Positions 1-64,000 of a stretch of DNA of 64,000 nucleotides are shown here, one piece after another. Source of the DNA: Mantamonas sphyraenae STR306 (lineage: Eukaryota; Protista; CRuMs); NCBI GenBank assembly GCA_026936335.1, contig JAPMXV010000032.1:62001-126000 (forward strand), given 5' to 3'. The position numbers and the translations under genes were made by a program. Below the pieces are notes generated by a model. It had not been told where the DNA came from, did not search any database, and worked only from the letters and a program-made list of their open reading frames with translations. Every line of letters starts with the position of its first letter. Positions within the stretch are counted from its first letter, which is position 1.

Positions 1-1359
1 TCGGCAGGACTGTTTTGGTTCCTGTCGGACGTGGCCCACGCCAATGTGTGCACGAGTGTCATAATGCCACTGTGTACGCTACATCCATCCAACGAACAGG
101 TTCTGAGTGCGCTTGTTTCGTGCGTGCGCGCTGCCTTCCTTCCGGAACGAATGCTGCTCACGTCGAACGTGCTGGCAGGATGTTCCGCGGCCTCGCGGGA
201 CAACCCACGCCCGCTGTCGTCGTCAAACATGTCGCCACGCCGAAGCGTGTCCGGTGCAGTTTCCACTTCGCCTCGTGCGTATTCGAGCAACGAAGCCGGA
301 TCGTCATCTTCGTCGTCCACGTCGGCATCCAGTGGACGCAGCAGGTCGTTGCTGTCCGCATTTGGCGGGAATGGTGGCAGCAATAGTGGCGGTGGTACAG
401 GGAGCAGCGGGGTGTCCGAGAGCAAGATGGGGGCGTACACTCTGGAGGTGCCTTTGCGCCACTCTGGCAGCACGCTGCTGCCGAGGTGGCACCCAGAGTC
501 TGCACTGATGGAGCGAATGAGGCAATTGGTGATGCAAGTGGTGATGCAAAGTTCTGCCGAAATGGCTCTGGGTGTGGTGAGTGTGCTCAGCGACAGTGTC
601 GTGCTGGATGGGCAAACGATGACGGAATTGATGGAAGAGGCCATGCTGCTGTACCTGCGCAGCATGAGCGAAGTGGAGGACGAATGGCCGCGACAGGCAC
701 TGTGTGACAGCTTGGCCCGATCCAAGCGAGCACATTCGGACGAGCTGGAGCTTCTGGCCGAATTGAGTGTGATCAACCGCACGCCTGTGGTGCTGGCCGT
801 GTGTATGGCTGTGATGCGCAAACAGACCTCCCACGAGAATCTGCTTGCGATGTTGATGACGCTGGCGTCCAATGCAGAGGGCAATGCGGCGAAGCACAGG
901 CAGGAGGACATGGCCATGTGCTGGTTTGTTGCGCTGGAAGAACTTGCAGCCAGCAGCGATGCAGCGCTGCGCCGTGCGTTTGGAGCGGTAGGTGCGTTGC
1001 GCATGCGACTGCTCCAGCTCACTGAAGGGCTGGCACAGGGGACACGCAGTCTCAAGGCGTACAACAAGGCAAACAAGGCTCCCAAGCTGGAACAAGCTGG
1101 ATCCTGGGGTCTGCGGCTTGCCGCAGGAGCATGTTTGGTGTACTTGGAGCGTCTGTGTGGCAGTGACGAGACAGAGGCGCTCTTGGATGCATTGGTGGCC
1201 ATGAGCAGCAAGGCGGGCGGAGTTGCGGCCGAGTTTGCTCAGGAAGCGCCGGGCATCTCTGCCACCCTGTTTGAGGTGCCCGATCTGGAGCAGCTGCTGG
1301 CTGCACGTCTTTTGCCCATCTTTGTTGAGCTGGGTGGGTTCGTGGCAAGGAGTGGGTAG
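1..1359 (+). CDS. 5'-partial hypothetical alpha-helical (ARM/HEAT-like) protein with Ser/Gly-rich segment
   Basis: Frame is open from base 1 to TAG at 1357-1359; Leu/Ala-rich helical composition; no family motif recognised. May be spliced to the downstream Rab-like exons. Confidence 0.6.
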   Translation, partial: SAGLFWFLSDVAHANVCTSVIMPLCTLHPSNEQVLSALVSCVRAAFLPERMLLTSNVLAGCSAASRDNPRPLSSSNMSPRRSVSGAVSTSPRAYSSNEAGSSSSSSTSASSGRSRSLLSAFGGNGGSNSGGGTGSSGVSESKMGAYTLEVPLRHSGSTLLPRWHPESALMERMRQLVMQVVMQSSAEMALGVVSVLSDSVVLDGQTMTELMEEAMLLYLRSMSEVEDEWPRQALCDSLARSKRAHSDELELLAELSVINRTPVVLAVCMAVMRKQTSHENLLAMLMTLASNAEGNAAKHRQEDMAMCWFVALEELAASSDAALRRAFGAVGALRMRLLQLTEGLAQGTRSLKAYNKANKAPKLEQAGSWGLRLAAGACLVYLERLCGSDETEALLDALVAMSSKAGGVAAEFAQEAPGISATLFEVPDLEQLLAARLLPIFVELGGFVARSG

Positions 1360-1469
1360 CAGCGCGCACGGCTGAAAGAAAACAAAGGGAATGGTTGGTT
1401 TGTGTCTTGTTGGATGGTTTGTCTGGTTGCATTGCTGCCGCTCACACCAACGCTCCCACACATGAGCAG

Positions 1470-2603
1470 TCGGGTGCACAGGAAGACTTGTACCACTTTG
1501 CATTCAAGGTTGTTGTGGTGGGCGACACTGGCGTTGGCAAGTCGAGTCTAGTCCTGCGGCAAACGGGCAGCATGGGGGCACAAAACGACGAGCATGGCTC
1601 AACTTCGTCGTCGTCGTCGTTCTCATCCTCATCAGGAAAACAGGGAGGCCGCAAAGGAGTCGTGGGAATCAACTTCAAGGTGAGAGGGGGGTGGGGAGCA
1701 GTGTCGAGTAACGGCGAAATCGCCGTCTCGGGTTGCTGGTGTTGGAAGAGACATACCCTGACACAGGTGGGCTTCGGAACGACGTGGAATGGGTGTGTGC
1801 AGACGGCGTTGTATGTGGCAAAGCCACGAATCTACCAGGTGCAGCTGTGGGACGCACCGGGCGCGGAGCGGTACCTGAAGCTGACCAGCCGGTTTGCGGC
1901 GGGTGCAGCAGGTGCTGTGTTTGTGTATGACAGTGAGTTAGAGGCCAGAAGACACAAGAAAGCAAACAGAGTGTTTTATTCAAAGGGGGGGGGGGTTGGG
2001 ACGGGGAGTTGGAGGAGGAGGGGGAATGGGGGCAGATGGTGTGGCGACGGTGAGAGCGTCGTTGCTGACACACCGCGTTGGTCCTCAGTCAACAACAGGG
2101 TAACGTTTGAACATATCGAGGACTGGCTGACGGAGCTGGAAAAGAACCACACAGTGCAGGTGAAAATGCTGTTTGGGAACAAGACGGACCAGAGGAGCAA
2201 CCTGCGGCAGGTGATGCCGCACGAAGCAGAGGCTCTGGCGGAGAAGCACGGAATGCTTGTGGCCGAAGGAAGTGCAGAAAACATGATGGATCACGCAGTG
2301 GAGGATGCGTTTGACGAACTGATGACCAGTGTGATCAGTAGCATGCCCAGCAACGGGGACATGTCGCAGCTGCTGGAACGCGGCATCAAGCTTGGAAAGC
2401 TGTCCTCAGAAGATCCCCAGTATCTGATGGGCGTGTATGGAGACGCATTGGGCGGGAGCAAGGAAGACAAAGATGGCAACGATGGTGCCGAGGGTGAAGG
2501 TAATCAGCTGTTAAAGCCAAAGCAGGGGCGGGGATCGCTGGCGTACAAGGACGAAGAGGATGAGGATACCACCACCAAAGTGGACTGGATGGACAAAGAG
2601 TGA
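1470..2603 (+). CDS. Atypical Rab-like small GTPase (spliced; 5' end uncertain)
   Basis: G1 GDTGVGKSS, G3 WDAPGAERY, G4 GNKTD, G5 EGSA. Introns 1680-1802 (gtgaga..cag) and 1933-2088 (gtgagt..cag) restore a continuous Rab fold. No C-terminal prenylation cysteines. Confidence 0.8.
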   Translation, partial: SGAQEDLYHFAFKVVVVGDTGVGKSSLVLRQTGSMGAQNDEHGSTSSSSSFSSSSGKQGGRKGVVGINFKVRGGWGAVSSNGEIAVSGCWCWKRHTLTQVGFGTTWNGCVQTALYVAKPRIYQVQLWDAPGAERYLKLTSRFAAGAAGAVFVYDSELEARRHKKANRVFYSKGGGVGTGSWRRRGNGGRWCGDGESVVADTPRWSSVNNRVTFEHIEDWLTELEKNHTVQVKMLFGNKTDQRSNLRQVMPHEAEALAEKHGMLVAEGSAENMMDHAVEDAFDELMTSVISSMPSNGDMSQLLERGIKLGKLSSEDPQYLMGVYGDALGGSKEDKDGNDGAEGEGNQLLKPKQGRGSLAYKDEEDEDTTTKVDWMDKE

Positions 2604-2686
2604 CTGTGCAACTTGGCAGCAGGGAGAATGAGCAATGAAAGTCCCTTCCCCCCCCACACGCGCAGCCAACGGAAACACTCTGGCGA

Positions 2687-3787
2687 ATGAGCAGCAGCAA
2701 GAACAGCAACGATGACGATGTTGTCCGTGTGCTGAACATCCAATCACACGTAGTCAGTGGCTACGTAGGAAACAAAGCGTCCACGTTTCCATTGCAGCTG
2801 CATGGGATGGATGTGGACCCCATCAACACCGTGCACTTCAGTAATCACACACAGTACGAGCGAGTGGCTGGGAAGCGTCTTGATGGCGATGCGTTGCTGG
2901 AAATCATCGACGCGCTCGACAGCAATGGCTTGCTGGCACAAGACGTGGTGATGACTGGTTATATCGGCTCCGAGAGCTTCCTGGCCGCTGTGGTGACTGC
3001 TGTGGATCGGATCAAAAGCAACAACGCGTCGACGCGCTTTGTATGTGACCCTGTTCTCGGAGACCACGGCAAGCTGTATGTACCGCAGGAACTAGTGCAT
3101 TTGTACCAGACCTCTGTGTTGCAACATGCGCACATGGTCACACCAAACCAGTTTGAGGCCGAGTAAGTTGCCCCTGTGAGACGCGCCACTTTCCGGCCAG
3201 CTCACACAGGAACGGTGGGCCACATGCAACCCAGGACGTTGCTGGAATGCAGTTTGCGGACTGAAGAGGATGTCCTGGACGCCATGCAATTGTTCCACTC
3301 TCGCTACGGCGTCCCGTACGTGTTTATCACCTCGGTGCAGCTGGAGGGCGGCGACGACACAGAAATGCTGTTCTACGGAAGTTGGATGGCCAAGGACGCG
3401 GAAGACAACGATGGCGACGCCCAAGTGTGCAAAGTGAGCATTCCTATGCTGCAAGGCAAGTTTACAGGCACAGGGGATTTGCTGGCTGCTCTTCTTGTAG
3501 CGCGGCTTTTCGGGCCAATTCGAGGCAAGGAACGCCAAGACGTCGGCCACATCTGCCTCGACGCTCTCAGTTCCATTCATGCCATCCTGTGCGACACAAA
3601 GGCCCATTTTGAGGCGTCTGGCGGAAAACGAGTACGTGACCGCGAGCTGCGCCTCATCCAGAATGCCAGCGTATTGCTGGAGGCACCACAGGATTGTGGG
3701 TTGTGTCTGCATCGATTGGGACAAGACGGACAGTGGGAGGAGGACAACCGGAAAGGGGTGAAGGCCGACGTCGTTTATTCCGGTTGA
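2687..3787 (+). CDS. PDXK: Pyridoxal kinase
   Basis: IQSHVVSGYVGNK, SNHT, VCDPVLGD, TPNQFEAE and FTGTGDL motifs; intron 3163-3234 (gtaagt..cag) joins the two ORFs in frame. Confidence 0.95.
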
Positions 3788-5510
3788 ATGTACAATCCAT
3801 CGGCTGCGTTGAAGGTCCTACCTGCCACCAACTGCTCCAGACCTTCTCCTTTGTACGACACAAGCGGAGAAATCTCCACGAGGCCGTCGCCATCGACGCT
3901 TCCGCCAGCCGCAACAATCCAGGAGCGGTGGAGGGCGTTGATGTCCTTGCGGCACGTCTCGGGCGACGAGTCACCCTCGGCATTCTTCAGTGGACTAAAG
4001 TCAGACTCACGGTCGGTGTCGAAGCTTGCAAAGGCGTTGGCAAAGGGAAAGGTGTCAAAGACAAACAGCTCCAGCTTGACCTGGTCCTTGGTGTCTGGCT
4101 TGTAGGTGTTGCCCTGCTCGTCGACCTGCTTGACAGCCTTCTTGGCCACGTGGTAGGCCAGCTCCGAGAGCCATTGGTTGGCGCTGTTGTTGAGAAAGTC
4201 GTAAGTGCAGTAGAGGTTGCAAATGAAGGCGCCGCGAAAGACAAGGCGGCCTGCATCGTCACGCAACTGTGCGTTCTCGTCACTCAACTCGCTGTACTCG
4301 ATGATCTGAGCGCTGCCGTTCTTCATGCCGAGCACGCCGACGCTTTCGGCGGGGTCCTCCTTGATCACGCTCTTGACCGCGCAGTCGCTGCCCTTGCTGG
4401 AGCAGAAGCCGACAAAGACAGGGTCGCAGATGGTGGTGAGGATGTTGTCGACGCCAAACACATGAGCTGCCTCGATGCCCCGCTTGGACATGTCGTCCAG
4501 GACGCCGCCGCTCTTGAGAGAGCGGTAGAGGCCCCCGTTGCCCTCGGGTGCACGTGCAAGCATGCTGGGCGTCTCCAGAATCAGCTTGCCGTCCTTCTGG
4601 AAGCAGGGCAGCATCTCCTGCACAAAGAACATGACCTGCTCGCGCTGCAGGCAGAAAAAGTCGTTCTCCTCAAAAAAGCTGACGGTGTCGTCGTTGGTGG
4701 CGCCCGACGTCATGATGTACCACATGATCTGTGCGTCCTCCTTCCCCGATTGGGCGTTGGCCAGAAGCTCCACCTTGCGAATGCGTTCGGCGTGGAGCTG
4801 GAAGAGGGTCTTGCCCGAGGGCAGGCCGACGTCGAAGCAGCCCTTTGGTTTGCTGGAGCCCAGACGTGTGCCTGTACCACACGTGATGTGGGTGCATTCG
4901 CGTGTGTGAGTGTATGTGTGTGTGCGTGTGTACCTGGAAGCCCCAGAGTGCAGCCTGGAGGTTTGAACGCCGGCGTGTGGGTTGGTTCACGCAAGAGGGA
5001 AAGAACCTGACGGCTGACACCGACGTTGATCGAGCGCCGAGAACAGCTCGGCAGAATAACGGCTGGGGATCGCTCCTTGGTTTGGGCGTTACCTACCTTG
5101 GCCACCAGCGAGCAGGATGGCACACAGCTTGCCCGAGGCCACAAGATCGAGCCCTGTAGACACGTACACCTCGGTGTCGTGCGCGGAGAGGTCCTTCTCC
5201 ACCGTGCTGTTTCCGTCAAAAGCTTCGATGGACGCTTCTCCGGCCTCCTCGTTTGCTGTGTGCACGCACGGCGTCAGTACACATCAATCGGCAGGCAGCA
5301 GGCGATGAACCACCCCCTTGCCCAACCAACCACCTGTCACATACACTTCATGGCCTTCTCAAAAATAGCCTGCAGGTAAACCAGATCGCAGTTTTGCAGA
5401 TCCGCTTCCAGCGAGGCCTTCTGCTCGTCATCCAGGCTGTCCCAGAAGGTGTAAACGTGGCCTTGGCCTGCCGCATTGAATGCGTCGCGCATGGTGTTGT
5501 TGCTGCTCAT
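3775..5510 (-). CDS. UAP1: UDP-N-acetylglucosamine pyrophosphorylase
   Basis: LLAGGQGTRLG..PKG, WYIMTS, PEGNGG, VDN, EYSE, KLELFVFD, FSPLKNA, EISPLVSY motifs. Exons approx. 5510-5345, 5255-5097, 4871-3775. Confidence 0.95.
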
Positions 5511-5606
5511 GGTGTTGGTGATGGGAAAATACTTGTGGCGGCACCAGCGTCACGGGCGCCACACTTTTCTTCCCCTTCCCTTCATTCTCTCCTCTCACCG
5601 TTGACA

Positions 5607-7063
5607 ATGACCTCCATGGTTTCTCATGTCAACTCACTGTGGCACGACGTCCACTCGCTGGTTGTGACATTCATGGTGTGGTTTTGGTCATGGATGTATC
5701 CTGTGCCGCGCTCGGGTTCCAGCGGCCGCGGAAATCAGGGCTTTTCTTACGCCAAGCTGATGCCCGCTAGCGCGTCGGCTATGCTGTTCGGCACCAAGCC
5801 ACGCGAAGGAAGCGCCAGCCAGCAGGGCGCCGTGGACATTGACAGCCACGACGACCACGCGTGTGCATGTGGCCACGGGAATTGTGCCCACCACGTGGAC
5901 GGGGACCGCGATTGGGTGGAGCTGGAGCACAACCCTCACTGCCAGCAGGCAGCGCAGGCCTTGGAAGGCAAGCATTTCACACGATTGCTTACCGACCAGG
6001 CGCCTCGCCGCGCCTACCATCGTCGCAAAGGTGAACTCAAGACGGTGCTACACTGGGGTCAGCGCAAGCTGCTGGTTGCGGAATTGGAGTTTCTTACTCG
6101 GTACGCACAGCCAGGCATGCTTGTGCTGTACGCTGGCGCTGCCCCGGGCAAGCATATGGAAGTGTTGCAGGCTTTGTTCCCGCAGCTTTCGTTCTGCCTG
6201 GTCGATCCCAAGCGCTTTTCCTGCGAACCAACGTCGCGCATGACGCTTCGCAACGAACTCTTCACGGACGACGTGGCGCGCGAGTTTGCAGGCCGCAACG
6301 ACGTCCTGTTTATGTCCGACATCCGCACGGCCTCACACCTGACCATGAGCCCTTCCCAGATCGAGGAGTATGTGCAGCGCGACATGGAGGACCAGCAGCG
6401 CTGGTTCCACATCCTGCAGCCGGTCAAGGCCATGCTCAAGTTCCGCCTTCCCTATGGCGACCGCAAGTACGAGTATCTCGATGGCGAGGTCTTTTTGCCT
6501 GTGTGGGGACCGCAGACCACCACCGAAACACGTCTGGTGCCCTATGGCACGGGCACGCGCGTGTGGGACTGCCAAAAGTACGAAGAGCAGGCGTTCTACT
6601 TCAACACCGTCACTCGCACCCTGTCCTACTCGCACTCGTTGGCCCACCCAGGCTTTGCGCACACCGTTTCTGGCCGTGGCCTCGACCACTGCTTCGACTG
6701 CGTGTCGGAGATTGCTGTTCTCGCTGATTATATGCGTCGCAACTGGACCACCATGCTCATGTACGCCGCTGCAAATGCCCCAGACTCTCTGTTTGCGCGC
6801 CATGACAGCCCAGGATTGGACAACGCCACCGCAGAGTCGTCGTCTGCGGCTGCGAGGGCCGCCGTCCCTCAATCGCCGTCCGCACGGCTTCTCGACCTCA
6901 TGGCTGCCTACCCACAGCCTGAAGCAGGCCTTATGATGAAGATGGTGTCCATGATGACGACAACTTTCGACCAGGTGCTCACCCACGGCCAACGCAGCCT
7001 GGCAGATCCCCAACCCGACGGCGCCGTCCTCCGCAAGTTTCTGGAGCGAGAGACCCCGGTCGT

Positions 7064-7107
<44 letters not shown>

Positions 7108-7595
7108 TTGGCGTCGGCAGCAGCAACAACAGCAGCGGCAACAACAGCAGCGGCAGCGGCAGCAGCACCCACAACCGATCCAATCGAGGGCGAGGTTGTG
7201 GCCGTGCGCAGCCGCATCGTCGACGTCTGCCCAGCAGCGGCGATAGCAGCAACTCTGCTGCAGGTGTGGATGACCACAGCAGCAACATCTCCGGTACGAC
7301 CATTGGCAGCGGTGCAGTTGGCACTCTCGGCAACACAGCGTCCACAGACGACGACTGGCGCTCCGCACTTGCACTGCGCAACAGGAAGCATCCCAATGCC
7401 TGGCAAAACACACAAAACACCACGTTTGACCAGGCTCTGGCTCCCATCGGCACCCCACCGCCTTCTCAACGCGAGGAAACCGACTCGACCAATTCGGGAG
7501 GATTCAAAAAGACACGTCGCGGCAGACGTGGAGGCAAACGAGCACGGAAAGCCCGGGAGGCTGCTGTGCGTGCCGCGACAACAACGAATGCATGA
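5607..7595 (+). CDS. Cap-specific mRNA (nucleoside-2'-O-)-methyltransferase, poxvirus VP39 / poly(A) polymerase regulatory subunit-like
   Basis: HWGQRKLLVAELEFL, LYAGAAPGKH, VDP, FMSDIR, KFRLP, PVWGPQTTTETRL give the K-D-K-E tetrad layout of the VP39 family. Apparently intronless; long Ser-rich and basic C-terminal tail. Confidence 0.85.
7063..7103 (+). repeat. (AGC)n trinucleotide repeat encoding poly-Ser
   Basis: About 13 tandem AGC units inside the methyltransferase tail. Confidence 0.9.
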
Positions 7596-7642
7596 TCCGT
7601 GATGTGATTCATTCTTGTTATATGTGTATCCTTCTTGAGAGC

Positions 7643-10600
7643 TCATTTGCCCTTCTTGCCTTTCTTGCACGCTCGCCCGTGGCCTGCTCTCCACGCTCGC
7701 TGTGCACAATCTTTGCGGCAGTACCACTCGCGACCACATCCACCACACGCCATCAGCTTTCCTTCGCCACACCCGCACCACCCGCACACTCTAGCTCGCG
7801 TTGCCGACGCTTCTACAAGCTCTTCGGGCGACGTGCGCGGATTCTCCAGATCGTCCACACTCGCCAACAGCTGCCCCTGCTCCCACTCACTCAGGCGACT
7901 CCACTCGAAAACGAAACGCTGAGCACAAGACATGCCTCTCCAGCTCATGCACGCTTGCTTGAACGACTCCTGTCCTCGCAGCTCCATCCATGTGCACGCA
8001 AACGTGGCAAACGCACTCTGAGCACGGAACCCCTGCAACAATTCTGCCAGATCCTCGCGTGCTGCCATGCGAACCACACACATGAGTGCATGAAGCTCCA
8101 TCTCGTCGCTTGGCAGCGCATTGATCGTCGAATGTGCCAGTGCATCCACATGACACGGCAGCCGCCCATCCATTACCGGCAGCACAAACAGCCGCAGCAC
8201 CTCGTGCACAACCTCTGCATCCAATGAATCTGCCCAACACGCACCTTCCACGCCGCCCAAGTACTGAGCACTCACCAGGCCGTACCGAATAAAGTTATCG
8301 CGCAGAAACAACTGTGCTGCCTCTCTCGCTCCGCCTACCTCAACCATAAGTTGTGCAAGCACCTCTGCCACCTCACGGCCCGGACCTTGTCCGTCATTCG
8401 CTCCTGCGGAGCCACTGCTCTCCTCCTCTCCCCGTTGCACTATCATCATGAGCACCGTGGCCACCATCCCGCTGATGGGATTGCCAAACACGCCCAGCGA
8501 TGCCTTGCTCTGCTCGGAAGCATATCGTCGCAGCAGTTCACGCAGCAACTGACGTCGAAGGCCAATATCCACATGCTGAACGTCTGCAAGCAATACGCGC
8601 AACAGCACGCCACACACCAGCTCCTGCACCATCGAGTCACTGCGGTCAAGCATCACCATGCGGTTTTTGCGCTGCCACTCTGTCGGAACTGCCTGTGCAC
8701 CCACCAACTCGCGCATGCTCACGTTGCTGCTGGCCACCAGCGGCTCCACGTACACCTCGCACGGGAGCAGGTAGAACGTGCGCGCACCACGGGACAACTT
8801 GAATGTCCACTCGCGCGTCACCACCTCCAGGTCTGCCCCAAGCGGCTCGTCAAACAGCTCAATGCACTGGGCATCCAAACAGTGTGTTTCCAGCGCATGC
8901 TCGCTGGTCTCCGTCCTCCACTCCTCCCACACGAAGCGACCCAGCGCGCTCATCGAACAGACCAGTTTGCCCGTCGATGCGTCGATGCGCCTGTCTACAA
9001 GCAAATCCAGCGGAAGGTCCGAGCCCACCGCGCGCATCCGCGTCAGGACCTTCTCCAAGGACAACGCCGACGCTTGGTCGCTCCCGTCGCCACTGCTGGT
9101 GCCTGTTCCACTCCCAAAGTACAACTTCAGGCCCAGGTGCAGCTGTTGCAGGCTTTCACGCAGCACCTCTGGCTCTCGACTCTGCTCCAAACCTGCCAAC
9201 CCGGCCTCCACCAGCTTCTGTGCGTTCCACGAACCCAACTGCATCGCCCTGCTTCCCGCAAACGAACTCGTCGCCGCAATCATTCGCATGCGCAACTTGG
9301 CACACACAGTGTCCATGTACGTGGTGGTCCACATGCACTCTCTCTTGCCACTGGTGCATTCTCCCTGCACAAGTTTCGCCTGACAATCGTCCAGCAACTC
9401 CTCCAAAACCGTATGGAACAGCAGGCCCAGTGATGCCAGGCAGCGCAGCTCCTGCAAGCGCACGTCCACAGCGTCGGGTTGGATTTTGCGTGCCGCAAAG
9501 CAGTCCTGCGTGGCCAAGCGACATCCGCGCAACGCCATATCCCATTGCGGCACAGTTGTCCACTTGTGAGCCTGGCAAAGTTGCAGCAGCACCCATGAAC
9601 GCAACAGCAGCGCAGTTACAGCCTCATCTTGAGTGTGCTCGTCTTCACGTCCTTGTTCTCGCGCAAGCTCAACAGCACGTCCCAGCCACTGGTAACTTTG
9701 CACGTAAGCCGTCACGCGCGTTCGTGCCTCCTCCACGCTACGCGTCTCCAGCTTTCCCGCCAGGGAAGCTGCTTCTGAATTGCCTCCATCATGCAACAGC
9801 GCCACCGCTGTGCTCAGAGCATGCTGGGCTGTATCCACTTGCTCCAGCTCCGTTTGCGCCACGGTCACCTTGCTCACTTTGGCGACACCGCACATCGCGC
9901 ACAGCTGCTTCACACTCATTTCCGGGAGGAAATTGAACCAATAGAAGCCGCTGAGAAGGAGATCGTCCCTGCGCAGCCATCCCTGCCACCCGGACAGCGG
10001 CTGTTCACGCTGACCCGACGACGAGCTCGGCGACGGCGACTCGGAAGATGATGACCTCCCGTTCTCCAATCCCACCATGTTGTCGCCACGCATTGACTCC
10101 TCAGCCGCCTGCTTGCCGCCTCGCTTCTTGTGTCGCCCGGTGCGGGTGCGTGCCTTTGCTCCGCTCGTGTTTCCGCCCAGGACAATCGTTTGTACGCCGC
10201 CGCTTGCCTGCTTACCATTGGCTGCCACGTTGCCCAGCCGACGCATTGTCGTGCCAGGTTTGCCACTTTCATCCCCTTCCCCTTCCCCCGTTTCCTTCTG
10301 ATCCATGGTCGGCTCGTCGGAGTTCCCCGACAAAATGGCCTCTTGAACAGATCGTTCTTTTCGATCCGTGTCGTCCTTGCTTGACGGCGTGTCGCCATCC
10401 TCCACTGATTCGACGACCATGGACAACTTGGTCGCCGTGGCCCCGGCCTCGGGACTTGCATCTTCGTCTGCAAAGTCACTGCGGGCGTCGAAAAACTCGT
10501 CGTCGTCGTCGTCGCTGCTGCTGTGGTGGTCCAGTGCCAAATGGCTGGGCTGCATGTGCTCCACGTGCTCAAGATTGTTGTACAATGGATCGTGCCAAGT

Positions 10601-10738
10601 CTCCGAGTCAGACGGGCTACTCTGCGTGCTCACAGAGGCAGACGCAGCCTCGTCTCCATAGTTGCGGTTGTTATTCTCTTCGGGATTCAACGCCGCTGCC
10701 CAAAGCAGCGACGAGGACTGTTCCATGCCCTCTCTCAT
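7643..10738 (-). CDS. Large helical protein with C-terminal MYND-type zinc finger
   Basis: 1031-aa ORF; C-terminal CGWC...CGGC...YCRKDCAQRAW..GH...C matches the zf-MYND pattern; acidic disordered N-terminus. Confidence 0.8.
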   Translation of the reverse strand: MREGMEQSSSLLWAAALNPEENNNRNYGDEAASASVSTQSSPSDSETWHDPLYNNLEHVEHMQPSHLALDHHSSSDDDDDEFFDARSDFADEDASPEAGATATKLSMVVESVEDGDTPSSKDDTDRKERSVQEAILSGNSDEPTMDQKETGEGEGDESGKPGTTMRRLGNVAANGKQASGGVQTIVLGGNTSGAKARTRTGRHKKRGGKQAAEESMRGDNMVGLENGRSSSSESPSPSSSSGQREQPLSGWQGWLRRDDLLLSGFYWFNFLPEMSVKQLCAMCGVAKVSKVTVAQTELEQVDTAQHALSTAVALLHDGGNSEAASLAGKLETRSVEEARTRVTAYVQSYQWLGRAVELAREQGREDEHTQDEAVTALLLRSWVLLQLCQAHKWTTVPQWDMALRGCRLATQDCFAARKIQPDAVDVRLQELRCLASLGLLFHTVLEELLDDCQAKLVQGECTSGKRECMWTTTYMDTVCAKLRMRMIAATSSFAGSRAMQLGSWNAQKLVEAGLAGLEQSREPEVLRESLQQLHLGLKLYFGSGTGTSSGDGSDQASALSLEKVLTRMRAVGSDLPLDLLVDRRIDASTGKLVCSMSALGRFVWEEWRTETSEHALETHCLDAQCIELFDEPLGADLEVVTREWTFKLSRGARTFYLLPCEVYVEPLVASSNVSMRELVGAQAVPTEWQRKNRMVMLDRSDSMVQELVCGVLLRVLLADVQHVDIGLRRQLLRELLRRYASEQSKASLGVFGNPISGMVATVLMMIVQRGEEESSGSAGANDGQGPGREVAEVLAQLMVEVGGAREAAQLFLRDNFIRYGLVSAQYLGGVEGACWADSLDAEVVHEVLRLFVLPVMDGRLPCHVDALAHSTINALPSDEMELHALMCVVRMAAREDLAELLQGFRAQSAFATFACTWMELRGQESFKQACMSWRGMSCAQRFVFEWSRLSEWEQGQLLASVDDLENPRTSPEELVEASATRARVCGWCGCGEGKLMACGGCGREWYCRKDCAQRAWRAGHGRACKKGKKGK

Positions 10739-10765
10739 CAGCCCACACTCTTTGCTTCGTTTCTT

Positions 10766-12268
10766 TCAATCGTCTGCGTCTGCCAGCGCGTCGGGAAGAA
10801 ACTTGCCCGGATTTAGGATACCGTTCGGATCCAAGACCTGCTTGATGGCCCTCATGGCCTCAATACTCTCTTGGGACTGGCTCAATCCCATATAGTTGCG
10901 CTTTTGGCGTCCCAGGCCGTGCTCTGCGCTGATCGAGCCTCCGAGATCTCGGGTGAACTCGTACACTGCTGGTTCCAGGGTGTGCAGCACGCGATCGTTC
11001 TGCTCCAGAGTGGAAACATTCAAATGCAGGTTGCTGTCACCCATGTGACCGTAGCCGACGGTGATGGCCTCGGGAGCACACTCCGCAAGCTGCGAGCGCA
11101 TAGAGTCTACCAGCTCGTACATGCGGCTCAGGGGCAGGGACACATCGTACTTGTACACGTGTCCACGATGGGCCAAGGCCACAGGCACTCCTTCGCGGAT
11201 AGACCACAGGCCATCGGCCTCGCTTTCGCTGGAGGCAACCACGCCGTCCAACGCCACCTCTTGCTCCAAGGCTTCGGCCAGGAATCGCTCCATCTTGTCA
11301 CGGTCATGGTCGCTGTTGCTGCCTTGGGTCTCCATGACAACGTTGAAAGGATGGGCATCTGCCATCGGGTTGCGGACGTATTCCAGCTGCTCCTCGGCGA
11401 CTGCCAACGCCTGTGCATCCACAAACTCAAACGCACTCAGGATCTCGCCAAGCATGCGACGAGCAAGCGAAAACAGCTTCACACACTGTTCGAACGAATC
11501 CAACCCAAGGAACATGACCTGTCGACTCGCCGGCAACACGGGTGTGAACAGCGACACGGCCGTTACCACCCCCAGCGTGCCCTCGCTACCAATCATCAGG
11601 TTCTTCAGCGCATAGGACGTGTTGTCCTTCCGCAACGAGGTCGTTTTGCCGACCACGCTGCCGTCGGCCAATACGGCGCGCAAACCGGTCACGTTTGCGT
11701 GCAGCGAGCCATAGCGTAGGTAACGCAGTCCTCCTGCGTTGGTGGACACATTGCCTCCAATCTGGCAGCTTCCCTTGGCACCCAGATCCAGAGGCATCAT
11801 GTGGCCGTGCTTGCGCACATACTCGTCAACGGCCTGCAACACGGCGCCGGCCTGGACGTGCACAACCCCTGAGGCCTCATCAAACTCGAGAATCTTGTTC
11901 ATGCGCTCCATAGACAGCACCGCCTCGCTTTGGACGGGCACAGATCCTCCCACGAGACCTGTGTTGCCGCCAGCCGGAACCACGCCCAGCCTGCGTTCGT
12001 TGCAGTGCCGAAGCACAGCCTGCACCTGCTCCTCAGTCTTGGGCCGCAGCACTACAGCCGCATTGCCCTTGCTTTGGCCCAGCCAGTCAGTGTTGTATGC
12101 CTCCTTGTCTGCTTCGGCCGTGAGCACGCCCTTGCTGTCGAGGACACGCTCGAAGAAGTCCACGTCTGCATCCGACAGAGTGTTGAGCGTGCGGAATCCA
12201 TGACACCTGTGCACAGCGTACGCTCGACATGTGCTCGTACTGGAATGGCCCACACTACGTCTGAACAT
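10766..12268 (-). CDS. D2HGDH: D-2-hydroxyglutarate dehydrogenase, mitochondrial (FAD-linked oxidase)
   Basis: GGNTGLVGGSVP, PLDLGAKGSCQIGGNVSTNAGG, LRKDNT, GSEGTLG, YKYDVS, GHMGDSNLHLN, GSISAEHGLG; Arg-rich N-terminal presequence. Confidence 0.95.
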   Translation of the reverse strand: MFRRSVGHSSTSTCRAYAVHRCHGFRTLNTLSDADVDFFERVLDSKGVLTAEADKEAYNTDWLGQSKGNAAVVLRPKTEEQVQAVLRHCNERRLGVVPAGGNTGLVGGSVPVQSEAVLSMERMNKILEFDEASGVVHVQAGAVLQAVDEYVRKHGHMMPLDLGAKGSCQIGGNVSTNAGGLRYLRYGSLHANVTGLRAVLADGSVVGKTTSLRKDNTSYALKNLMIGSEGTLGVVTAVSLFTPVLPASRQVMFLGLDSFEQCVKLFSLARRMLGEILSAFEFVDAQALAVAEEQLEYVRNPMADAHPFNVVMETQGSNSDHDRDKMERFLAEALEQEVALDGVVASSESEADGLWSIREGVPVALAHRGHVYKYDVSLPLSRMYELVDSMRSQLAECAPEAITVGYGHMGDSNLHLNVSTLEQNDRVLHTLEPAVYEFTRDLGGSISAEHGLGRQKRNYMGLSQSQESIEAMRAIKQVLDPNGILNPGKFLPDALADADD

Positions 12269-12379
12269 TTGGTCTGCGGGCGCGGTCTGGTCAGGTCACC
12301 ATCAACTTCGCACGAATGGCAACATCAACATCAACACCATCACCAACCCAAAATGCCTATTTATAGGATCTGTGTGTGC

Positions 12380-15300
12380 TCACATCAACACGGCGGGAGG
12401 AATACCGGCAAACTGCCCGGCGAGAAAGGCCGCTTGGTACGCAGGGCCAAACATATTGCGCACAAACGCGAGAAAGGTGACGATAATGGTGATATGGGTG
12501 AGAGCCCAGCACATGACAAAGTTGATCCAGCCAAAGTGTTCGTAGCGACGCTGCCAGGCTGTGACGACAGGGATGCCTTCGCGCAACTCCATCACGACGC
12601 AAATGGTGTCGCCGATGAGCTCGGTCACCAGCTGGTACAACCCTCCGAGAAGGTGTTCCTGCATGTTGGTCACGCCTGTGGGGGACAGGTTGACGTTGAA
12701 GATGGCCATAAACGAGGTGGCAATAATGATGGCTGCGACCTCGGAGCCCATGTCCAAAACCACAAACTGTGCAATGCGTCCGCGGTGGCCAGCCAGACGG
12801 TCTTGCCATGGCCGCTGCGGATCATCGCGTGACTCGGACGACATTCCAGCCGGCGTGAGATCGGGTGTGTCCTCCTTGACGCGTGCTTTGGGGTGTGTGG
12901 CAATGCCACGTCTCAGCAAGCCTTCGCTCGGATCGGCTACGCTCCCGCCGCTGCTGCTGTAGCTGCCACGAGACGAAGGGGCACGAGATGAATTAGCAGA
13001 TGACTTGCGTGAGCCTGGCATAGATTCCACCTCGATGGTGGTGTCGCCCACTGTGACAATGCTGGACCTTGACGGTCCACCGGAGCCTTGGCTCGCGTCG
13101 CTTCCTCGCCCGCTGCGCAAGCTGCCACGACTGGCTCTGCCTCGGATAGGACTGCCGCGCATGGGATTGTACATGGCGTTGGCACCACGCAGCTGCGTAC
13201 CCCCACCCATTGCTCCCTGCAGCGCACCGCCATCAAGCAGCAGTTTGCGCCCGACCCGCTTCGCCTGCGCTTCCCGACGCTCAGCCGATCCCATGGCAGC
13301 CATTGTGTCATCTGCAGGAGACAGAGGCATGGAAAACGCCTCCAAGTCCTCTTCTGTGGTGATCGTCATTCCCGGGGTGCGCATGACTGGTCCTTCACGA
13401 AGCTCTTCCGTTCCTGCCGTCGTCTCGTCTTCATCTCCCTCCTGCTCTTCTTCCGCCTCGTCGACCACGGCACTGTGTGTGCTCGCATCGCTGCCGACAG
13501 AACGAGTCGGAGACGCACGTCTTGACTGCCCAACCTTCCCGCTTCGGCTGAGATTCATCTTTGAGCTGTCACCGTGGTCTTGCGCACCCGCGTTCTCGCC
13601 TTGCAGGCCCTCTTCCTCATTGCTAGAGCGCCTAGGCGTGTCGCCGTGTTGTTTAAACAGTTCCACTTCGTTGCGGAGGTTGCGCAAGGCATTCTGGCCA
13701 CGATTGTGCGCCATACGCGAATGGTAACCACCTTGTGTTTTGCGCATTGTCTTCCTGCGCCAGCCCATGCGCTGCTGATTGGTGTACTTGGAGCTTGACG
13801 TGCCGTGGCAGCATGAAAGACATGACAGGGATGCACAGGCGCCGTCACCCTCGCTCTCGTGCGTATTGCCATTCGACTGCCCGTGAGATGTTTCTTCCTC
13901 CTCGGATTCATCGCTGGACTCTCCCGCCCAGCTGACCATGGAAAGCTTGGATTCCGAGTGGATGAGAGTGGCGGTCGAACCTGTCGCCGCCGTGGGTGCA
14001 GTTGCGTTTTCAGGATCGGGCTCGTCCAGCACGGGGGTTTTCACAATGCGGTCATGTGTGCGCTCGTACAGGCGCGGATGGTGAGTGTAGAGCCAGGTCT
14101 CAAAAGTGGAGATGCCGCGGCGAAGGATGCGATCGCGGCGAAGGACCGTGAGTCGTGTGGCGACCTCGACAAGAGTGAGGGCCGTGGAACTGGCGAGCAG
14201 CCAGATGATGTTTGTGGACACGTTGGTGACCATGATGCGGCCAAACAGAGCAGCCGCATAGCAGAAAATGTACATGGTGACGTGCTGGGTGTTGGGAAGG
14301 CAGTCGGGGAACCTCATGAGGAAGCGGCCGCTCATAAAGGCCACTTCGACAAACATGGGGTGGAACACGAGGCGGATGATAAGACGGCCCGTGTCGGTAG
14401 TGTCGCCAAACGTGTACGGCAGTACGGTGTAGTAGATGAGAAAGGCCGCGACGGTGATGCACGAAGAGAGCACATAGCGGATCACAAGGCCTGCGTGGTT
14501 GAGGGATTTGTTGAGAATGCTCGCGTTGACAAAGGTGAGTAGGATGTTGAGGAACGGAGTGATGAAGATGGCTGCGTTGAGCTTGAGGTTGTAGGTCTGG
14601 ATGAGCAGGGTTTCCACGGCGTACACTGAAAGCACAATGAAAAACGCAGGGAGACACGTTTTCACTCGGAGCGGTTTCAGATTTTCGTAACCGTACTGGA
14701 CACCGAGGACGATGTAGCAGTAGCAGAGGTTGAGGATGAACTGGGAGGGTGCATTGTGCACGCGCACGGGTGTGAGGACAGATGACATGGGCGCTGCTAT
14801 GGCTGGGCATATGGCTGGGCATCGGAAACGGGCACAGAGAGCCTGGCAAGAGGGCGCGCTTGTCGTCGTTGACAAAAACTCGGGCCCCGACCAAGGTGAA
14901 CATGACGCCATGGTCTGTGCACACTGTGCTCAGCCTAGACAAGCATCCACGTACCGTGTTGAGAGCCATGTCGATGGACCAAAACCAAGCCTGGAGGGCT
15001 GGAACATGCTGCGTGTCTGCGGGGTGCGCAAAAAAAAGGGTCCGAAAAGTGGGGGGCGCGAGGTCAGACGCGGGGTTCGGCAGGGAGCAGGCGCAAGGAA
15101 AAAGCACAAACGCGTGTGCAACGGTCAACCACAGCAACCTACCCCAGCGCTCAAACATCCAGTAGGCCTGTGGCAACCACTTCTCGTACACAAGCCATGC
15201 CACAATGGGCACCGTCATGATGCCAAAGTGTGCGTGGATGCGCACGACAACACCCAAAGCCAAGCTGAAGGCGTTACGACGCTGTAGGACACCAGCGCAG

Positions 15301-15574
15301 TACCCAATTGCACGAAACAACAGCACAACACACACGGAACGGGGCGGTATCGGTGCACAGAGAACAGTGTCAGTAAGGATGTCACAGCGACACGGCGCAT
15401 TTCGCAACGCTTCCGAGCAAGAAAAGCCCTCACCTCGTGCTTCGTTTCCTCGTCTTCCGCATCCGCTTCAGGGTTGAGCGACGATGCCGAGTCACGCCGC
15501 TCCCCAGGCGCGTCCGCGGTGCCCCAGTTGCCCCACTGGCGGAAGCGAGGAGGGGAAGCCGTCGGGTCGGCCAT
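12380..15574 (-). CDS. Multi-pass membrane protein with a large disordered cytoplasmic loop
   Basis: Exons approx. 15574-15434, 15281-15143, 14998-14955, 14740-12380, joined by phase-compatible GT-AG introns. About 7 hydrophobic helices N-terminal and 3 C-terminal to a ~420-aa Ser/Gly/Arg-rich loop. Confidence 0.7.
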
Positions 15575-15598
15575 CGAAAAGAGTTTTTGTTGCAGGAG

Positions 15599-15779
15599 AT
15601 GGCGGGAGCGGACGACGCCATGGACGTGGAGGTGGAGGTGGAACTCACAGAAGCCGAAGCCGAGCTGTACGATAGGCAGATTCGACTGTGGGGAGCAGGC
15701 GCGCAGAAGCGGATAGGAGACGCTCATGTGCTCATCGTGGGTGTCAACGCACTCACGTGCGAGATCGGCAAGAACCTAG

Positions 15780-15825
<46 letters not shown>

Positions 15826-16859
15826 GCGGGTGACAGGTGGGGTTATGAAAGACACAAAGGCTCGCAGCAGCTCACACCCGTTCTCGCAGTGTTGGCCGGA
15901 ATCGGCTCGCTGACGCTGTGCGATGCACGCGACGTGGAAGAGGAAAACCTGGGGGCGATGTTCTTTGCCGATGCACAGAGCGTGGGCGTGAACAAGGCCA
16001 AGGCGGTGCAGGAGCGCATCCAGGAGCTGAACCCACTGGTCTCTGTGAACATCGACGACGCGGACGTCACTGCCTCGGGATGGTCGCTTGACGACTCGGT
16101 CACATTGGTGGTGGCGTCAGACCTGACAGATGCCCAATATGTGGAGCTGAACGCGGCGTGCAGAGCCACGGGTGCGTACTTCCTGTGGTGCCAAGCCCAC
16201 GGTTACTTTGGTGTGTCTTTTGAGGATCTGGGCTCTGAGTACGCCTACACACTGTGAGTGACGAGGAGAGGGGGGAGCGATAGACATTGGCGGTGTGTTT
16301 GTGGCGTGTGTCTCTGGTGGGATTTGGCACTGACAACCGGTCTGTGTGTGTCCGCCCACACAGTACGGTGGAACGGCGGAAGGACGACGAGACTACAAGC
16401 GAGCAGACGCAGGAGACAGCTTCATTTGTGACGTACAAAGAGGCAGTAGAGTCATCGCACAAGCACATGAAACGGCCTGCTCGTCTGCTGTACGCCATGC
16501 TGGCCCTGCGCGAGTTTGAGAACCACGAGAAGCGTGCCCCGGAGTCAAAGGACGTGAAAGCATTGCTGGCAAGCGCCACGGACATGATGAACAGCATGGG
16601 TGCACGCCGTGTGCCGAAGGACCTGAACGAAGAGTTTGTTGCCATGCTGGTGGAGAGCTACGGGTGTGAAATCGCACCTGTTTGCGCTGTCCTCGGTGGT
16701 CTGCTGGCACAAGAGGTCATCAAGGTGCTGAGTGCCAACAACACCCCAATGATGAACACCATGCTGTTTGACGGCTACCACAGCACCTGTATCGTGGAGC
16801 AGCTTGGCGATTGCACCGACTCGGCCAACCAGGCGCAGGTGGTACTCGTCGAGTTGTGA
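15599..16859 (+). CDS. SAE1: SUMO-activating enzyme subunit 1 (Aos1), ThiF family
   Basis: LYDRQIRLWG, EIGKNLVLAGIGSLTL, ELNPLV, APVCAVLGGLLAQEVIK. Introns 15780-15889 and 16254-16363. Confidence 0.9.
15785..15823 (+). repeat. (GT)n microsatellite in SAE1 intron 1
   Basis: About 19 tandem GT/TG units. Confidence 0.9.
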
Positions 16860-16871
16860 GCAAAAGGTGGC

Positions 16872-17800
16872 ATGAGCACAGGGGAGGCGATGGCGCATGC
16901 TGATGTGAATGAAATGGATGGCCTGCAATATATCGCCATGGTGCGCAAAGAGGCGGCGGAGCTGGAGGCTGGACGCAAGCAGCGAACAAAGCTGAATCCG
17001 CCACGTGAGGATCACAAAATGCGGGACATACTTGCAACACAGGATGTGGAGAATGTGGAGGCATCTCAGACACACGACGAGGACGTGGTGGTTGCTTCCG
17101 CGCTCTCCGACTTTGGTGGCCTTCCAGTCGAGCCCGAGGTTACCGTGGCACACGGAAGGCCTCACGGACGTTGGTTGGATGACACAGGGTACTACTTTGC
17201 AGAAGTACACCAGGGGCTTCTCCGCTGTCGAGCGGTGGGGGCGATACCAGAGGCGGACGCAGGTGCGCTCGAACAACCTTGTACAGACGGGAACGGTGGC
17301 TTTTCCGACGAGGCGTGGCTGGAATACATAGAAAAGGAGGCTCCACGCGTGTCTGTGCTGCTCCCAATGGAGCAAGTGGAGGTACGACGCGTGTTGGGTG
17401 TGCTGATCAACGACTCTGTGGACAACTCGAGTGTCCTGGATTGGCAACGGGGTGCATGGCTGTACGCAATGCTGAGTAGGCTTGAGAAGCCGCTGACTGA
17501 AGGTAAGCTGGGTGAGATGTGATGCAGGTCCAGGTCCAGCGTCCGTGTGAAGCAGGTACACCTCGAGCGTTGGGGAAGCAGGCCTCTTCAACGCCCCAGC
17601 TGACATCCAGCCATTCACCTGCTTCACTAGATACGGCAGCTATGTTGTCCACTCTTGCAGATCACCTGAAACAGGTGCGGGCAGGTCTCGGCCAAGGCGA
17701 GCCGCGGTCACAGGAAGACGGAGAGGACGACACGCTGGCGTACTGCAACGTATTGCTCACTGTTCTCTGCGCGTTCTTTCGTGCCTGTAAACGTGTGTGA
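16872..17800 (+). CDS. GEMIN2: Gemin2 / SMN-interacting protein 1
   Basis: DGLQYIAMVRKEA N-terminal motif, WLYAMLSRLEKPL, C-terminal CNVLLTVLCAFF; intron 17503-17630. Confidence 0.8.
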
Positions 17801-17884
17801 GCCGACCCATGATGCGAAGGAGGGATGAAGCCGCTCGATGCAACCCAACGAAACAAAACAACTGTTCTTGCATTAACACCCTTC

Positions 17885-19672
17885 ATGTCCTCGTCCGGGG
17901 GCAACATCCCCTACGAACAGCTAGATGAAGAGCACGCGTTGTTGGTCAAGAGTCTGGCCAGTGGCGTTCAGCGCCAGGTGCAGGAGAAGGAGGCGCGCCT
18001 CGAGCTTCGCCTAGAACGAAGCCTGCACGCAAAGTACAGCCTCAACGAGTGGCGCGAAATGATCTTGGAGGTGGTCAAAGTGACAGTGGCCATCTTTGGC
18101 GCCGTACGAACCATTCTTTCGCTCGATGGCGCGACCGTGCCGGACGAAACCAAACTGGTCGTGGAAATGAGCGCCCTGTTCCTGGGCTTTGGTCTGGCCG
18201 TGTGGAGCGCACGCAGGATGGTGCGCACACAGCGCGAGTCGGTGCAGGAGGAGCAGCGCAAAAAGGGGAGGGTGTCCTTGTGGTTGCGCGCGACGCTGGA
18301 TGCAGACAAGAGCCAGCACTTGGAGCAGATGAGCCAGCAGAACGAGAAGCTGGAGGATTTGAAAGGAAGCATCGAAGATCTGATGAAAGACCACGCAGCC
18401 TCGTTGGAAGAGGCCAAGCAAACGCAAAAGGAAATGCTGGAGAACTTGATGCTGATTCAGCGCGAAGCGGCAGCGCGCGCTTCACAGGAAACGCAGGAAA
18501 CGCAGAGTGCAGCACAGTTGCTGCAAAGGGTGGTCCAGGAAGAGTTGAACGAAGTTGAAGAACAGCTGATCCAGGAGGAGGAGAAGGAGCGCGCGCTTCA
18601 CGCGCAGCTGCGCACCATGGAAGCCAGTTCAGCGCAGATCTTGCACAAGGACAACAAGGACAATGAGCAAGAAAGGTTGTTGAAGGAGTTGACGAGGCAG
18701 AAGAAGACGGTGGAAGAGCGAAACGAGGTGCTGCACGCACGACGGGCTGCGCTGCGAACGGTCATCGAACATGCTGAGGCTGCGCGCAAGGGAGGCAGTG
18801 TGCACGAGGAACTCGTCGAACGAGCTCGTCAGTCCATGGATGAGCTCATGCGCGACAGCGATCTGTCGACAAATGAGATGTCCGCAAAGCGCGATCATCT
18901 GGTTGCAGCTCTGCAGCACCTGCAACGCTCTGTGGTGGAAACCGCCATCTCAGAAACAAACGCAGCCCACAACAACGTACGGGAAGTTGAAGAGGATCTC
19001 GGCGAGGATTTTGCAGACATGGACATGGAGGACGACGGTGTTGAAGACGGAAAGGAAATTGTCTCGAAAATCCTGGTTGTCGGTGAGGTCGGCACAGGGA
19101 AAACGACGCTGATTCATCGTGCAGTGACAGGTAGGTTCACCAAGGAGTACAAGGCGACAATTGGTGCGGATTTTGCGATCAAAACCGTGGAGGTCCGTGG
19201 CACCCCTGTCAAACTGCAATTGTGGGACATCGCAGGGCAAGAGCGCTTCGGCCAAATGACCAGAGTGTACTACAAGCATGCAGAAGCTGCATTGGTCGTA
19301 CATGATGTGAGCAGGCCCTCATCGTCGCTGGAAGGGACTGCAAAGTGGCTGGCGGATGTTCGCCAACGCGTGCGGCTGGAGGACGACGACAGGGACCTTC
19401 CGTGTCTGCTCATCGGCAACAAGATCGACCTGCGTGAGACTGTCACTGAGGATGTGACCACAGATTCACAGCTTCAGGAACTTGCGCTGCGTTTCCAGTT
19501 GCTCGGTGTCGAGCTGGTGTCAACAAAGAACGGGGACAACATCGAGAATCCGTTTGAAAGGATCGCATCCACGGTGCTGAAAAACCACCGAGCGGCGCGC
19601 AGGGCTCGCCGGGCGGACGATGGTGTGGTGCGGCTTCAGCGCGACCACGCGCGGCAGGGGTGCTGCGCGTGA
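17885..19672 (+). CDS. Large Rab32/38/29-type GTPase with N-terminal 2-TM hairpin and long coiled coil
   Basis: C-terminal Rab domain GEVGTGKT, YKATIGADF, WDIAGQERF (the WDIAGQE variant is typical of Rab32/38/29), GNKID, C-terminal CC. Upstream ~390 aa in the same ORF. Confidence 0.85.
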   Translation: MSSSGGNIPYEQLDEEHALLVKSLASGVQRQVQEKEARLELRLERSLHAKYSLNEWREMILEVVKVTVAIFGAVRTILSLDGATVPDETKLVVEMSALFLGFGLAVWSARRMVRTQRESVQEEQRKKGRVSLWLRATLDADKSQHLEQMSQQNEKLEDLKGSIEDLMKDHAASLEEAKQTQKEMLENLMLIQREAAARASQETQETQSAAQLLQRVVQEELNEVEEQLIQEEEKERALHAQLRTMEASSAQILHKDNKDNEQERLLKELTRQKKTVEERNEVLHARRAALRTVIEHAEAARKGGSVHEELVERARQSMDELMRDSDLSTNEMSAKRDHLVAALQHLQRSVVETAISETNAAHNNVREVEEDLGEDFADMDMEDDGVEDGKEIVSKILVVGEVGTGKTTLIHRAVTGRFTKEYKATIGADFAIKTVEVRGTPVKLQLWDIAGQERFGQMTRVYYKHAEAALVVHDVSRPSSSLEGTAKWLADVRQRVRLEDDDRDLPCLLIGNKIDLRETVTEDVTTDSQLQELALRFQLLGVELVSTKNGDNIENPFERIASTVLKNHRAARRARRADDGVVRLQRDHARQGCCA

Positions 19673-19715
19673 CTTGCCAACCCATTGTCCCCGCACCCCC
19701 GTCACACACGCAACC

Positions 19716-22700
19716 ATGTCCTCCAACGATTTTGAAGAGTGCGAGGACATGATCCTCATGAAGAATCTCACCGAAGAGGCCTTGCTGGAGAACCTCAAGG
19801 TTCGCTTTGCCAAGGACGAGGTTTATGTACGTTGATTACCCACCAGCACACCCCGAGCGCTCTACGTCAATGTGTGCACATGTTGGACTTGCGTCTTGTT
19901 CTGTGTATGATGCGCTGGGCGTGCATGAGAGAGCGAGCAACTCCGCGCTAACCTACGTCGTCCGCACACGCGCAGACATACACGGGCTCCATTCTGGTCT
20001 CTGTCAACCCGTACCAGCGATTCGACATCTACAACAACGACATCATCCGCTCGTACCAGGGGATGCCTCTGGGCCAGCTGCCGCCGCACATCTTTGCCAT
20101 CGCCGACAACGCGTACTCTCAGATGCGCACCCACAACCGCAACCAGAGCGTGCTCATCTCCGGTGAAAGCGGAGCGGGCAAAACGGAAGCCACCAAACTC
20201 ATCATGCAATACCTGGCGGCCATCACCAGCCAGCACAGCTGGGTTGAGCAGCAGATCTTGGAGGCCAACCCTGTGCTGGAAGCCTTTGGCAACGCCAAGA
20301 CTGTGCGCAACAACAACTCCTCCCGCTTCGGCAAGTACTCTGAAATCAACTTTGACGGCAACGGGCACATTTGTGGCGCCAGCATCCGCGAGTGTACGTC
20401 CCGCGCAGGACCGGCAGTCCTCGGAGGCCCCCTTTTTGTTTGTCAGCCCTCCCCTTTTCTCACACCCACCCTCTGCGCGTGGCCCTGGCCACCCACCGTC
20501 CGCCCTTCCCTACCCACATTCCTTGCCCGTCCGTCCACACGCAGATCTGCTGGAAAAGGTACGCATCATGTCCCGGCATGGCCTGCGAGCAAGCCCTCAC
20601 CATGAGGACCCCTGTGCTCGTCATTCCCTCGCTCCGCCTCCCCCGACACCCTCCGCTCCCTTGGCACACCGCTTTCCTCCTCTCTCGTTGGCCCTTTGGC
20701 ATCACCTCTAACCCGACTTTCACTCTCTGTGTCCAATCCCGTCCTCCCACCACAGTCTCGCCTCGTGTACCAGGCAGACGGCGAGCGAAACTACCACATC
20801 TTCTACCAGCTCTGCCGTGGTGCCGACGACGCCCTCAAGGGTACGCTGCCACCCATTTGACGCCACTCCTTCCTTTCCGTGGCCATATCTTTGTCGCCTG
20901 GTGCCAATCTGACCCCTTTCCACAAACACCCACGCACAGAGGAGCTTTTTCTCGGTGATCCAGCCGACTATCACTACCTCAACCAGGGTAGCACCGAAGT
21001 AGCAAACATGGACGATGCCAAAGAGTTTTCTGATGTCACCGTACGTTCGGGGCGTGCGCATCGCACTCAGCGGGCATCAGTGTGCATCGGAACACTCACA
21101 CCAAAACTCACGCGTTCGAACCCTTCAGAAAGCACTGGAGGTGCTCGGCTTTACCGAGGACGAGCGCAGGGACATTTTTCGAGCCACTGCAGCCGTCATG
21201 CATCTCGGTGACATGGTCTTTACGCAAAACGCACAGGACTACAGCAGCGTGGAGAGCTCGGATAAGTTGGCGATTGTTGCAGATTTGCTCAAAGTCGAGA
21301 GCGAGGCGTTGGAGCTGGCACTGTGCAAGCGCACTGTCAAGGCCGGCATGGAGTTTGTCACGGTCAACCTGAACCAGGCGGACGCCGAAGTGTCGCGAGA
21401 CGCGTTGGCCAAGGCCTTGTACGGCTCCCTCTTCAGCTGGCTGGTGAAACGCATCAATGACTGCATCGGCAACGGCGCAAAGGAATCCTTTATTGGCGTG
21501 CTGGACATTTTTGGCTTTGAAAACTTTGGTGTCAACCGCTTCGAGCAGTTTTGCATCAACTATGCGAACGAGAAGCTGCATCAGCACTTCAACCAGTACA
21601 TCTTCAAACTGGAGCAGGTGGCGTATGACGAGGAGGGCATCAACTGGGAAAAGATCTCCTTCAACGACAACGCAGAGTGCCTGGAGCTGATCGAGGCCAA
21701 GAGCACCGGCGTGCTTGCGCGCCTGGACGAGGAGTGCCGCGTGCCGCGTGGTTCCGACGACAACTACCTGCAAAAGATGAATGCAGAGCTGCAGAGCGAG
21801 TACTACAGCAAGCCTCGAGCGCCCGGCCAGTTTTCCATCAATCATTACGCCGGTGCGGTCAACTACGTCGTTGAGGGCTTCCTCGAGAAGAACAAGGACA
21901 CGCTGTTTGAAGATTTGATCAAGGTGATGCAAAGCAGCAGCAGCGCAGTGATTGCATCGTTGTTTGCGCCTCCCGAAGAAGAGGAGCAACAGGAAGAGGC
22001 AAGCAGCTCGGGCAGACGCGGTGGAGGCCGTGGCAAAAAGGCAGGGCGTTCAACCATCGGCATGAAGTTCCGCAAGCAATTGCAGAGCCTCATGGACAGC
22101 CTGAGCGCAACTAGCCCTCACTACGTGCGCTGCTTGAAGCCAAACACAGAGAAGAAGCCCGTGCTGTTTACGGACGAACTGGTGATGGCGCAGTTGCGCT
22201 ACTCCGGTATGTTGGACACCATTCGCATCCGCAGGTCGGGCTATCCGATCCGCTACGAATTCGACAAGTTTTACGACCGGTATCGAATGATCAACCCGTT
22301 CCACCCAAAGGGAGACACGATGAAGGAGAACATTGCAGCACTGCTGGCCTCACTCGAGGACAAAATCAACCAAGAGGACTACCAGGTGGGCCACACCAAG
22401 GTTTTCTTCCGCGACCAGCTGCAGCAGGATCTGGAGGAGCTGCGTGGCCAAACGCTGGGCATCTCGGCCATCATCATCCAAAAGAACTGGCGTGGCCGAG
22501 CTGCTCGTGTGTACTTCCTTGCCGCACGTGCCGCTGCCATCCGACTGCAGGCCCTGACACGCATGCGTCAGCAGCGCAAGCGATACCTGCGTCAAAAGTT
22601 TGCGGCCACGATTGTGCAAGCGGAAACACGCCGTATGCTCGCCGTGCGCAAGTACCGCCGCCTCCGCTTCCTCACCACCGTCCTCCAAGCGCAAACACGC

Positions 22701-25700
22701 ATGAAGATCGCCATGCGTGCGTATGCACACGATCGTCAAGTGATGATTAAGCTGCAGGCTCGTGCACGCAGACAGAACGCACGCAAGCGCTTCCTGCGCT
22801 TCCGTGCAGCCATGATCAAACTGCAAGCACAGCAGCGCATGACGGGGCCACGCGCAGACTACATGCGCAAGCGAGCGGCCGTCACCAAACTGTCCAGCGT
22901 GCATCGCATGCACATGCAGCGCAAGGAATACCATGCTCAGCGCAAGGCGGCCATCAAAATGCAGGCCTTGGGACGCAAGCATGCACAGCGCAGCCTGTAC
23001 AAGCGCCAGAAGCGTGCAGCGACGTGTCTGCAAGCTACAGCACGAATGATGAGCGAGCGAGCAGCCTTTCGACGCATCACAGCTGCCATTGTGTGCATCC
23101 AGCAGGGTTATCGTGCGTACATTGCACGCAAATACTACAAGGAAACGCAAGCCTGCATCGTGCTGCAGGCTCAATGGCGTTGCATCACTCAACGCCGCGC
23201 ATACGTTGCCGAATTGGCCCGAGCGCACGCGTCCGCACGTACTCTTCAGCGCTCGATTAAGTGCTTCCTTTTCAACGCCAAGTTGGTGCGTCATCGTGAG
23301 CGAGCCACGCGTGCAGCCACACGCATCCAGGCGCTCGTGCGCATGCGACAGCAGCGTGCACGGTACCGCATCCTGTACGAGGAGCACCGCGAGGAATTGG
23401 AACGTCAGCGAAAGGTCTTTATGGCCCAGCAGCTCGTTGCGTCGCGCCTGGGTGCAAAGTGGAAGGGCACGCTGGCGCAAAGGAAGTACCAAACGACACG
23501 CAACGGCGTTCGCTGCATGCAGGCCATCACTCGCCGCCGCATACTCAAACGCAAGGCTCTGGCCAGACAGATCCCAGCTGCCACGCGCATCCAAGCCAAT
23601 GCGCGAGGCTTCCTCGCACGCAAGCAGTATGCCCAGCGCAAACTCGAAGCCGCGCTCGCCGAAGAGCGCCGCCAACAGGAACTGGAGGCGCAACGAGAGG
23701 CTGCTGCCGCTGCCGAGGCTGCACGACGGGCACGAGAGGAGCAGGAGGCAGAAGAGGAGCGTCGGCGAGCTGAGGAGCGTGCAAACGCAGCCAACGACCT
23801 GCTTCTCAGCGGCAGCACCGGCGAAGGCGCAGCAGATTGCCGCGCCTTCAAGTTTGCAGAGTACGCTGCACGCAACTTTCAGATCCACTACGTGGCGGTG
23901 GGAAGGCAAAAGGCGGACAAAAAGGCGGTGCGGCCAGAAGAGCTGGTTGAGTGGACCAGCGAGCCTATCGAGCAGCCTCTGCACGCCTCGTTGGAAGGTG
24001 CCTATGCACGCGTGGCCATCGAATGCTTCGCTCTCATCATGAAGTACATGGGCGACACGTTTGCCAAACCCAATCCGCTGGCGTGGAGCACCAAGATTGT
24101 GGAGCGATGCCAGCAGTACCCGGCGGTGCGCAGCGAGGTGTACGCCCAGCTCTGTCGCCAACTCAACGGTACGGGCAACATGCTCAACGAACTCAAGGGA
24201 TGGCAGCTGATGGCCCTGTTGGCAGGCTTTGTGGCCCCGTCGCGAGAGTTTGCCAACTACCTCATCGGGTTTGCGCAGACGCGTATGCACCAACTGCGTA
24301 CAGAGGGGCCGTCTGCCTCGTCGGAAACAGAAAGCGCAAAGGAGGCCGCCCTGTGGGCATCTCTAGCTGTCCAACGCGTGGACAAGCTGGTGACACTTGA
24401 CACGCAGCGCACATCGGGGCCGTCCAGTGTGGAACTGGAGGCCCTGTTCAAACGCAAACATCTGCAGCTGTGGGTACAATGCAGCGACGGCACACGGAGC
24501 AGCCAGAGTGTGGACTCTCTGACGACGGCTGCCGACGTCGTGAGCCGTGTGGCGAACGAAATTGGCCTGCTCGCACCGCAAGGGTTCAAACTGCGTTTCC
24601 ACGCACAGCTGGGCCCTTCTGGTCACATCCTTGGCGAAAACTCATTTGTGATGGACCACGCCAACGCGTTGTACACCCTCCTCGACGGCGACGACGAAGA
24701 CGATTCGGACGACGAGGAGGTGGACCCAACGGATGAGGTTGCGTTTGACGAGGCCCTGTTTCATTGCCAACTCGTCAAACCGGTGGTGAAGAACGCAGAC
24801 ATTGACGAGGGCGAGCATGAAAGCAAGCGCAGGCTGCTCTTCCACCAGCTGGCGGACGATCACGCCAACAACCCGTTCTCTCAGGCTACCGGCGCTTCGG
24901 CGGGCCTGGAAGAGGTGCAGGCCAATGCACAGGCCGCAGCGCTGTACCTTTACACTCTTGTGGGCGATTCAGACACTGCAAAAGCACAGCAGGACTTTGA
25001 CATGGACGCGATGTGTGCACAGTGCGTGCCGTCCAGTGTGGCCCAGTCCGACGGGTTCCGTGAGCAAGTGTTGAAGAACTGGAACAAGCTGACGGGCTTG
25101 GACCAAGACACCAGTTTGCAGGCCTACTTGCAGGCGATGAGCCAGATGCCGACCTTTGGGGCTCAGATCTACAGGGTGGAGGTGGTGCAGAGTGAGCTGC
25201 AGATGAGCAGGCTGCCTTCGTGGTGTTTCCTGGCCATCACTGCACAGAGCCTGGATCTGTTCGATGACTCGGGGCGTGGATTGTGTCGCTTGCGCTTTGA
25301 CCAGGTCAGCAATTGCCAACTGCTGAGCAGCAGCACAGACCGATGCTCGATGATGGTGCGAGAACAACCCGACGACGCCTCGGATGTGCAAATTGTGCTC
25401 AGCTGTGAGCAGGCCGCACAGGTTGTGGACACATGCAACGACATGGCTGAGGATCTGATGAACAACGCCAAGGCGGCCGTGGCTACGGAGGCGCACCTGG
25501 TTTCAGATGGGGCCCTGCTGGCCTTTGATGTGGGCGAGCGCATTGCCATTCTCAAACGCGACGCACAGAGCGGATGGTACGAAGGGCAGATTGGCGACCG
25601 CGTGGGCTTCTTCCCGGGAAACAAGGTGGCGCTGCTTCTGGGTGACACGGAAGATGTGCAACAGATTCTGGCAGCCACACGTGCAGCCACCAAAGGCAAG

Positions 25701-27470
25701 AGCAAGGTTGGTGCCGTGGCGCGTGGCGCACGTGCACGATCGCGTGATTCGGACGGCAGCCACAGCGGAGTCATTGAAGCCGTGGCCGAACGTGGCCGAT
25801 CGTACACAAAGATGGTCAGCAAAGAGACAGAGCTGGAGGTGATGGCTGAAAAGCATTTCCGCTCGCCCGACGAGGGCATTGGCGGCTGGCTGATGAGCTC
25901 GTTTGCAGGCACGGACTGGAAACCCGTGCTGAATCACAGCAAGGACCCGCTCAAGGCGTCGCTGCTGAACACGGACGACGCTGTGGTCAACGTGCAGGCT
26001 GTGGAGAGCTTCAAGACCATTATGCGCTTCATGGGCGACTTTCCAATCGCAGCAGGCGTGGTGTCGAGCACGGTGGGGGTCGGCGTCGGCAAAGGCACGT
26101 CCAGCGCAGATGTCGCACGGTTCGCCCTGGCACAGGCTCTGGTCAAGCAAGGACTGGGTTACGGGCCCGAAATGCGCACTGAGATTGTGTTTCAGCTGGT
26201 GAAACAGTGCAGCAGCAACCCAAGCGTGAGCGGTTTGGTCAAGGGTCTGCAGCTGCTCTCGGTGGTGCTGAGCTGCTTTGGACCGCGTGAAGACATGGTG
26301 CAGTACCTTCGTGGCGGTTTCTTGCAGGTGCAGGTGCAGCACAAGGACGCAAAGGTGCGCACGTGGGTCAAGCAGTGCCAGCGCGTGCTGAAGCAGACTC
26401 GTTCCGTGGGCCATCGCGAGCGTGCTCCGTCGCTGAAGGAGGTGCAAGCCATGTTGGAGGAGCGCCCCGTGGCATTTACGGTGAACGTGGTCGACGGAAG
26501 CTGTCAACTGGTGCTGGGCGACTCGTACACGACAGCGTCGCACACGCTGAGGCAGGTTGCACGACACCTGCAACTCACAGGAGACATAGGCTTTGCCCTG
26601 TTTGTACAGATGCCCAGTGGAGTGTCGCGCAGTCTGCGCGACAGGGAGCGCGTCATGGATGTGCTGGCAGAGTGGGAAGAGATCGCACGCACGGTGCACC
26701 TGGCCGGCGGGGGAGCAGGCAGCAGCGACAGCAGTGGCAGGACCAAGGCTGAGTTTGCGTTGGTGTTCCAGCGCAAGATGTATCTGGAAACACACGACGA
26801 CAGCAGCAACGTGCGCTACGTGGCACTGCAGTACCACCAGCAAGTGAACCAGATCCTGACCACGCGCTTCCCGTGCGACGAAGACGATGCGGTGCACCTG
26901 GCTGCGGTGCAACTCAAGGTGCTGGAAATGGAGCTGGGCGAAGAGTGGGATGAGAGCGATGTGCAGGAGCAGCTGAAGATGGACATCAAGCAATGTGTGC
27001 CTCGGTACCTGCTGCACAACCGCAAGACAGACGAGTGGGTGGCAGACATCGTGGCCCAGTGGTCTACACTGGAGTTTAAGAGTGAGTACGTGGGCCAGCT
27101 GGCGTACATCAAATACTGCAAGCAGTGGCCGCTGTTTGGAGCGTCCCTTTTCGCTGTGGAACAGCACGAACACAGCGACGAATTGCCACAGTTTCTGTGG
27201 TGTGCCGTCACGTGTGAGGGAATCCACCTGTTGCCCGTGAACGAAAAGGTGCCCGTGCTTGAGTACCGCTGGAAGGACGTGGTGCAGTTTGTGTACTTTG
27301 ACCGGCAGTTTAGCATTGTGCACGGCGACCTGATGGAGAGTCACCGCTTGGATCTGGTCAGTGACGAGGCTCAGGAGATTTCAGAGACGTGTGAGGCGTT
27401 CATGCAGTGGTACGTGGAGAACAGTGACCACATTCGCAAGCGATCCTTCACGTTCCTTGCCAAACGATGA
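19716..27470 (+). CDS. Unconventional myosin: motor, ~16 IQ, SAH, MyTH4-FERM, SH3, MyTH4-FERM (myosin VII-like)
   Basis: [43 protein letters not shown]3 (GWYEGQ..GFFP). Introns 19827-19975, 20394-20544, 20559-20755, 20841-20939, 21041-21128. Confidence 0.93.
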
Positions 27471-27523
27471 TGCGGGATGCAATCGAATACAGCCGAGGTT
27501 GTTTGTTCCATTTCACGCAACAA

Positions 27524-29682
27524 CTACAGATTTTCAGTTTCCACCATCACTCCCACCTCGTGTTCTGTGAAAAGCGGGCCCAGGCGAAGAAAGACGAGGA
27601 TTTCCTCGAGCTGCTTTGCGTCGATACCCTTGCGATGCTGCGCCATGTGGGAGACAATGTCGTACTTGACGTTGAGGATTTTTGTGTCTGTGTCTGTCTT
27701 GCGGTCGAGGAGAAAGTGCAGGAGGCCCGGTGTGTCGAGGAGGAGGTGAGTGCCAAACTCGTGCTGGCTGAGCGCAAACATTGCTTGCAGCACACCCCAG
27801 CGCAGCTCCGGCAGCGGGATGTCCAGATAGTCCATCCAGGGATCGGAGAGGCGAGAGGACGAGTTGCGAGTGACCCATTGCTCGCTGTCGTCCAGCACAT
27901 GCATAAGACAGCAGGTGAGAGCATTCAGAGCGCTCACTCGGATGTCCTGTGAAGGAGGCTGTGCCACGAGCTGGAGGACCAAGGCCATGATGTCTGTGTC
28001 CTTGTCGTGTTGGCTGTCCATGAGTCGCTCGCAGGCACTGCGCCGCACGCCTACATACGCGACGGCGTTGAGAGCGTCGACGAGGCGCCCTCGCAGCATC
28101 TCGTCCTCCAACCCCTGTCGCACCTTGGCTACCAACATAGGTGCAAAGCTGTTCGTGGTTGTTTCGTCGTTGCCTGCATAGAGGGCGGCCACACACGTGA
28201 CGAGGTCGCCGTGCACCAGGCTGGCAAAGAGATGGTCGTCGATGCGGTCGAGCATAGTCCACACGGCATCCACGACGCCCAAATGCTGCAAGAACGAAGC
28301 CCCTGCTTCGGTGGGTGCCATCTCTTGCACGATCTGCAGTGCGTTCAGCTGCACCAGGAGGTCGTCGTTGCGCAGTTCGTTGCGCAGCGTGTCCATCACG
28401 CCACTCTCACGCACGAGATCCACCTGCTTCTCCGAACCCTTTGCCACCACTCTTGCAAACAGTTGGAGAATACGAAACTCCACGGTGGCGTCGTTGGCAA
28501 TGTCGCTTCCCAGGGCCAGCTCCACCAGCGTTTGCAACTTCTGTGAGTCGCCCAACGCTGCATCCAGAAGCTGCTTTCCTGCCTCCTGCGACGACTCGGC
28601 GTCGCCTCCAGCCAGAGTCGCACACAGTTGCGTCAGATCGAGCAGATCCTGTGTCGAAGCCGCCTGTGTGGGTGACACACTTGAGTTTGTGCTTGAACTA
28701 CTGCTTGAGCTTGCTGTGTTGCTGGCCGTCTGGGCATTCCACCCCGACAGATTGAACACCCAAAAGTCGACGTCAATCGTCACGTTGTCCTTGCGATGAA
28801 AGGCATACGAGGCAGGAAGGATGTAGGCGAGCTGCGCGAGCACCTTGCCCGTGGCACCCCAGCTCTCGGCCATTTTGGCCACGTGGTCACGCGTCGAAGT
28901 CTTGTGCAAGCTGTACACAAAGCCATCGGCGATCTGAAAGGTGTGTATGGCGCATGGACTGGGTCAGCATGAGCAGGCATGGGAAGATGGCCACTTGGTG
29001 GGGGGGGGGGACCACCCTACGCAAGCGTCCGACTCACCTTGAAGGCACACTGCAGGAACAGCATGTCCAGGCCCTGCATGCGGGTGCCAAAGGGCGGGTT
29101 GGTAATAACCACATCTGCGTGGAGCTGCGCATACTTATCAGGCACGTGCAGTGAGCGCAGGGCATCTGCGTCCAGCGGTTCAACAGGGGCAAGATTGGCC
29201 CCGACTTTCCGCCCTCGTCCGCCTCCTTTGCTACCACGGCCTCGTGCACTCTGCTGCTGCTTCTTACGTCCACCCTTGGCCTTGCCACCGTCGTTACCGC
29301 CGCCACCGCCGCTGCTTTGCGCCACACGCTCTTCAGTGGACTCGCCTAGCATGTACTCGAGAACGTCAAAGGGTTGCAGCTCCACAGTGTCTTCCAGCTC
29401 CATGGCGGCCACATTTTGTTCGGCAATGGCCATGGCAGCCTCGTCGAGTTCGAGTCCTGTGACGTGTGCAGCGCCCATGAGAGCACAGCCGATGCCAAGC
29501 ATGCCTGTGCCACAACCCAGATCCACGACCGTCTTGCCTTCCACCTCGTCGGCGATTTCCCACAACGCATACGACGCCAGCTCGGCGTTGGTGATGTACT
29601 GTTCCAGCTCGATGCGGGGCGACTCAAAGTCATCCAGCTCCTGCAGGAGACCCTCGAGCTGCTTTCGCTTGCGCACGAGCAT
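27524..29682 (-). CDS. METTL5: METTL5 rRNA m6A methyltransferase fused to a PSMD5-like (26S proteasome assembly chaperone) ARM domain
   Basis: LEQYIT, DLGCGTG, NPPFGT, YSLHKTSTR, YAFH..IDVD. Intron 29037-28934. The same exon continues without a stop into an ARM region with DDLLVQLNALQ and PELRW..PGLLHFLLDR..KYDIV, which resemble PSMD5. Confidence 0.85.
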
Positions 29683-29812
29683 GGGACAATGAGTGCGTGG
29701 GAGTTGGGTTTTGGTGTGGCGCTGGCGGAGCCACCATCGACCTCACACACAAAGGACTCTCCCGCGCACCGCTCGCCCATCCTTTCGACAGAAACACACA
29801 CGGCAAGAGACC

Positions 29813-31239
29813 ATGGTTCGATCGCGCAAGAAGAAGTCCATCCGAGAGCAGCGGGAGGAGCTGCAAAAGAGCATGCTGCCGAACGAGAGCGTGGTGACGT
29901 TCACGGGCAAGGCAACACGCCAGAACGCAAAGACACAGCGCATGTACATCCTGGGTGCGCTGGGCGTGGCGTTACTGCTTGGGTTGTTCTGGTGGGTCAG
30001 TGGAGCGCGTGCACGTGCTCTCAGCTCGTTTGCCGAAGGCCACAAATTCGAGTTCAATCCAGCCAGCAACCGCTTCTTCAAAAAGGAGCAGGGTGAGTTT
30101 TCGCTGTTGCACCGTGGCGAACGGTCGGCGGCGTCCAATGTGATGAAGGGCCAGTACGGAGCGGCCAACCGCGACGTGACAGTGTTTGACCTGAGCTACA
30201 CGGAGTCGGTGATGACCAAGGGCAAGAAGTACCGCAAGAAGATTACGGAAAAGACGTATGGCGCCAGTGGTGTGATCATGAAGGCCAACACGGCAGTGAC
30301 GCCGGAAGAGGAGCAGCGGCAGTTTTGCCCGCTGGTGATTCGTCCACGCACCCTGATCCAGCTGTGGGCCAACCGCGCCAACGAAGACCTGTCGCTGGCC
30401 GGCGTGGAGCCCAGTGCCCCTGCAGGCATCACTTTGCCCAAGCTCTTTGGTGACAAGAAGAAGAAGGACGAGGATGCGACGCAGGAGGAGGGCAAGGACA
30501 CCGAGGCAACGGAGCCCGAGCCCGAGCCCGAGCCCGAACAGCCGGCCACGCCGCTTGTCGAGCCCTCTGCTGCCGCACTGGCGTTCAACGAGGTAAGTCC
30601 ATGAAGCAAAGGCGTGAGGTGGGAGCTTGTGTGACACGTGGGTGCAGGTCTGCGAGTGTGTGTGTGCGTGTGTGCCACGTGGCGGCCGACAAGGCTCGGT
30701 GACACGTGTCTCTTCCCGTGAGCTGGGAGGGCTCTGTTGGCACAAAACTGACATCCGTTTGCTCGCCGCTGCGGTTCCTCACCCATGTACAGTCGTTCAC
30801 TGTGCGCTCTCTGTGTTCCGATGAGGTTGTGCAGCAGCTGTTGACTGACGAGGTGATGGTGCTGATGTCCAACTTCACGGGAGTCGTGGTGGAAATGCAG
30901 GGCGACTCCCTCATGGTGTACTCCGAGGTGACGCTTGAGACCGACGAGCTGGACCAGATCATGGAGGCTGCCGACCAATTGCTGCAGACTCTGCCCCATG
31001 TGCCCACCCCCATCGACGAGATCAAGGCACACCCGGTCAAAGAGGACGAGAATGCTGACGAGGACGCCGACGCCGACGCCGACGCCCCAGCCAAGGACTC
31101 TGCAGAGCAAACCACAAACGACGCAACCGCCACCGCCGACGACGCTGCCTCGGCTGCCGACAACGCAGCAGCGGCCACAGACGAAGCCGCTGCTGCTGAC
31201 ACACAGGCTGTTGAGGCCGACAACGAAGCAGCAGCATGA
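29813..31239 (+). CDS. Single-pass membrane protein with bacterial-like (DUF3137-like) domain and acidic Ala/Asp tail
   Basis: TM segment MYILGALGVALLLGLFWWV; intron 30593-30792 (gtaagt..cag) joins the two ORFs in frame. Confidence 0.7.
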
Positions 31240-31322
31240 GCCTCAGCAGTGCAGCTGTGAGGACCAGAAGGAAACAAGTTGTTCTTTGTGAATTCTTTGA
31301 ATGTGTCCATGTTTATTGTCCA

Positions 31323-34300
31323 TCATGCGCGCTGGATCTCGGCAAATGCCTTGCGTCCAGCCCCGTTGTTGCCTGTTGTCTCTTGGTCCTCCTGGATGTC
31401 CAAGCCAATGTCCTCCAGGTCCAGCTTGGAACCCATGTTCTCTGGCGTGTTTTCGTCTTGGGGCATGGGGATGGGGCTCTTGTCGCCGCCAAAGACCTTG
31501 GCAAGGTGCGGGTTCTCCTGCACACGCGACGTGACATGCAGCTCGGACAGAGGCACGGCCAGCGTTGCCTCTGGCTTCTGCTTCGCCTCGCTGCTGTCGT
31601 CCTCGTCCTCGTTTGTGCTGTTGTCCTGCGAGCGGAACTCATCCAGGATTTCCTCGTGAGAGCGAGCTTGCACAAGGTCCGCAGGGATGTGCACCGTCTT
31701 CTTTTGCGGCGTGAAGCCTGTGCGCACGTCCTCCTTGAACGAACCAAAGAAGTACGTTGTGTCCTGCTTGATGTTTTGCACCAGATCGTTCTGAGACTCG
31801 ATGTGTGCCTCGGTGCGCTGCACAGCGTCACCCTGGGCGTTGGCCCACGCCGTCGCCTTGCTGCTGTGCTGCGACTCCATCAGCTCCGTGCCCGCCACAA
31901 TCTGACTCTGCACAATGTCGTTGACCTTGGCCACGCTCTCGCTCGTCTGCTGCGTCGTTTCGCCGGCAAACGTCTCCACACTCTTGGCATAGCCGCTCAC
32001 GGCGTCCTTGTGGGCGTTGATCGCCGTCGTCATCTGCTCCTGCACCGCTTGCACCGGCGCATTCAGTGCAGCCTGAGCCTGCTCCACGCTGGTCACGTTG
32101 GCCTGTGCGGCCTCGGCCGAGGTAATGCCAAGCTGAGCCAGCTGCTGGCGTTGTGCCTGCTGCACCGAGTTGTTTTGTGCCATCCACGCCGATTCGCTCT
32201 CCGTGGCAGTGCTCAGCAGTGTTTCCACGCTTCCCTCAAATCCGCACAGGCGTTGCTTGCTGGATGTGTTCTGCATGCCCACCTGCTCCCGAAGTGCTGC
32301 CTGTGCCGAAGCCTCGTTTGTGCTCCATGCGCTGAACATGGCACCGATGTTCTTCAACACCTCGGCCTGCGTTCGCTCGCTCTCTGCCTTTTGGGCGTCC
32401 AGGTACGCATTCACGCGTGCCTGCTCACCCTCCAGCTGGGCCTCCATGTCGGCGTGCATGCTCTGCACCTCCTGCTGCACTTGCGTACGCCACTCTGCGT
32501 TCGAAGCCACAAACGCCTCCGTGGCCTCGGCTTGTGCTGCCAGCTGAGCCTGCATGTTTGCAGTCCATGCGCTGATGCTTTCCTGCTGGGCCAGCACCTG
32601 TGTACGGAACGCCTCCAGACTGGCCTCCATGCTCGAACGCACCGCGTCCACGCAAGCGGTGACAGCCGCTTGAGCCTGAGCCTGTGTCGCGGCCACGTCG
32701 CTCTCAAAGCTGCCATGTGCCTGCACAAACGCGTCGACCTGCGCCGTCTGCTGGGCCTGCATTGACGCCATCGCCTGCACAAGAGCACCTGCCGCTGTGG
32801 TGACGCCTGCGCTCTGCACCTTCATCCACTCTGCAAACGAGCCCATCTCTGCCTGAAGGGCCTCAAACTGGTCGCGTTGCTCGGCCTCAAACGCGCTGTT
32901 GCGCTCTTGCACGCTGCCCAGACGTCGGTTCAGGTGTGCGTTGAAGCGCTGGCTGCGCGTCTTGTTCTCCGAGTGCACGGCTGCCTTGCGTGCAATCTTG
33001 GCATGCAGACCCTTGGTGTCGCCCACAGTCTCCTCCAGACTGCTCTTCAACGATTGCGCCTGCCCGTACAGCTGTTCGTGTGTCTGTTCCTGTGCTCGGA
33101 TGATCGCGTTTCGCTCAGCACACTCCGCCATGCTCTTCTCCAGCTCTGCCATCATCATTGCTCGCGTGCTCTCAAACTCTTCCTGCAGTTCGGTCAGCTC
33201 CTGATCCTTGGCCTTGAACAGCAGCTTCACCTGCTCCAGCTCCTTGCTGCGCGTGCCCATCCTGTCCTGCATCTCCTCCAGTTGCGCCTTTTGCATGCGC
33301 AGGTCCATTTCCATCTGCTCATAGTCCGCCGTGGGCAGGTACACGCCGTTCTTGTCGCGTGCGGTTGCCAGCAGCTCCTTCAAGCGCTCGATCTCCTTGC
33401 TGAGGTCCTTGATCAGGCTCTTTTTGGTCAGCGTCGAGTTGACCTTGGGTGTGTTCTTGATGTTTTTGGCCCGGTTGGCGTACTCCAGCGTCGAGAGCGT
33501 TTCTTCCAGTGCCGTGGCGCTCGGAGTGATTGTGGCAATGATGCACGTCTTGGCCTTGCCACCCAACGAGTCCTGCAGCAGACGCGTCAGCTTGGATTCA
33601 CGGTACGGGATATGCCCGCGGCCTTGGTGATCCACAAGCGCGCTGATCACTCGTCCCAACGTCAGCAGCGACTGGTTGATCTTGCCTGCCTCGCGGGCTC
33701 GCTTCTTTTGCGCTCCGCTCTTGCCGATGCATTCCGAGCCTGCCAGATCGACCAGGTGAATCTTGCCCACCTTGATGGTCTCGTCTCCGCTCTCCTCCTG
33801 CTCCTTCATGACCAGCGACAGCGTGCAGATGCTGTGCGAACGGGAACTGCGCTCGTTCATGTTTGTCGAGGCCTGTGCGCGACGCTCTTGCGCCGTGTCC
33901 AGCAGAGTGAAGATCTGCTCACGGCTTTGAGCCGTCAGCACAACCTCCTCTACGTTGTTGATCTGTGTGGCGAGTTTCGTGTCCATGCCACGCCCCATGC
34001 ACATGTGTGAGTCGTGGGAAAACGTTTGCGCGCCAAAACACGGCAAACGGTAAGCTGTCTGCGCGGTTCAAAAAAAGTGCGCCCACATACCTTGACACCC
34101 GTCTTGGCATCCTCAAAGATGCGCAGGTCCTTGGGCGAGTCATCGAGCAAATCGCGAAGCTGCTCGTTGTAGATTTCCACAAACGAGACACGCACAGAGT
34201 AGTCTGTGGAGTCGAGCGTGTCGAAAATGTGATTGACGGCTCGCGGGAGCACGCCGGCTTGCGCCGCGTCGCTGCGGTCGCCCTCCATGGTAAACGTCTT

Positions 34301-34627
34301 GCCCGAGCCAGTCATGCCGTATGCAAAGATGGTGGACGTGAAGCCGGCCAGGGCCTCGTCCACGAGCGGCTCCACGCATGTGGTGTACAGTTCCTCCTGC
34401 GACGTGTCCTCGCCAAAAACATAGTCAAAGTTGTAGGACTTGGACATGGCCTTCTTGCTTGAAGAGCCGCCGTGTACGACGCTCACCTGCGAGCGGCTGC
34501 TGGAGCACGTCAGGGTGCGCTTTCCACTCTGAGAGAGCTCGCGCGAGTTCATCGGCCTGCAACGCACTGCGACCTTGACGTTCACAGTCTGGTCTTCGGC
34601 GTTGGATGATGATGATGATGATGACAT
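31323..34627 (-). CDS. KIF11: Kinesin-5 (BimC/Eg5 family) motor
   Basis: NVKVAVRCRP, FAYGMTGSGKTFTMEG, SSRSH, LVDLAGSE, HIPYRESKLTRLLQDSLGG, RDKNGVY, BimC box TGFTPQKK; intron 33963-34090. Confidence 0.93.
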
Positions 34628-34745
34628 GGTGATGTGGGGTGATGTGGGGTGGTGATGAATGGATGGGGTTGGTTGGTTTGAAAAGCGGTGGTTGTTTTTC
34701 TTGGCACAAAGCGCGCAAAGACCTGCGCCAGGCAGCATGCTCTGC

Positions 34746-36449
34746 TCACTCCTCGAAAATGTCGCCCGCATCCATCTTGGCCTGCAGACGCGCAAGTTCG
34801 TCTTGTGTGCACATAGCAGGGGTGGCAAACTCCATCGCATATGTGCACTTGGCCGGCTCCGAGACTGCCAGGATCGCGTTGTTTGCTCCGCACGTCAGCT
34901 TGACCGTGGTCGAGCGCACAGGCCCCTGCCAGCACGAGTCGCCGTTGGCATACTTCATCTCAGTGTACTTTTGTGTCCACGAGCCCCACGTGCCAATGTT
35001 TGACGAGGCCTGGCGTGTGCTCTTGAACGGACACAGCTCGTAGCGGTACTCGCGAGTGGTCAGATCCACACACACGTCGTACAGCGGATAAAACTCGCTA
35101 TCTGCGCCAAAGTCCATCCCCAGCACCTTGTTCAGCTCGTCGATCTCAGACGTCACGCTCTTGAGCTCGCCCTCCACGGCCTCCACGGCCTTGCGGGCTT
35201 GTTCTGCCTCTGTGTGTACGTGTGGTTTGGAAGTGACGAGCATGGGCGTAGAGAAAGGGTGTCAGTTGCGCTGCTGCGAGGTGGCCGCCGTGCCGTGGTG
35301 CCGTGCGGGCCGAATACGAGAGGTTGTTTTGTCCGCACCTGTGGGAAACAACGACTGCACCAAGCCAAGCACGGCATCGCGCACTGCACCAAGGGGCTTG
35401 AACAACACGTTTGCCAGCCCCTGCTTGCCTCCCTCCTTTTCAGACGCACCTGGGTCCGTGTACGTGGGCGCCTGCTCTTCCTCCTCCTCCTCCTCCTCCT
35501 TTGACTCTGCGGTTTCGTCGTTTGTGTCCTCATTTGTCACCACTTCCTGCTCCTCGGGCACATTGCCCTCCTCTGCCGCCTTTGCCTCTTCCTCCGCCTT
35601 CTTCTGCGCCTGTTCCAGTTCCCACGCAGTCTTGCGTGCTTCGCGCTCCAGCTCCTCCGCGCTCTCCTTTCGCTTCTTCTCCTCTGTAGCGGTGTTGTGT
35701 GTGTGTGTGTGTGTAACACAGCGATCCGTGTGGCAAGGCGATTGCGCAATGTCCCATTCCAACGGCCATTGTCATTGTCACGAGGCGTGGGCGATACACG
35801 AGGCGTGCGCAGAGAAAAGGTGTCAGCTTCCGACTTCGCTGACGTCATGCACGCCCCCGATTTCAAACTTACCCTCCTTGCTCGTACGATCTTGCTCCAG
35901 CTCACTCTTCTTCACCTGCAGCTCCTCCAGGCGGGATTGCTTCTCAGCCAGCGCCTTTTTGCCCTCTTGCGCCCACTGCTCGCGCACGGTCACACCCGCC
36001 TTGTACGCGGCGAGTTTCGCCTCAAAGGCCGCACGTGCCTCCGCGCCTGCCTCCACGCACGTGTCCTTGCACGTCACACTGCCGTCGTACTCGTCGCTTC
36101 CGTCGCAACAATCGCAGATCCCGTCGTTTACATGGCCGCTGGGGATGCTCTTGCTGCGGTAGCCCTTGTTCACGCACGTGAACTGAGCGTTGTTGCACGC
36201 GCTTGTGCCGGGCTCGTCGCTCCCGTCCTCGCAATCGCAGTAGTCGTCGTTCACTCGCTCAAACGTAACACTGCCTGATCCATCCAAACACTGGAACATG
36301 CCCGACTCCCTGGCCCCTTCATAGACGTCCAGCTGACTGCTTGCCACGCCCCGGTTCCACTCTGTCCTTTCGCCGCACACCACAGATGTACATACAAGTG
36401 CCACCATTACCCCTGCAACAATGGCTGCGTTTGTCCACCCCGCCCTCAT
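34746..36449 (-). CDS. PRKCSH: Glucosidase II beta subunit
   Basis: Signal peptide, VNDDYCDCEDGSDEPGTSAC, VNDGICDCCDGSDE, MRH domain YELCPF..YANGDSCWQGPVRS..EPAKCTY. Exons approx. 36449-35873, 35683-35450, 35209-34746. Confidence 0.93.
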
Positions 36450-36632
36450 GCTGATTGTGCTTGCTTGCGGTTGTGTTGAGCACGTGTGCGCGGGTCGCCT
36501 TCCGTGGCCTACAGCCTGTCCAGTGTGCACTTCGATCACAGTGGCCACGTCACTGTGAAGCCATGCCAGCCGTATTATCCTGTTTCATTGCTCCTGTTCC
36601 GCCGCCGCCGTTGCACCCAGCACTTCAGCGAC

Positions 36633-37334
36633 ATGTTTGCCCGCACTCGCAAACGAATGGCCGACGCCACAACCACCATGGACATCCAGCACCTGATGAA
36701 GCGCCATCCTGCCTGCATTGTGCTGAGCACTCCTGCGTCCATGCCCGTGTACATGGTTGAATGTGAGGCTGAGCAGCGAGACCAAGACGACGGTGAGTGG
36801 CAACCTCAACATCTGCAGTTTGCCACCCTGCTCGACCCAGACGACATCAACCACATTCTGGACGCAGACGACGCCGTTCCTTTGAGCCAAGAATCACCCA
36901 TCATTCTCAGCTACCGTGTTCTTGATCCAGAGGAGCAGCTTGCCGGTCCGCGTGACCAACACGACAACCCGTTCCACGGCCACAACCCGAATCCAAACTT
37001 TGTCGCACGCATGCACCGCGTCCTCTGGGAGCATGCACACACAATAGACGAGGTTGTCCACCAAGCGGAAGTCCTTGGCGACGGCCCGCTCGCCCTCGTC
37101 GACACACGCATGCTTTTCCGCCACGGTGACAACCATGCAAAGGCCATTGCCAGCATTACCAACGAGGACATCATCGGCTACGCGCAGGCAGTCGATGGAC
37201 ACGTTCAACAGAACAGTTGGACCATGAATCCCCACCACACAATCCTCCACCCCGTCGACAAGCTCGTCTCCCTTCCAATGTCCATCGCCGACCTCCTTGT
37301 ACAGTCCCTGCGCTCAGAGGCCGGGCTGATGTGA
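36633..37334 (+). CDS. Conserved hypothetical protein, possibly mitochondrial
   Basis: Intronless ORF; NPNFVARMH..LVDTR..EDIIG..V.G..NP pattern resembles, from recall, an uncharacterised fungal/bacterial family. Confidence 0.6.
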   Translation: MFARTRKRMADATTTMDIQHLMKRHPACIVLSTPASMPVYMVECEAEQRDQDDGEWQPQHLQFATLLDPDDINHILDADDAVPLSQESPIILSYRVLDPEEQLAGPRDQHDNPFHGHNPNPNFVARMHRVLWEHAHTIDEVVHQAEVLGDGPLALVDTRMLFRHGDNHAKAIASITNEDIIGYAQAVDGHVQQNSWTMNPHHTILHPVDKLVSLPMSIADLLVQSLRSEAGLM

Positions 37335-37452
37335 TTGTGGTCGCAACAGCATCAGCATCAATGGAGACCAACGAGTTTCCTCTTTCATTTCCAACTTTCT
37401 CGTTGTTCCCCAAAAACCTTGCTGCCAACCGCACAGCACACATGCTTCACCC

Positions 37453-39577
37453 TCAGGCAAACAGCATGCCGATGGCGCGTTCAATATCGCCGTTGTTCTG
37501 TTCCAGGGCATCGATGATGCGCGCTTCGTCGTTGATGCCGAGATCCATGATCTGACTGATCTCGTTGGCGTATTTACGCTCTGCCTCTGAGAAGCCATCG
37601 TCGTTGCCGATGTTGTCGTTGTTGCTGTTTTTGGTGCCTGTTCCCTCGGCCATCTGCTTCTTGAGCTCCTGAAGTTCCGCAAGAAGGCGCGTGTTCTGCT
37701 CCAGAGCGCCCTTGAACTTTTCCCGCAGCTCGTTATACATCTCCGTCGTGATGGTGTCCTCGCCCGCACTTCCGTCGCTGCTGCTTCCACCGCCACTCTT
37801 GCCCTTGCCCTTCACATCGTCCTCGCCGCCCTGTTCCTGGGCCTTTACCTTGCGCACAATCTCCACAAAAGATCTTGGGCAGCTCTGTCTTCAGGCTCAC
37901 ACGCAGCGTGCTCATCACCTCATCAACCTGCTCTCCGTCGAGTTTGTACTCCACGGGACGCTTCGTCTCCGCCAGCTGGATGCCGCTCTCTGCGCTTTCC
38001 GTGGCCTCCACAATCACTTTCTCCAGCAACTCGTTGAGGTTGTACTTGAGCATGGTCGAGTCCACAGACGACACAGACTCCTCCCGCATCAAGTTGTCCT
38101 CCTGGTCACCTCCCTCCAGGCCTGCGGACATCCACTTCTCCACCACGCTCTTTGCCGTCGATTTGTTGTCGTCTGTCTCGTCGCTGCTCTTCTGCAGCTT
38201 CATCAGCGTGCGTGTGAGCTGCGACTGCCGCAGCTTGTCCTGTCGCACCGGCAGCAAGAACAGCAACGACAGCACGATGTGGCGCACGGTTGCGTCTGAA
38301 GACGCGTACGTTCCGTCCGGCATGGGCGACAGCCATTCGCGGAACACCTTGTACACGCCGTGGTCCACAAACAGCTCTTTCAGCTCCGGGTGCGAGATGC
38401 GTGTCATCAGGCTCTTCACAAGCTGCTTCTTGGCCATTCCCGTGTTCTTTTCCACGTACGCCTTCTTGTCCGCCTCGCAGGCGTCGCGCATCCTATGAAT
38501 CGTGTGAGGGGGGGGGGGGGATAGGTGGTACGTGCGCATCGTGTGTGCGTGTGCAGATGCGTTCACCCGTGGTTTGGTGTCAGCGGCACGTGTTTGGGCT
38601 TGAGCCGTCTATTCCGAGCCCTAACTGCACCTTTCCAGGAAGCTCTCCACCTTGGCGTCCACGCTGTAGTGGATCCTTCCGTTGTCGTTCAACTTGTTCG
38701 TCCTGTGCATGTGTATTGTCCCGCGTGCAGCACATAGCATGCAGAGTAGCGACGGTGCCCCGTTTTCCTGGTCAGAGGGTTATGTTCACGAATTCTCCCG
38801 AAACCCAAACCCGCACGCCCGCACACCTACTTGATGAACTTTTGCACATCCTCCGCCGTGCTGCTTGAGTCCAGATACGTCATGATGTTCATGAACGTGT
38901 CCACGTCCACCCAGCCCAGGCCCTTCTCGTCGCCCGATTGGAACGCGTTTGCAATCTCCTCGTGGTTGTACTTGCCTGCATACTCCTCAGCAAGGAGTTC
39001 CAACAGATCCAACACAGCCAAGTCATGTTGCTTGCGCTTTTGCTTGGCCTTGAAGCTTTCCGACATGTTGCCTGTGGCCGGAAGGTGGAAATAATGGCGT
39101 CAGCGCAAACTCACAAAGGTTGTTTTCCCGTGTCCCGCTCTCCTCCTGGGCCTTGCGTGGGTCCACTCTCTGGTCTGGTGTCTTTCCGCTCAATATCTCC
39201 CTCCCTGTCTGCGTTCACTCACCTCCGGTGATGCCAACGTCGGTTCCGTTGTTGTTGCCACTGCTTGTCTCGCCACCGCCGTTGTTGCTGCTGCTGCCGG
39301 CCCCTTGCTTTGGCGCCGCCTCAAAGTGCAGTCGCAGCAGCTTGTTGGCTGTGGACTGTGCAGCGGTAAACAGAGCGTGCAGCTCGCTGGTGCTGCCCAC
39401 GGGCTCACCACTCGTGTCCGACAGCTTCCAGTCCGTTTGCGTGTTGTCCAAGTCCACTGCAAACAGGCTCAGCAGCCGATCCACAAAGCTGTTCAGATCC
39501 TTCTTCTGACCCTCGTCGTCCACCTGAAAGCGGCGGTTCTGTCCTTCGCACTTGACCTTGACCGAGATGTTGACCAT
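37453..39577 (-). CDS. PB1 - EF-hand pair - IWS1/TFIIS N-terminal - coiled coil - UBA protein (one apparent 1-nt insertion near 37868)
   Basis: Exons 39577-39223, 39071-38831, 38702-38631, 38492-37453 with phase-compatible GT-AG introns. PB1 (VKVKCEGQNRRF), EF hands (DEKGLGWVD, NDNGRIHY), IWS1-like EWLSPMPDG..VVEKW, UBA IMDLGI..ALEQNNGDIERAIGML. Confidence 0.75.
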
Positions 39578-39640
39578 GGCGAGATTTTTGCTGCGCGCCC
39601 GGGCGCTGCAGCTGCCAAGTCAAACAACACCGCACCCACG

Positions 39641-40173
39641 ATGTCCAAGCGCGGCCTCGCCCTGTTTGGCTCTCTCAAGACCAGCACCTCTGCCGTTTCC
39701 TCCAACTCGGCCGCCACAGTCAGCCGTGCCGGCATTCACACACGCACAGGCGGCCTCCGAGGCGGCGCTTCCAACCACGGCCCGCTCGTCGACACCGTCA
39801 AGCAGCAGCATCTTCTCGGTGTCAAGGTACGCAGCATCCACCTCCATTCACGTTCGACTCTCGTGCACCTCTTTTGCCCCTTCCACGTTCCTTTGGCCTT
39901 CCAACTGCCCGTTCTCCCTTGCCCTCTGTGCGATTTCGTTCCGACGCATTCCGCGGCGCGAGCGGTCGATTTCCCTCTGCCGCCCCGCTCACGCTCCCAC
40001 TGCAGCCACAGCCCGGCATCGCCTCCAAAACCGAGTCCTGGGAGTTTCCTTTTTATGCTAGCATGATTGCTGCCACGGTCATGGTCACAGTCGGTCTCAG
40101 CTACAAGCCCGAAACCTCCATCAAGGTTTGGGCCCGCGAGGAGTATGAGGAGCGCAAGAGCAACGGCCAATGA
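39641..40173 (+). CDS. NDUFB11: NADH:ubiquinone oxidoreductase subunit NDUFB11 (ESSS)
   Basis: Mitochondrial presequence; intron 39827-40005; ESWE..Y + TM + YKPETSIKVWAREE signature. Confidence 0.8.
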
Positions 40174-40219
40174 GAGGTCCACCACCTTGAAAACAAAAAA
40201 CATAGCTTGTTTCGCGTCA

Positions 40220-42239
40220 TCATCCCTCCATCAGCGGCTTCACCTGCTCCTTCAGCCATGCCAGCGCGTCTGGGAACTCTTCCAACCGTGGGCTCAGACT
40301 CTCCCACACCATCTGATGGTATGCATCCACCCATGCCACGTCCTGGTCACTCATCACCTCCATGTCGATAAGACTGCGCTGCAGCGGTGCCATGGTGATC
40401 GTCTCAAACGCGTAGTACTCGTCGTCTTCAAACCGATGTGGCGTCTCTGCCTCCACCACAATCATCACATCTTCGATGCGGATGCCAAAGTGGTCGCGCT
40501 CGTAGTACCCGGGCTCATTTGTCATCGTCATTCCAGGCACCATGGCCACGCTGCTCGGCCGCGTACCCACTCCTTGCGGACCCTCGTGCACGTTCAGAAA
40601 CGATCCCACGCCGTGTCCTGTGCCGTGTCGATAGTCCAGTCCGTCTTGCCACAGAAACATACGTGCACACGTGTCCATCTTGTCTCCCGTCGTGCCCTTG
40701 GGCCACACCATCTTTGCCAGAGCAATGTGTCCCTGCAGCACACGCGTGTAGCAACGCCGTTCGTGTGCCGTCGGCTCATGGAAGCTTACCGTGCGTGTCA
40801 CGTCGGTTGTACCGTCCCTGTACTGCGCTCCAGAATCGATCAGGTACAACGCGTCCCGCGCAATGTCGGCGCACGTCTCCGGTTCCGGCTGGTAGTGGAT
40901 CACCGCCCCGTTGGCTCCTGACGACGAAATGGACGGGAAGCTGAGACCTTGGAACAGGTCTCCCTCGCTGCGCAACGCCTCCAGCTTGTCAGCCACCGAG
41001 CATTCCGTCAATGTCTCCCCGTTCTCCACGGCCTTGTGCATCCAGTGCAGGAAGCGCACCAGCGCCACTCCGTCTCTTACATGGCACTCCCGCATGCCTT
41101 TCAGCTCCACCTCGTTCTTGATCGCCTTGGCCAATGGGATGGGGGACTCCGCTTTGCGTTTGTTCTCCGTCGCCATTGCCAGGGCAACACTTGTCGATCC
41201 GGCATCCATCAGGATCGTGTTGAGCTGAGAAAGCTCCTCCAACACGGGTTGGATGTCCTGGTACCCGTGGACGCACACCAGACCCTGCAGATGTTCCAGG
41301 ACCGTGTTGTTCACCTTGCGTGGATCCACAAACCAGTGGGCCGTCTCTCGCGTCAGCACCACGTAGCTGATGCACACGGGGTTGAACGGCACATCCGAGC
41401 CACGGATGTTCAGCAGCCACGCCACCTCGTCCAGTGCTGACACAAGAAGCGCTTCTCCTTCCTTTGGCCGGAATCGCTTCAGCTTGTCCGCCACACTCTC
41501 CCCAGCGTACTCGTCCGGCTGCACCTGCACCGCACCCATCGGCTCACTGGGCATGTGCGATCCACACACGCGTTCCCACACTCCGTGCACCAGGCCCGTA
41601 CAATCGGTCTTGAATGTCACCTGCGCCGCCAGCTCCTGCACGCTCTTTTCCAGCCCCTCGTACTGGGCTGTGTGTACATTGCATTGCCATGCTCATGCGC
41701 CTGTCAGAGTCGTCGTTGTACACACAACACCCCCTCCAACTTCACTTACCCCATCGCAGCCGGAAGCCGTCCAACCCGACAACAAACTCCTGGTCCTCTC
41801 CGGCCGCCTCCGCCAGCCATTCTGCCAAGGTAGGCTCGCCCTTTGCCCCCGCTCGCACCAGCTGCCACAGATTGCCCTCGAGTTGGGCTTCTGCTTGCAG
41901 CCAGTAGCGCCCATCTGTGAAGAGTGCTGCCTTGTCCGCCGTCACCACGGCCGTGCCAGCAGAGCCTGTGAACCCCGTCACAAACGCTCGCAGCTGATCG
42001 TACGGGCTCACATACTCACTGTTATGTGCATCTTGTGTCCACACAACAAATGCCTGCACTCCACACTCCTTCATCGCCTCTCGCAGCGCGCCGAGCACCA
42101 CGCCCGGGTCTGCCTTGTTTCCTGCTGACCCGCTGCTCGAGCCAGAGCCGGAGCCACTGCTCGTTTGCACTCCCGTTGTGCTCACTGTCGTTTCGTTCGT
42201 CTCCTTCTCCACCACTGTTGGTTCCACACTCTCACTCAT
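40220..42239 (-). CDS. XPNPEP1: Xaa-Pro aminopeptidase (aminopeptidase P, M24B)
   Basis: DAHNSEY, TGFTGSAG, TDGRY, LIDSGAQYRDGTTDVTRT, HGTGHGVG, VHEGP, NEPGYY, GIRIED; intron 41749-41668. Confidence 0.95.
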
Positions 42240-42346
42240 GCCTTGTGCCACTACTTTTGTGTTTGACACAGACGTCGCTCGCCTCCGTCCACCACAATCA
42301 CACCGCCTCTGCACACCCACGCAGACACACACGCATACCATACGCT

Positions 42347-43613
42347 ATGTTCTCTCGTGCATCCTCTCGTGCCTCCGTGGCCCTTCGCTCCTGCACGGTC
42401 GTCTCCTCCGATACGGCCTCCAGCGCAATTGCGGCTGCCCTCCACACTGCGCCGTCTCTCCTCGACGCCGTCCAGCCGGTCAGCGCGGACGACGTTAAAA
42501 CTGTCGGTGTTGTAGGTACGTGTATTCCGTGCGCTTAGACTCGACTGAGTGACCGTGCCCATGCGGCCCTCGTTCTCCATCTCCCGTGTCCTGTGTGTCC
42601 GCACAAACGCTCCGATGGATGTCGTTGAAACTCACCTCTGGCTCTTGGACCCCACGCAGGCGCCGGCCAGATGGGCTTTGGAATCTGCCAGGTTGCTGCG
42701 CAGAATGCAGGTCGCGACGTGATTGCCTTTGACACCAGCGAGGCAAACCTGGAGCGCTACAACGCACTGATGTGCAAGAACTTGGACAAGGCCGTGAGCA
42801 AGGGCAAGATGAGCGAGGAGGACGCCGAGGCCACCAAGGGCCGTGTCCGCCTCACCACAGACATTGGAGAACTGCAGAACGCAGACTTTGTCATTGAGGC
42901 TGTATCGGAGAAGCTCGAGCTGAAGCAAAAGCTGTTTTCCCAGCTCGACGAGCTCACTCGTCCCGAAGCAATCCTCGCCACAAACACCAGCAGCATCTCC
43001 ATCACAAAGATTGCTGCAAGCACCAAACGTGCCGACAAGGTCATCGGCATGCACTGTAAGTTGCGCTGCGGTCAGTCCTTCCTGAACTCTCCCCGTGTTG
43101 CAAGCATGCTCCAAACGTCTGTGCATGCGTTAACCCTGACGACGACGACGCTCCTATGTCCCATGTAACATGCCATGCCGCACAGTTATGAACCCGGTGC
43201 CTGTGATGAAGCTGGTGGAGATCATCTCCGGACTGGCTACCTCAGAGGCCACCCTGGACACCACACTGGCCCTCAGCGCCCAGATGGGCAAGGAGACGGC
43301 CCAAAGCAAGGACGTACCTGGTTTCATTGCCAACCGCATCCTCATGCCCTACATCAACGAGGCCGTCGAGGCTCTCAAGGAAGGCCTCGCCGACCGCAGC
43401 GACATTGACAAGTGCATGAAGCTTGGGTGCGGAGTTCCCATGGGCCCGCTTACCCTGGCCGACTTTATTGGCCTGGACACCTGTCTCGCCATCATGCGAG
43501 TCCTCCACACCGAGCTGGGCGATTCCAAGTACCGTCCTTCCACCTATCTCGTCAAGATGGTCGATGCAGGCTATCTTGGCGTCAAGAGCGGCAAGGGGTT
43601 CTTCGATTACTGA
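42347..43613 (+). CDS. 3-hydroxybutyryl-CoA dehydrogenase, mitochondrial
   Basis: GVVGAGQMG, VIEAVSE, ATNTSSISIT, GMHFMNPVPVM, PGFIANR, PMGPLTLADFIGLD, KSGKGF; introns 42516-42659 and 43056-43185. Confidence 0.93.
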
Positions 43614-43959
43614 GTAGTCACGCAAAATGAACCGATGCAACTTCCAGCTGCGAGTTTTTCTTGGAAAGCGGGTGGGATGTGTCTTGCCGCTTGCCGCGAA
43701 CCTGCGCGCCCTTTGCCAACGTCGCACATCAACACACCACCCCCGCATCACTCGGCATTTGAAGTTCCCCCAACTCAAACGACGAGGCACACACATCTAT
43801 CCCCCACTACATCGACCACACGTCAGCGACGACACACACACATCTCTGCACTGTAGAACACCATCAACCGCACAAGTTCGCTCGAAAATCCGCACGAACC
43901 ACACACCCGACTCAAAACGCACAAGCAGACACTCTCAACACACAACACATACACACAAC

Positions 43960-46900
43960 ATGGACACTTCATCCCATTTGCAATCCAACATCACACACAC
44001 CGGTACGTTGACCAGAGCGGTGCGAACACGCACGCTTCCAGCGTGGCCAAACCCGCACGCGCGAACCTGTCAAACGGCTAGCCGTCAAGGGCCCCACACA
44101 TGCACAACGTCCCTCCCAACCTCCACTGCACACCGCCACTGCCTTTCCACACATATTGGACATTCTTCATATGCCCCGCATGGTCCATGCAGTCCTTACT
44201 CACCCGCCACGCGCACTTCACGCGCAAATCCGGAGCAGACAAAGAGAACACGTCGGAATCCGGCCCGGCCGGCCTTTTCACCCCGTCCCCGTTCAAGAAG
44301 GCCAACCAGTCCGACAACCTGGACATCAGCGGTATTTCTGTCCGCTCTCCATTCCAGGTGGTGGTCAGCAACCACCAGGGACCCGTCATTCAGGCCCAGG
44401 GTGCTGCCAAGCAAAAGCCCGCGCAAACCAACGGCAAGATCTTTCAAATGGCTTTCAGCCCCGTCGTCGCCACCAAGTCGGCCCCCACCGACGAGCAGGA
44501 CAACGACGACACCGCCACCACCACCACCACCGGCAACATGTTTTCCCTCAGCATTTCCCCCCCCAAGGCGCAAGCCGACGATGCTGCCAAGGACAACACC
44601 GCCAACAACAACAACGACGACGGGCCCAGCATGTTCGCCCTCACCATCTCGCCTCCGGCAGCCACCAAGAGCAGCAGCAGCGCAATCCCCCAGCGCGATG
44701 TGCAGCTCAACGCTGACCAGACCGAGTTCCCCGTCCTCTATCTCGAGCGCTTCGCAGGTGTGCCCTGGGTCAAGTTTGACAAGGTGCCCGCTGGAGGCAA
44801 GCGCGTCCGCCAGCTCAAGCTCCGCAACGACGGCAACAAGGACGCCCATGTGAGCATTGATCACGTGCCCACCGACTACGCCTTCTCTCTCTCTCACTAC
44901 GCCGACATCACTGTCCCGGCTCAGAGCTCCTTCGACCTCTTCATCACCTGGGAACCCGAGGCCGAAATCGTTGGCAACATCCGTCAGAAGCTCAAGTTTG
45001 TTTGGAACAACAAGCACAAGCTCGAGGCCATCCTCTTTGGCACCGTTACCATTGCCAAGAAGAACAAGGCCGGCACGTCCAAGCGCCGCAAGCTCCACAG
45101 CTACGCCGGTGCACCCAAGAAGCGTCGCGTCGTTCCTGAGGACACAAACGAGGCCAAGGACGATTCCTCTTCCTCTTCCTCCTCCTCCTCCTCCTCCTCC
45201 AAGGCCATCCAGCGCACCTCTACCGAGGAGGCCGCTGCAGCTTCCGTTGCGCGCCGCACCTGGGATATCCGAGACCGCCGCGTCGACCCGCTCCCGTTTG
45301 TCGGCGCCACCCCCCAGTCCAGTGCCAAGACGGCCCCCAAGTCGTCCTGCAAGCAGCGTCGCCGCATGTACAAGGAGGAGGGCGCCATCGGCCTGCCCTT
45401 TGTCGCCTCCAAGCGACCCACCGCGGCCAAGCCCTTCCAGTTCAAGACCGGCAAGGAAATCGCAGCCACCACCCTGGCCAACGACGACACAGCTCCCACT
45501 GGCGATGAGCAGTTTGCAGTGTTTGCCCCGCCGGCTGCTCTCGACTCCAGTGTCGTTAGCGTCGCCAGCCTCAACACGACCACCGACAGCTTCGCCGACG
45601 ACTTTGTCGTGCATACCGTCGATGACGCCACCAAGGAGAACCGTGAGGCCGCCGCTGCTCTCGTTGCCCCGGCCACCATCAGCCACAAGAAGCAGAAGGC
45701 CAAGGCTGGAGGCTTCAAGCCCCTCGAGGCCCAGGCTGCCGAGCCCGTCAAGACCCAGGACAAGACAAACGCAAAGGCAAAGGCCAAGACCGCCCCCAAG
45801 CCCAAGCGCAACACTTCGGCCAAGGTCAACACCGCCCGTGCCACCACCATGCCTTCCAGCTCCTTTGGGAAGCGCCGTGGTGCTGCCAAGCCGGCGTCCA
45901 AGACCCTCAAATTGAGCAGCAAGAAGCACAGCGCCAGCAGCTCCAGCAGCTCCAGCTCCAGCAGCAGCAGCAGCACTGAGCCGGTCTCCTCCACCTTCAA
46001 AGCCAAGAACATGCTCTACGACGAGCAGTGGGCCGAGAAGCAGGATCGCGCTTTCACGCGCTGGCTCAACCATGCGTTTGGCACCGACCAGGACACCGTG
46101 CCTGTGCTCGCCGCACGCGCTTCGACCAAACCCAAGAACTACAGCCAGATGCTCGCGCAGCGCAATGAGCTCCAGCTGCGCCGCCGCTGCTGGCAGATCT
46201 TCCACTCGGACATGTTTTCCGACGTCATCTTCCGCCTGGAAGAGGAGATCGAACAGGGTCGCCTCCTGGTGCGCGCCGACAAGAACATGTACGCCGATGT
46301 CGGGCTCCGTCGCGAGGTGCTCGACCTGGTGGCCAACTTCAACAGCACCTGGGTGCGCCTTGCCCTGGAGACCATTTATGGTCAGCAAATCCGCGTCCGC
46401 GACTCGGAGACCCAGCGCGCAGCCACCGAGCGCTTCATGGTGTCCCGCATGCTGTTTGACGACAACATTGCCGCCGAGTACGAGTCCAGCACCACCGCTG
46501 GTATCTATCGCGAAGGCTACGAGGCTGCCTTGGCCAAGTTCACCCTCAAGAAGTTCCTCCTTTTGGTGTTCTTTATGGAGACTGCCAAGGCCGAGCGCAT
46601 CATCGCCTCGGATCCGTGCCTGTTTGAGGTCAACGCACACATCAAGTCCACACGCGATGTGCTGCTCACCTTTTCCAAGGAGTACCTCAGTGGCGAGGGC
46701 GACCTGACTCGCCATTTGTCCTTCCTGGGCATGAGCTTTTCGCACGCACAAGTGCCCCTGCACGAGTTTGACTTCAACGTGAACAACCTGGCCACCGACC
46801 TGCGTGACGGAGTTCGTCTGTGCATGCTTGTGCAGAGCCTGACTGGAACCGACGCCGATCTGCTGGCCCAGCTGCGCATGCCGGCCATCAGCCTTGTGCA

Positions 46901-49900
46901 GAAGCGCCACAACGTCGGAGTCGCCCTCAACTTCCTCGCCGAGGAGGGCGTACATTTCACAGGCATCCGTGGTGGGGTCAAGGTCAATGACATCGTCGAG
47001 GGACACCGCGAAAAGACCCTGTTCCTGCTGTGGAACCTGATCATGAACTACCAGATCCCGTCGCTGCTCAGTCTGCACGACCTCAAGGACGAGATCCAGA
47101 TTGTGCGCAGCAACACACAGGGCCAGTGGGCCCACGACGAGTACAACGCCGAGCTGCAGAAGATGCAAGAGCAGGTTGTGTACGTGGACAACGAATACGC
47201 CGAGCTGCTGCTCAAGTGGGCCCAGGCCATTTGCGCCTCTTATGGCATGGCGGTGAAGAATCTGAGCACTTCATTCAGCGACGGCAAGGCCCTGTGCTTC
47301 ATCATCGGCTACTACCACCCGGAACTGCTGCCCATCTCGGGAATCAAGAGCACCACCTCCGACCTGCCCAAGAACCACTACCAGGAGGAGATGGAGGACA
47401 ACAACGCCGAGGATGCAGGCACTGACGCAGGAAAGTGGTTCCGCTCGTACAACTTTGCGGTGGGCGACCAGGCCCTGGAGAACGCCCTGGGCAACGAGCG
47501 CCAGAACTTCAAGATGATCTACGAGGCTGTGCAAAGCCTTGGTGGCGTGCCCGCCCTCGTGCGCTCCAAGGACATGGTTGACACCATCCCCAGTGAGCCG
47601 TGTGTCATCTCGTACCTGGCTTTCCTGGCATCGCGCCTGATCGATTTGTCTCACGAGACTCGTGCTGCGCTCAAGATCCAGCGTGCTTACCGTGCGTACA
47701 ACAAGGCACTGGTTGAGATCCGCATGGCTGCCAGCGTCAAGGTGATCCAGCGCCTCGCTCGCGTGTTTCTGGCTCGCCGACAATTGCAGAAGCAGATCAA
47801 GAGCGCAACGATGATGCAGGCTGTGTTCCGTGGCCACCAGGCTCGCAAGGCCTACCGCTCGGAGCGCAAGGCTGTGGTCACGGTGCAAAGCGCAGCCCGT
47901 CGCCTGTTTGCCAAGCGCCGTGTGCAGCAGCAGCGAACCATTCGCGAGATTCTCGCCACAGGCCTTGTTCGCCGCCAGGAGCTCATCGACCGCCGTGTGC
48001 AGAAGAAACTGGACTCGGCCGCCACCAGCATCCAGGCTGTGTTCCGTGGTTTTGCTGCTGCCAAGCAGTACAGCCAGCTCAAGGCCGCAGCTGTGGTTTG
48101 CCAGAAGATCGCCCGTGGCAACGCCGACCGTGCTTTCGTCAAGCAGGTGCGTGCTGCCACCAAGGTGCAGGCCACCGTGCGTGCCTTCCAAGGACGCCAG
48201 GCCTTCCTGGCCCAGAAGCAGGCTGCCATCGCCGTGCAGGCTGCCTTCCGTGGTCACCAGGGACGCAAGTTTGCCGTGTTTGTGCGCTGCGTGCGCTTCA
48301 CACAGGCTCTGCGTCGCCGTGTCGTGGCCCGCCGTGCCTTTGTGGCCCAGAAGCAGGCAGCCATTGCGCTGCAGGCCACTGTGCGCGGATTCATTGCGCG
48401 CAGCAAGTACGTGGAACTGAAGGAGGCTGCAGTCACCATGCAGTCTGTGTTCCGCGGCAAGCAGGCACGCGAGCATGTGCAGCAGATTCGCGCTGCCATC
48501 AAGATCCAGGCAGCGTTCCGTGGCCATGTGCAGCGTGAGGCATACCTGGAGATGGTGGAGGCTGCAAGCTGCATCCAGGAGCGTGTGCGTGCATGGTTCT
48601 ACCAACGCGACGCTCGCAGCGTGTTTGTTGCCCAGCGCGAGAGCGCCGTTGCCATCCAGGCTGTGTTCCGTGGCTTTGCTGCTGCCAAGCAGTACAGCCA
48701 GCTCAAGGCCGCAGCTGTGGTTTGCCAGAAGATCGCCCGTGGCAACGCCGACCGTGCTTTCGTCAAGCAGGTGCGTGCTGCCACCAAGGTGCAGGCCACC
48801 GTGCGTGCCTTCCAAGGACGCCAGGCCTTCCTGGCCCAGAAGCAGGCTGCCATCGCCGTGCAGGCTGCCTTCCGTGGTCACCAGGGACGCAAGTTTGCCG
48901 TGTTTGTGCGCTGCGTGCGCTTCACACAGGCTCTGCGTCGCCGTGTCGTGGCCCGCCGTGCCTTTGTGGCCCAGAAGCAGGCAGCCATTGCGCTGCAGGC
49001 CACTGTGCGTGGATTCATTGCGCGCAGCAAGTACGTGGAGCTGAAGGAGGCTGCAGTCACCATGCAGTCTGTGTTCCGCGGCAAGCAGGCACGCGAGCAT
49101 GTGCAGCAGATTCGCGCTGCCATCAAGATCCAGGCAGCGTTCCGTGGCCACGTGCAGCGTGAGGCATACCTGGAGATGGTGGAGGCTGCAAGCTGCATCC
49201 AGGAGCGTGTGCGTGCATGGTTCTACCAACGCGACGCTCGCAGCGTGTTTGTTGCCCAGCGCGAGAGCGCCGTTGCCATCCAGGCTGTGTTCCGTGGCTT
49301 TGCTGCTGCCAAGCAGTACAGCCAGCTCAAGGCCGCAGCTGTGGTTTGCCAGAAGATCGCCCGTGGCAACGCCGACCGTGCTTTCGTCAAGCAGGTGCGT
49401 GCTGCCACCAAGGTGCAGGCCACCGTGCGTGCCTTCCAAGGACGCCAGGCCTTCCTGGCCCAGAAGCAGGCTGCCATCGCCGTGCAGGCTGCCTTCCGTG
49501 GTCACCAGGGACGCAAGTTTGCCGTGTTTGTGCGCTGCGTGCGCTTCACACAGGCTCTGCGTCGCCGTGTCGTGGCCCGCCGTGCCTTTGTGGCCCAGAA
49601 GCAGGCAGCCATTGCGCTGCAGGCCACTGTGCGCGGATTCATTGCGCGCAGCAAGTACGTGGAGCTGAAGGAGGCTGCAGTCACCATGCAGTCTGTGTTC
49701 CGCGGCAAGCAGGCACGCGAGCATGTGCAGCAGATTCGCGCTGCCATCAAGATCCAGGCAGCGTTCCGTGGCCATGTGCAGCGTGAGGCGTACCTGGAGA
49801 TGGTGGAGGCTGCCACGACAGTGCAGTCTGTGTTCCGTGGTCACCTTGATCGTCAACACGTGCAGCGCATCCGTGCTGCAATCAAGATCCAGGCTGCCTT

Positions 49901-52389
49901 CCGTGGTTTCGTGGCCTACGCCGACTATGAAGAGAAGCGCGCATGCGTGACGGCCATTGCGGCTCAGTTCCGCGCCCACGTGGCTCGCTGCAAGTACGTC
50001 GCTTTGAAGGAGAGCAGCGTGCGCGTGCAGGCTGCTGTGCGTCGCAACCAAGCCCAGGGTCGCTTCCAGACGATGCGTGCCGCTGCCATTGTGGTTCAAA
50101 CCACAGTGCGTGGTTTCCAGGCACGATGTGCCTTTGTGACCCAGAAGCAGGCTGCCATCCGCATCCAGGCCGCGGTCCGTGGTTTCCAGGCACGCAAGGC
50201 ATTTGTAGAGCAGAAGAAGGCTGCCACAGCTGTGCAGGCTTGCTTCCGTGCATTTGCCGCACAGCGCAAGTACCAGAGCCTGCGTGGTGCAGCTCTGATC
50301 TGCCAGAAGAACGCGCGCTGCATGGCTGCTCGTTCGCTGTTTGTGCAGCAAAAGACGGCTGTGACGACCATTGCCGCTGCTGTGCGTTGCGCTATGGCCC
50401 AGAGCTCGTACCAGGCGCTGCGTAGCGCCACCGTGGCGATGCAGGCCATCGCCCGTGGCAACGCTGCTCGCAACCATGTGCGTGCCATCCGTGCCGCCGT
50501 CGCCATCCAGAGCCAATGGCGTCGTGTTGTCGCCCAGCGTGCCTATGTCCAGACCCGTTGCGCCGCTATCTCTGTGCAGCGTGTTGTGCGTGGGTTCCAG
50601 ATCCGCGCAAAGATCGCTCGCATGCACGTTGCAGCATCTGAGATCCAGCGCCTGGTCCGTGGCTACCAGGTCCGTGTGCAGGTCGCCCGCATGCATGCTG
50701 CCGCCACCGAGATCCAACGCGTGGTCCGTGGCTTCCAGACCCGCTGCCAGATCGCCCACATGCACGCTGCAGCCACCGAGATGCAGCGTGTGGCTCGTGG
50801 CTTCCTGGTTCGCTCTCGTGTCGCCCACATGCACACCGCAGCTACTCAGATCCAGAAAGTGGTGCGCTGCTTCCAAGCCCAGCAATCCTATGTGGCTCAA
50901 CAGAGCGCCGTGACCACCCTGTCTGCACTCTTCCGCGGCCACGTGCAGCGCCGCGTGTTTGTTGCCCAGCGCAGAGAGCGCCGTTGCCATCCAGGCTGTG
51001 TTCCGTGGCTTTGCTGCTGCCAAGCAGTACAGCCAGCTCAAGGCCGCAGCTGTGGTGTGCCAGAAGATCGCCCGTGGCAACGCCGACCGTGCTTTCGTCA
51101 AGCAGGTGCGTGCTGCCACCAAGGTGCAGGCCACCGTGCGTGCCTACCAAGGACGCCAGGCCTTCCTGGCCCAGAAGCAGGCTGCCATCACCGTGCAGGC
51201 TGTCTTCCGTGGCAAGCAGGCACGTGCTCAAGTCCGTCGCATCCGAGCGGCGATTGTGCTGCAGAGCCAGTTCCGTGGCACGGTGGCCCGCCGTGCCTTT
51301 GTGGCCCAGAAGCAGGCTGCCGTTGTGCTTCAGGCAACCGTGCGTGGCCACATTGCACGCGAGCACGTCAAGCGCGAGCGTGCCGCTCGCCAGGCTCGCT
51401 TCCTGCGCACAGCGCAGATCTTTTTGGCCTCTGTGCGCATCCAGCGTGCGTACCGCAACCACGTGGCCCGCATCGAGGCCATGAAGCGCCTGGAGTCGCT
51501 TGTGCGTATCCAAGTGTGGCTGCGTGGCACCCTCAAGCGCCGTGCCTTCCTGGCCAAGAAGCAAGCCGCCGTGTGCCTGCAGGGCGCAGTGCGCGGATGG
51601 CTCGTCGGCCGCCAAGAGGCCAGTGTGGTGGTTCAGAAGACAGTACGCGGCTGGATGGCTCGTCGCGAAGCTGCGGCACGCCGTGGTGCGCTGGCCATGA
51701 TCCAACGCTTCTTCCGAGGCCACCTGGTGCGTCGCGCTCAAGACAACAAGATGCGCAAGATGCGCCGACGTGTGCGCCTGTGCATCGAACAGGCCGAGGA
51801 GCACATGAAGCTGGGCAACCGTACCCACGTGGCTCTGGAGATCCTGCACAGCAGCAAGAAATTGAGCCAGGTCATGGATGCGTGCGAGTCGCTCGAGGTC
51901 AGCACACGTCTGTCGCACGTCTGCTCCATGCGCATGGTCGAGAACCACGCTGTGCCGATTGTGTTTGGTCTGATCCGCAGCTGCAACCGAAGCAAGCCCC
52001 ACATGGAGATCCTCAAGTCGGCCATGAGCATTCTGCGCAACCTGGTTGAGTACGAAGGCACCGTGGGCGCCGTCATCGCCGAGCAAGATTGGCTTGAGAC
52101 CATTGTCGACCAGCTGCAGAACTTCCGCGAGCGCACTGACCTCTTTGACATCGCCTTGGGCCTGATTGAGCTGGTGTGCATGGACAACGACCGGGCGGCT
52201 GACGTCAAGGACGACGCAGAGAGCGTCAAGAGGATGCGCAGCGTGCACAGCATTGTAGGCCGCAAGATGAAGAGCAGCAGCAGCAGCAGCAGCAGCAGGC
52301 GCTCTGCTAACACTGGCGGCAAGGTCAACGCAAACCGCCACAACTGGGCTCGCCTTGGCCACCTGCTGCAGTACCTGGAGTCGCTTTGA
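43960..52389 (+). CDS. ASPM: Abnormal spindle protein ASPM (ASH, 2x CH, long IQ array, ARM); 1-nt frameshift at ~50973
   Basis: YDEQWAEKQ..FTRWLN, LSGEGDL, DLRDGVRL, IVEGHREKTL, SFSDGKALC, ~50 IQ motifs, LIRSCNRSKPH. Start is either ATG 43960 (with intron 44003-44238) or ATG 44187. Confidence 0.92.
48030..49815 (+). repeat. Near-identical 624-bp tandem repeat (about 2.9 copies) within the ASPM IQ array; partial extra copy at ~50955-51200
   Basis: Matching sequence recurs at 48030, 48654 and 49278; the ORF track shows near-identical peptides offset by 624 nt. Confidence 0.92.
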
Positions 52390-53190
52390 GCATTGACCGC
52401 TCAAACGCGTCTGCCACACGGCTGCACACTGCCACGGGGCCCTACACAAGCACGCAACACCGCAAGTGTGAACCAAGGTGTGCTGCTGTGCGTGTGTCAC
52501 GCTCGATTCTCAAGTGCCCATTCTCCGATCGCTGGAGCCGCACGAGCAACAAAAATATCAACAACAACAACAACAAAAGCGTTGTTCACCTCAATCTGAG
52601 GTGGACGACCAAGGGGGGGGTTGCTCGAACCACTCACGCGAGTCTGCGACCGAACGACAACGTGGTGCTGTGGCGCTGCTCCCTTTGCCAGGGTTGCATT
52701 GGCCTGCATCACGCCCACAATCCAGACAACACCACCCACACACTACCCATGCAAGTCATCGACACACATCTATTGCGCTCTCGAGGCACCGGCTGCAACA
52801 GCCCGAGCGCCACATGCCCGTTCCTCGGTTGGGGGACTGAAGGAACGACAACGGCCTCTGTGGCACGCGGCCCAAGCGGCCATGCAGACGAGCGCAACCA
52901 TCATCTACGTCAACTACACCCTTGCATAGGTGAGTGGACCGACGTGGTGACCTGGAGGAAGGTGCAGAGCCACGAACCCTGCAAAGGGTGGCTCGCACAG
53001 CAAACCGCAACGTCACGACACAGACAGAGAAGAGCAAGCAAGATCATGAACGTACACACACACAAGCACACACACACAAACGCACAAAGGGAACGCCCGC
53101 AGTGGCTTTGGGAGAAGGAGGAGAGAGACCTTGTCAACAAAACACTCCCACGGGCAGGGCCCAGCGGCAACAACAGCAACACCAGTTGAT

Positions 53191-53191
<1 letters not shown>

Positions 53192-53226
<35 letters not shown>
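53192..53226 (+). repeat. (AC)n microsatellite
   Basis: About 17 tandem AC units between the ASPM and lipase 3' ends. Confidence 0.9.
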
Positions 53227-53227
<1 letters not shown>

Positions 53228-53284
53228 GCTGGTCTGCTGCAAAATCCATTCATTTCTTGACGCTGGCAGCATCCACATGTGCGA

Positions 53285-56200
53285 TTACGGCAGGGAGCCG
53301 TACTTCTTTTCGATTGTCTTCTTGACAACGTCGCGGTAGGCCGTCTCCATGTCGTGGCACGACACACCGAGCATGACGTGGAGCTTGTGGCAGCACCACC
53401 ACTTGCAAGCCTTGGGGCAGCGGATCTTGACGAGGCGACCGACGTGCTCGTAACCGAAGCCCGAGGGCGTGCGGGTAACCAGATCGGTGTTGTAACGCAC
53501 CTTGCCCTTGATAAACTTGCCCACGGCCTTGATGCCCTTTGCCACCGGCTTGATGACCTTCTTGTGCACCGTCTTGGCCGTCTTCTTGACGAGCTTGACG
53601 GCCTTTGTGGCCGTCTTCTTGACAAACTTGGTGGCCTTGGAGACACCCTTCTTGATGCTCCTGCCAATCTTGCGGAGCTTGCGAGCGCGCACCCACATGT
53701 CGCGCACCTCTTCGCGGTAGTTGTCCTCGTCGGCAATGCAGTGTCCACCCTTGTACTCCGACACGTAGCGACGGGCACAGGGGAACGCCTTGTTGTAGGC
53801 GCTCACGTACTGAGCGTTGGCCACGCGCGGCGAACCAAAGGTGACGACGTTGACACGCGAGAAGCCGAAGCGCTTCTTGACATCCAGGGCGGACACTGTG
53901 GCCAGGCCACCACCCATGGAGTGACCGGTGACGATGAGCGAGTAGCCCAGGTCGGAGTACTCCTCGAGCGCCTTTCGCAGCTGCTCCTTGGTGTGGTCGT
54001 AGTTGCGCTTGTAGCCCTTGTGCAGGGTACCGCAGTTGCTCTGGTAGTCACACTTGGTGCGCGTGATGTGGAAGTTGGTCAGCCAATCCTTGATCGACGT
54101 CTTCTCCGTGCCACGGAACGCGAGGATCGCCAGCTTCTTGCTGTCGGACACGTAGACGGCGGAGTAGAAGCCATGCTTGCTCCAGGTCACCGACTTGACG
54201 TGGCGCCAATCCTTGTAGTTGGGCTCGTTGGGCGTCTTGTAGACGGAAAAGGCCAACGAGGCTGCGTCGGCGTCGTACTTGTCGGTGCACACGTCGGGGC
54301 CCGAAGCCTTTGCGCTGCGGGTCACCTGGGCCTTGATCATGGCCTTGGGCTGGTCCACGCTGGGGATGCGCTTTGTTGCGCCGCCCGTGGGCTTGGACTT
54401 GTCGATGGGCAGCTTCCAGTAACCGGCAGTCTTGGAACCGCTGTGGCTCAGCTCACCCGTGGAGTGCTGGTACTTGGACAGACCAAACGTCTTGGGTGCG
54501 TTGGAGCACTGCACCCAGCGACCGGCCAGGTTGGTGGCAATCGGGCGCAGGTAGGTGACGGGCTTCTTGCTTGAGCCGGGCATCACGAGAATGGCCGGAG
54601 CCATGCCGTTGGCGCCCACGCCGGTGGCCTGGATGATGGGCACGGCGCCGCGCGCGCGGTTGACGTGGTGCGACCAGCGCAGCTTCTGCTGAGGCGTACA
54701 CTTGCCGGCGGCAATGGCAGCGCGCACAGCAGTGCAGCGCAGACCACGCTTGGCCTTGTCCAGGCGAGCCTTGGCCCAGCTGGCGGCACCGATGGCCGAC
54801 AGCGAGGGCAGCAGCTCGTCGTCATCGGCCACGTTGCCCGAGGACTTCTTCTCGGCGTCGACGCGGTCGCAGGCAGCAGCCTCCTGGGCAGCACGCCACT
54901 TGTTGAACTTCTGGTAGTTGAAGGCGCCAGCAGCGGCGAGGGCAGAGCCAGTGAAGATGGCGTTGTTCTCGTCAGACTCGCCGTCCATGACCTCGTCGGC
55001 CTCTTGGACGTCCTGCGGGGTGCAGGTGGCGTCGATGTGCTTGTTCCACTTGGCACGGGCCTGCTTGGAGCAGGTGGTCTTGGCGATGGTGTTCTTGACC
55101 ACCTTGAGGGCACGCTTGCCGCCTGCAATCTTCTTGGTCAGGTTCTTGAACAGGGAGCCGCGGCGACGGCGGCGGAACCACATGTCCGTGTCCTTGACGG
55201 CCTGCGTGGCGTCGTCGCGGTCATCCGCGTCGTTGTCGTCCTGCTCGTCATCCGAGTCGTACTCGTCCTCAACCTGGCGGGCGCAGGAGCGGCTGAGCAG
55301 CACCGAGGAGCGGGCCTTGGAGACGTGCTTGGCCCACTTGCCCTTCTGGGCAACGGAGCAAGCAGCCTTCTTGGCCTTGTTCTTGGCCCAGCTGGCAAAC
55401 TTCTTGTAGCCGGCTGCGCCTGCGGCGGCCAGAGAGGCGCCGCTGAACTTGAACTCGTTGGAGTCCTGCAGCTCGTCGGCCTCCTGCACGTTTGCAGGCG
55501 TGCAGGTGGCTGCGATGTGCTTCTTCCACTTCTGCAGCTGGGCAGCAGTGCACTTGACCTTGGGCACGGCCGCCTTGATCTTGGCGGCGGCCTTCTTGAC
55601 CCTGCTGAACAGGCCACTGAGGCGGAAGAACGTGTTGCCGTTCTCGTCTTCATCGAGATCCTCGACGTTGTGGCCCATGCACTCCTTGGCAACGGCGTCA
55701 ACCTTGGCCTTGCCTGCAGCCACAAACTTCTTGAGACCCATGGCGCCGGCAGCGGCGAGCTTGGAGGCCTTGAACTTGTTGACAATCTTGGGCAGCCTGA
55801 TCCTGAGCTTGAAGCGGCGGAAGAACATCTCCGAGTCCTCGTCCTGGTCGGCCACGTTGGATTCGTCCAGATCGCTGTCCTCCTCTTCGTCCTCCTGGTC
55901 CTCGTCGTCACTCATGACGTCGTCTTCAAAGTCCTCGTCGCCGCGAGCCATGCGTGCAAGGCGCATGTTGCCGTAGGCGGCGCTGCTAAGGGCACCGACA
56001 ATGAGGGTGGGGTTGCCCTCCTCGTCGTCCATGGTGCCCTTTTCGGTGAAACCGTGCTCGTCGGCGCGCTCCTTGGCAGCGAGCTGAGCGTGTGCCTCGT
56101 AGTACTGCTGGGCCTCATCGTCCTCCACGAGGTCCTCGACGTCGTCTGCGTTGGCAGCCTTCTCGGCAGCCTCCAGGCGGTTGAGTTCCTCACGCGTCAG

Positions 56201-57303
56201 GGCAGTGTCCTCGACCATGGGCTCACTGTGGGGATTGTTGGCGGCGGGAGGTGGAGTTTAGCGTGAGCGGGCAAATTTCGGCGACAAGAGGCAACTCCTC
56301 GCGAGGTCGCGTAGCACACAGGGTGGCATGGAGGCAGGTGGCACACGCCGCAGGGACGCAAAGGAGGGCAGGGACGGACGCAGGCGCAACCGCGTATGTG
56401 ATGCGGTGCTCACAAAAGAGAAAAAGGGCGGTGTGGAGAAGAGGGTCTTGGGACCTGGCAAAAAAACATACGTTTCCCACTCCGGGTTGAGCATCACAGT
56501 CTTCTTCCACATGTCCAGGGTGTCCTTGTCGACGCCAAACTCCATGGCCTGTGCACGGGGATGGGTGGTGAGGGTGAGAATGGGCATTGGCACGCGGGAA
56601 CGGGCTGCCAATGTGCGCGAGAGGGGGCGGAAAAAAAAAGCGGGGAGGCAGTTGACGATGCAGGTGGGTGGTTGGCTCCAGGGCCAGGACATAGAGGCCA
56701 ACGAGAGGCGCAGAGGATAGAGTGGGACGGCAGATGCACATGCCGAGGCCAACGATGGCCAGGTGTAGAGGGAGAATGGAGGAGAGGGAGGAGCAGCAAA
56801 GGGGAATTTGTGGGGCGGTGGAAAAAAGCGCAAAGGGGCACGGGAGAGGTGGGACACACACACACAGGAGGTTGTGGGTGTGTCCGGCAGGTGTGGAGCG
56901 ATGGAGAATGGAAACACACCTGGTCGGTACCGTCGACGGTGACCTCTTCGGGCTTGTCCATCTCCTGGAAGTGGGCAAACTCCTCCGAGGCCTCCATGGC
57001 CTTCTTCTCCTCGTCGGTGGGCTCGGCGGCAGCGGCGGCGTTCTCGACTTGCTCGTCCTCGTCCTCGCTGTCGTCAAAGTCCTCGACCTCGTCGTTGGGA
57101 TCAGCTTCGTCGACGTCCATCTCCGCATCCGCGGACAGGTCGTCGCTGGCCAGATCGTTGTCCGAGGCCTCGGAAACGGAGGCCTCAGACTCGAGCTGCG
57201 AGCCAACGTCCAGGGCGTTCTCCATTTCGTCGGAGGACGCGCCTGCAGCGGCCACAGCAAGGGCCAGGCAGATCAGAAAGAGGTATGCTGTCTTCCCAAT
57301 CAT
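53285..57303 (-). CDS. Secreted class-3 lipase precursor with repeated acidic-spacer / cationic amphipathic modules
   Basis: Signal peptide MIGKTAYLFLICLALAVAAAG. Exons 57303-56920, 56548-56472, 56225-53285. Lipase_3 motifs ILAFRGT, DWLTN, LHKGY, VTGHSMGGGLA, TFGSPRV, DLVTRTP, YEHVG. Confidence 0.85.
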
Positions 57304-57368
57304 GTGTGGTTGATTTGCGTGTCGGTGATTTTGTTGGTGAAGTCGCGCAGGCGCAGGCACCGCGGAAG

Positions 57369-59009
<1,641 letters not shown>

Positions 59010-59162
59010 ATGACTGGAAGCCCAGACCTGCATCGATTGTGGCGAGTCGACCATTCGGTGTGAGAGAATGAACATGTGAGTGTCATCGTCCACGGCAGCA
59101 GGTGCTGTGCATGTCTTGGGAGGGAATGCCTGCACGGGCCCGCCCAAAACAAAACCCCAAGA

Positions 59163-60333
59163 ATGCACCAACCCCCCAAGCGCGTGGAATCAAAGAATGT
59201 GCTGATTGCAGTGGCTATCACAGCCATTGTGACACTCATGATCAGCCGTCTGACCTGCCCGAGCTGCCACTGCGAGCAGGACCTGACACCGAACCCGAAC
59301 GGTCTGAAAGACGCATCGAAGGATGGCCAGGTGACGGAAAAGACCGGGTTCGGCAAGGCTCTCAACGCGCTGGCACGCCAGGACGACGTGAACCTGTTCC
59401 TGGAGATCGGCACATGGTTTGGAGGTGGAAGCACTCTGCAGATTGCCAAGGGCCTCCGTGCCAGCGGCGAGAAGAAGATGCTGTACACAATGGAGATTTT
59501 CGAGGAGTGCTGGGACTATGCACGCAAGCGCCTGCGTGAGTACCCCGTGCGCTGCATCCTCGGTGGCACCGTCCCTCCCGAAGACTACATGAAACCTGAG
59601 GACATCCCGTCCGACGAGAAGGGCGAACACTATCGGTAAGTGAAACCAGTGAGCCGCAGAGTCGGATGGATGTGCATGTGTGAGCGCATGCGTGGCATGG
59701 AGCCGACGTGTGTGCACACGTTCACTCGTTTACGAGGCCCCTCCCGTGTGCATGTACGATCCGCGGGGGGGCTCATCGTCATGTGTTTGTGTGTGGCACG
59801 CGCTGCACGGGAAGAACACGTGCAGTGTATAGGAGCTGCATGGCCGCACTGGCAACACAAAAGGCAAAAGTGAAAGGACGGGGAAGCGGGAACAAAAGGC
59901 TGCGATTCGCGCGCGAGGCATCCTTTTGCCTTGGACGAGGACGCTTACGCTGAACACACGCCTCACTCGCCGCAGTCTGTACTATGAGCGCGACATCAAG
60001 CTGGCAAAGATGTACGAGCCGATGCTGGAGCCGCTGTGCAAGGCCCACAAGTTTGATGCCGTGCTGATTGACGGCAACGAGTACACCGGCTGGGCCGAGT
60101 TTAAGATTGTGCGCGACGTTTGCAAGCCCAAGTATGTGGCTCTGCACGACGTGGGCACCCTCAAGACGAAGAAGGTGTCTGCGTGGCTGGATAGCCACAA
60201 GAGCGAGTGGAAGCTGCTTGAGGATGGCGACGACGTCGCTGCCAAGTGGGCCATCTATGTCCGCGTCGACAAATCCAAGAGCAGCAAGTCCAAGACCGGC
60301 AAGAAGGCGGTCGCCGAGGATGACGATGAGTAA
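59163..60333 (+). CDS. Type II membrane-anchored class I SAM-dependent methyltransferase (Methyltransf_24-like)
   Basis: N-terminal TM anchor, FLEIGTWFGGGST, FDAVLIDGNEYTGWAEF, VALHD; intron 59636-59975. Confidence 0.75.
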
Positions 60334-60366
60334 TTTGAAAGGCAGCAGCACTGCAGTCAATGAATT

Positions 60367-61689
60367 TCAGTTGTGCATTCCATGGTTGTGGCATGCCATG
60401 CAGTCGAACAGGAAAGACACGAGGCGTCCCGGCTGACCTTGAGCCCGATGGAAGGCCACAATCTCCAGCAGATGGCCCAACCACGTGGCCCGTGTGCTAG
60501 GTCGGAACTTTTTGAAATAAGTTACAATGCGTGGCGCCAACTGTGTGTCTGTGGGCTGCTGGGGCACAGAAGCCGCCCCGCACGGTGGCGTGCCATCTCG
60601 AGGCAACTCACCGGATGCCACGAGAGGCTGGAAGCGAGTACGCAGAACATGCCAAACAAAGTCACATGGCTCATAAAGCTGTGCTGTCGTGGCCATGTGC
60701 TGTGCAGGCGTCATGGCCATGACCGAAGCGATGACCGTGTGCAGAACATGTTGGAGTTGAGGCACGGGAAGCGACACCAAGGCCTCCTGGTGCACAGCGA
60801 GAAGCTGGCCGAGGATGTCGGGCTCGGAGGAACGCGACCACACATTGACACTCATGGAGAGGGAAGATCCAGGGTTGGCGGTGACCTGATGCCACCATCC
60901 GGGAGGTAGGTAGAGCAGGTCGCCAGGTTGCAGCTCAGCCTCCCAGGCCAGGGACAGATGGGAGGTGTTTGAAGGAATGCGTCCAGCGAGTTGAGACTGT
61001 GCGTGGGATGGGTGCAGAAACGGAAACTCGCGCATCAGATCTGTTGCATGCGGCGGAAAGAGCAAGAAGTGCTTCGTGCCGCGGATCTGCGCATACAGGT
61101 TGTGGTAGCCGTCGTAGTGGAACGGCGCCACAACGCCACGGCACCCAAACCACACATTGATGGATGCAGATTGTGGAGACAGCATGAGGTCATCCAGAGG
61201 CAGCACATCAGGCAATAGTTTCGGCGTTGCATCAATATCGCCCGTGTAGTACACGTAGGGGCCACCACCAGGTGAGTTGCACGATTGCAGCAGGTCTTCC
61301 CATGTGCCTTCCACAATCTCGTACCGCTTTCGGTTCTAGATGCACGCGTTCCGCTGTGCAGCGGCTTGCTTTCGTCGTAGTACGGACCGAAAACGGGATC
61401 CACGCCCTTTGTACAAGCCATGCAGCTTGCCTGCATGTTTGCCCACATACTGTGCAGACCAAAGTTTCATTGCAGGCCACGTTTTGACGACAGAACCGCG
61501 CACAATACGCGGCTGGTCGGCGGCAAGGAGTGATTGAACAAAGGGCTCGTCCGCGTGGCGCAGCTGTTGCACAGGCACGGACTGTGGACGTGTGGAGCTG
61601 CCATGCACACTCACAGAGAGGTTTGTGCGCCACAACACAGCAGCAGCCATCGCAGCGGACACGACGAGGAACAACCCCAGACGCCGCAT
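60367..61689 (-). CDS. JmjC/cupin-8 2-oxoglutarate oxygenase with N-terminal signal/anchor (frame disrupted at ~61330-61415)
   Basis: INVWFG, FHYDGYHNLYAQIRGTKHFLLFPP, LQPGDLLYLPPGWWHQV, SVNVW; N-terminal PRIVRG..WPAMKLWS. Confidence 0.8.
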
Positions 61690-61720
61690 GAGCTGGAGCA
61701 AGGTTTTAGGTTGGGGCAGC

Positions 61721-62645
61721 ATGAGTTGGTTTGGTGACACATCATCGTCCTCATCCTCATCATCCTCGTCCGCGTCTCTGTCCACATCTGTGGGCTCTAC
61801 GGCTTCGGTGGATACGGAAGAGGCTGTATGTGCAGAGCAAAGTCTGGCGTGGACCGCAGCTCATCGCCGTGCTCACACCCTCACGCACACACACAGTATG
61901 AAGTGCCAGACGACGACTTTTATACATATCTCATGGGAAGCTGGAAACGCAACCTCGAGTGGCGCGAGTACGGCGGCAGCTTTGGGCATATTCGAACTAG
62001 CAACACAGTGGTGGCAGTATGTTTGGAGTCTTCCGTTCCTGCCTCTCACGCCTGGGTTTCTGACTTGCTGCGTGTTTGTATGTGTGTGTGTTTGTGCCCG
62101 CTGACCGCCTTCCTGCACACATGCTCTTTTGGATGCCCGCAGATTGAAGACTATCAGAAGCTGGACAGTGAACAGGGGGCAAAGTAAGTTCCGCAGGTTC
62201 GCGGGACCCGTGTACCGTACGCTGACTCTGTATGATGCCTGCTCTCGCCCTCTGGTTGTTTCCCTGTGTTTTCCTTCCGTGGGTGTGGGTATGGTTGTGT
62301 GTGGTGCGGTGCAGGTACCTCAAGTGGAGCTTTGGCAAGTCGTTTGAGAAGGGCGAGATGCACTTTGGGTACGTGATGAAGTGTGCGCAGGCCAAGCGCA
62401 GCAGCAAGAAGAGCTCAAGTGCGGAAACATACCTGGAATGGCAGTACTCGGGATCCACATGCCACGGCAAATACCTGCCTCGTTCCAACATAGCAGTGCT
62501 CAACTTCTTCTTGCCAAACTCGGCTGTTGTCGTCACCTACCGCGTCATCAACGCAGACCGCATGGCTGTGTGCATTGTCGAGAGTGACAGTGTCAGCGAG
62601 CCCACCATCCAGTACGGCAATATGTATCGTGTGGCGCGGGAGTAA
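61721..62645 (+). CDS. Conserved hypothetical beta-rich protein (possibly calycin-like)
   Basis: Four exons (61721-61825, 61897-62016, 62143-62183, 62315-62645) with phase-compatible introns; LMGSWKRNLEWRE..PTIQYGNMYRV. Confidence 0.7.
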
Positions 62646-62700
62646 CACACAACGGCGCGTCCTTGCCAACAAACAAACACCTTCCCTTGCCTCGGGCGAA

Positions 62701-64000
62701 ATGTCCAGCTCCTCGTCGGGTGATGAGGACAGCAGCGATGCGTTTGTGGCGTGTCAAGTGCACCAGCAACCGCACGTGCGCTACAGGTATGTGCTACGGC
62801 GTCCTTCTTGGTTCTTTCCCGCCACGCAGCACACATTCCACACGCACGTTGGCACACGGAGTTATGGAGGGAAAGCTCACACACACACGGTGCGCACATG
62901 GCTAATAGGCCACGCGGAATGGAGTCATTGGACAAACGCACGTCTGCATGGGTCAAACGACGCGTGGGCGTAGACGACGAGCGCTCCTGGCACCGCCTGC
63001 CACACGGCGTGCGCATGCTCACCTCCATGGGAGCCATCACCCTGTTGGAGCCAACTCGTGAGGGAGGACCTCGCAGCATCGCCTACACAGAGTCCGCGCC
63101 GCTGTTTTGTACCGAGAAGGAGTGGGAGAACGATGTCGCCGACCTTCCGCTCGTTCAAGACGTGCTCACAGGCGACAAGTTTGAACGCAAAGCCCTGGGC
63201 CTCACCTCCCTCGACGACATGCGTGCAGTCACCTTTGAGCTCCTCGAAGAGACCAAGGGCGACATGACTGTTCAGTGCCGTGTCGAGCGTGTGCAAACTG
63301 ACCGCCTGGAGCTTTTCCTCACCGCGCTCCCCGAGGCTCCCGCGTGCTTCCAAAAGGCCTTCACCTTTCAAATCCGCGGCACCTGCCCACAAGAACAGTG
63401 TCTCTCTCCCTACTCCCAATACCGCACCGGAGACACCGTGCGAGCGCGCATTCTGGCCATCCAACACGCCGTCACCACCACCACCACCACTGCCACCACC
63501 AACGACAACGGCAGCGACGCCATGCAGACAGAAGATGACCCACAGGTGCTTTTCAGCATTACAGCAGCGACGTCACACACCTCAGCACGCACTTTCTCCT
63601 CGGCTCAGGACACCCGCGGGTTCAGCGCAAAAACACGCATAGCACACGCCATGCGAACAGGCAGCAATCGGGAGGCATTTCGTGAGCAGCTGGAGGCCCA
63701 TTCAGCTAGCCACACACCCTTCCCCAGCCTCATGTGGCAGACCCGCCTGGGCAACAACGCACCGTTGTCTCTCGTACTGGACCTCACCCAGCGCCTGCAC
63801 AGTGGCACCTACAAGGAGCTGCGCACCCAGCAGAATCTTATGTGGTACACGAAAGAGGTCACCGAGGCGGAGGAGCACATGCAGGACAAGATGTACAAAG
63901 AGGCCGCCGACAAGTTCAAGAGTGCCCTCAGCGTATGGCGTGACACTCCACGCGCATTGCGCGGGCTTGCCCACGCCCATTTGAGCCTCGAGCAGTTTGC
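62701..64000 (+). CDS. TTC14-like protein (S1-like domain + TPR), 3'-partial
   Basis: Intron 62787-62908, then an open frame to the window end. S1-like YRTGDTVRARILAI; YKELRTQQNLMW followed by a TPR (YKEAADKFKSALSV..ALRGLA). Confidence 0.65.

Follow-up and report, generated by a model that had tools for sequence, protein, structure and literature searches.

Class-3 lipases (PF01764), among them the Rhizomucor and Thermomyces lipases and Aspergillus feruloyl esterase A, are secreted enzymes with a pro-region, a GHSxG nucleophile and a triad completed by Asp and His, and the family also includes esterases with other substrates. A lipase of Mantamonas sphyraenae has fold, secretion and these features in common with them, but it differs from them in an insertion of about 85 aa ahead of the catalytic Asp, a Cys-rich C-terminus, a very long acidic pro-region and an upstream repeat array. 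In plant aspartic proteases with a plant-specific insert (PSI; droserasin, PMC7407137) an insert likewise lies inside a digestive hydrolase and is subject to maturation; it is membrane-active there and a candidate for such activity here. The PSI, however, is a saposin fold with three disulfides within a protease, whereas the Mantamonas insert, termed module G below, is a Cys-free, predicted linear helix with its own acidic mask within a lipase and is probably left attached. Frog-skin alpha-helical antimicrobial peptide (AMP) precursors (PMC13444074) also combine a signal peptide with an acidic spacer that balances a cationic segment and are cut after dibasic residues by a convertase, as is probable here. 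They share no homology with the Mantamonas protein and contain no enzyme, whereas its modules are mostly Cys repeats or tethered to the enzyme and a conserved aromatic residue precedes the Arg site. The two-chain scorpion group III phospholipase A2 (PMC10950367) is a lipolytic enzyme in which an internal cut yields disulfide-linked chains, as may happen in Mantamonas, although its fold is unrelated, its connector has five residues and it bears no cationic arm. Luminal lipolytic attack on bacterial membranes in a protist phagosome, the role proposed here, has been shown by knockout for Dictyostelium PldX, a member of the phospholipase D family (PMC12242099).

In the literature covered, from which subscription journals were mostly absent, no paper on such an architecture was found, nor one linking Mantamonas to antimicrobial peptides or to these lipases. 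The architecture is real, apparently undescribed and composed of known principles. Its interesting core is the masked arm inside an enzyme and the recurrence of that design, not the release of four peptides, and it suggests that protists may direct digestive enzymes to bacterial prey in a manner not yet described. To our knowledge, the killing and dissolving of bacteria by free-living flagellates is poorly known. Mantamonas branches near the base of Amorphea. The genus consists of bacterivorous gliding flagellates, and the FALCON assembly of M. sphyraenae holds 25.06 Mb in 78 contigs at 59% GC (PMC10492846); the genome as searched comprised 25,061,354 bases in 78 contigs.

Gene model and charge layout

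The gene lies on the minus strand of a 64,000-nucleotide stretch of this genome, here called the window, between an ASPM-like gene and a cytidylyltransferase-like gene. Canonical GT-AG sites define exons at 57303-56920, 56548-56472 and 56225-53285 that together encode 1133 aa, in agreement with the roughly 1130 aa given in a preliminary description of the locus. Exons were searched one by one, and length and charge of the whole protein are sums over exons. Residue numbers refer to the Met encoded at 56218; positions in the full protein are higher by 156. The features are as follows.

56920..57303, minus strand: exon 1, 128 codons, signal peptide and start of the acidic pro-region, net -38 (GT donor, GC3 0.82)
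about 57238-57303, minus strand: signal peptide in exon 1, judged by eye
56549..56919, minus strand: predicted intron 1, GT-AG, phase 0 (splice signals)
56472..56548, minus strand: exon 2, 77 nt, portion of the pro-region (GC3 0.88)
56226..56471, minus strand: predicted intron 2, GT-AG, phase 2 (splice signals)
55826..56225, minus strand: start of exon 3, remaining acidic pro-region, net about -39 (charge count)
55679..55825, minus strand: module A (+12), FFRR junction, LAAAGA repeat, single terminal Cys
55502..55630, minus strand: module B (+11), FFR junction, C-x5-KW-x-KH repeat, two Cys
55283..55453, minus strand: module C (+13), LAAAGA and KW-x-KH repeats, junction without an Arg site
55022..55180, minus strand: module D (+16), junction of WF and five Arg
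54869..54958, minus strand: module E (+2), LAAAGA repeat, single terminal Cys
54650..54814, minus strand: module F (+11), both repeats in degenerate form, no acidic spacer before the linker
54302..54649, minus strand: basic linker, its Cys-containing part alignable to the M. plastica orthologue
53285..54301, minus strand: class-3 lipase domain, Cys-rich C-terminus and stop codon (Pfam, alignment, model)
53696..53740, minus strand: conserved hairpin Cys (53738-53740), then the short acidic piece of the in-lipase insert (alignment)
53492..53695, minus strand: module G, 68 aa inserted in the lipase directly ahead of the catalytic Asp, a cationic amphipathic helix (+26) also kept in M. plastica (alignment, model, shuffles)
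53918-53920, 53483-53485 and 53354-53356, minus strand: codons of the triad Ser, Asp and His (89-sequence alignment)

Judged from its splice and coding signals, the three-exon lipase gene is real. GC3 was coding-like and even through all modules (0.82-0.90) and 0.55-0.65 in the introns; this uniform codon bias ruled out concealed introns and a misread frame within the modules, and bacterial contamination was ruled out by the introns, the eukaryotic neighbours and the orthologue in Mantamonas plastica. The single RNA run found gave two 151-nt contigs, at least 99% identical, inside the lipase and covering no splice joints. The predicted link between signal peptide and lipase is supported by the splice signals and by the M. 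plastica transcript protein P0269, in which signal peptide, acidic pro-region and lipase lie in one chain. Exon 2 showed no significant similarity to the M. plastica pro-region (p=0.16). The N-terminus is signal-peptide-like by eye, as previously noted.

The charges of the precursor cancel almost exactly, with -80 in the pro-region and +81 in the rest and a net charge of about +1, which supports the proposal that acidic pro-pieces mask cationic segments. The balance is looser in M. plastica (P0269 -8, P0121 +18). Alternating acidic and basic blocks and all four junctions quoted in the preliminary description were recovered, but six modules lie upstream of the lipase rather than three, C and E having been missed. 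Modules A-F are built from two repeat units, F-x-x-S-x-LAAAGA and C-x5-KW-x-KH, and B-C and D-E form a duplicated pair (z 21.6). Acidic spacers mostly begin directly after a Cys. Since modules A and E contain one Cys each, disulfides across modules may form. No homologue of residues 120-640 was found in the word-indexed database or the Atlas, and the single-sequence model of the repeat region reached a pLDDT of only 39.

Amphipathicity was evaluated as the hydrophobic moment (muH) against 2000 shuffles per module. The claim of K/R-rich amphipathic segments held for the in-lipase insert G (muH 0.68, p=0.003), the sole clearly amphipathic module of the protein, but not for modules A-F, which scored no higher than shuffles (p=0.09-0.76). 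Strongly amphipathic mature helices, the mark of frog-type AMPs, are therefore represented by G alone; the protein fails the amphipathicity test as a frog-type AMP polyprotein, yet borrows that logic.

The insert in the lipase core and its relatives

The Lipase_3 (PF01764) match scored 86.5 bits against a curated cut-off of 22 (E 2e-24), with the GHSMG motif present, and Ser767, Asp912 and His955 were invariant in an alignment of 89 sequences. The lipase model (pLDDT 78) matched fungal lipases and a feruloyl esterase at Z about 25, with an rmsd of 2.4-3.2 over about 215 aa. By family score and by the placing of the triad on the modelled alpha/beta hydrolase fold, the protein belongs to Lipase_3, and the C-terminal lipase with intact GHSMG described earlier is thereby upheld.

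The fourth module of the preliminary description in fact lies within the lipase fold, as an insertion of about 85 aa that separates the last core strand from the catalytic Asp. The distance from FGxP to this Asp is 114 aa, as compared to 21-33 in 115 of 116 database homologues. Within the insert, the conserved Cys 827 and a short acidic stretch lead up to the junction, behind which 68 Lys-rich residues with a net charge of +26 are drawn by the model as two low-confidence helices sticking out of the lipase core. Module G passes at its C-terminal end directly into the strand that precedes the catalytic Asp, and no conserved second cut is visible there. A saposin fold or plant-specific insert was ruled out for G, which has no Cys and no saposin Pfam match and is hosted by a lipase. 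The hairpin Cys is also kept in relatives lacking the insert.

Three paralogues in the same genome (L002, L003, L004) carry inserts at the same lipase site, and a profile built from the four own-genome lipases found M. plastica proteins as best matches. One of these, P0269, shares 44% identity with this protein across the lipase. In a quick tree it is the sister of the present gene (SH-aLRT 92), and a second M. plastica protein, P0121, pairs with L002 (SH-aLRT 98). P0269, P0121 and L002 have an acidic-then-cationic insert at the same site, each amphipathic at p<=0.003, and both M. plastica proteins keep the acidic piece, the aromatic-plus-Arg junction and the amphipathic helix. Modules A-F are absent from P0269; what is conserved is therefore the arm inside the lipase, and the upstream array was either added or lost in one lineage. 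In L003 (G000:C44:263492-267019) the acidic piece and a WFFRR junction are kept and followed by a Ser/Asp stretch without a cationic helix; thus not every junction unmasks an arm. A further lipase paralogue close to L003, L008 (G000:C67:244804-248181), shifts reading frame just past the FGSP motif through an intron, a frameshift or an assembly error.

Arm-bearing lipases also occur beyond Mantamonas. Those of Fabomonas tropica (P0125, P0239) bear a cationic helix without an acidic piece in a different loop, before the GxxHxGF motif; Fabomonas lipases have the hairpin Cys and the Cys-rich tail in common with Mantamonas, with a short hairpin. In a Goniomonas lipase the site used in Mantamonas is occupied by a weaker insert. 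In Naegleria lovaniensis P0153 and Willaertia magna P0174 (net +97 and +109) a very long, Lys-rich arm without an acidic mask lies at the N-terminus; in these and in P0190, Lipase_3 is preceded by Lys-rich amphipathic repeats of up to about 270 aa without an acidic pro-piece. Fabomonas, Goniomonas, Naegleria and Willaertia are phagotrophs. The arm-bearing lipases cluster near one another with weak support in the quick tree (SH-aLRT 80-84). That arms occur in related lipases without masks or evident cut sites suggests that the arm acts without being released. Long basic C-terminal repeats were also seen in related lipases on JGI contigs of 9-31 kb (P0128, P0244, P0270), one of them labelled phage-related.

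The junction motif

An aromatic residue followed by RR or an Arg run was present, under a strict rule, at 14 of 22 tabulated junctions, a partly motif-selected set, including both from M. plastica. In this protein the Arg site is clean in A and D, with RR or an Arg run just behind the aromatic residue, weaker in B and G, where there is only a single R or an R-x-R/RxLR site, and missing in C, E and F. No K/R stands ahead of the aromatic residue. A putative cut after the Arg residues is likelier than one before F/W, where the modules had been thought to start, given the aromatic-then-RR pattern, the dibasic cuts of frog precursors and two P_proprotein loci in the genome.

The sharing of the junction among modules, already recognised in the preliminary description, extends to M. 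plastica and to unrelated secreted genes of the genome. At least seven non-lipase genes carry it (L010, L013, L057/L058, L085, L086, L087, L090), L088 has a looser form, and several of these have signal peptides; in most carriers the aromatic residue and RR or Arg run are often followed by a G-x-F-type helix start. None of those scanned had a Pfam match above cut-off. As they were partly found with the motif itself, these carriers show recurrence, not frequency. Across the genome, matches to W-R5 and junction patterns at the DNA level did not clearly exceed those of reversed controls (129 vs 134, 34 vs 31, 21 vs 14), and no genome-wide junction count is therefore claimed.

The carriers differ in build. 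L090 (G000:C54:160281-163397) is secreted and has two junctions of ten Arg each, with one acidic/cationic module seemingly between two similar Tyr-Cys hairpin halves. L057 and L058 (G000:C32:348634-355399) are two almost identical genes in inverted orientation; both have the junction together with an extended amphipathic, Gly-rich region, and L058 has the shorter open frame. L010, L087 and L088 (C55, C75, C43) are large proteins of one family, in which junction and cationic helix are accompanied by a domain predicted to be beta-rich that matches no Pfam entry, and L013 (G000:C18:55236-58361) has an acidic block followed by more than 500 extremely Arg/Lys-rich residues.

Proposed maturation and alternative readings

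The reading we favour, and to which we give about an even chance, is that of a pro-lipase whose cationic arms are unmasked yet stay tethered, aiming the enzyme at bacterial membranes. It would enter the secretory pathway as a neutral precursor (computed net about +1). A convertase of the kexin/furin type would then cut the Arg-containing acid-to-base junctions in a late compartment, most likely after W/F-x-R-R, removing the pro-region and opening the loop inside the lipase. The resulting two-chain enzyme would have Ser on the first chain and Asp and His on the second, held together by the fold and by a probable disulfide from the conserved hairpin Cys. The second chain would begin with module G as a long amphipathic Lys-rich helix, and modules D-F would remain on the first chain. 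The arms could then attach to anionic bacterial envelopes, which they would probably disturb as well, and deliver the lipase to the phospholipid of the prey in a food vacuole or at a feeding surface. The upstream array may be a lineage-specific amplification of the same masked-arm design.

The kill-and-digest role proposed in the preliminary description survives in part: a lipase combined with cationic segments against prey fits the charge balance, the conservation in M. plastica and the recurrence. Its mechanism, a polyprotein cut on both sides of each module into free membrane-permeabilising peptides and a lipase, with G excised in the manner of a PSI, is unlikely. Signal, acidic spacer and cationic segment are laid out as in frog AMP precursors (PMC13444074), several junctions give G-x-F-K/R starts behind the Arg runs (muH 0.5-0.67), and Arg cuts could free A and B-C; but the upstream modules are no more amphipathic than shuffles, and no second cut is conserved behind G. 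Release of AMP-like helices is not well supported because the conserved amphipathic helix, G, lies inside the lipase and would head the Asp/His chain, because junctions C, E and F have no Arg site and the upstream Cys repeats are missing from the orthologue, and because the arms of Naegleria, Willaertia and Fabomonas, without an adjacent acidic spacer, look like attached appendages.

Rather improbable, too, is an uncut protein whose alternating charges are used to sort or condense it into dense granules, or form a pH switch in which the spacers become protonated in acid and release the arms where they are. The near-exact charge balance, the junctions without a protease motif (C, E, F) and a block pattern common in secreted proteins of the genome agree with it, but a recognition site explains better than bulk charge why the aromatic-plus-Arg junction persists from one species to the other and in unrelated genes although the sequence around it drifts. 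Very unlikely is the same processing for a surface coat, for secretions used in gliding or adhesion, or for reshaping the lipids of the cell itself, as junction carriers without a recognisable hydrolase domain and the armless L003 might suggest, since cationic amphipathic helices favour anionic membranes and all named eukaryotes with arm-bearing relatives are phagotrophs (Mantamonas: PMC10492846).

The tethered-arm pro-lipase, whose masked, putatively membrane-binding helix is shared by M. sphyraenae and M. plastica and has counterparts in ancyromonads, cryptists and heteroloboseans, offers a specific enzyme for expression and testing, and the shared junction a sequence handle for listing the processed secretome of the Mantamonas lineage. 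Tentatively, and with more doubt than attaches to that reading, a single portable cassette of acidic mask, aromatic-plus-Arg cut site and cationic arm may be spread over many secreted Mantamonas proteins, even within enzyme cores; together with a lipase subfamily that repeatedly gained arms at different positions in several deep-branching phagotrophs, it could form an undescribed, possibly ancient prey-killing toolkit of bacterivorous eukaryotes.

Elsewhere in the window, the ASPM-like gene (44100-52389) contains near-identical 208-aa blocks in its IQ array and a change of frame near 50960-52050.
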